Made by a program: the position numbers and the translations under genes | Shown: one piece after another, positions 1 to 45,564 of the stretch | How positions within the stretch are numbered: the first letter of the stretch is position 1 | Layout: each line of letters opens with the position of its first letter | Notes under the pieces: generated by a model | The model's input: the letters and a program-made list of their open reading frames with translations, nothing else | Told to the model about the DNA's origin: nothing | The model's database searches: none | DNA from: Cystobasidiomycetes sp. EMM_F5 | Taxonomy: Eukaryota | Assembly: GCA_051047955.1 (NCBI GenBank) | Contig: JBPGPT010000060.1 | Location: forward strand, 1-45,564 | Reading direction: 5' to 3' | Length of the DNA stretch: 45,564 nt

Positions 1-20
1 AAAGCCAATTCTGAGGGCCA

Positions 21-379
21 TTAGACTAGATCTTTGCAGTGCAGCACCAGTTCCCTCGGGTTCTCGAAGGGTTTGATATGATCAGTCAAACATTTAGCGT
101 CCACATTCCGGATTGTAAGATTTCGAATGGATGCTGGATGTCTGCCAGCCAATTGGAGGTGCATCGGAGCAATGACGTGTGAGTGACTGCCACTCTCAGC
201 ATCCAACTCGACAGAGTCTGCAGTTGCTGCTCTATGTGCCTCGTTGAATCTAGTGCACACGAAGCGCAGAGGTCTCAGGCGGAACAAGGGTAGGTTTTGC
301 ATAATGATGTGAAACAAATGATCGTTTCCAATGACTCTTGCGCAGGTCCAGTTGGTCGAACTCCTGAATTAAGCGACAT
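21..379 (-). pseudogene. Possible degenerate F-box protein gene fragment
   Basis: Minus frame reads RVIGNDHLFHIIMQNLPLFRLRPLRFVCTRFNEA, resembling a fungal F-box (hydrophobic helix...L..L..VC.+F). The nearest upstream ATG (379) is out of frame with it, and the ORF stops at 21. Confidence 0.3.
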
Positions 380-767
380 AGCGGAGATCGTATCGGGGGA
401 GCTGAGATGATCAAGAAGCTCTATTGTATTGCCAATGATCTGTCAGAAGACATCTGTATGTTGTATAGATGATACCAGAAGAAACGCTACGACCCATGTA
501 ATCATCAATTCTTCTTCGTCGCTCCGAAATTGACGTAAAACATGCCCAGCGCACAGTAGGACCGCGAATGTCAGCCGAATATTAATGCTCAGCCTGCATC
601 AGTATCGCTGCAGTATGAGCGTTGGCATCCAAGCATAAACTGCCAGCCGTCACTCCATTGCAATTGATGATTTCTTGTTGGTTTGCGACCCTTCACACAG
701 CAAAAGGGCTGCCATTTCAAGTCACCCATCAGCGCTCGCCAGCTGTTAGCGCAGCATCTGTCCAGCC

Positions 768-1950
768 ATGGTGCGTGCCCGCTGCGCTGTCGGCTGATGC
801 GTCCATCGGATATTGGGGACTGACGCAGTATTGCTGCAGCTCATACGATGCAGGAGCAAGACGGGGACTGCGAGATACGAGCTGAGAGCTGACGACGACG
901 TGACTGCGCTGGTCGAAAAGGTCGGGCAGAGTGCCGATGATTGTTGAATTGGCAGCTGGCTGACGTTCTACAATCAGATCCTGGCTGATGCACCTCGAGC
1001 TGATCCAGCGACAATAAGCCTGTCGAATCAGCCAAAGGGAGGAGAAACGCTCGTCAGTAATATCCATGGATCGTTGTCCAGTCTGGGAATCAAGTGAGTG
1101 CGAGCTTTGTTGAATGGTAACGACCGCGTCATTGCAGCATAAACTGACAGACTGTTCTGTTCCTTCAGACACGGGGACCTCCTCTTCATCTCGTACCAAA
1201 AGCATTCAGACGCACAAGCTAGCTCGAGCTCGTCAAATGGCATGCAGACAGACTTGCCGTCACAGACAGCCACGCCACTACAGAACGGTACAAAGCATGT
1301 TCAAAGGCCATGGGAAGGCGTGGTCGAAGAGCCTATAGATACCTACTGGGAAGCACACGATGGCCTGATCAAGCGACCCCGCGATAGCAGGATGTGCAGG
1401 CACGGCAAAAAAAAAGCATGTGCGACCACTGCATGCCCCTCGAGCCGTATGACGCAAAGTACCAAGCAGAACACCAAATCAAACACCTTTCATTCCATGC
1501 CTACCTTCGCAAACGAGATATCGGAGTTAACAAGACGACCGCCGCTGCCTCAAATACATTTATACCGCCACTCTCGCAGCCGGACTACAAAGTCAAAGTT
1601 CCCTGTCCATCCGGCTCACATCCCGCTTAGCCAGCCAATTTCTGGAGCAAAGTAGCAGCTTTCAGCAGTGGTCTTAGCTCTGCTGCGGTCCCGACCGGTA
1701 GGCTACATCGAATTCAAATCAGCCGATCTATGGAAAATATGCTGAAGTTTGGCAAATGATTGGCATGCGGTGGTTTGATTGCCTCCTAGGGTGATACGAA
1801 GTATATGATACCGATATCGTAGAAGCGCGCGTCAGGGCACGGAATCTATCCATGAACTACCGCAAGAAGGACATCTCGATGGAGTACGACTTGCTCTGCT
1901 ATGCAAAAGTTGTTGTCAGAGAGACCGGCAAGCGGAAGTGTGCGGTCTTA
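768..1950 (+). pseudogene. NPL4: NPL4 (Cdc48/p97 cofactor) copy: intact 5' exons, frameshifted and decayed 3' part
   Basis: Exons 768-770, 840-920, 978-1093 and 1169-> splice (GT-AG) to MLIRCRSKTGTARYEL...ISLSNQPKGGE...LGIKHGDLLFISY (Npl4 UBX-like N-domain), then [16 protein letters not shown]. After a frameshift in A9 (1407-1415) comes [31 protein letters not shown] (zf-NPL4). TAG at 1628-1630 replaces a conserved Trp. Further indels and stops follow, with the remnant ESIHELPQEGHLDG near 1842-1883. Confidence 0.88.
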
Positions 1951-2256
1951 AGGTGACAATCATTCCTAGACACTATTGGCCTCGTCGAATAAGCCGATAT
2001 GGTGCTTCTAGCCAAGATTGCAACGACCAAGAAGCAGGAGATTACTGATATTCTTCTTAGATCACTCGCGTGGCAGACGCGTACTACCATGCTCACTAGC
2101 GCAGTAGGAGGTGGTACTCAAGGAGAGACAACTTGCCACATGGCACGTTCGTCAAAAACTCTGGGACTGTTGACGGCGATGTACGTACTTTGCCCTTACA
2201 GACGTAAAGCTCGGTTTGACACAAAAGCCATGCCGACCTTTGGCAGAGGCACACAC

Positions 2257-3692
2257 TTAAAGTTCCAGCCATACAAAACATGTCGGACTAGCGAGCCTGC
2301 CTTGATTATCCTTCAAGCTGAGCCTGTCGATGAACTGCAGATGACCGGTGCTCGCATCTCGCTCAAACATGACGACCTCGGCGTTTTCTGCGACAGATCC
2401 CGCGACTAGATATTTGTTATCAGGCGAGAGCGCCAGGTCGCGTATGTGCCAACCGGGATCAGGCGATCTCGCATGTTGGACGACAGCCATACATAAGGGA
2501 TCCTCGATGTTGACAATAGTTATGCAGTCGCCATGTGGATGCTTTGCATCGTTTCTCATTGAAGCGTCTGTGAAGTCGAAATCATAGTTAGCCTAATCTT
2601 CTGTTCTGAGGCAAATTGGGAAACGTGCAGAGGAATCTCCCATCGAGACTGATCTTGATGGCAGATCCGCTGAGAGCCGTATATTGACCTTCAATGCAGC
2701 CATGAACATCAGGCGGAGCGACGTCGACGGACGCGCGATGTGTTAAGCTTATTTCGCGTGTCTTTGGGTTGCGCGACACAGCCCATGCAGCAACTGTGTG
2801 ACAAAGCTCGTACATGCAGTATAGGACGGTGTCTGCGAGGCAATGCATCAGCTTGTCTTAAATGGCACACCATTGGACAAAAGCTACTGTCTGCAGACCA
2901 TGCAAGCTGTCTGGGACCACTTCCAGCGGGCGCATCGTACTTGGCAAGTTCCGTAAGCTCGCTGTTGCTAGAATCAAGCTTGAGTATCCTTATGCAATCT
3001 GCTCCAAGGTCTGCTGCAAATACAAGCTGTGGGTCTGCCGGATATGGAGCGATGCAGTGACTGTGTGCTTCGGCTTGTCGGGATGGTATGGCGTTGGTGG
3101 CGTCCGCGTATGCAATCTTTGTGGTTCGAGACAAGCTTGATGGTGTGCGTGAGAAGTGAAAGCTCGATAGGACGCCTGGCTGGTACTGTAGGTGGAGGAC
3201 ATTGGTACAATTACAGTATGGCGGAGTACTGAATTACATACGCACGTTCGCGACTAGCGCAGTCTGTCCGTCCAAGCTCCAGGAAGAGTAGCATGGGGCA
3301 GCTGCACCGCTATCGACGCTGCACAGGACATCGTTCGGAGTGCCACTCACGTCGAGTCTGATGAGTCTTATTTGACCCTCTCGTCCGGAGGATGGCATGG
3401 TCTCATTGCATACCAGGAGCAAGCTAGGGTCTGACGGGTGTAGAGAGATCCACGCTGGATTCTCGCCAGCTGTGTCAAAGCAGGCAGTCTGTTGAAGTCT
3501 GCCTGTACTTGCTGGATCATCGTTAGGTGTCCACTCGAGCGTGAATATGTGGGTCGACGGGACGGGAATGGATGGATGGAGGGGAAGAAAGGTGCTGCAA
3601 AGACACAGCGATACTGTCAGATGGTCGTGCAGCGTCAGTATCACAGACACGCACTAGGAGGCCGTCCCGACTAGAATGCGATAAGATGGCAT
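2257..3692 (-). CDS. Lactonase-family 7-bladed beta-propeller (6-phosphogluconolactonase / carboxymuconate cycloisomerase-like), multi-exon
   Basis: Spliced start MPSYRILVGTASY. Motifs AGENPAWISLHP, VDSGAAAPCY, RQAEAHSHC, AADLGADCI, APAGSGPRQ, IKISLDGRFL, RDLALSPDNKYLVA and C-terminal SPTCFVW are typical of the family. Confidence 0.85.
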
Positions 3693-3900
3693 ATCGACGC
3701 CGCTCTTTTTTGTGGTAATCAGTGTCAGCCAGTTGGATGATAGTCAGCGCATCAGTTGGTTAGCAGGATACGTTCAACTGGCTCTTTCTCGTTGTTTGAT
3801 GCCGTCGATCAGCTTGACTTTAGTCTTCATATGCAGCACTTTTACAGCTATCCCACAACCCAACTGACTGCTGACAGTGCTGCTATTTGCTGCTGTCAAC

Positions 3901-6900
3901 ATGGGCGTGCCAGCGTGAGTCCCGCCGTATCCGAGCATGGCTGCAACTTGGCTGAAGTCGAGCAAACCTGCAGACTCTTCCGATGGCTGTCGAGGAAATA
4001 TGTGAGCAGGCAAACAGCGAGGGCGGCGATGACTTGAGCGATGGCTATGGCTAGCAACGGCATCGCGGCTGTCCTCGCTGACTCATTGAACTGACAATGG
4101 CTGATATTCTGAATTATATTCGATGACTTGGGCAGCCAAAGATTGTGCTGTGAGTGGTAACATCGAGAGAGTAATCAACGTACATGTCCACTGACGGGCT
4201 ACTCGTCCGCAGCCCGGTCGTCGAGGAGCAGCCAGTAGTGTTTCCGGGTCCAGATGGCAGTCCTACAGAGATTCCAGTCGACATTACAAAGCCAAACCCA
4301 AATGGCCAGGAAGTCGACTGCCTGTATCTTGATATGAATGGTATTGTGCACCCGTGTACGCATCCTGAAGGCAAAACTGCGCCGAAAACAGAAGCCGCAA
4401 TGATGGTCGAAGTCTTCAAGTACACTGAGCGAGTCATAAACATGGCTCGACCGCGTAAAGTGATTCACATGGCTATCGATGGTGTCGCCCCCAGAGCAAA
4501 GATGAATCAGCAGCGATCTCGACGTTTCCGCTCGGCTGAAGAAGCAAAGCAGAAGGCCATCGAACGCGAACAGGCTATAAAGGAGTGGGAGGCCCTCGGC
4601 AAGACCATGTCTGACGAGTACAAGAACGAGCAGGCTTGGGATTCGAATGCCATCACTCCAGGAACGCCATTCATGGACCTCCTAGCTTCGTCGTTGAGGT
4701 ACTGGGTGGCTTACAAGCTAAACACTGACGCCGGCTGGGCTGGAGTGCAGGTCATCATTTCCGATGCCTCGGTGCCGGGTGAAGGAGAACACAAAATTAT
4801 GGACTTTGTACGACGACAACGCAGTCAACCAGGCTACGATCCCAACACTACACACGTCTTTTACGGCCTCGATGCCGATCTCATCATGTTGTCGCTGGCG
4901 ACGCATGAGCCCAACTTTAAGATCCTCCGCGAGGATGTATTCGCACAATCGGCCAAGCGTGGATGCCACAAGTGTGGTCTACCTGGTCATCATAGCAGTA
5001 AATGCCTAGGCATCACTCCCGAGCAAAAGATACAGCAGGAGACCGCTGCAAAGTCGGCATTGAAACCATTCATATTCTTGGATGTATCCGTCTTGCGAGA
5101 ATATCTGCAAATTGAGCTCGACATTCCAGGCCTGCCCTTTGCGTTTGACTTAGAACGTGCCATCGACGACTGGGTCTTTATGATTTTCTTTGTCGGAAAC
5201 GACTTTCTACCGCACTTACCGTCACTCGACATTCGAGAGGGGGCTATCGATATGCTGCTTGAGATTTGGCGACGTCAACTGCCACAGATGGGCGGTTATT
5301 TGACTGACAATGGCCGAGTAGATCTCGAAAAGGCTCAATACATTATGGATGGCCTCGCTGCCCGGGAAGACGACATCTTCAAAAAGCGGAGAGCCGAAGA
5401 AGAGCGTCAAAGTGCAATCGATCAGGAAAAGCGGAGGCGTATTGAAGGTACGCGCGAATACGACAGTCCTCGTAACTTCCAAAATGGACACTATCAGCGT
5501 GAAGAAAATCATCAAGCTGCCATTGAGAACACGCCCAACGTGCGCAATGGCGTAGAGTACGTACCTGTCGTGGTAGCCGCAGCTACCGTCCATCCATCAG
5601 CATCCGGTCCTGCGTCCGCTTCAAACCCACCGCAATACGGAGCGGTCGGTGCTCAACCTCCAAAGCCCAAAAATCCCATGTTTATCTCCTCACGACCAGT
5701 CAATGCACCGATTCGTGGCGGCTTCGTTGGCAAAGCTCAAGGGGCCACAGGCGGGACAAACGGAAGTGTCGGTACGGATACTCTGGCCAATAGGGCAGCG
5801 ATCAGAAAGGCAAATATGTCCGCAGCTGATTTGCTCCGAGCGGAGCTAGCCGGCGCTAAGAAGCCAGCTGCAACTGACAATGGAACGAATGGAGGCGCAG
5901 CGACTTCGTTAACGCACACGCCGCAGACACAAGAAGCTGTAGTCAGTTCTTCTGACGCAGTAGCCAATGATATGGCGGGCAATGGGATTATGACAGAACC
6001 AGACGGTGTACAAGATGCCGTGATCACACAACCGCTCGCGGACGAGGAAGATGTCGAAGAAGATGTTCCAGCTTCCGCAGTCGACGGCACCGGCGTAGCC
6101 GCCCAGTCAGTCCTCTTGTTGGAGGACTCTTCAGGAAATTCCGATTCTGCAGCGGGATCTGCCATGCCTCTCGATGACACATCTGACAGTCCCCGGGGCA
6201 AAAAGCGCTCGGCTGACGATGCTGGACTGCCCGCGACCAAAGCGCTAGCTTTGCTGGACGAGGAGAAGGATCAAAATGGGGAGTCGACGCCTGTAGAGGA
6301 TGACGATGATGACGAAGACGACGATAGTAGCGATGATGCCAACATCACTGGTGTGACAGCATCTCCGAGCAAAAGGGCCGCTCCGAAGCCGTTGAAGATG
6401 CTTGGCGGAAACATGGTTGAGCAGGAAGATACCGTAAAGTAAGTCGACCGACTCAGAGTACTTTGGAATTTACTGACACTCGATAACCTTGTAGACTATG
6501 GGAGCCAGGCTACAAAGAACGTTATTACGACCAAAAGTTTGGTGTTCTAATATCCGACGTTGAGTTTCGACGCTCATGCGCCAAATCATACGTTGAAGGT
6601 CTGTGCTGGGTGCTTGCCTACTACTATCAAGGCTGTCCTTCCTGGACATGGTATTACCCGCATCATTTTGCACCGTTCGCTTCAGACTTTACAGATCTTG
6701 CAACAATGGAGATCAAGTTCGATCTCGGCAAGCCCTTCAGGCCTTTCGAGCAATTAATGGGTGTCTTCCCTGCAGCATCGAGGAAGCACATTCCGGAAGC
6801 CTTCCAAGGACTGATGATTGAGGAGGACTCGGAAATCATAGATTTCTACCCAGCAGAGTTCGACGTAGATATGAATGGCAAGAAGGTACGTTTCCAATCG

Positions 6901-8065
6901 CTTTATACGGACCGTGATCGCAATTAACAATGCTACGTAGATGTTATGGCAAGGTGTCGCCTTGCTTCCCTTCATCGATCAACAGCGCCTATTGGAAGCG
7001 CTTGACAAACGCTACGGTCGCTTGACTGATGACGAAAACAAGCGTAACGCGCCGGGAAATGAAGTCGTCTTCGTCGCTGAGGACAACAGGATGTTTGATC
7101 AAATTACGAGCCTCTACATGAAGCGGAAGGTTGCAGACCCCATGCCCATCGATGCTACATTAAGTCGAGGTGTCAGGGGTGCAATCTTGCCTGATGAGTC
7201 ATGCGTTCCTAATTCCACCTTCGTATCGCCTCTCCCTAGCGAGAATTTGTCGGATATCAAGGATGATCGCTCCATTTCGGCGCTGTACTTCGTCTGTTCA
7301 CAAGCAACGGCCCATCGCAGCTTGATACTGCCTGGCTATCGACCAGTGCGGCGCGTCTTGAATCCCGACGATATCAACAAGATACATCGTGGACTAGGTG
7401 GCGGGGATGATCGCGGCTCGCGAGGTGACGGATGTCACGCACAGCGTCGCGACTTGGAAGGCCCGGGACATGTTCGTCGTGACGCTCGTAGCGTCCAAGA
7501 TCCTCGCCGAGAAGGAGGCGCTTACGTACAGCAGAGCCGACCGCAATGGGAGACTCCTGGTTATAATCGAGATACATACTCGCAAGGCCATCAAGCATAC
7601 CCTGCACCTCATCAGTACTCGCAACCACCGTACAATAATGGCGTTCAGCAGGGCTATGGTACATCATCGCAAAGTCCTGCATACGGTGGGTACGGGGGTC
7701 GCGGCAACGCTGGCAACAATCCAGAATACTCCAACTATGGATACGGCGGGCAGTCGTCACATGGAGGATACTCCAGCAGCAACTCCTATCCTGGTGCCAC
7801 TCAATCTCGTCCGCCTTCGTATGGCTCGTACCAACCTTCCCCTCCGACATATGGGGGCTATGGCAATGCAGCGCCTCCCAATCAGCCTCCCCAGCAATAT
7901 CAATACGGCTACGCGCCTCCCACAACCGCAGATTACGGTTCCTACCGGCCTCCGGCCCCACCGCAGCACTCGTATCCGGGTCAGAGTAATCGAGGTGCTC
8001 CCCTCCCCTCGCATTTACAGCAGCCAGGAGGCTTTAATGGTCAAGCACAGCATCGTCGCTGGTAA
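3901..8065 (+). CDS. XRN2: 5'-3' exoribonuclease 2 (Rat1/Xrn2/Dhp1)
   Basis: Small exons 3901-3914, 3974-4001 and 4136-4149 give [18 protein letters not shown]. Further motifs: [54 protein letters not shown] knuckle [45 protein letters not shown]. Confidence 0.97.
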
Positions 8066-8475
8066 GATAGTGGACATTACAACAGCCTCGCGCAATGTGC
8101 TTCATCGGAAATTCTGCCATCAAGTCCTATCACGTACTCTTGCGCGGCGCCTCATTATTGCGATGCACTCGAGAAAGCGACGTCCTACTTGGAAGATGCG
8201 GCACGGTTCGGTCTCGTGTTGTTCTTCAATGTCGACCTGATCTGGGCACTGTGCCATTTAAAGGATGCAAATGAACATCATCATACAAATCGGAGATCAG
8301 CAGAAAATGTAGGCTAATTGCCGTTGGCATCAGTGGAAGGATACCGGAGCGCAAAATGTCACAAAAGGAGACCATTACTTGTCTCTCGATCGCATGGTGG
8401 CGTCGACGCGGATTACAGAGTCTGCCCCTCGCATTTCTTTCGCTCTTCAGACGGAGAAACCCTCACCCCTCGCCC

Positions 8476-8799
8476 ATGCGCATATTGCAGCTCTCCACGG
8501 CATCGTTGGTTCTAGCCGCATCGACGGTCAGCAGCATGACCCTGAGAGAACGTCAAGACTCCACTTCAGTCGTTTGCAACGTCTGGGGTTGCGATTCATG
8601 CGGTATCTGGTGAGCCGAACCTTTTGAAGTGTCACGAGTAAGCTGATACGGCATTTCGTATAGCACTGTCAACACAGGGAGCGTCTCTGGCTGTTATAAA
8701 AGTATGATGTGCGCTCACCTTAACAAGTGCACCAATGTCGGAAACGCCAACACCTCAGGCTGTACTGGCGATTACCCTATTCCATGCCTGCGGTGTTGA
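8476..8799 (+). CDS. Small secreted Cys-rich peptide, copy A (89 aa precursor, 10 Cys)
   Basis: Exons 8476-8609 and 8664-8799 (phase-2 GT-AG intron in a Cys codon) give MRILQLSTASLVLAASTVSSMTLRER-QDSTSVVCNVWGCDSCGICTVNTGSVSGCYKSMMCAHLNKCTNVGNANTSGCTGDYPIPCLRC*. Signal-like N-terminus; the intron position is shared with the paralogues. Confidence 0.85.
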
Positions 8800-9149
8800 A
8801 TTTAGATCCAGCCGTTTCTGCACTTACGAGAGTGTCAAGCAGTCGATGGACCCAAACCATCGCGTATTGTTGTGCTCGAGGAGATGTGCGCAGACCCGCA
8901 ACCTTTCCGAAGGAGCTTGCTTGCGCAATGTCAGGACAGGACAAGTTAAACATGACTGACGTTACTTACGCGCTCGTTATGCGAGCCGAGGGAATGCTAA
9001 TACTGACATTCGAGCGGTCACCCACCCCCACATTCTTCAATGCCTTAGCCGCTGTGGGCGAATTTACAAAGTTCTGCAATCAGGAAAGCGCTGCTGAGTC
9101 CTGCTGCTAGCGCCGCTGCGCTACCGGCGGTACGCCAGCGATAGGAGGT

Positions 9150-10760
9150 CGGGCAAAGTCGGAAGGCCTTGTGACCATGGGGAACCGCAACGACTCCGCC
9201 AACGGCATCGTTCCGACCAAGTTTGCTAATCTCACTTCAAAGCGACTTGCTCCTCTTTCTTCAGGTCTTTTCAAGGACGCAACTCTTTTCCATCAGATCA
9301 CACTTGCACTCTTAACACACTCAACGCCGTCATCATGCGTATCGCTGTCGCCTCGCTCGTAACCCTCATCACTGCCGTGGTGATGACTAGCGCAATGACT
9401 CTAGCACCGCGACAAGATGCTGACTCACTCGTCTGCGCCACCCTTGGCTGCGATACTTGCAATACCTGGTCAGTCCGCAGTGGCTAGTTTTTACAATTCT
9501 AAAATTTGACGATTGTACGACTTTTGTGCAGCGTGCTCAATACAGGAGGGTCTGATGGCTGCTACAAGAGCACCAATTGTGGGGCAATGAACGGCTGCAC
9601 CAACTTTGGTACCAGCGGTACGTCTGGCTGCTCAGGAGACTACCCAATTCCGTGCATTCAGTGTCACCACGAGGCTGTTCCCAACACTTCCACCATGGTC
9701 GCTTGAGAATGTCATGCGAGTTTGCATCGTACCTCACATGCCATATCATGCTCGTTTTGCTGTCAACACAGGCGGCATCGCTTGTTGTTGTCAGAAGAAT
9801 GTAATGTGCGCACACCTCGACAGATGTAGCAGAGTTCGGAATGAAACACACCGGTCCGCGATAGCGATCACTTTCGATGCCTACACCGTTGACCGGCTTT
9901 ATGCGGGCGTGATTTAAGGCCGACTCCTCTTCGCATTCTGACGTGACTTTTGAAGATTCGCGCTCGTTCGCTAGCCACACTCAGGGACTCATTATGCAGA
10001 AGAGTCAAATCGCTCGAACGACTTGGTCACCACACGATTTCTTCGATTTCTTCTGTAGATACAGCGCATGAGACTGCCTCTTGTACATTTCCCTTTCCGA
10101 GTACCCAGCTCCACTTAAACACTAATGACCAATGAGTCCGCGTTGACCAGCTCACAAGCTGATACTCCGTACCGATGTGAATGCATCTGGCTTGCGGAAG
10201 CTACAGTGCACCAGCCGACGGCACGCTTGCGGCGGCAAGTTGATGGAGTCGGGAGGCCTCGTGACCTTCCAAGAACCGCACCGACTCCGCCGACGGTATT
10301 GTTCCGCACACCTTTGCTAACGTCAGTTGAAAGCGATTTGCGCCTCTTTTCTCAGGTCTTTCCACCATCACAATCCACTACGTTAGTTCACACTTGCACC
10401 ACTACTCCAATTGACACTCTCCGTCATGCGCATTATACTGGCCTTACTCCATTCTCTCGCGACTGCTATTGCCATGACTAGCGCAATGACATTGGCACCG
10501 CGACAAGATGATGGTACCCTCGCCTGCGCTACCCTTGGCTGCGATACTTGCAATACCTGGTATGTGCTGAGCACCTTGTTCTCGATGTCAGGATCTTAAC
10601 GATTGTACAACCTTGTCAGCGTGCTCAATATGGGAGGCCCAGATGGCTGCTACAAGAGCACCAGTTGCGGGGCCATGAACGGCTGCACCAACTTTGGTAC
10701 CAGCGGTACGTCTGGCTGCTCAGGAGACTACCCAATTCCGTGCATTCAGTGTCACCATGA
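9150..10760 (+). repeat. Tandem duplication (about 1.09 kb offset) covering the upstream region and CDS of copies B and C
   Basis: Alignable upstream blocks (e.g. cgactccgccaacggcatcgttccg vs cgactccgccgacggtattgttccg; tttgctaa...aaagcga.ttgc...tcaggtcttt) and an identical 83-nt tract, 9587-9669 = 10675-10757. Confidence 0.85.
9335..9706 (+). CDS. Small secreted Cys-rich peptide, copy B (102 aa precursor, 10 Cys)
   Basis: Exons 9335-9468 and 9532-9706 give MRIAVASLVTLITAVVMTSAMTLAPR-QDADSLVCATLGCDTCNTCVLNTGGSDGCYKSTNCGAMNGCTNFGTSGTSGCSGDYPIPCIQCHHEAVPNTSTMVA*. Confidence 0.87.
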
Positions 10761-10788
10761 GCTTCCCCCTGCCACCACCGATGTGTGA
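10426..10788 (+). CDS. Small secreted Cys-rich peptide, copy C (100 aa precursor, 10 Cys)
   Basis: Exons 10426-10559 and 10620-10788 give MRIILALLHSLATAIAMTSAMTLAPR-QDDGTLACATLGCDTCNTCVLNMGGPDGCYKSTSCGAMNGCTNFGTSGTSGCSGDYPIPCIQCHHELPPATTDV*. Confidence 0.87.
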
Positions 10789-11032
10789 GCATATGGAACG
10801 AGTTCGCACCGTGACTTTCAGCTCGCGCTGCTTCTGTACCGCATTATAATGTTCGTTGTTGTGTCCATCAGCTCTTCGCAGCAGTCTCGTCTTTGTTTTC
10901 TGCATCGCGTCCGCAGACGGATCCTTCGGATATCCCGGATTTCTCCCCCCGGCCGAACGATTTAGGCGAGAGCTACGACGGCGTTGCAGACTCTTAGCTT
11001 TGACGAGCAACAAGTTGCTTTGCAGGAAAACA

Positions 11033-12979
<1,947 letters not shown>

Positions 12980-13130
12980 AAAGTGTCGATGTCAGACGCG
13001 AATATATGAGCCATTGCGCGTTCCAAAAGCAGCGTGCCTGCCCTCTTCTGCCATTGCACCATGCGCAACAGGCCCATCTTTGCCAAGTTGTAACCAGTCT
13101 TGAGGACCTCTCCAGCTGCACGCTATAAAC

Positions 13131-13830
13131 ATGCCACCGCCTGCCTTCGAGAATGACTACCGTAAAGGCGAGGTCAAGACGGTCAAGGATTGCTGGACGT
13201 GCCGCAAGAATACCGTAATCTGTCTAAGTGAGGAAAGCGAGACGAACAGTGAGCTCATGGATATACTGACGACTGACGCCGCAGTGACTGCAAACTATGC
13301 CTCTGGCGGCGACTTCTTCTACATGTCCGCTTGATTGATTCATACAGACCCGCACTACTGACTATCCTGACGCTGACAACTCTACGTCGCACAGCTGCGC
13401 AAGCCATCTCAAAGACCACAACTTTGCTACTCCTGTAGCGCTAGTCGCTGACTCGCCGTCGAAGCCGGATGGTGTTTCTCAAGCTGACATCGACCAAGCC
13501 ATCAAGGAATATCAAGACCGTCAAAAGAGCAAGGAAAAGGAGAAAGAACCTGGCGATAAAGAAAAGGAAGATGCAACCAGCAAGGAGAAAGATAAAGCTA
13601 CAGGACCGAGCTGGGTGTCTTGGTTGACGTCGAGTGTGTCGACTGCCGTGTCAACGCCGGAGTCCCCAATCACAACTACGCCGCAACCCGAGCCAACGCA
13701 ATTTAAGCTGCACAAGGACTTCTTCGAGATGCGCTTGAGGCTACATCAAAGCAAGATCCAAGCCAAGGAAGCACAGTCGCGTCGGGCTCAGCTTGACTTT
13801 CCGAAAATACCGGCTAAGAAGCCTTCGTGA
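13131..13830 (+). CDS. Vps4-associated protein Vfa1-like (DUF1742)
   Basis: Three exons: MPPPAFENDY...KDCWTCRKNTVICL...DFFYICASHLKDHNFATP, a K/E-rich middle, FKLHKDFFEMR and C-terminal LDFPKIP. This matches my recollection of the family's CxxC...DFFYxCxxHLKDxxF pattern. Confidence 0.72.
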
Positions 13831-14058
13831 TCCGCGTGGACAGATCTCTTCTGTGTATGCGCATTCATGCTGTTCCGACGCCATCGACAATCTCCATGAA
13901 GGCATTACAAATGTCTTACAGAAAAGCAAAGGCGCGCTGGACGGCATTGAGAAACGACAACAAGGGTACTTCAAGCGAGCGAGCACTACACTGTTCTTGC
14001 CACAGAGTTGTCTACTTCGGCCCCAAATCTCACGTATGTATGACGCACACACCAATTC

Positions 14059-18768
<4,710 letters not shown>

Positions 18769-18796
18769 GGTAGTGGCATGGGAGCATCAGACGGTC

Positions 18797-18801
18797 AAAA
18801 A
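18797..18801 (-). terminator. Probable Pol III terminator (T5) for tRNA-Thr
   Basis: First T5 downstream of the tRNA (tcgtctttcTTTTTgacc). An earlier T4 lies at 18845-18848, but the tRNA's own intron contains a T4 that must be read through. Confidence 0.5.
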
Positions 18802-18860
18802 GAAAGACGAATGATGCTGAACACTTCCGTCACACCCAGAAAGCAAAAGAAGAGGCGCAG

Positions 18861-18953
18861 TGCCTGCTAGAGGGGTTGAACCTCTGACCTCCACGTCGCG
18901 ACCGACAAAACCGGCGTACGAGCGCGGCGCTTCTACCACTGAGCCAAGCAGGC
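18861..18953 (-). tRNA. tRNA-Thr(CGT) with a 20-nt intron
   Basis: Minus strand GCCTGCT TG GCTCAGTGGTAGAAGC G CCGCG CT-CGT-A [cgccggttttgtcggtcgcg] A CGTGG AGGTC AGAGG TTCAACC CCTCT AGCAGGC A. It has a 7-bp acceptor stem, A and B boxes, a 5-bp T stem, an intron one base 3' of the anticodon and a 73-nt mature length. Confidence 0.92.
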
Positions 18954-18979
18954 AAAACGGTTGGCGACCGGATTGTACA

Positions 18980-18993
18980 TAAGATATAATATT
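18980..18993 (-). promoter_or_regulatory. TATA-like element about 30-40 nt upstream of the tRNA (likely TFIIIB site)
   Basis: Minus strand aatattatatctta, at the spacing typical of upstream TATA elements of fungal tRNA genes. Confidence 0.45.
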
Positions 18994-19009
18994 CTGCCGA
19001 TTTTGTTAG

Positions 19010-19150
19010 CTGTCTCCTCGTTCCTTTGCTGCTTTTCGCTTGTCAGTGTGCTGTTCCGCCGTTGTTGTCCCTTTCTCCTCCTCTTCTCTTCTCCTCTCTT
19101 GCTCCTTCTCTCTTCTTTCCCTCATCCTATTTTGTCGTCATTCTTACTTT
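19010..19150. repeat. Polypyrimidine/polypurine (CT/GA) low-complexity tract
   Basis: ctttctcctcctcttctcttctcctctcttgctccttctctcttctttccctc on the plus strand. Confidence 0.7.
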
Positions 19151-19438
19151 GAACGGCCTCATACTCATCCACGCAATCCTCCGTAAAATACGCATAAACT
19201 GATCAGTCCGTCGGGCGGAGAATGATGCAGAATTCAGGCAAGGTAGATACCGCAAGCCGTTTCTCATCCACTCCATTCATACTGATCTGATCTGATCTGA
19301 CGTCTGCTACATTCGACGTCTGGACAACGTTTTCAAAACTACGTGACATTCAAGCTGTTCAAAAGGTTTGGCGCATCTGTAACGACCTTTCTTAGATGGA
19401 AAGATCCCACCAAAATATAACGAAATGGGCACTTGCCG

Positions 19439-19808
19439 CTAACTCCGGGAATTTGGCTCAGTATAGCACGCTATGCAAGCCATTGGATACGTCGTCGAAC
19501 AGCCGTGTGACGCATCCCCTGCCATAAGGCCAAAATTGCAGCCGTTCGCAGCTGCACAGTCCATTGATCGGTAACACCCTTGGCCGGTACCATCTGCGAC
19601 TCTGCTAAATGCCTCACGCCAGTATCAGCTTCGGAACACAATTCTGACGACCTCTTATTGCGGGTCCGTACAAGTTGAATTCACCGCAGCTGTCGCAGCC
19701 CGCTACAGGGCAATTAGCCCACGGCACAGCATCTCTGGGTACTATAGCAGCAAGTGCTGTACTGGTGATGCAGAATGCGATTGCGAGATGGTGAAAGATT
19801 TTGTACAT
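19439..19808 (-). CDS. Small secreted Cys-rich peptide, divergent copy D
   Basis: MYKIFHHLAIAFCITSTALAAIVPR-DAVPWANCPVAGCDSCGEFN, an intron (exact donor/acceptor uncertain), then RVADGTGQGCYRSMDCAAANGCNFGLMAGDASHGCSTTYPMACIACYTEPNSRS*. Shares GCDSC, GCY+S..C...N.C and GC...YP..C..C with copies A-C. Confidence 0.78.
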
Positions 19809-20206
19809 GTCCGACGGGTGGTCTGACTGAACAATCTGATTGGAAGACAGGCAAGTCTGCCTAGAGTCAAAACAGTCAAACTTAGGCCTACTTTACGCCG
19901 GATGGCGCCCATTGACAGCCGATCTTGAACACAGAGGGAACAGACGCAGCATCGGAGAAGAGCCGACAGAAGTGAGACACCAATACTACAGCATATCGTA
20001 GCAGGTATTGGGCCTTATTGCGGGGCTGGCTGTATCATCCCGGTCGTAGTCAAGCCAACGCATGCACACTCATTGCGTTCGAGACAAGTTAGGTCAGAGT
20101 ACTTTCTTTAAGCCACTACTACATGTGTTTCGCATTATGAACTATACTTTACTGAGTACTGCTACTGCAAGGAGTGAACAACGACAGAGGCAAAAGAAAT
20201 GCGCTT

Positions 20207-21126
20207 TCACGCCTTGCGCTTGACCGCCTTTGGACGAACCTGCGGCTGAAGGAGCTTCAACAGCTCGTCTGTATCCTCCTCTATGCCCATCTCGTCCACC
20301 AGCCATTCTTTACTCTCTCCCGAGGCATCCAGAACAATCTGACCCATCTCCTTGCCAGCCTTTCTCCTCGTTATCCACACCTTTCTGACCTTTTCAAACT
20401 CGCCATCAACGGCTTTGATGTCTGCGGTGCTGAGCATCATTGAAGGGTTCTCTCTCAGTGCTGTCAAATGCGAGGACTGCTGAGTGATGTCGGCTTGTAG
20501 AGCTTCGATGCGCATGGGAAGGTCATTCGTGGCCGGTGCACTTTCCAAAGCGACAATGTCTGGGATGCTCAAGTCAGCGAGTATTAGGAGAAGAAGCGCA
20601 GACCGACTGACCTTGCTGGACGCTCTTGGAGAGTACGGTAAGTTCCATGATGCGCGCCTTGATCTCGGATACCTGTGTCCGGATGTTTGCCAGTTCCTCC
20701 GAGTCTACGGTTTCTACAGACTGCGCGAATGTTAATTTGGTGTAGTCATACCGAGTATACACCACCCCACCTGCTTTGGTGCGTATATTGCCTGTTTGCC
20801 GTACAGCTTCTCCACAATCTCGCCCTTTGCCGCCAGTGACGCCAGGGCTTTGACGATTGCGGGTTTCGAGATGTTGTGCTTTGCTTTGAGGTTTGCCTGC
20901 AAGTCTGTCGCGTTGTATGGCCTGTTTTGCTTGACGAGATACTGTGCAGCGCTGCAGAATCAGCAACCACACCATATGCGACACTGTCGTCCAGCCTGAC
21001 CTCGAGAATAACGGGCTCAGCCTCGTCGTCCGTGACCTTTTTACCGCCAGCACCACTCGTGCCAGCGCCCCCACCTCCAGCACTGCTCCCAGCGCCTCCC
21101 TTGCTGTCTGCCTTCTTTGGCGGCAT
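20207..21126 (-). CDS. HOP2: Homologous-pairing protein 2 (Hop2/TBPIP/Meu13)
   Basis: Spliced EAEPVILE-YLVKQNRPYNATDLQANLK...KPAIVKALASL...IVEKLYGKQAIY (winged helix), then a coiled coil, KVWITRRK and C-terminal LVDEMGIEED. Confidence 0.85.
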
Positions 21127-21233
21127 CGCTGCTGGCCTTTGCCTGGCTTGTTTACAGAAACGCGTAAAGAAAAGGCGTCGAAAGAATAATTGTAATGGAC
21201 CGTCAAGACTCAGAAGGAGCAGCTAATGGGACA

Positions 21234-23388
21234 ATGTCGAGATTGCAGAAACGCAGGCCGAGTCATGTAGCCGCAGCCAGCTCGTCGTCGTGGAGCTCGC
21301 CGCATCCTCTGCAGGCCAGTGTGGACATCGCAAACCGGTCAAGGACGAGAAAACATGCTGCGAGCTATCACGACCTCTTACGACTCGGTAGGAGTCATTC
21401 GAAACCTTCTTGCTGCCGCAAATCACGCTGATTTGTTCCTCCAGTCGACCTGCCGTCTCAGATTCATGAACCCCTCCTGGGATGGTACGGCTCAAGGGGT
21501 GACCTGCCCTGGCGTAAAGATCTATCCGATGAGCAGATAGCAGCTCTTGCTGATGCGGACAAGGCTCAAAGAGCATATGAAGTGAGTTGGGAGTGGCACA
21601 CTTCGCTCCATCTGATGTACATCATGCAACAGGTGTGGGTATCGGAAATCATGCTGCAACAGACGCAAGTCGCGACTGTGATACCATACTACAACAGATG
21701 GTATGTCGGACCCGACTTGTCAATGTCGATTCGCCGGCTCATTGAGTCCATTTACACACACAGGATGGAAGCATTCCCCACTGTTCAAGTACTAGCAAAA
21801 GCAGATATTGAGGCGGTGAACGGTCTATGGAAGGGCCTCGGCTATTATTCGCGAGCATCGCGACTATTGGAAGGTGGCAAGACTGTCGTCAATACGTATA
21901 AGGGAAAACTGCCTTCCGATCCAGACATTCTCGTAAAAAAGATCGAAGGAATTGGACCATATACTGCAGGAGCAATCGCATCGATAGCCTACGGAGTCAG
22001 AACTCCCACTGTGGACGGCAACGTGAGTCGCATGATTGTTGCTATATCTGTAACAATCGCTTAAACATCCGTGAACCCTTTCAGATACAAAGAGTCATCT
22101 GTCGCCTACTAGCGATACATGCCGATATGAAGAAGAAGGCCACTGATGCATACATTTGGCAAACCGCCAAAGATCTATTGCCAAAGTCGCGCTCAGGGCA
22201 TTGGAAGTAGGTCTTGTTGCTGCCGAAAGAAGCCATGACATCAGAGCACATCGTCATTGCTGACGCACTGTGAGATAGTCAAGCACTAATGGATTTAGGA
22301 GCCACAACATGTATACCCAAAAACCCCAAATGCAAGGAATGTCCGCTGCGGACTGTGTGCATGGCATACGCTGAACAGGTTAGGCCACGTCAAAAGGCCA
22401 AAAAATCTTGTGCAAAAGATATGCTGACATCCATCTCATGTCACTCAGACAAAATATGCTTCTGCCAAACGGCTAGCACAGGCTGTTGACATTGAAGATC
22501 TGGCAATAAAGGGCGACGAGTGCGACTTGTGCCTGCCGCTCGATCCGCCTACTCTCGAACGCGACGTGACAATGTATCCGCTCAAGGTAGTCAAGAAAAA
22601 GTCGCGCGATGAAGACCTAGCCGTTTGCGTTGTCGAGTGGCGGTCGCGTGGCAACGACCAAGCGGAAAAGATTCTGCTTGTCAAGCGGCCGAAGACTGGT
22701 AAGTACCCTATTCGATGCTTCTTTTGCCGTACTTTGAAGCGGAAACCTGATCATTACGCAATGGGTTCTTCAGGTCTTCTAGCTGGCTTGGATGAGTTTC
22801 CTAGCGTGGTCATGCCAGAAAGCGCATCAACACTGTCAGAGCGGAGTTTGAAGTCAGAAGAACTGCTAAAGGAGCTGCTTCACCTTCCCGAGACATTTTC
22901 TCTTGACAGCTCCCGCGACTACATAACGTGTGAAGTCACATCTTTCAAAGATTTTGGCAGCATCAAGCACATTTATTCGCATATAAACGCGACGTTTCAT
23001 TGTCGTCACCTAGTCATATCAGCAATCAGTCCGCCCCGCATTCGAGGCAGTCATGATCGTTGCCGATGGGCTACAAAAGCGGAAATCGAAAAGGCCAATA
23101 TTTCGACAGGTACGATTGGTCGTTTTGGCGTCTTTCGTCGTCTTCCACTGACACTCTGTTGCCACTTTATCCTGAACCGCCAATATGATAGGTGCTGTTA
23201 AAGTCTGGACTTTAATCTCGTCGGGCATACCCGTCAAGCAAGGCAAAGCTAGCAAGCGGAAATCTTTACCGGAAGCGAATGGATCTCGCAAGATTTCGGA
23301 CTTCTTGAGTAGAAAGACTGTGTCTGTGGAAGTCATGCCCTCCCCAAAACGTGCGCGTCGTATCGTAATCGACAGTGATTCGGAGTAA
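21234..23388 (+). CDS. MUTY: A/G-specific adenine DNA glycosylase (MutY/Myh1)
   Basis: [41 protein letters not shown], HhH motif IEGIGPYTAGAIASIAYG, VDGN, WNQALMDLGATTCIPKNPKCKECPLRTVC ([4Fe-4S] motif), NUDIX-like KRPKTG-LLAGLDEFP and IKHIYSHI. Confidence 0.95.
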
Positions 23389-23586
23389 ATAGTGTTATCG
23401 CAGTGCGGCGGCGTTACGCCGGCTTGAGCTATTGCTGATCTAATACCCTACAACATCAAAGATGCTTCTCAATTACTGCTGATACCGTCCCAGTTGAAAT
23501 GCCAAGTCAACGACATCGCTGCTATGAAGTTACTGAATGAGACTGCCAGTGACTGAAGGTCGTAGCAATGTAGTTGTGTCGTGTGG

Positions 23587-32999
<9,413 letters not shown>

Positions 33000-33306
33000 G
33001 GCAGAGATGGGCAGCGAGGGTCATGGATATGGCAGTGCGGTGGTCAGGTATGGTGCATTGTGTCGGTTTGGGCGTATTCCAAGGTGTTCAAGTTGAGGTC
33101 CATTAGTATTCGAGCATATCTCAACAACGCTCTGTAGGAAATCAACGAAAATTGGGCAGTAGGCTATTCACAAGTATGCGAGTGTCCTACAGTGAATCCT
33201 GCTCGAAAACAGGCATATTGCGAGAGTTTCCAGCCAATTTCATTCCATTTCAATCCGTCTATTGATCAAATCCAACTTGGCTCAGCACCATTCGACGACG
33301 ACCAAG

Positions 33307-35323
33307 ATGAACCCCGACACTGACTCTGCGCTCAATGCTCACCGTCTGCGGCCCTACGTCGTCGCACCGTCCCCCGAAGACTTTTTATCGCAGCCCGACG
33401 GCGTGTTTGGGGCTTCGAATAGTTATAATCATATAGCAGCTGCAGCTGCTTCAACCTCGAGCTCTGGGCGGTACACGTCCATCTCCGACATCTACGGAGG
33501 TGTCAACGCCGTCGTCGCTCCCCCGGACGGTCTCCTCCCCGTCCACAACCCTGCAGACACTCTGGGTGATGTCCTCTCCAAGCTCGCTTCAGCCGGGGCA
33601 CTCAGCTTTGCCTCCATCGCCTGCGTGATGCCGTTCGAGGTTGCAAAGACCCTCCTCCAGGTCCAGTGGATCCCGAAAGCTGACGTCGAGTTGCTCAACG
33701 ACGACGACGACCAGGAAGATGTCGATAACGCGTCGCATCTGGAGGAGCACGGCAACGTCTACGACCCAGCAGACAGTCTCGACGACGAGCAGGAAGCGCA
33801 GGCCTACTTTCGCGACCTGACCGAGGGAAACCACTTTGCATGGCAGCGAGAAGACGGACCGCGACAAAACACTCAACGCCGGAGACGATTCCGAGGGCAG
33901 TCGACCGACGAGGCGCACGAAGGTGCCGGAGAACGTCTATCGGCTACAGGCGTGACCCCCTCCGTGACAGTCTCGCGGCCAGCGACCATTCACAGAGACA
34001 CGGCCGGCTACATTGTCCGAAGGAGCATATTTGACCAAGATACAAAGCCAGACTGGATCCTACCGTTCACTGTGACGGGCGGAGTGTGGGACATGATGAA
34101 GGCTGTAGGGAGGTGGAAGCCTGAAGGCTGGCTGTGTCTGTGGAAAGGTGCGATAAAGACTCTCATCTTTGTTGGTCAATCACTTACCATCCCTGACACG
34201 CAATACAGGCCAGCTGACGACGTTTGTCATGGAGACACTCTCCTCTACACTTCAACCATTCCTCTTCTCCGTCCTCGCCGCAGCGTTATTGCGCGACTCT
34301 CACTTCTCCACACTTCCCCTCGTCCACGTTCCTCGACCACTCAAGCCTCTCTTGGTCACCATCACATCCCACGTCCTCTCGTCCCTCATCCTTTCCCCTC
34401 TCGACCTCGTACGAACGCGACTCATCTGCCAATCTGGACAATCACGTCATCGCAAGTACTCTGGGCCCGTTGATGCTCTGCGCAAGATTCACAAAGAAGA
34501 GGGAGGTATACTGTATGGTCTATATGCGCACCCTTCACTCTGCGTCCCTGCTTTGCTAGACTCGCTCGTACGGTCGACGTTTACTCTTGGCATACCCTTG
34601 TTTATCGAGCGGTCGCTGCACGTCAGCCAAGACAACAATCATATTCTGTATGGACTGGCCGAATTGACGTTGGCAACTGCATCTCTAGTCGTCACGCTGC
34701 CGATCGAGACTGCCCGTCGTCGACTCCAGCTCCAGTCGCGTGCATCAGTGACGGGCCAAGCGGGGATAAAGACGTACAAGCCAGCCGTCGAGACGCGACC
34801 AAAGGCATACAGCAATATCGCTGAAGCAGTGTATCGTATACTGACAGAGGAGACGGGTCGACTGCATCTGTACAGCCCAGAGCAGAAACCGAGAAGGCCA
34901 AGCCAGTCGGGCAGAAGACCGAGCATGACAAACGTCAAGGGAGAGCAGCAGAGGCGACCTAGCTTTCTCTCTTCGCGTAGACCGACGGCAGCTGGCTTTG
35001 CGGATCGAAGTTATAGCTTTAGTGCTGAAGGGCAAAGTGGAGATGGATCAGCGGGCACGACGGCAGCGGATCCGCGTAGCGGTCCGACGCTCAATCCATC
35101 GAGTGAGGACACAGGCAGGCTCTCTGTACCCGAGGATGGTCTCACGGAAGGGGCAGAGGGTACTGCGCAACGGCCACTGGAGCCAAGCGAGATGCCTCTC
35201 TTCGCCGGCGTCACCCAACTATATCGCGGCTTTTCCCTCGGAGTCGGCACAAACCTCATTGTGTTTGTGCTTGGTCTAGTAGCGGGTAAGGGCGATGTGT
35301 CGACGGGATGGACAGAGATGTGA
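33307..35323 (+). CDS. UGO1: Mitochondrial fusion protein Ugo1 (degenerate mitochondrial carrier family)
   Basis: N-terminal LRPY motif; MPFEVAKTLLQVQW followed by an acidic loop; GVWDMMK...EGWLCLWKG-QLTT; carrier motifs SPLDLVRTRL and LPIETARRRLQLQ; LYRGFSLG. One intron at about 34148-34209. Confidence 0.8.
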
Positions 35324-35497
35324 CGAGGAGAGCAAGGTGGAGAAGCTTTGATGGTGTAATTATACGGGACTCTGGGACACACGGAGAAGGGGATGTTGTG
35401 TGATTATGGCATTTACCAACACTGCTCAGACACGATTGACATACATCTTGCTTGATGAATTGTGACTTGCACCCCTTTGCTTTCGACCATCCAAACC

Positions 35498-37428
35498 ATG
35501 GGCGAGGCGAGTACCTCTGCAGTGACTGGACGGCGTAGCAGTAAATTCAAGAGTCTCCTGGCGAGGCTGGGCGGGAGCAACAGTGCGAGTGCGACATCGT
35601 CAAAGGCAGGAGCAGGAGGAGCTACAGCAATATCGACGTCGAAAGTGAGCTTTAAAGAGAATAATATGTTTAGGATGAACACGCTGACTGGAGAACGAGC
35701 TAGGGCACCATAATAACCTCCAATGCGACTCCCAAAGCTCATCGCAAGGCAGCGACGAGCAATACAACCCCAGCTCAAGCAGTCAAAGCCCAGGCCAGAG
35801 CTCGTGGCAGCAGAGCCAACGGCAGCAGTGAAGGTTACTCTGATATCGCAGGACAGACTGAAGCTGGACCGTCATCTGCGAGTGCTGCAGCTGAAATGCA
35901 AGCCAAAGCAGCTGCCTTGTCGTCGAATGATGCGCAAAGACGACAGCCAGACGGCAGTGATGCCAACGACGACGACGACGACGACGACGAAGAGCTAGAT
36001 GGAGCTGATGCAGACGCGTCTATACGTCCGCTCACTCCGTCTTCGTTGGTCGCGTCATCGTCGTTTACAGGCAGTACATCCTTGGACTCTCGTGCCCCGA
36101 CGAGCAGGACATTCAAGAGCTTTGTGACGGGGCATAGCAAGACTTCGGGATCCACTAAACCGAAAACACTGGCTTCGGCTTCTGGAGGAGCAGGCGTATC
36201 GACGCATGCAAGAAACACGCCAAACAGTCCACCCCGTCCTGCTCGACTGCTTGCAAACTCTACTGAGCAGCCGGAACCGCATACAAGGAATGGCGCTGCA
36301 ATTCCACTCTCGTCTAATTCTATCCCGTCAGTCGAGATGCACAACAGCAGTTCCAATCGCATCGCTACCAGCATCCACGAATCGCGTGATAATGAGACTG
36401 CGACTGGCCTGCAGACGACAGCGCTGCAGTCCGACCCAACATCCCAACTCCCTACCAGCACAAGCGCACTCAATGAGAGTCCTGCATTACCAAAGTTGGT
36501 CAAGACGTCGAGCCCACTACGCAACAGCTTTACAGGAGATCAAGCGCCTTCTTTGAGCGAAGTTGTGATTGCTGCCGAAGACGTAACTCCACCTCACTTC
36601 AGGCCGAAACGGAGTATGAGCGTGGAGGAGCGATGGGACGAGGAAGGAGAAGGAGAACGTCGGGATAGCGATTCTGTCGTTTTGCCTTCGTCTAGGTCAA
36701 TTACCTTTTCGCATTTACCGCCCCTCACGAATCGACCTGCGTCAGCGAATGGTACTGTAAATACGGCTACATCCGCCGACATGGTTGCGGGTGATACAGA
36801 AGTACCTTCGCACTACCCTCGACATTTTCACCCCGATCCCCGCAACAATCCCCGAGCATCGTCTCCACCTCCAGACAATGCATCTACGCTGACGCTGGCT
36901 AGTTCGACTGGCGGACACGCACAGAGCATCTACCGCGACGCTATGCATGGGGATGAAGGGACATCCACGCCTGTTGTCGGAACACCGGGCATCTATCAGC
37001 ACAGCACATCCTCCCCTGCACCACTCTCTGCCGCCCGGTATCCGAGCTACATGGACGGGCTAAAGTATGCGCACAGCTTCAGGACGGATCGTACCGGAGC
37101 GGCCGAGGACGCGAGCATCCGAGCTCTTGCCCCCTCTCGGAGGGAGAGCATGGACTCGCTCGGCTCAAAGTGGTCGGCGGCTGTACTGAGTGCCAAACCG
37201 CCGTCTGCGAGTGTGGGCGGTGGAGCGGCGAGTACGAGCGCGGGAGAGTATGCTGGGACGTGGGCGTCGACGTCGGGAGATGCGAGTGGAGCGGGAGTGC
37301 CCGAGCACCACAGCTACTCGTCGTCGGAGCGGGGCAAACGGAGAACGCCGAGCACGAAGACGAACGCTACGGCTAGCTCGTCGTACTATGCGAGTGCGAG
37401 TGTGCAGCCGACGGCGGTGGTGGTGTAG
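35498..37428 (+). CDS. Hypothetical Ser/Thr-rich disordered protein
   Basis: ATG at 35498, an intron at about 35645-35703, then a long open frame containing DADASIRPL, PRNNPRASSPPPDNASTLTLASS and EDASIRALAPSRR. Confidence 0.7.
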
Positions 37429-37660
37429 GCGGGGAGTGCTGGAGTGCGAGACGTCGGTGTCGTCTATACTGTTGGTGTATGAGTATGTTGAGTGAAGCTG
37501 CGTTGTCTCATGAGTGGATTCATAATGAAGTGGTTTAAATTGGAGTGCGTCCAATGTATATCTTTGTATATATCTCGTCTATCAATCTTTGATTAGTGCT
37601 CCCTTTCCTTTCGACCACTGAAACACCAAACACCAAACCCAACTCGCAACTCCTCTCGAC

Positions 37661-40022
37661 ATGGCAGACACGACGACGACGACCAAGACTGGCAGTGAAG
37701 CAGCAAATAATGCAAATAATCAAACTGCCCCCAAACCAAAGGCTGGCACAAAAGACGCTGGCATCGTCGAGAGCGTGGTAGCGACAGCGAAGCGGTACAT
37801 TCCAGGACTCGGCGAGGACAAGGGCAGTGCTGCAGCTGGTAAAAGTCGAGCTCGCAGCGGGAAAAAGAAGCAGTCCAATACTCAAAGTGCCGATATTGCC
37901 AACGCTGAGGACCCAGCACTCGCTACGGCACTCGTAGACCACGCCCCGTCCTCTGCAGAGCTCCCAGACAGTCTCCTAGATCATGGTAATACTGCCCCGT
38001 CCAAGCGGCCAGCTCCTCTGACGACTGGAAACGGTAATGGAGCTGGAAACGAGCTCACAAACGAAGAGCTCGCTGCCTTGGAGCAAAAGAGGTTCTCGCC
38101 CACAGCCATCCTCCAGAAGAGACTAAAGGCCAACAGCAAGAAACTGGTGCGCTTGGTTTGCTCCTGATGAACGGGATTTGCGCGAGCTGAGATGGGATAC
38201 GTCGACAGCAACGGATTGCAACCTACGAGGAGCAATCCGCAGCCCTCAACGAAGACCAGAAGAAGGCACTCGCTACGAAACCAGCTCTGGAAGCACTCAC
38301 GAAGGAGCACAAGGAGCTCATAAAGCTGTTTGAGGTGTGTAGCACGAACGCTCAGACCTTCCGTGTGGAGCAGGTCTGCACCACACGCTACGGCAGGCTC
38401 ATGCATGCTACATTGTACTGATCATGTCGCACTGCTACGCTCGCAGGACGAAGAAGCCGAGGACGACAAGCTGACCGCCAAAAAGAACAAGTATCAAGAA
38501 AAGCAGGTTCAATTGCGCATCCAACAAGCGCTGTCAGCAAACGAGGTGAGCAAGCCTCTCCAAAACGGTCCATCATACGCAGTGTATTCACGCATCACCT
38601 TCTGTTCAGGCCCACGTCCAAAACGACCTCACCTTCTTGCTCCAGTTCCTGCACCTGTACTCCCTCTTCAACACCTCGCAGTCTGGCTTTGCCCCACCAA
38701 CACTTCCTCCCGTCGTCGCAAACGCTACCGGGCAACAACATGCAGCCGTCCAGACTCTCTTCCACTCTCTTGCCGATGGTCCGCTGTTTGGCGGTGTGAG
38801 CGCAGCCAGTGCAGGCAGCCACGATAATGGAGATGCCGTCAGTCAGATCAAGGCACTCAATTCTGGCTCGAGCAACAGCATCATCGAAGGCGTCTCGTTT
38901 GCCGACATCAAGCAGATGATTCTCGACCTGACTGCTCCTCCAAGCGAAGTTCCAGGAGGTCACGAGCTGCCAGAGTCTGATGTTCCGTCCGCTTCGCACG
39001 TAGATTCGACATCTCAGCCGCCTCTCGCGGCCGCAGATGCTCCGGCACTTAACTTTATGCAAGCTTCAGAGATTGAGCCAGATCGATCTGCCAATAACGA
39101 AGATGCGATGGCTGCTGCAGCTGCAGCAAAAGACAAACCAGAACATCAGGCTGCTATCGAGACTGTGTCACGAGCTGCTACACCAGGCTTTGGCAGCCAG
39201 ACACCCATTCTGGAGAAATCGGTCGCTCAAGCTGAACATCCGTCGGTCAATCACGCTCCCCAAAAAACGCAAGGCTGGGAAGAACCGGCCGGCCTGACCC
39301 AGGATAAGCTTCCGGCCAAAGATGGATGGGAATCAGTAGGGCGATATTGACGTCTATTCGTGTATTGCCTGACTGCTGACTACTACTTTTGTAATGACCA
39401 GATGACCTCAACCGAACCTATCAAGAGCTGGGCAGACGAGGTCGAAGAAGCCACACCCAGCAATCCGTACACTGCCACGGCTGAAGTTCCGACAGAAGTT
39501 CAGTCTGGCGAGACTGGAAATGCTTTGGCGGGTGCACTGCCCAACGGCGGCCGAAGAGGTGATGGACGTGGTCGTGGCAGAGGTGGCCGTGGCCGTGGAG
39601 GCGAGTTCCGAGGACATTCTGATGGACAAAACTTCCGTGGACGCGGTGGACCTCATCGTGGTGGAGGTGGACGAGATATGGAGAATGGCGGAACTTGGCG
39701 CCGCGGAGGTGCAAGCGAGCACCATGATGGCAGTCGTGAAGCTATCGGAGCGGCAGTAGCAAGGGTAGCGGAAGCCAACGGCCCAGCTGCTGGTACTACT
39801 GTGGCCGATGACGGCTTTACTCAAGTTGCTGGCCGACATAGCGGAGGACATAGCCGTGGCAGAGGTGATCATCACCATCATCGGGGAGGAAGAGGACAAT
39901 TCAGAGGTGACTTCAGAGGAGGAGAGCGTAGAGGAGGCGAGCAGCACCCTGGCGGGAGTCGAGGTTCCGCAAGACCTCCCCGAAATCCTGAAGCTCAGGC
40001 TGCAGCCAGTCCGTCAGCTTGA
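37661..40022 (+). CDS. Caprin-like RNA-binding protein (coiled coil plus C-terminal RGG boxes)
   Basis: Spliced LQKRLKANSKKL-QRIATYE...LNEDQKKALATKPALE (like Caprin HR1), LLQFLHLY, LNFMQASEIE, SWADE, DDGFTQV and multiple RGG/GRG repeats. The CDS is secure; the family call is inferred. Confidence 0.65.
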
Positions 40023-40296
40023 ATCTTAGTACAAATGTGCTGCTAGAGTAAAACAAGACTACCGAAATCCAAAAAGGCAGTTGATGTCAAAATGCTCACT
40101 CAACATCAAGAGGTAGCTTCCGTGCAGATGTCTGTATGCATGAGCTCGCAGTCTTGTGTAGCTAAATTTTTCAGCTTACGGAAAAACGTCCGCTTCTCGG
40201 CTATTGCATTGCGCATACTCGTGCTTCACTTTATTGTAATTTGACAACAAACTGACATGCAGGAACTACTAATTACGGTACGAGATGACGAAAGCA

Positions 40297-43200
40297 TCAT
40301 AGAATCTGCAGTCCCTCGGAAGCGATTAATTTGAGGAACTCTTGAGCCAAATCTTGTGGTACTGCCTCGACGAGTGGGCCGATTTTGCCTGGATTCGCTC
40401 GACTGCACTCACTTAGCGCACGGGCCATGTACGTTCCTGAATCATGAATGTCGGGCAAAGTATCGCGCCGAGCGGGCTCAGATGCTCCAAGTTTGGAGAA
40501 TGAAGCTTGGTAACCTGATTCTTCCAAGTCGGCAATGTGAATGACCTCATCATCTCCAGCGCCGGTTGTCGCCAAATCCCTGGGCAGCAGGAATAGGCGC
40601 AAAAATGTCTCAAATGTAGCAGGCCTACACACGGTGGCCGTGTCAGTCCAGATTGGTACACGTGTAATAAAGATCAAGTGCGCACCAAGCAGAAACGCCG
40701 CCATTGAGCATGTTTGAGCTTTTGGTGAGGAGATTAGCCAGTCCTACGGTGACGATCTTGCGATCTTTTGGCGCGGTTTTCTGAATGTCAGGAAGCATCT
40801 TCTCGAGCATCTTGATGAAGAGCCTGTTTATTCGCGAGACCATGTGAGCGTTTTACACAAGCGTCTTCGATCGTCTCTTCAACTCACCCTGGCTGCAGGC
40901 TTTCCAGCTGTTGGTAAATCTCATCTGCCCCCAAGCCGGGCTTTTGGGTGGCTATTGGTAGCAGAAGCGCTCTCACGAAGGACTCGGTAAACCGTGGAGT
41001 CTTGCTCTGCGTTAGACGGGTCATGAGCAGAACGAAGATATCTCGCAAATACGGCTGTAAGCTTGACCTAGCAAGCAGAACAAAGTCAGTAGCGAGTCAA
41101 AGTCCGAAATAGGCTAGGCGACGCACGAAGGGATATCTTGGAACAAGCCTTCGACCAATTCGCATCCATTCGGGTCGTTCGCCTTCGATTGCAAAAGGAA
41201 GCGAACGATGTCCTTGATCCGATCGAGTTGTCCGGTCGATACGATAATATTGGACCCTTTCTCGAGAAAGGCACGCAACAGGCGGACGAGTGCAGGAATA
41301 TTGCCTCTGTTGTTGATCCACAGACTTGCATCCATCACGGGCGGGATCAGAGCCTCGTATGCCGCCGGCAGCGTACCCGGCTGGTGGAGCTCGAGTAATT
41401 GTGACAGTATTTGAAAAACGAAAGGTGAGAATTCGGCAATGTCCTGAGCAAGAATGTACTGGAAGGGCGGGAAAAGGGCTGCCTCGAATTCAGGCAGCGT
41501 CGATGGAGTACCGGCGACCACGAATCTGATCATGCATGCGAATATGTTTGCTCAGCCTGAGATCAGGTTTTGCAAGATGCACGGCTTACCGAACTAGGGC
41601 AGACATGCTCTCAAATGTATAGTGGCTGAATTTTGGATTACTAGGGTTCTTGCTAATCTCGCCCATGATGTTGGTAAGATGTTGCAACACGACATTGTAT
41701 ATAGGCGTCATCGCTTGACGTGCGACGATAATGACTCGCATAACACCTGTATCGAAAGTGTCCTGTTTAGCCAGTTCCTGACATACACAAGTAAGGCTCA
41801 CATCGCATAAGCAGATCGTTCTTTGAAATCTCCTCCGGAGTTGTGCCACGCTCGATAGTGGTGAACAAAGCTACAAGCAAGCTTTCGGCGAACGGCCTGA
41901 TGTCCGCTTGACCAAATCTGTTTAAAAATCCGTCAGCTCAGCTGGCTGGACGAGCGCCTCTTGGACCTCACAATAGGGTATTCTTCTGCTTGATGCTAAG
42001 TATTCGTTCAATCGTCATTGCAGCGTAGGAGTGGATGACGAAAGAGTCGTGTTGCAAAAGAGGCGATAGTATGGGAACAACTGACACCAATTGTTCTTTG
42101 GTGAGCTGACTACGGAAAGTGTACAAAAATTTGACGGCGTCCGCAATGATGATGGGATGCGGTTTGTTGGCAACATCGGCAGAGGCTTGTAAGTCTTGCA
42201 GGACGTGGTCTTCGAAGAATTGAACGACTCTGATGAGAGAATTTGTTGATGTGACACCTTGTTGAGCTGTGACTCCTCTTGCTGCAATTGATGTCAACAA
42301 GAACACAGCGGTATCCTTGTCTTTCCAGTGTGCTGCTTTGTCTGCGTTGTATCGCTGCAAATGAGCTTGTATGTACGTGCTAATGATTTCTGTTACGCGA
42401 GCTTCGAACTGGTCCATTAGCGCGCGAGTAAAGTCTGAAGCCGATTGTCTTCTGGTTTCCGCGTCTGCGCTCCATGCTGTTAATTACGCATTTTGGGCTA
42501 ACCGAGACAGAGACAATCTTACCTCCCGCAGTTTCCAGCAAATCCCGTCTGACATACTCAAACGGATCGTCCTCAAACATCTCTTCTTCGAAAGCTGATA
42601 CATAAGGCAGTCGCATTAATGCTATGCCGGCGTGGCAGAGGTGCTCACTTACGACGCAACGCCATATTGGGTAGAACTATCTTCTCGCAGAAGCTCTCCA
42701 GTACGCCGGGCCCTTCAAACATCGCCTTCTTACCGGGCATGCGGACTGAGACTGACAAAAAGCTAATGGCCTTGCTGACGAGCTGTAATGGCAGTTGAAG
42801 GTGAGCAGATGACCTTGAAGATATCGATAGCCGGCTGAAAGCAACCTACAATATCATACTTTACAGATTGACCCAAGCCCGTTAGCAATGTCCACGTAGT
42901 CTCCACAAACTGCTCCATCATGGTAAACTCTTCCAAGTATTTCTGGGTGTACAGCTGCGCAATTTCGCATATACTTGCTCGAACCTTCTCGAGCGGCCCA
43001 GCTTCATCTTCATCGTCATCGCTCACGAGTTCTGGCCTGGACCACGTCAGGTATTTGTGGAGGAGAGCCATACAGGGGACAATGTTAGTTTCGAAGAATT
43101 CAGGCAAGTCCTGGCAGTTGAGATCGTAGAATATTTGCAACAGTAGGAGGAGTGTACGCGAAAGAGTTGTTGGATCTGCGGGAGACGGCATGGTTTGCGG

Positions 43201-44041
43201 AGCTGATAGCAGCTGATCCGTTCTCTGCATTCGTAACGAAGCCTTGTCAGCAATGAGCATGGAGATTGAACATGCCGCAATATACCTGAAACAGCCCCAT
43301 GAATGGCTCGCAGAACCGCTCCAAGACGTACTTGATTTCGAGAAACAGCTGATCTGATCTGAATTGCGACCTCCATCTGTGTGCTGTACTTTAGCAAGGC
43401 TCCTGAATGCTGCGTCTGTGAAGACAGATGCCCACCTCCTGAATATCGCGTGGGCGGTCTGCAGCACGGCGTTGTTGACGATGAAGTTGTCTTGCGTAAA
43501 GTTTGCCACCAGTTGCTATCAAGAGTCTCGTCAGAAAGCGCAACCTGCTTGAAGCGGATAAAGATATGCTCACATCCACCAAATCCACCCATTCGTAAGG
43601 AAAGTCTGCTTCTGCCACGACTGCAATAGCTTCGCCGACTTGAACTTGAATATTTGGTACTCCAGACAGCTGGATCATGACTTGGACGATGCCAGCTTTG
43701 AGCGGCGCCCTGTCCGCATCCGGCACCGGGAATGGAGATGGTTCCTCATCGTTCTAACGCGGTCAGAGTACTTCCTTCAGCCGTATATCCCAATGTGCCT
43801 GACTGGTGTCGAATGAAGAATAAAAACATACAGACGCCCAGCCTTCGCGGATGTAGTTCTTGAAGGCTACCGCAGAAGCTTGCCGTACAGCCTTGTCGAA
43901 GCCGTCGGACTGGGCGAGTTCGAGCGCCGTCTGGCTGAAACCTGGGCTCGTTTTGAGCTGCTCGAGCTGCCTTTCCGCTCCTCTGCGCTCTGCAGGACTG
44001 GGCGACAGCGACGTCTGAAGCAGAGCTGCGAGCTGTTGCAT
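40297..44041 (-). CDS. CSE1: Importin-alpha export receptor Cse1/CAS (exportin-2)
   Basis: IBN_N domain (AERRGAERQLE...VRQASAVAFKNYI), IAVVAEADFPYEW, FYDLNCQDLPEFFE, EEMFEDDPFEYVRRDL, WKDKDTAVFL, ISKNPSNPKFSHYTFES, EFSPFVFQILSQLLE, GNIPALVRLL, EESGYQASFSKL. Confidence 0.96.
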
Positions 44042-44369
44042 GGTGTGGGCAGGATTGCAGAGTTGGCAGAAAGATCAAAGAGAAGTTGCGACTTGTTTGA
44101 TATATTTTGGACTGATCAACGGTCAATGGCTCTTTCCTTCGCTCCATTCGCGCAAGCTTCCATTGATTCAATGCAGTACACGCTCGCATTGCCATGGCCT
44201 TGCATTCTGACAACGTCCCGTTCAAATACCCCGGAGCGCTTCCTTGAGCGATGCAGACTAACGACGAAAGGGAACATCCTGATGTCGCTGATGAAACGGG
44301 AGACGCAAACTGACCTTTCTGATCCATTCAATCGCTTACGCTCGAATTGATCATCGTAAATACCACACC

Positions 44370-45564
44370 ATGCCGCGATATCGTAGTCGCTCTGGCAGCC
44401 AGAGAGGATACACCCTGATAGCCCTATGCACACTGACATGTGCAAGCACGCTGGCCGTGCACGCAGCAATACCCTCTTGCTTTACTGAGAAGTGTATGCC
44501 GTACGTACCGGGTGAGTGCAACGCAGCCTCCGCTTAGACGAGACCTGACCGCCTCTTGACAGATTGTCAAGGCGATCAAGGTGGAACGGGATGTGTCTCG
44601 TACAGCTGCGCTGCAGCGTGCTTGACTACTGTTTGTGCAGACCTTCCCGATACAACTGGCGCAGACTGGTACTGCATGAAGAAGCGTGACGGAGGCGATG
44701 TGACAAGCACGCCAATGTCGCCAAATCATCTAGTCAAACGTCAAGACAAGGTGGACATCGATTCTGCAATCGCTGCACCCACATCAGTTCACAACAAGCG
44801 CAGTGGATCGCACACAAACGCCAAACGTGCTACTCTGCCTGCTTGCTATACCTCGCAATGTCTGACCAAAGTGCCTGGTAAGTTGACACTATTGCCCTCT
44901 CGTGTGCCAGATGGACTGAGCACATCACGATACAGAATGCAAAGGCGACCAAGGAGGCACTGACTGTTTGTCGGCTCCGTGCATAAGAGAATGCTCCCAC
45001 GTCTACTGCACAAATAGTGCCGCAGGCGAAGTACGGGCACTCTCGGATGCGGAATGCCCACACCCAGAGTACGCATCCTTCTTTGGATCATCAGCTGCAG
45101 GAGCCATGGCGGGCTACGATCGTCTGCGCCGTCGACAAGAGGACGGCTTGCTGCCAATCCCTTCGGAAGGATACATTGCGAAGCGTCAAATTGTTTCTCA
45201 ACCTCTATCTGACCCGGAGCCAACCCTTCTGAAGCGACAAGATGGTGGAGACGGCTTGCCGGCTATCGCGTCTGAGGGCACCATTGCCAAGCATCGTCGC
45301 GATGACGGCGTAGCGGGCACCTATGGGACTGGCGGCTCAAACACTTATGTCGGTGATCCAGGAGAGGGCTACACGATCGTCCGCGCGAAACGGCAAGATG
45401 ACGGAGATGCATTGCCGGCTATCGCGTCTGAAGGTACAATTGCCAAACGTCAAACTGCCTCTCACCTTCTGTCCCACCCGAAGCCAACTATATTGAAGCG
45501 ACAAGATGATGGAGACGGCTTGCCGGCTATCGCGTCTGAGGGCACCATTGCCAAGCATCGTCGC
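44370..45564 (+). CDS. Secreted Kex2-processed repeat polyprotein (two 8-Cys domains plus short peptide repeats), truncated by the window end
   Basis: Exons 44370-44511, 44563-44877 and 44936->end splice in frame. Signal-like MPRYRSRSGSQRGYTLIALCTLTCASTLAVHA, Cys domain 1, KR-delimited spacers, Cys domain 2, then KR/RR-delimited repeats of Q(D)DGDGLPAIASEGTIA. No stop before 45564. Confidence 0.85.
45130..45564 (+). repeat. Coding peptide repeats with a 264-nt higher-order period
   Basis: 45230-45300 and 45494-45564 differ at one base (ggt/gat). Related sub-repeats lie at about 45133-45186 and 45391-45450. Confidence 0.92.

Follow-up and report, generated by a model that had tools for sequence, protein, structure and literature searches.

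Organisation of the locus

Three genes for small cysteine-rich preproproteins, here called g1, g2 and g3, follow one another on the plus strand of the window (the whole stretch of DNA analysed, 45,564 nt), and they match exactly the three same-strand, two-exon genes proposed in the initial annotation of this DNA (Table 1). As that annotation had described, all three have a first coding exon of 134 nt, after which a short intron interrupts a cysteine codon between TG and C; the introns (54, 63 and 60 nt in g1, g2 and g3 respectively) run from GT to AG, carry a branch-like site in each case, and are followed by a second exon that restores the reading frame. The predicted splice models rest on the sequence and on the agreement between paralogues, and the in-frame stop within each intron (8610-8663, 9469-9531 and 10560-10619) rules out an unspliced reading of these genes. 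The lengths of these three introns are all divisible by three, but this is probably chance since those of the further paralogues described below (67, 58, 71, 71 and 60 nt) mostly are not. The three genes illustrate how an intron within a Cys codon conceals such genes from gene callers.

The spacing between the ten cysteines (4, 2, 2, 9, 5, 5, 10, 7 and 2 residues) is identical in g1-g3, the motifs GCYKS and GDYPIPC occur in all three, and the sequence LRER or LAPR, claimed as the end of a pro-piece, finishes at residue 26 with QD coming next. The skeleton of six cysteines encoded by exon 2 occurs three times in the real window, compared to no occurrence in 100 base-shuffled windows. The array does lie between housekeeping genes as proposed, with the exoribonuclease XRN2, recognised by Pfam, to the left and a class III alcohol dehydrogenase to the right. 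Elsewhere on the plus strand of the window, at 35704-37428 and 38550-40022, there are long open frames (574, 266 and 223 residues) with no Pfam match.

Table 1. Predicted genes and related features, with positions in the window unless another contig is named
Feature	Position	Strand	Description
XRN2/Rat1 exoribonuclease gene	4175..8065	+	Left flank; Pfam XRN_N/XRN_M; gene start further upstream
g1	8476..8799	+	Predicted exons 8476-8609 and 8664-8799; 89-aa preproprotein, 10 Cys, last Cys is the C-terminus
g1 intron	8610..8663	+	Predicted; 54 nt, GTGAGC..TAG; interrupts Cys4 codon; in-frame stops inside
g2 upstream region	9157..9334	+	72% identity to 10247-10425 upstream of g3; z 16 against shuffles; duplicated putative promoter/5' UTR
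g2	9335..9706	+	Predicted exons 9335-9468 and 9532-9706; 102 aa, 10 Cys, mature pI 4.2
Relic of g1 exon 2	9758..9892	+	Decayed, frameshifted, without first exon; 67% identity, z 12.4; marks start of putative ~1.09-kb tandem duplication
g3	10426..10788	+	Predicted exons 10426-10559 and 10620-10788; 100 aa, 10 Cys, mature pI 4.1
Class III alcohol dehydrogenase (SFA1-like) exon	11344..11427	+	Right flank; E 2.5e-8
g4	19439..19808	-	Predicted exons 19808-19672 and 19604-19439; 100 aa; paralogue, shared intron position
g5 and g6	C135 (L006) 6339-6767 and 7269-7699		Three predicted exons each; both introns interrupt Cys codons

The best named relatives of the XRN2 protein come from Microbotryomycetes and Mixia (best local alignments at about 50-66% identity), and in a FastTree phylogeny built from 32 of the 120 matches listed the window protein groups with an 86% identical relative beside Mixia osmundae (support 0.80), among Pucciniomycotina. 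The host thus looks like a Pucciniomycotina fungus, and we place it to subphylum only as the tree is thinly sampled and its plant outgroup sits on a long branch. XRN2 relatives with 86-88% identity are found in two unannotated public assemblies (L021 and P0002), so public data do include close kin of this little-sampled fungus. Synteny of XRN2 and SFA1 in relatives had been suggested as a check, and the XRN2 side could be compared at nine XRN2 loci; neither a second window gene nor the family motif was found at any of them (0/9), and the contig carrying the closest locus (88%, L021) stops ~65 nt past the XRN2 stop codon.

A family of six paralogues

Searches of the genome (18.3 Mb, 253 contigs) with single exons found three further paralogues, g4 in the window and g5 and g6 adjacent to one another on a second contig. 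Two independent DNA patterns, one for each end of the peptide, gave 11 and 9 genome matches, with the same six genes in each set, and the remaining 8 matches showed no family features on inspection. The first intron interrupts the identical codon in all six paralogues. In g4 this split codon encodes Phe, so that Cys4 is absent and the mature part has 9 Cys, while a second intron, present in g5 and g6, interrupts the codon for Cys6 and in g6 starts with a weak donor (GTTTGT); the predicted models of these two genes were picked by their Cys spacing among enumerated alternatives. The Cys skeleton described as invariant in the initial annotation is so within g1-g3, but across the family the gap between Cys3 and Cys4 is 2, 4 or 5 residues, in addition to the missing Cys4 of g4, and the wider pattern is C-x4-C-x2-C-x(2-5)-C-x(9-10)-C-x5-C-x5-C-x(10-12)-C-x7-C-x2-C.

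With Cys4 and Cys6 masked at the intron junctions, 17 columns of the six-gene alignment are invariant, including the Arg of the putative pro-site, 8 Cys, 4 Gly, an Asp, a Tyr and a Pro. The proteins of g2 and g3 are identical at 79 of 100 positions and g1 matches either of them at 44-47 of 89, with the other pairs at 27-39% identity; support within the paralogue tree is poor (30-71). A codon-usage test gave a pooled z of 3.05, yet the non-coding control reached 2.2 and the coding control -0.5. These six genes are best read as one lineage-restricted family of small, presumably secreted preproproteins.

The g4 gene lies 10 kb from the array, near the gene for the largest subunit of RNA polymerase and about 490 nt upstream of a tRNA-like gene, which ARAGORN called at 18860-18953 on the minus strand as probably intron-containing, with the anticodon not resolved. 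On the contig of g5 and g6, an open frame of 439 residues with no Pfam match (L006 7991-9310, plus strand) begins right after g6.

Duplication, selection and gene conversion

The array seems to have originated by local duplication, with an old split between g1 and g2 and a tandem duplication of ~1.09 kb from which g2 and g3 would derive. The offset between g1 and the relic of its exon 2 is 1094 nt, and that between the g2 and g3 blocks is 1090 nt; these near-equal offsets are most simply read as one tandem duplication that started within g1 and included g2. Alignment is lost in the spacer that separates the duplicated blocks (z 1.9), and for this reason we infer the single duplication step rather than observe it.

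Purifying selection acts on the mature core: over 55 codons, pN was 0.31 and pS 0.75 between g1 and g2 (p 5e-6), and 0.027 and 0.149 between g2 and g3 (p 0.009), from simple Nei-Gojobori counts that were rounded before testing. The cores of g2 and g3 share 53 of 56 residues, and dS between these genes is 0.17 in the core compared to 1.2 in the signal peptide. Their introns are 63% identical, and identity is complete across 9594-9653 (p 0.0013). A core dS so far below the divergence of signal peptide and intron points to gene conversion of the g2/g3 core as likely, which would keep the two cores alike and might thereby provide a higher dose of one product.

Predicted processing of the precursors

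A hydrophobic N-terminus in all six paralogues (best 11-residue Kyte-Doolittle mean 1.8-2.45), in keeping with the signal-like N-terminus proposed for g1-g3, suggests a signal peptide of ~20 residues that would send the precursor into the ER. Aliphatic-x-x-Arg ends at residue 25-27 in every paralogue (L-x-x-R in four, I-x-x-R in two) and, its Arg being invariant in the six-gene alignment, this matches the K2PP motif of Arg at P1 and an aliphatic residue at P4 in the N-terminal half. According to PMC8528282, Kex2 requires Arg at P1, prefers Leu or another aliphatic residue at P4 and tolerates Pro or Glu at P2, and P2 is Pro or Glu in four of our paralogues (g1-g4). From this motif, a Kex2-type protease would be expected to cut after the invariant Arg, removing a pro-piece of 5-6 residues. 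K2PP denotes a mode of processing and does not define a sequence family; the six precursors resemble the K2PP effectors of PMC8528282 in carrying aliphatic-x-x-Arg after the signal peptide, with P2 of g1-g4 inside the tolerated set, but their pro-piece is only about 5-6 residues long, and both cleavage and an effector role are putative here. The resulting mature peptide of 63-76 residues may fold through five disulfides, although the missing Cys4 and odd Cys count of g4 are not what a strict five-disulfide fold would predict. Gln is the predicted first mature residue in four of the six, where it would probably cyclise.

Comparison with known families

The initial annotation held that the spacing fits neither hydrophobins, CSab defensins nor CFEM proteins, and these misfits were borne out. 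Two adjacent Cys pairs are part of the hydrophobin pattern, and the CSab fold joins a CxxxC helix with a CxC strand. CC, CxC and CxxxC are each absent from all six mature peptides, which have 10 Cys (9 in g4), and there was no Pfam match to hydrophobins. The published patterns have eight Cys in a fixed arrangement in hydrophobins (spacing table in PMC3879219) and twelve in copsin (PMC6461984). Copsin and its paralogues, CSab defensins of the basidiomycete Coprinopsis cinerea, are described in PMC6461984 with a signal, pro and mature layout that all six of our genes share, with an N-terminal Gln (predicted in four of ours) and with adjacent paralogues; unlike them, g1-g6 have 10 rather than 12 Cys, lack CxxxC and CxC, and are acidic in five cases of the six.

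The mature pI is 4.1-4.3 in five of the six peptides, and 6.7, near neutral, in g1. AFP, bubble protein (BP), NFAP2 (PMC13525654) and cylindracin/PRI3 (PMC11532979) are alike in their pre-pro-mature, Cys-stabilised organisation and in precursors of about 86-95 residues, but those accounts give them 6-8 Cys (eight in cylindracin) and a basic character, and AFP, BP and NFAP2 a conserved gamma-core (G-x-C-x3-9-C, or two C-x3-9-C-x-G). The dextromeric gamma-core pattern was found in two of our six peptides and the BP-type pattern in none, so that with their acidic charge they were rejected as members of this group. No match to the Pfam CFEM model was obtained with exons or with unspliced read-throughs, split queries of this kind being less sensitive.

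The Kazal signature is C-x7-C-x6-Y-x3-C-x2,3-C plus a final Cys, and it occurs in none of the six. A weak local match to the Kazal inhibitor SPINK1 (E 0.29) shares Y-P-x-x-C-x-x-C and an equal 18-residue Cys-Cys distance; however, the middle Cys is displaced, the final Cys is missing, g1 ends at CxxC, and Pfam gives no match. The C-x5-C-x5-C stretch, which we take to resemble beetle antifreeze repeats, was dropped as a lead since it had no Pfam or PDB support.

A close parallel in kind is the group of tandem, species-specific, Cys-rich secreted proteins described in Pucciniomycotina (PMC4469406, PMC4759460), such as the MVLG_04105 family of Microbotryum: those accounts present them as small, secreted, Cys-rich, tandem, without a Pfam domain and without database relatives, but no sequence relationship to them was found and g1-g6 have a Cys skeleton of their own. 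In PMC4759460 the mean for basidiomycetes is 100 species-specific small secreted proteins, with Pucciniomycotina having the most. Private Cys-rich secreted proteins are so numerous in fungi that one more family will not surprise specialists, and g1-g6 are apparently an undescribed family, but of a common fungal kind.

Searches for relatives and folds

The claim that the peptides match no described family held in Pfam, NCBIfam, PDB sequences and collections of proteins and metagenomes. In a collection of 5.8 billion proteins, a word search with the exon-2 open frame of g2 gave no homologue, and an 11-row alignment gave 529 candidates, none at E<=10; a profile of exon 2 only (52 positions) had no match at E<=0.001 among 1.84 billion representatives, and 368 seeds in metagenome contigs yielded no confirmed relative. 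Four loci of 8-14 residues in viral contigs were rejected as seed-only chance matches. Pfam, searched with exons and unspliced read-throughs (the less sensitive split queries noted above), and NCBIfam returned nothing for the peptides. Sequence searches of the PDB gave only weak rows, namely SPINK1 (E 0.29), the zinc-ribbon ribosomal protein eS27 (E 0.3-0.5) and a Pin-II-type inhibitor (E 5.9), along with a designed protein of three repeats (E 0.007), of which single repeats score 5-6 bits. The 5.8-billion collection contains the XRN2 frame of this very window but did not return the window's own peptide genes, which indicates that short split genes of this type escape gene callers; as the profile covered exon 2 only and there is no close annotated relative, this blank carries little weight.

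AlphaFold2 models, a check that had been proposed, were made of exon 2 and of the unspliced read-through, but with pLDDT of 52 and 45 respectively the empty fold searches that followed have no bearing on fold novelty. In the literature searched, no description of the skeleton was found and the exact motifs appeared only in unrelated papers, though subscription journals and other supplements could hold a description. Six motifs had no occurrence in 12 supplementary files of PMC4759460, including its FASTA set of species-specific proteins, in a search run without a positive control.

Proposed function

Beyond Cys and Gly, the conserved residues are the Asp of G-C-D-x-C, the Tyr and Lys/Arg of G-C-Y-[KR], and [YF]-P, and these could form a binding patch. 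Our preferred reading, which we hold tentatively and at somewhat less than even confidence, is that Kex2 maturation yields miniproteins with five disulfides, which bind to and block an extracellular protein of foreign origin. This target would be a specific protein belonging to a host, a competitor or a grazer, and the action would not be membrane lysis, the acidic charge and the failed motif tests making a charge-driven attack on membranes unlikely.

Canonical protease inhibitors present their P1 residue with a Cys at P3 and a small residue at P1', on an exposed loop braced by disulfides; the AlphaFold2 models were too poor to show such a loop here. Lys or Arg stands two residues after Cys5 in all six peptides, in four of them as the sole basic residue, which is what led us to an inhibitor reading. 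Lys or Arg at P1 is given in PMC5309989 as the mark of inhibitors of trypsin-like enzymes, and substrate-like, canonical inhibition of trypsin-like serine proteases with this residue as P1 is our lead specific mechanism, though one that we hold with low confidence. The best matches to inhibitor families, SPINK1 and the Pin-II type among the PDB rows, are not significant, and in neither does the conserved Lys fall at a reactive site. Paralogues of canonical inhibitors tend to differ at their reactive sites, and the fixed position of the Lys/Arg in this family was counted against the inhibitor reading; the residue could instead be structural, forming a salt bridge with the invariant Asp. More speculative still is the full form of this idea, in which an undescribed five-disulfide fold serves a deep-branching Pucciniomycotina fungus as a set of canonical trypsin-type inhibitors against host or competitor proteases, an acidic scaffold with one basic P1 being amplified and homogenised by conversion. 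The family offers a clean case for such questions, as its six paralogues define the conserved residues and its peptides are short enough to be produced; should the fold prove new, or the basic residue be a protease-reactive site, it would add a scaffold and a mechanism for a poorly sampled fungal lineage.

Two other roles appear unlikely, to a similar degree. In the first, the peptides would be secreted Zn- or Cu-binding proteins, with CxxC knuckles and other Cys holding the metal, or would act at the cell surface to scavenge metal or render it harmless. A precedent of Cys-based metal coordination is the flax rust effector AvrP, and AvrP and AvrP123 have 10 Cys and bind zinc via Cys and His. 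These Melampsora lini proteins are also described as secreted, Cys-rich Pucciniomycotina proteins of about 100 residues (PMC4846801), but no PDB sequence match to them was seen at E up to 10 and metal binding by g1-g6 is putative. Both CxxC pairs are exactly spaced in all six peptides, which also have acidic character and one or two His each, and loss of a single Cys, as in g4, would be more easily tolerated if strict pairing were not needed; the only PDB profile match, to the zinc-ribbon ribosomal protein, is not significant. A signal peptide and Kex2 site, however, imply a route through the oxidising ER, the Cys count is even in five of the six, the His positions are not conserved, and the PDB sequence searches found no significant match to solved metal-binding proteins.

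The second is a glycan- or surface-binding role, in which the wall would be shielded by attachment of the conserved Tyr/Phe and Asp to chitin or glucan, or surfaces would be coated with the peptide. Pfam gave no carbohydrate-binding or hydrophobin match and none of the six has the adjacent Cys pair of hydrophobins, and g1-g3 lack overall hydrophobicity (GRAVY -0.14 to 0.07), with no Trp in mature g2 and g3; this has to be set against the invariant Tyr, the [YF]-P, the invariant Asp, the Ser/Thr/Pro-rich tails and, for surface coating, a report that hydrophobins are missing in Puccinia and Rhodotorula (PMC3879219).

An antimicrobial role, which the initial annotation had entertained, is slightly less probable again. 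The precursor layout, N-terminal Gln, adjacent paralogues and a mature length near 57-65 residues recall the copsin family as described in PMC6461984, and g1 is near neutral and has a gamma-core pattern, but the role is disfavoured by the acidity of the other five, by a gamma-core in only two of six, by 10 rather than 12 Cys and no CxxxC or CxC, and by the basic character reported for AFP, BP and NFAP2 (PMC13525654).

It is improbable that the peptides are signalling or developmental ligands acting on a receptor of the fungus itself, in mating, fruiting or cell-cell recognition; strong conservation of the core and the apparent homogenisation of g2 and g3 would suit a fixed target of its own better than an arms race, but no receptor gene was recognised among the 35 window open reading frames scanned and the other paralogues are just 27-39% identical. 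Very improbable, despite one relic and one 9-Cys copy, is that the genes are unexpressed, decaying or wrongly spliced in our models, given their intact frames, the intron position kept in all six and purifying selection.

Follow-up and report, generated by a model that had tools for sequence, protein, structure and literature searches.

A tRNA-Thr(CGT) gene abutting the gene for the largest RNA polymerase III subunit in a cystobasidiomycete: a probable accident of neighbourhood with probable local effects

Introduction

Can a gene whose transcription falls to RNA polymerase III (Pol III) govern the synthesis of the polymerase that transcribes it? The question is raised by a locus of Cystobasidiomycetes sp. 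EMM_F5, where a tRNA gene lies directly upstream of RPC1, the gene for the largest Pol III subunit. The window that we analysed is the whole 45,564-nt stretch of contig JBPGPT010000060.1 (assembly GCA_051047955.1). An initial annotation of this DNA had proposed that Pol III occupancy of the RPC1 promoter limits the production of the catalytic subunit of the enzyme, or that tRNA and mRNA share a transcript. All features of the window located by position below are on the minus strand. Published work is cited from excerpts, and statements that rest on it hold for the excerpted text.

Results

RPC1 and its start codon

The RPC1 gene, delimited by its frame map, Pfam matches and protein identity, occupies positions 14062–18768 and starts with the ATG at 18768. 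Exon 1 covers 18583–18768 and is followed by several introns; protein comparisons were made with single exon pieces. These pieces match the Pfam Rpb1 domains 1–5 (PF04997, PF00623, PF04983, PF05000 and PF04998) and are 82% identical to a Cyphobasidiales RPC1, and 62–67% identical to most other named basidiomycete RPC1/RPO31 proteins among the matches listed. The N-terminus read from 18768 is colinear from Met1 with 16 of the 17 named fungal RPC1 proteins among the matches listed, the 17th being a partial protein. Both the identity of the gene and its start codon are confirmed.

Two out-of-frame ATGs, at 18787 (39 codons) and 18779 (31 codons), precede the RPC1 start within the span 18777–18787, and both reading frames overlap it. 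Each carries C at position −3, while the RPC1 ATG carries A. An additional upstream ATG is found at 18980. With upstream ATGs so near the RPC1 start, the choice of transcription start site would matter.

A contig scan with an RPC1 exon-3 peptide gave 161 pattern matches, two of which passed tblastn; these are weak, at 34–35%, come from prokaryotic MAGs and are irrelevant here. The protein of the neighbouring Hop2/TBPIP gene has nine matches, the best named one being from Cystobasidium minutum (84%) and none from the Cyphobasidiales MAG.

The tRNA gene

When introns were allowed, ARAGORN called a tRNA-Thr(cgt) at c[18860,18953] with intron i(38,20); without the intron option the same place was called tRNA-???. 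Rfam family RF00005 matches 18861–18953 over the full model (positions 1–71 of 71) and scores 45.8 bits, the gathering score being 29 (E 9.9e-07). This is a genuine, intron-containing gene of nuclear type at 18861–18953, and the only RNA gene found by either Rfam or ARAGORN across the 45.6-kb window. Its 5' exon (18917–18953), which includes the anticodon (18918–18920), and its 3' exon (18861–18896) are separated by a 20-nt intron (18897–18916) at the canonical position 37/38. The 7-bp acceptor stem and the 5-bp T stem are both perfect, and the D stem has just three Watson-Crick pairs according to ARAGORN. The predicted fold contains acceptor and anticodon stems, a T arm and a helix between anticodon and intron; its z-score of −0.71 is uninformative. 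Cloverleaf score, CGT anticodon, intron position and the presence of both internal promoter boxes place the gene among nuclear tRNA genes with type 2 Pol III promoters.

The internal promoter was assigned from the sequence. The A box, TGGCTCAGTGG, lies at 18936–18946 (tRNA positions 8–18); the A-box consensus is TRGCNNAGTGG. An AT-rich, TATA-like element at 18983–18993, approximately 30–40 nt 5' of the mature tRNA end, is a candidate TFIIIB/TBP site; some fungi, such as S. pombe, have tRNA genes that use a TATA element at −30. The B box, GGTTCAACCCC, at 18872–18882, contains the invariant C56 and matches the published consensus GWTCRANNC (PMC4228148). The tRNA gene is probably active. With its two boxes it occupies positions −93 to −185 relative to the RPC1 ATG, and the 92 nt between its 3' end and that ATG (18769–18860) are all that separates the two genes, which lie on the same strand.

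Predicted Pol III termination ahead of RPC1

A T4 directly 5' of the mature tRNA (18954–18957) would belong to the 5' leader provided that Pol III starts farther upstream, and a second T4 (18907–18910), which sits in a hairpin loop of the predicted fold, is within the intron, where transcription must pass through it. Downstream of the gene, the first T run is a T4 at 18845–18848 (+13 to +16), within TCTTCTTTTGCTTTCT. The first T5 follows at 18797–18801, which is +60 relative to the tRNA 3' end and corresponds to −33 to −29 relative to the RPC1 ATG. The next T4 beyond it is in RPC1 intron 1 (18493–18496), and no T6 or longer run was present in the 861 nt scanned 3' of the tRNA gene, down to 18000. 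The initial annotation thus had the geometry right: the tRNA coordinates and the 92-nt spacing are reproduced by ARAGORN, Rfam and inspection of the sequence, and the T-run scan recovers both the T4s that it named and the T5, which it had put about 30 nt from the ATG.

Across the window, T runs of five or more have a density of 0.42 per kb per strand. By our arithmetic one would start in a given 60 nt only ∼2.5% of the time, and so the T5 at 18797–18801 is probably a signal and not noise. This T5 lies in a CT-rich tract, and such tracts often precede fungal Pol II start sites.

How the runs should be read depends on the yardstick. In S. cerevisiae a T4 causes very little pausing of Pol III, a T5 is the minimal terminator and a T6 is needed for efficient termination (10.1101/2021.08.27.457903); read-through is widespread in that species (10.1101/2021.08.27.457903; PMC4937561), and the resulting extended pre-tRNAs are unstable (PMC4937561). 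By this standard, which may not be that of the present fungus, the T4 at 18845–18848 is probably a weak primary terminator and the T5 at 18797–18801 probably a secondary one. After the tRNA 3' end there is a T4 at +13, a T5 at +60 and nothing longer, albeit the T-run requirement of the host may differ from that of yeast. Since both lengths are weak in yeast and T4s are also found in the intron and the leader, Pol III plausibly reaches the T5 some 30 nt before the RPC1 ATG or continues past it. Given the 92-nt spacing and the lack of a T6 or longer run, Pol III traffic and factor occupancy almost certainly overlap the RPC1 core promoter or 5' UTR. On this structural side the proposal of the initial annotation is reasonable.

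Sequences beyond the tRNA gene

Three sense GGATGAG words, the core of the PAC box, are located farther upstream at 19121–19127, 19164–19170 and 19263–19269 (local Markov P ∼0.01). Two of the copies belong to a 14-nt direct repeat, and GATGAG in the sense orientation is enriched upstream of RPC1 in Agaricomycetes. The words are presented as candidate upstream regulatory elements of RPC1 with a putative function. The tRNA gene, lying between these candidates and the ATG, has to share this stretch physically with the RPC1 promoter. A purine-rich tract is also found upstream of the tRNA gene. Still farther upstream, a co-oriented ORF with a signal-peptide-like start is predicted at 19614–19808; it has no match to a Pfam family above the cut-off. 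A candidate splice pair brackets the tRNA: a donor-like AAG/GTAAGA lies at ∼19147, and a pyrimidine tract that runs into CAG at ∼18816 resembles an acceptor.

Is the arrangement conserved?

For comparison we used 50 metagenomic RPC1 loci, all of them from Agaricomycetes and hence from a different subphylum than the host, which belongs to Pucciniomycotina. An exon-1 match was obtained in 47 of the 50; at least 300 nt of upstream sequence was available in 42 of these, which fall into 25 clusters at 90% identity. The only tRNA gene that ARAGORN predicted across the 50 loci was a tRNA-Glu in locus L010, ∼2.5 kb upstream of RPC1 and on the opposite strand, with an intron of 207 nt. This prediction was rejected as a false positive, Rfam having no match in L010. 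Rfam at the gathering threshold gave no match in the 32 of the 50 loci that were searched (232,205 bases), which represent all 25 clusters and include L010.

Nor did isolated promoter boxes turn up in unusual number. B-box-like words showed no excess upstream of the Agaricomycete RPC1 genes (11 observed against 9.3 simulated for the loose pattern and none for the strict one), and A-box words were absent from these regions. A conserved site resembling the ETC loci of yeast is not supported for the Agaricomycete upstream regions. The tRNA-RPC1 linkage, whose conservation the initial annotation had named among the tests of its proposal, was missing from 25 of 25 distinct loci, albeit loci of another subphylum. 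Because of that distance, the absence shows no more than that the tRNA-RPC1 arrangement is not ancient. A literature search for a tRNA gene in an RPO31/RPC1 promoter revealed no such arrangement in the titles and opening abstract lines of the matches listed.

Is the adjacency expected by chance?

The chance of the pairing was estimated by our own arithmetic on round numbers (∼150 tRNA genes, ∼7,000 genes and ∼25–30 genes for the Pol III machinery). Roughly 2% of genes would then have a tRNA gene as their 5' neighbour, and the probability of at least one pairing of a tRNA gene with a Pol III-machinery gene per genome is in the tens of percent. By this rough reckoning the adjacency is within chance expectation and not an unlikely accident.

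Discussion

Explanations of the locus

We consider it probable that an ordinary, and probably active, tRNA-Thr(CGU) gene has ended up by accident in the intergenic stretch 5' of RPC1 in a compact genome, where it exerts generic local effects and takes no part in a selected feedback. TFIIIC would be bound to the A and B boxes, and TFIIIB would cover the AT-rich element near −30. Pol III would pass the T4 of the intron; some of it would stop at the T4 (+13) and most at the T5 (+60), and a part may continue into RPC1. By analogy with yeast tRNA genes, the bound gene probably maintains a nucleosome-free region with positioned flanking nucleosomes, acts as a roadblock to Pol II arriving from upstream, and somewhat dampens the RPC1 promoter. 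Its pairing with a Pol III subunit gene would most likely be accidental and not a selected circuit. Several observations count against accident: the tight spacing with no T6 or longer run; the position of the tRNA gene between the GGATGAG words and the ATG, which is the geometry of an enhancer blocker (10.1101/412247); the precedents of TFC6/ETC6 and Polr3e/MIR (PMC3334521; PMC5358760); and the fact that the negative result on conservation comes from another subphylum only.

Selection could have acted on the arrangement without any feedback. The bound Pol III complex may serve as a boundary for RPC1, stopping Pol II from upstream, fixing the nucleosome-free region and forcing a proximal start, such that 5'-extended mRNAs with upstream ATGs are avoided. 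This agrees with the behaviour of yeast tRNA genes, which block intergenic Pol II and whose loss yields poorly translated 5'-extended ATG31, FAR3 and TIM21 mRNAs (PMC4228148), and the locus offers both a co-oriented predicted ORF (19614–19808) and two out-of-frame ATGs before the RPC1 start, besides the one at 18980. That ORF is a prediction with no Pfam family above the cut-off, however, and 25 of 25 Agaricomycete RPC1 promoters do without a tRNA gene; we regard a boundary role as unlikely. A dedicated negative feedback, in which occupancy by Pol III, TFIIIC and TFIIIB or promoter occlusion by read-through lowers RPC1 in proportion to Pol III activity and thereby steadies the catalytic subunit, would be allowed by the geometry (same strand, 92 nt, nothing but one T4 and one T5 ahead of the ATG, no T6 or longer). 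It would also draw on the weakness of T4 and T5 and the frequency of read-through in S. cerevisiae (10.1101/2021.08.27.457903; PMC4937561), on the repression of TFC6 by ETC6 (∼two-fold; PMC3334521) and of Polr3e by MIR (PMC5358760), and on the repressibility of Pol II promoters near tRNA genes (PMC4228148; 10.1101/412247). Against it stand the lack of the linkage, and of ETC-like B boxes, in all 25 distinct Agaricomycete upstream regions, an adjacency within chance expectation, the small effect on most natural neighbours of yeast tRNA genes reported in the excerpted sources (PMC4228148; 10.1101/412247) and the ineffectiveness of the sense orientation in the Polr3e reporter (PMC5358760). Moreover, loss of Pol III driven by Maf1 under stress would derepress RPC1, contrary to the usual growth-coupled control of the subunits. 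Taken as a whole, this makes dedicated feedback quite improbable. We give as little credence to its most specific form, in which the tRNA-Thr(CGU) gene would act as an inbuilt gauge of how active Pol III is, with terminators that are weak by design (T4, then T5, none longer) letting Pol III cross the RPC1 core promoter and either occlude Pol II or shift starts to sites with upstream ATGs.

The two genes might also share a transcript, either because the Pol II start of RPC1 lies upstream, which would place the tRNA within the 5' UTR or an intron of it, or because Pol III reads through to give a tRNA-RPC1 co-transcript. The three GGATGAG candidates and the purine-rich tract are indeed on the far side of the tRNA gene, the candidate donor (∼19147) and acceptor (∼18816) could bracket it, and no strong Pol III terminator precedes the ATG. 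However, RNase P and RNase Z would excise a tRNA from the 5' UTR, so that the RPC1 ORF would lose its cap, and an uncapped Pol III RNA would not be efficiently translated. The splice sites are, in addition, guesses from sequence, and extended pre-tRNAs are unstable in yeast (PMC4937561), which leaves a shared transcript very improbable. The weak terminator (a T4, then a T5 only at +60) and the D stem of three Watson-Crick pairs would suit an inactive relic or pseudogene, able at most to bind TFIIIC in the manner of a yeast ETC site. Such decay is scarcely credible in view of a full-length match to the tRNA model far above threshold, perfect acceptor (7-bp) and T (5-bp) stems, an intron at the canonical position with anticodon-intron pairing, A and B boxes that are both intact, and the TATA-like element at −30.

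Taken as found, the locus is a natural example of a weakly terminated Pol III unit packed against an essential Pol II promoter, which is not in itself surprising but makes it a useful test site for polymerase interplay. Should the pairing prove functional, it would be the first instance of a whole tRNA gene, in sense orientation, that controls the gene for the Pol III catalytic subunit, and a third mechanism beside TFC6 and Polr3e, extended to a basidiomycete. Were the sensor reading true, it would constitute a promoter-occlusion loop between two nuclear polymerases, unlike the factor binding of TFC6/ETC6 or the antisense elongation block of Polr3e/MIR.

Comparison with known systems

A close parallel in kind is TFC6/ETC6 of S. 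cerevisiae, in which TFIIIC bound at ETC6 lowers TBP binding and represses TFC6 ∼two-fold (Kleinschmidt et al. 2011, per PMC3334521). There too, a gene that encodes part of the Pol III machinery has a site for that machinery within its Pol II promoter (PMC3334521), just as the A and B boxes recognized by sequence lie in the promoter region of RPC1. ETC6, however, consists of a single B box that TFIIIC occupies and Pol III does not transcribe (PMC3334521), whereas the RPC1 element is an entire tRNA gene, and probably a transcribed one. The host genes also differ, TFC6 encoding a TFIIIC subunit and the present one the largest subunit of Pol III.

In mammals, a Pol III-transcribed, tRNA-derived MIR lowers Polr3e, suggesting feedback (PMC5358760). 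Both loci associate a tRNA or tRNA-derived Pol III unit with the gene of a Pol III subunit, modulation having been demonstrated for Polr3e alone (PMC5358760). The analogy with Polr3e drawn in the initial annotation holds in this respect and fails in geometry: MIR is antisense, resides in intron 1, affects Pol II at the elongation stage and is conserved throughout the mammals, and, as a section heading of the report states, sense-oriented MIR did not reduce the reporter (PMC5358760). The RPC1 tRNA gene, by contrast, is on the RPC1 strand upstream of the ATG, would act on initiation and is absent in the 25 distinct relatives examined.

More general are the local effects of tRNA genes in S. cerevisiae, where they can repress nearby Pol II promoters (tRNA gene-mediated or tgm silencing, tRNA position effect; PMC4228148; 10.1101/412247) and, when placed between upstream elements and a promoter, act as enhancer blockers (10.1101/412247). 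The proximity is comparable, as in tgm silencing an active tRNA gene and a Pol II promoter are at most a few hundred bp apart and only 92 nt separate the tRNA 3' end, of a gene presumed active, from the RPC1 ATG; here the gene possibly stands between upstream elements and the core promoter. These effects are nevertheless general and independent of the product, have been demonstrated in budding yeast only, as far as the excerpts go, and bear no relation to the function of the neighbour (PMC4228148; 10.1101/412247). In microarrays, mutants in Pol III factors showed minimal effects on the genes adjoining tRNA genes (PMC4228148). The initial annotation had leaned on the capacity of active tRNA genes to repress neighbouring Pol II promoters; most natural neighbours are little affected (PMC4228148; 10.1101/412247).

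Yeast tRNA genes also block intergenic Pol II, and their loss gives rise to 5'-extended, poorly translated downstream mRNAs of ATG31, FAR3 and TIM21 (PMC4228148). The RPC1 locus resembles the roadblocks ATG31/SUT467, FAR3/tW(CAA)M and TIM21/ETC9 in having its tRNA gene in the range of 100–300 bp upstream of the ORF, the one at FAR3 being ∼200 bp away (PMC4228148). As at those loci, loss of the complex would permit 5'-extended mRNAs, which the upstream ATGs would render harmful. Unlike at those loci, the upstream transcription unit of RPC1 is an ORF prediction only.

Finally, the locus recalls the read-through of weak Pol III terminators that yields 3'-extended pre-tRNAs in yeast (PMC4937561; 10.1101/2021.08.27.457903): at RPC1 a short primary run (T4) precedes a secondary terminator (T5), and an extension would span ∼60 nt or more. 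In yeast a T4 as the first tract is rare and the extended transcripts are degraded (PMC4937561; 10.1101/2021.08.27.457903). Unlike in the yeast cases, an extension on the RPC1 side would run through an essential gene's promoter or 5' UTR.

Identity of RPC1 and its genomic neighbourhood

The minus-strand reading that opens at position 18768 yields 62 residues, a 65-nt intron and then the zinc-binding and clamp regions of the largest RNA polymerase subunit, and the exon pieces match Pfam Rpb1 domains 1–5. The 517-residue exon of this gene, RPC1, is 82% identical to a Cyphobasidiales MAG protein and shares 62–67% identity with the majority of the remaining named fungal proteins listed, many being labelled RPC1 or RPO31 at source. 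Since the N-terminus is colinear from Met1 in 16 of the 17 relatives compared (the remaining one being a partial protein), the ATG at 18768 is the true start. Exon 1 (18583–18768) spans 62 codons without the intron seen in metagenomic Agaricomycete loci (L001–L050), where this intron comes after an initial RPC1 micro-exon of 13 codons (MKEAVSHQAPKVM-type).

Farther upstream lies a TBPIP/Hop2-type (homologous-pairing) gene with several introns (20207–21126, minus strand). Its winged-helix exon (20771–20941, minus strand) shares 84% identity, over 57 residues, with a Cystobasidium minutum protein carrying the TBPIP domain and 91% with a Logan protein; the ORF pieces of the gene searched alone matched no Pfam family. 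Cyphobasidiales belong to the Cystobasidiomycetes (Pucciniomycotina), so that the similarities of RPC1 and Hop2 together place the window in a fungus of or near this class. Between the two genes there is a small minus-strand ORF (19614–19808, possibly continuing to about 19449) with a signal-peptide-like start, many cysteines and a possible second, likewise Cys-rich exon; no Pfam family scored above the cut-off for 19614–19808. If real, it would be the gene that precedes, in the same orientation, the tRNA gene described below. Pfam further identified NPL4 (1143–1655), a lactonase (2709–3233), an XRN-family 5'–3' exonuclease (4175–8065, plus strand), a MutY-like HhH-GPD/NUDIX_4 glycosylase (21432–23201, plus strand), a BEACH-domain protein (25951–32487, minus strand), a mitochondrial carrier (34157–35323) and Cse1 (41968–43515, minus strand).

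A tRNA-Thr gene adjacent to RPC1

A tRNA-Thr(CGT) gene occupies positions 18861–18953 of the minus strand, and its adjacency to RPC1 is confirmed. ARAGORN run without the intron option reported it as tRNA-???; with introns allowed, it was recognized as tRNA-Thr(cgt), interrupted at the 37/38 junction by an intron of 20 nt. The Rfam tRNA model covers the gene end to end (45.8 bits; gathering score 29), and neither program found a second RNA gene in the 45.6-kb window. Inspection of the sequence revealed perfect acceptor and T stems, an intact A box (TGGCTCAGTGG; 18936–18946, minus strand), an intact B box (GGTTCAACCCC; 18872–18882, minus strand) and a TATA-like AT-rich element ∼30–40 nt ahead of the mature tRNA 5' end. 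Single-sequence folding recovered the acceptor, T and anticodon stems, together with an extra anticodon–intron helix and a small intron hairpin; the z-score of this fold (−0.71) is uninformative in either direction. Immediately 5' of the TATA-like element is a purine-rich GA tract of ∼115 nt (19010–19125, minus strand), and a short (TCAGA)n microsatellite is found farther upstream (19282–19300, minus strand).

The details of spacing and T runs in the initial annotation all proved correct. The tRNA 3' end is separated from the RPC1 ATG by 92 nt (18769–18860). On the minus strand, T4 runs are located just before the mature 5' end (18954–18957), within the tRNA intron (18907–18910), where the fold places it in the hairpin loop, and at +13 from the tRNA end (18845–18848). 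The T5 at 18797–18801 lies at +60 from the tRNA end and at −33 to −29 from the ATG; the next T run in the sense strand is a T4 inside RPC1 intron 1. Runs of T6 or longer number only six in the window, both strands summed, and those of T5 or longer have a density of 0.42 per kb per strand. At this density a T5 within 60 nt of the tRNA end is expected by chance in ∼2.5% of cases by our own arithmetic, and is thus unlikely to be noise. In S. cerevisiae, T4 is reported to cause very little pausing of Pol III, T5 to be the minimal terminator and T6 to be required for fairly efficient termination, four-T first tracts being rare (10.1101/2021.08.27.457903). Read-through to downstream terminators is described as widespread, the extended transcripts decaying rapidly (PMC4937561). 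If this fungus behaves like S. cerevisiae, Pol III would often reach the T5 and sometimes pass beyond it.

Linkage in other basidiomycetes

The 50 loci used for comparison came from a metagenome scan in which the exon-3 peptide of RPC1 was the query (48–58% identity). All 50 had their best match to named proteins among Agaricomycetes, including Coprinellus, Crucibulum, Russula, Lactarius, Amanita, Tylopilus and Tulasnella; the window RPC1 peptide is nearest to Cyphobasidiales and rust proteins. Exon 1 was matched in 47 loci, 42 of which had at least 300 nt of upstream sequence (32 at least 1 kb), and the 42 upstream regions formed 25 clusters at 90% identity. Across all 50 loci ARAGORN made a single, implausible prediction: a tRNA-Glu interrupted by a 207-nt intron and lying 2.5 kb away on the opposite strand. 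No RNA family was detected by Rfam in 32 of the loci (232 kb, representing every cluster). A tRNA gene next to RPC1 is thus absent from the 25 Agaricomycete clusters, a long-range comparison only, and the arrangement is not a general basidiomycete feature; the result carries no information on the organism's own class or order. Nor is there an excess of B-box or A-box words in the Agaricomycete upstream regions, indicating that TFIIIC sites are not a regular component of RPC1 promoters.

Hints to the RPC1 promoter

The sequence offers some hints to the position of the promoter. Fungal start sites are often preceded by CT-rich tracts, and the T5 at 18797–18801 is embedded in such a tract. Two out-of-frame ATGs (18787 and 18779, minus strand), which precede the RPC1 ATG by 19 and 11 nt, open frames of 39 and 31 codons that both run over the RPC1 start; the −3 position is C at both (weak context) and A at the RPC1 ATG. 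Either the 5' UTR would be extremely short or RPC1 translation would need leaky scanning.

Upstream of the tRNA gene, three sense GGATGAG words fall within 150 nt (19121–19269, minus strand). The word occurs 7 times in the window versus 7.7 expected. A local first-order Markov model gives P∼0.01 for the clustering of these three, and two of them extend to a 14-nt direct repeat with copies at a spacing of 99 nt. The PAC (polymerase A and C) box, known from ribosome-biogenesis and polymerase genes of budding yeast, has GATGAG as its core (PMC3612091). Among the 25 non-redundant Agaricomycete upstream regions this core is present 15 times in sense orientation (13 loci; simulated mean 5.4, P∼0.0003) and never in antisense, ranking 19th of 3545 six-letter words. 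However, the same survey classes Basidiomycota as 'RRPE only', i.e. without PAC (PMC3612091), and the signal is therefore a lead rather than a finding. If the GGATGAG words do control RPC1, the tRNA gene, standing between them and the ATG, would be truly inside the promoter.

Many Agaricomycete RPC1 promoters possess a conserved block, GACGCGCAAGTC ... GTCACGCGATCGTCAC ... GTCACA, ∼60–130 nt before the ATG (L003, L005, L013, L018, L028, L029, L030, L036, L037 and others), and words such as GTCACG, CACGCG and CGTCAC are 8–11-fold enriched. No clear counterpart of the block was found in the window.

Significance of the arrangement and comparison with known systems

With round numbers of ∼150 tRNA genes and ∼7,000 genes, ∼2% of genes would have a tRNA gene as 5' neighbour. 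Genes for Pol III subunits, TFIIIB, TFIIIC and Maf1 number some 25–30, and on this arithmetic any one genome has a fair chance of at least one pairing with a tRNA gene. Because, in addition, very many windows were surveyed, the pairing alone is no evidence of function. On balance, the most likely reading is that the tRNA gene is an ordinary, active one whose place in the RPC1 promoter region is accidental and which exerts generic local effects. Judging from its stems and boxes, there is no reason to think the gene dead, and an inactive relic is a very improbable reading, the least likely of those considered. That the tRNA forms part of an RPC1 transcript is also less likely and strikes us as quite improbable.

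A selected role of the tRNA gene as boundary or roadblock is rather unlikely, yet has parallels: in yeast, a tRNA gene can silence Pol II promoters close by, act as an enhancer blocker and halt intergenic Pol II, and its loss leaves the downstream gene with 5'-extended, poorly translated mRNAs (PMC4228148). As a counterpoint, when one yeast chromosome was stripped of all its tRNA genes, expression changed for very few genes (10.1101/412247). Dedicated Pol III feedback on RPC1, as put forward in the initial annotation, appears distinctly unlikely; among the papers listed in a search for tRNA genes at the RPO31 promoter, titles and abstract openings showed nothing relevant. Related control is nevertheless described for other genes of the Pol III machinery. 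Intron 1 of mammalian Polr3e harbours a conserved, antisense, Pol III-transcribed MIR that impedes Pol II elongation and is reported not to reduce a reporter when placed in sense orientation (PMC5358760). The S. cerevisiae TFC6 promoter contains the B box ETC6, where bound TFIIIC reduces TBP occupancy and where blocking TFIIIC binding raises the TFC6 transcript about two-fold (PMC3334521).

Follow-up and report, generated by a model that had tools for sequence, protein, structure and literature searches.

A gene fragment of a Cystobasidiomycetes phyllosphere yeast predicts a secreted Kex2-processed repeat protein with two paralogous eight-cysteine modules

Introduction

Does the open frame that runs into one end of a contig from a Cystobasidiomycetes phyllosphere (leaf-surface) yeast encode a secreted precursor of many small products, and to which class would such a precursor belong? 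The window analysed here is the entire contig, comprising 45,564 bases, and the corresponding genome announcement describes possibly the first genomic resource for the family of this yeast (PMC12697161). An earlier note, made from the letters of the DNA, had read positions 44370 to 45564 as a hybrid polyprotein gene, whose Cys-rich domains and repeated short peptides are released at basic sites, and had compared it with Kex2-processed repeat proteins (KEPs) and with precursors of modified peptides (RiPPs). Our analysis suggests, with a probability of roughly 0.65, that the fragment represents at most the 5' two-thirds of a secreted KEP gene of this basidiomycete.

Results

Gene model and locus

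Two canonical introns, as claimed in the earlier note, join the segment 44370-45564 into one frame of 1086 nt, that is 362 codons without a stop, the predicted exons being 44370-44511, 44563-44877 and 44936-45564 on the forward strand. The ATG at 44370 is the first in-frame ATG past a stop (context CACACC-ATG-C), and the unspliced frame of exon 1 hits a stop at 44535-44537. The gene and its upstream flank comprise the following parts:

44043..44369 (.): intergenic region of 327 nt, presumed promoter and 5' UTR, common with the divergent CSE1/CAS exportin gene
44370..44511 (+): exon 1, with the start codon, the signal-like segment (aa 1-32, 44370-44465) and Cys 1-2 of module 1
44512..44562 (+): predicted phase-1 intron 1 of 51 nt, GTGAGT...CAG, CTGAC lying 14 nt ahead of the acceptor
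44563..44877 (+): exon 2, with the other six Cys of module 1 (to 44678), a KKR site (44679-44687), a linker (44688-44828) containing three KR sites, and Cys 1-2 of module 2 (from 44829)
44878..44935 (+): predicted phase-1 intron 2 of 58 nt, GTAAGT...CAG, its position in module 2 matching that of intron 1 in module 1
44936..45126 (+): first part of exon 3, with the other six Cys of module 2 and a Gly/Ala/Tyr-rich tail
45127..45564 (+): second part of exon 3, with an RRR site followed by the peptide array, which reaches the contig end with the frame still open

The gene had already been taken to be incomplete, which is the case, but it is cut by the contig end itself and not just by the edge of the window. 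The last 55 nt of the contig are an exact copy of 45246-45300; thus, the assembly broke within the array and the 3' end of the gene is missing. On the upstream side, the CSE1/CAS gene (Pfam matches IBN_N, Cse1 and CAS_CSE1) occupies the minus strand from 40297 to 44074. A tblastn search of the spliced protein against positions 1-44300 for further copies of the gene returned only matches with E = 5.6 and 8.1.

The deposited model of this locus, which was generated ab initio by funannotate without RNA data (PMC12697161), is a partial protein of 203 aa that begins at Met86 and contains a 148-nt intron skipping 44878-45025. It has no signal peptide, and its rival acceptor before 45026 leaves module 2 with only 3 Cys. 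The 88 nt skipped by this model are open in frame and reproduce the Cys spacing of module 1 as well as its GDQGGT motif. The deposited model is worse than the two-intron model. Across four sequencing runs, three DNA contigs of 151-165 nt cover parts of the gene, none of them from the fourth run; as DNA, they are silent on splicing. Among these, short contigs from two other runs cover 44611-44775 with 97-99% identity.

N-terminus and cysteine modules

Assessed by hand rules, the N-terminus is signal-like, in agreement with the earlier note: five Arg in the n-region, a 17-residue hydrophobic stretch and V-H-A at positions -3 to -1 before Ala33. The Kyte-Doolittle maximum over 19 aa is 1.91, at aa 16, as compared to 1.32 for the best window outside aa 1-40 of the visible protein, whose missing C-terminus may hold a transmembrane segment or a GPI signal.

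The protein contains 18 Cys, two in the signal-like segment and eight in each of two modules, which bears out the two 8-Cys domains proposed before. The gaps between the Cys residues are 4,6,8,4,3,4,12 in module 1 and 4,6,8,4,3,4,15 in module 2, and local alignment of the two modules scores 123, as compared to 30.9 +/- 5.9 (maximum 65) in 2000 shuffles. Moreover, the predicted phase-1 introns split both modules in the same position. Module 2 corresponds to aa 137-216, and the predicted sizes of the modules are 54 and 80 residues, respectively. Because their Cys pattern has no CC pair, the modules are not of the hydrophobin type, which has eight Cys arranged as C-CC-C-C-CC-C; indeed, CC pairs are absent from the whole protein, and no hydrophobin match was returned by Pfam when the exons were scanned separately. 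CFEM and other named 8-Cys domains gave no Pfam match at E up to 1 in the unspliced exon translations, none of which holds all eight Cys of a module. AlphaFold2 modelling of the exon 3 translation as a single sequence yielded a mean pLDDT of 39.6 and a pTM of 0.19, which is too poor for a fold search.

Basic sites and peptide array

At least 11 dibasic sites had been claimed, and we counted 12 [KR]R sites. Shuffling the mature part 20,000 times gave 2.08 +/- 1.24 sites with a maximum of 8, and not a single shuffle reached 12. The sites sit exactly on the borders of modules and repeats, and 18 of the 21 K/R residues in the array fall within the site blocks KR, KHRR or RRR. A contig of another run has NKR in place of the KKR site, which preserves the KR pair. 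The dipeptides that follow 11 of the sites are DG, QD, SG, AT, QE, QI, QD, DD, QD, QT and QD; the XA/XP signature of Ste13 occurs at 0/11 sites. That many products would start with Gln, as stated before, holds for 7 of the 11 visible predicted downstream products. The array is composed as follows:

45136-45180, 45238-45294, 45394-45444, 45502-45558 (+): LP-type peptides of exon 3
45187-45231, 45451-45495 (+): peptides of the type Q..S..L(S/L)..P.PT.L of exon 3
45301-45387 (+): Gly/Tyr peptide of exon 3, with three Tyr
45148..45300 (+): copy 1 of a higher-order repeat with a unit of 264 nt, equal to 88 codons
45412..45564 (+): copy 2 of this repeat, 83% identical, its last 55 nt copying 45246-45300 exactly

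Three of the four LPxIxSEGxIA peptides described in the earlier note fit and share the exact core LPAIASEGTIA, whereas the first copy is one residue shorter. The proposed ends of these peptides need a correction as well, as trimming of basic residues at the two KHRR sites would leave ...IAKH and not ...IA. The three exact cores differ from each other by only 3 nucleotides, all of them third-position and synonymous, and the 6-residue leaders that precede the cores vary in protein sequence. The core has no Tyr, Trp or His; of the array peptides, just the variant first copy and the one Gly/Tyr peptide contain Tyr. With a single exception, the predicted products are acidic, and the protein has neither Ser/Thr-rich stretches nor NxS/T sites. 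At the DNA level, the array contains a direct repeat of 153 nt with a spacing of 264 nt and 83% identity; Tandem Repeats Finder reported no repeat.

Relatives and neighbouring genes

The family had not been recognised in the earlier note, and our searches of protein, structure and metagenome collections likewise found no relative for any module. A word-index protein search gave none at E <= 0.01 among 8000 candidates scored, a search of near sequences, with 2712 candidates, retrieved nothing but the deposited model of this locus, and a profile built from the two exon-internal module parts returned 18 candidates, none at E <= 0.1. No usable match was obtained from the ESM Atlas, and none of the 271 pattern-matching stretches of a metagenome scan encodes a relative. 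With phmmer, 4 matches at E <= 0.001 were found among 1.84 billion representatives; one is the deposited model itself, and the other three, rejected as relatives, are long proteins built of repeats whose likeness consists of short D/G-rich words such as DGDGLP; they have neither a Cys module nor a KR-bounded array. Two further candidates were rejected, namely PDB sequences matching the exon 3 translation, which carries six of the eight Cys of module 2 (best E 0.058 and 0.68), and the Pfam family DUF834 (16.9 bits, under the cut-off of 23). A literature search on mycocins of the Cystobasidiomycetes brought up nothing that bears on the gene.

The RiPP-like character attributed to the gene gained no support, since no tailoring gene was detected on the contig: Pfam analysis of 84 distinct ORF translations gave no DUF3328, tyrosinase, methyltransferase or peptidase match, with 27 of 56 ORFs of at least 90 aa skipped in 32.5-44.4 kb (mostly 90-125 aa and overlapping longer ORFs) and 12 of 67 ORFs of at least 110 aa skipped in 1-32.4 kb (all overlapping a longer ORF). 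The neighbours over 44 kb upstream are housekeeping genes. Dikaritin precursors are recognised by a DUF3328/UstYa gene within 15 genes and by an aromatic residue, usually Tyr for cyclisation, in the repeated core. Here, no such gene was detected among the 84 ORF translations of the upstream side, which is the one present in the assembly, and the core has no aromatic residue.

Assignment to the KEP class

Le Marquer et al. 2019 (PMC6339444) describe a KEP pipeline that combines SignalP 4.0 or 3.0 for a signal peptide and TMHMM for the absence of transmembrane segments with an evaluation of fragments and repeats, asking for at least three similar fragments and for repeats covering no less than 15% of the length of the protein. 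In the visible part of the predicted protein, we counted 12 fragments of at least 2 aa. Similar fragments, as judged by eye and exact match and not by Fimo, are the three that share the exact LPAIASEGTIA core plus the one shorter variant. The repeats amount to 4 x 15 / 362 = 16.6% of the visible part, the full length being missing. By those KEP criteria that are countable on sequence, the visible part would thus qualify as a KEP. The architecture proposed in the earlier note therefore fits this class, apart from its RiPP-like component. Neither the mixture of motifs nor the isolation of the protein is foreign to KEPs, as two or three motif types are reported for 79 of 1193 members (PMC6339444), and 2560 of 7878 stand alone, so orphan KEPs are common (PMC7329392).

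Discussion

The DNA itself shows the open frame, the intron signals, the paralogy of the modules, a surplus of basic pairs together with their positions, the repeat and a conserved core. Secretion, splicing, cleavage, pyro-Glu formation and any activity of the products are what we infer, along the following lines. The basic and hydrophobic N-terminus would direct the protein to the ER and be removed near Ala32/Ala33, and each 8-Cys module would fold with four disulfides. In the late Golgi, a Kex2-type protease would cut after every KR/RR, a Kex1-type carboxypeptidase would trim the basic residues, and newly N-terminal Gln would be converted to pyro-Glu. The predicted products are two mini-proteins, acidic and disulfide-rich, with 54 and 80 residues, three pieces of the linker, four or more acidic LPAIASEGTIA-based peptides of 15-19 residues, two peptides of the second type with 15 residues each and one Gly/Tyr peptide of 29 residues, and further peptide copies may be expected in the unassembled 3' part. 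As the peptides would be linear, unmodified and acidic and the neighbourhood consists of housekeeping genes, peptides for extracellular signalling or surface interaction, similar in kind to Ustilago Rsp1 or the Coprinopsis KEPs, appear preferable to a modified toxin. A role of the products as effectors or toxins, as proposed in the earlier note, is conjecture.

With known KEPs (PMC6339444, PMC7329392), the predicted protein shares the signal-like N-terminus, short repeats between KR/RR sites, the presence of several motif types and the absence of homologues. It differs from them by the two folded-looking 8-Cys modules ahead of the array, which have bounding sites of their own, processing being predicted here. 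A hybrid of a Cys domain and Kex2 repeats has a precedent in Ustilago maydis Hum3, a single secreted protein described as containing both repeats between Kex2 sites and a hydrophobin domain with 8 Cys (PMC4617103). However, in the present protein the order is reversed, with the Cys modules first, CC pairs are missing, and the array is unlike the amphipathic Hum3 repeats of 31-36 aa (PMC4617103). Closer to its 17-21-aa units in size and character are the 11 hydrophilic repeats of U. maydis Rsp1, which measure 18 or 21 aa and lie between Kex2 motifs, according to the same source. Peptidomics in the basidiomycete Coprinopsis cinerea is reported to have identified KEP peptides of 8-20 residues, rich in Pro and acidic residues, that carry pyro-Glu where KR is followed by Gln, and one KEP of this fungus carries a glycoside hydrolase as a fused folded domain (PMC9769878). 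The peptides predicted here differ in their sequences and in the missing Ste13 signature. Ascomycete alpha-factor and dikaritin (ustiloxin-type) precursors have a signal peptide, a pro-region and KR-bounded repeats, an order to which the predicted protein with its signal-like N-terminus corresponds; against alpha-factor stand the absence of an MF_alpha match in Pfam and of Ste13 dipeptides, and against dikaritins the upstream flank, where no DUF3328 match was found, and the non-aromatic core.

The killer toxin KP6 invites a comparison by its Cys count and by the linker that is excised between its two small disulfide-rich chains. Like KP6, the predicted protein would be a single secreted precursor from which Kex2 releases two small disulfide-rich polypeptides. 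By contrast, the two modules of the present protein are mutually paralogous, smaller and followed by a peptide array, the gene is chromosomal with introns and not viral, and no sequence similarity to exon 3 was found among PDB sequences. KP6 of U. maydis is described as two polypeptides made from one pre-protoxin by Kex2p, and most yeast toxins as acidic (PMC11119588).

This precedent, together with the paralogous, site-bounded modules and the three KR sites in the linker between them, could mean that the Cys-rich modules are the functional products, acting as killer-toxin-like chains or as apoplastic or competitive effectors, and that the array is a discarded pro-region, spacer or carrier. 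Effectors with a Kex2-processed pro-domain are indeed a described class (PMC8528282), and the host lives on leaf surfaces. We nevertheless consider this reading unlikely, as exon 3 resembles the sequence of no solved structure, the module profile found no relatives, and the core peptide is conserved as protein in copies whose synonymous sites have diverged, a pattern that a simple spacer would not be expected to show. An extension of it, in which the two modules form a KP6-like two-chain killer toxin (mycocin) of new fold and the pyro-Glu acidic peptides serve as a separate signal, a co-secreted modulator or an immunity factor, would be a long shot.

The chances are slim, too, that the gene encodes a structural repeat protein of the cell wall or cell surface, bound through a GPI anchor or its repeats, in which most basic pairs stay uncleaved and Kex2 removes at most a pro-peptide. 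The missing C-terminus leaves room for an anchor signal, and Kex2 is reported to process wall proteins too (PMC9769878; PMC6258133), but basic residues nearly confined to repeat borders, the absence of Ser/Thr-rich stretches and NxS/T sites and the lack of a Pfam match to PIR or other wall families at E up to 1 argue against it. Very improbable is a precursor of a dikaritin or another RiPP with tailoring genes located downstream of the contig or at another place in the genome: its layout would be the same as that of ustiloxin-type precursors, the Gly/Tyr peptide offers three Tyr, the downstream flank lies outside the assembly, and for 22% of KEP genes a DUF3328 gene lies no more than 15 genes away (PMC7329392), yet the 84 ORF translations from the 44 kb upstream gave no match to a tailoring family, and the dominant core holds no Tyr, Trp or His. 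Finally, the deposited partial model, or the absence of any gene, would make the Cys-module exons unexpressed as modelled and the frame an annotation mirage or a decaying gene. We regard this as extremely improbable, considering the ab initio origin of that model, its truncated module 2 and missing signal peptide, the module-like order of the stretch it skips, the frame open over 362 codons and a site count matched by 0 of 20,000 shuffles.

Taken together, a secreted KEP with two N-terminal Cys modules is the explanation that we favour. The predicted signal peptide and, apart from 3 Cys of module 2, the two Cys modules are absent from the deposited annotation, and mining of secretomes or for KEPs would thus overlook the gene. 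The protein does not establish a new kind of system, as orphan, multi-motif and domain-hybrid KEPs have already been described; it is the Cys module that is unrecognised. If our model is right, it would add a KEP that is both orphan and multi-product, from the sparsely sampled class Cystobasidiomycetes, together with an 8-Cys module of fixed spacing and GDQGGT motif that has no match in the libraries searched. The predicted pyro-Glu peptides based on LPAIASEGTIA provide a target for peptidomics in a culturable phyllosphere yeast. Should the reading as a mycocin combined with a peptide array be true, the precursor would represent a fungal counterpart of multi-hormone precursors.

Gene structure and the signal-like N-terminus

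Three open plus-strand pieces are visible in the sequence and stop-to-stop frames of 43800-45564. The earlier note had held that two canonical introns join them into one frame, and this reading stands: when joined by script, the exons give 1086 nt, that is 362 stop-free codons with canonical splice signals, still open at the last base. The features discussed below are:

40297-44074, minus: CSE1/CAS exportin gene (Pfam), upstream neighbour, divergent from the precursor gene
44370-44511, plus: exon 1
44563-44877, plus: exon 2
44936-45564, plus: exon 3
Residues 33-86, plus: module 1, Cys gaps 4,6,8,4,3,4,12
Residues 137-216, plus: module 2, Cys gaps 4,6,8,4,3,4,15
44676-45435, plus: deposited model P0001, a 203-aa partial 'hypothetical protein' starting at Met86 and ending within the peptide array

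Intron 1 (51 nt, GTGAGT...CAG) carries CTGAC 14 nt before the acceptor, and intron 2 (58 nt, GTAAGT...CAG) a near-match only, CTGAG. No in-frame ATG lies between the preceding stop and the one at 44370 (context CACACC-ATG-C). Residues 1-32 consist of five Arg, a 17-residue hydrophobic stretch and V-H-A, with a best 19-aa Kyte-Doolittle window of 1.91 at residue 16. By hand rules only, this segment appears shaped as a cleaved signal peptide, as had been proposed.

Two paralogous 8-Cys modules

Both predicted 8-Cys domains were found. Their Cys gaps are near-identical, they have the motif GDQGGT in common, and their alignment scores 123 as compared to 30.9 +/- 5.9 for 2000 shuffles (maximum 65). 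In addition, each is split by a phase-1 intron at the identical point, after the second Cys. Because of these shared features the modules are, as judged from their sequences, paralogues that were duplicated along with their intron, and no other internal evidence speaks as strongly for the splice model as this paralogy with its matching introns. KKR closes module 1 and is followed by a 47-residue linker holding three further KR sites; module 2 is bounded by KR on entry and RRR on exit. AlphaFold2, run on exon 3 as a single sequence, gave a useless model (mean pLDDT 39.6).

The peptide array and its basic sites

The series of KR/RR-delimited peptides in exon 3 reads as follows, LP-type denoting peptides built on LPAIASEGTIA and second type those of the form Q..S..L(S/L)..P.PT.L:

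Item 1: LP-type peptide, variant one residue shorter
Item 2: 15-residue peptide, second type
Item 3: LP-type peptide, KHRR at its end
Item 4: 29-residue Gly/Tyr peptide
Item 5: LP-type peptide
Item 6: second-type peptide
Item 7: LP-type peptide, KHRR at its end; the sequence stops here

The two second-type peptides and the Gly/Tyr peptide expected from the first inspection are thus all present. Four LP-type peptides are likewise there; three have the exact LPAIASEGTIA, the first copy being one residue shorter. The array forms a higher-order unit of 88 codons, with a 153-nt direct repeat at 264-nt spacing and 83% identity; Tandem Repeats Finder reported no repeat. Module 2 ends, past its last Cys, in a tail rich in Gly, Ala, Tyr and Phe (45058-45126), positioned where the 264-nt period would put a Gly/Tyr peptide; this tail may be a degenerate copy of the Gly/Tyr unit.

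The mature part holds 12 [KR]R sites, in agreement with the claim of at least 11, as compared to 2.08 +/- 1.24 in 20,000 composition-preserving shuffles (maximum 8, none reaching 12). Site blocks account for 18 of the 21 K/R residues of the array. Of the 11 sites with a residue after them, 7 have Gln there, in line with the view that many predicted products start with Gln, and none has an XA or XP dipeptide there. Products cut and trimmed in silico are all but one acidic (pI 4.05-4.8), trimming at the KHRR sites is predicted to leave ...IAKH, and the predicted protein contains no NxS/T site.

The three exact cores differ by three nucleotides, all third-position and synonymous, and the six residues preceding the core vary in protein sequence. 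This hints that the core itself may be under constraint, with only three differences behind it. The LP-type peptides have an acidic leader, Q-D-D/G-G-D-G/A-L-P (45238-45258, 45394-45414, 45502-45522), which we take to resemble DxDxDG-type calcium-binding loops. The word DGDGLP is common to these leaders and the long D/G-rich repeat proteins P0003 and P0004.

Relatives and natural variants

The only true relative in the libraries searched is the locus's own deposited 203-residue model, which was also all that word-index searches at longer and near lengths recovered. Three further matches of an exhaustive phmmer search, long repeat proteins with common D/G-rich words, were rejected. A profile of the two modules and a metagenome scan found no relatives, Pfam had no match on the exon translations, PDB sequences gave no significant match and the ESM Atlas no usable one; the window contains no other copy of the gene. 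The family thus remains as unrecognised as at first sight. This absence is weak evidence of true orphan status, since the libraries may hold few proteins of the class and the host is without a sequenced sister.

Parts of the gene also occur on three short DNA contigs (151-165 nt) of three other studies, which depart from the window sequence at 0, 2 and 5 letters; a further run had no DNA contig over the gene. The differences of 2 and 5 letters, from two other runs, fall in 44611-44775. Four are listed, one synonymous and three changing residues (P76S, K87N, V94L); K87N converts KKR to NKR, so that the KR pair is retained.

Truncation and the deposited annotation

The window, the entire 45,564-base contig, stops within the array, where its final 55 bases duplicate 45246-45300 exactly. 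Judging from this terminal copy, the assembly evidently broke inside the array at a repeat, and more repeats must presumably follow; the rest of the gene may have ended up in a small contig or one that was discarded. The assembly contains no flank downstream of the gene. The genome was assembled with SPAdes from 2 x 151 Illumina reads of a leaf-surface isolate for which 27 genomes of the class include no sister taxon, and its genes are funannotate predictions made with no RNA data (PMC12697161).

The deposited model shares the donor at 44878 and takes an acceptor before 45026, thereby skipping 44878-45025 as a 148-nt intron; rebuilt, it keeps three Cys of module 2 and has no signal peptide. 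The deposited annotation of the precursor gene is very probably wrong. Lacking the predicted signal peptide and the two Cys modules, this model would let the gene escape secretome mining.

Genomic neighbourhood

The start codons of the CSE1/CAS exportin and precursor genes are 327 nt apart; the former gene is split by short introns into at least six ORF pieces. The Pfam scan across the contig covered 84 distinct ORF translations, leaving aside 27 of 56 ORFs in 32.5-44.4 kb (mostly 90-125 aa, overlapping longer ORFs) and 12 of 67 in 1-32.4 kb (every one overlapping a longer ORF). Housekeeping families account for the matches: NPL4, lactonase, Xrn1, Vfa1, RNA polymerase largest subunit, HhH-GPD/NUDIX, BEACH, armadillo, mitochondrial carrier and CSE1. 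DUF3328, tyrosinase, methyltransferase and peptidase families are absent from the 84 translations, all upstream of the precursor gene; the tailoring neighbours that the earlier note had suggested looking for were therefore not found on the contig.

The order HhH-GPD then NUDIX_4 at 21432-23201 (plus), spread over two or more ORF pieces, is that of a MutY-type adenine glycosylase. Three long open frames, of 354, 416 and 574 aa, at 27192-29519 (minus) and 35704-37428 (plus) draw no Pfam match at E <= 1e-4 and lie amid the housekeeping genes.

Class assignment and proposed maturation

We consider the precursor a predicted KEX2-processed repeat protein (KEP), with a probability of roughly two in three. 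The published KEP pipeline requires a signal peptide and the absence of a membrane segment, together with four or more KR/RR fragments, three or more similar fragments, and repeats that take up 15% or more of the protein (PMC6339444). The visible part has 12 fragments, four of them similar, and a repeat share of 16.6%, so that the proposed layout fits the countable criteria, the signal-peptide and membrane-segment criteria being judged by hand. The precursor would enter the ER, where the modules may fold with disulfides; Kex2 would cut in the Golgi, Kex1 trim the ends, and Gln-first products form pyro-Glu. Pyro-Glu formation on basidiomycete KEP peptides was detected by mass spectrometry in Coprinopsis, where one KEP is fused to a folded domain (PMC9769878).

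Membership in known groups was weighed. An alpha-factor type was rejected for want of a Pfam match and of XA/XP dipeptides, hydrophobin membership failed on Pfam and Cys pattern, and dikaritin membership was judged unlikely as DUF3328 and other tailoring families are missing among the 84 upstream ORF translations. KP6 is a two-chain Kex2-made toxin (PMC11119588). The pair of acidic Cys modules, separated by a linker that would be cut out, bears some likeness to it; this putative likeness is a tentative lead.

A KEP of this kind is not a new kind of system, because orphan, multi-motif and Cys-hybrid KEPs are already described: 2560 of 7878 stand alone (PMC7329392), 79 of 1193 have two or three motif types (PMC6339444), and Ustilago Hum3 combines a Cys domain and Kex2 repeats in one protein (PMC4617103). 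The 8-Cys module is unrecognised. Since the peptides are unmodified-looking, acidic and hydrophilic, and no tailoring genes were found on the contig, we favour, by analogy to Ustilago Rsp1 (PMC4617103), linear secreted peptides that may act in signalling or surface interaction rather than a modified toxin.
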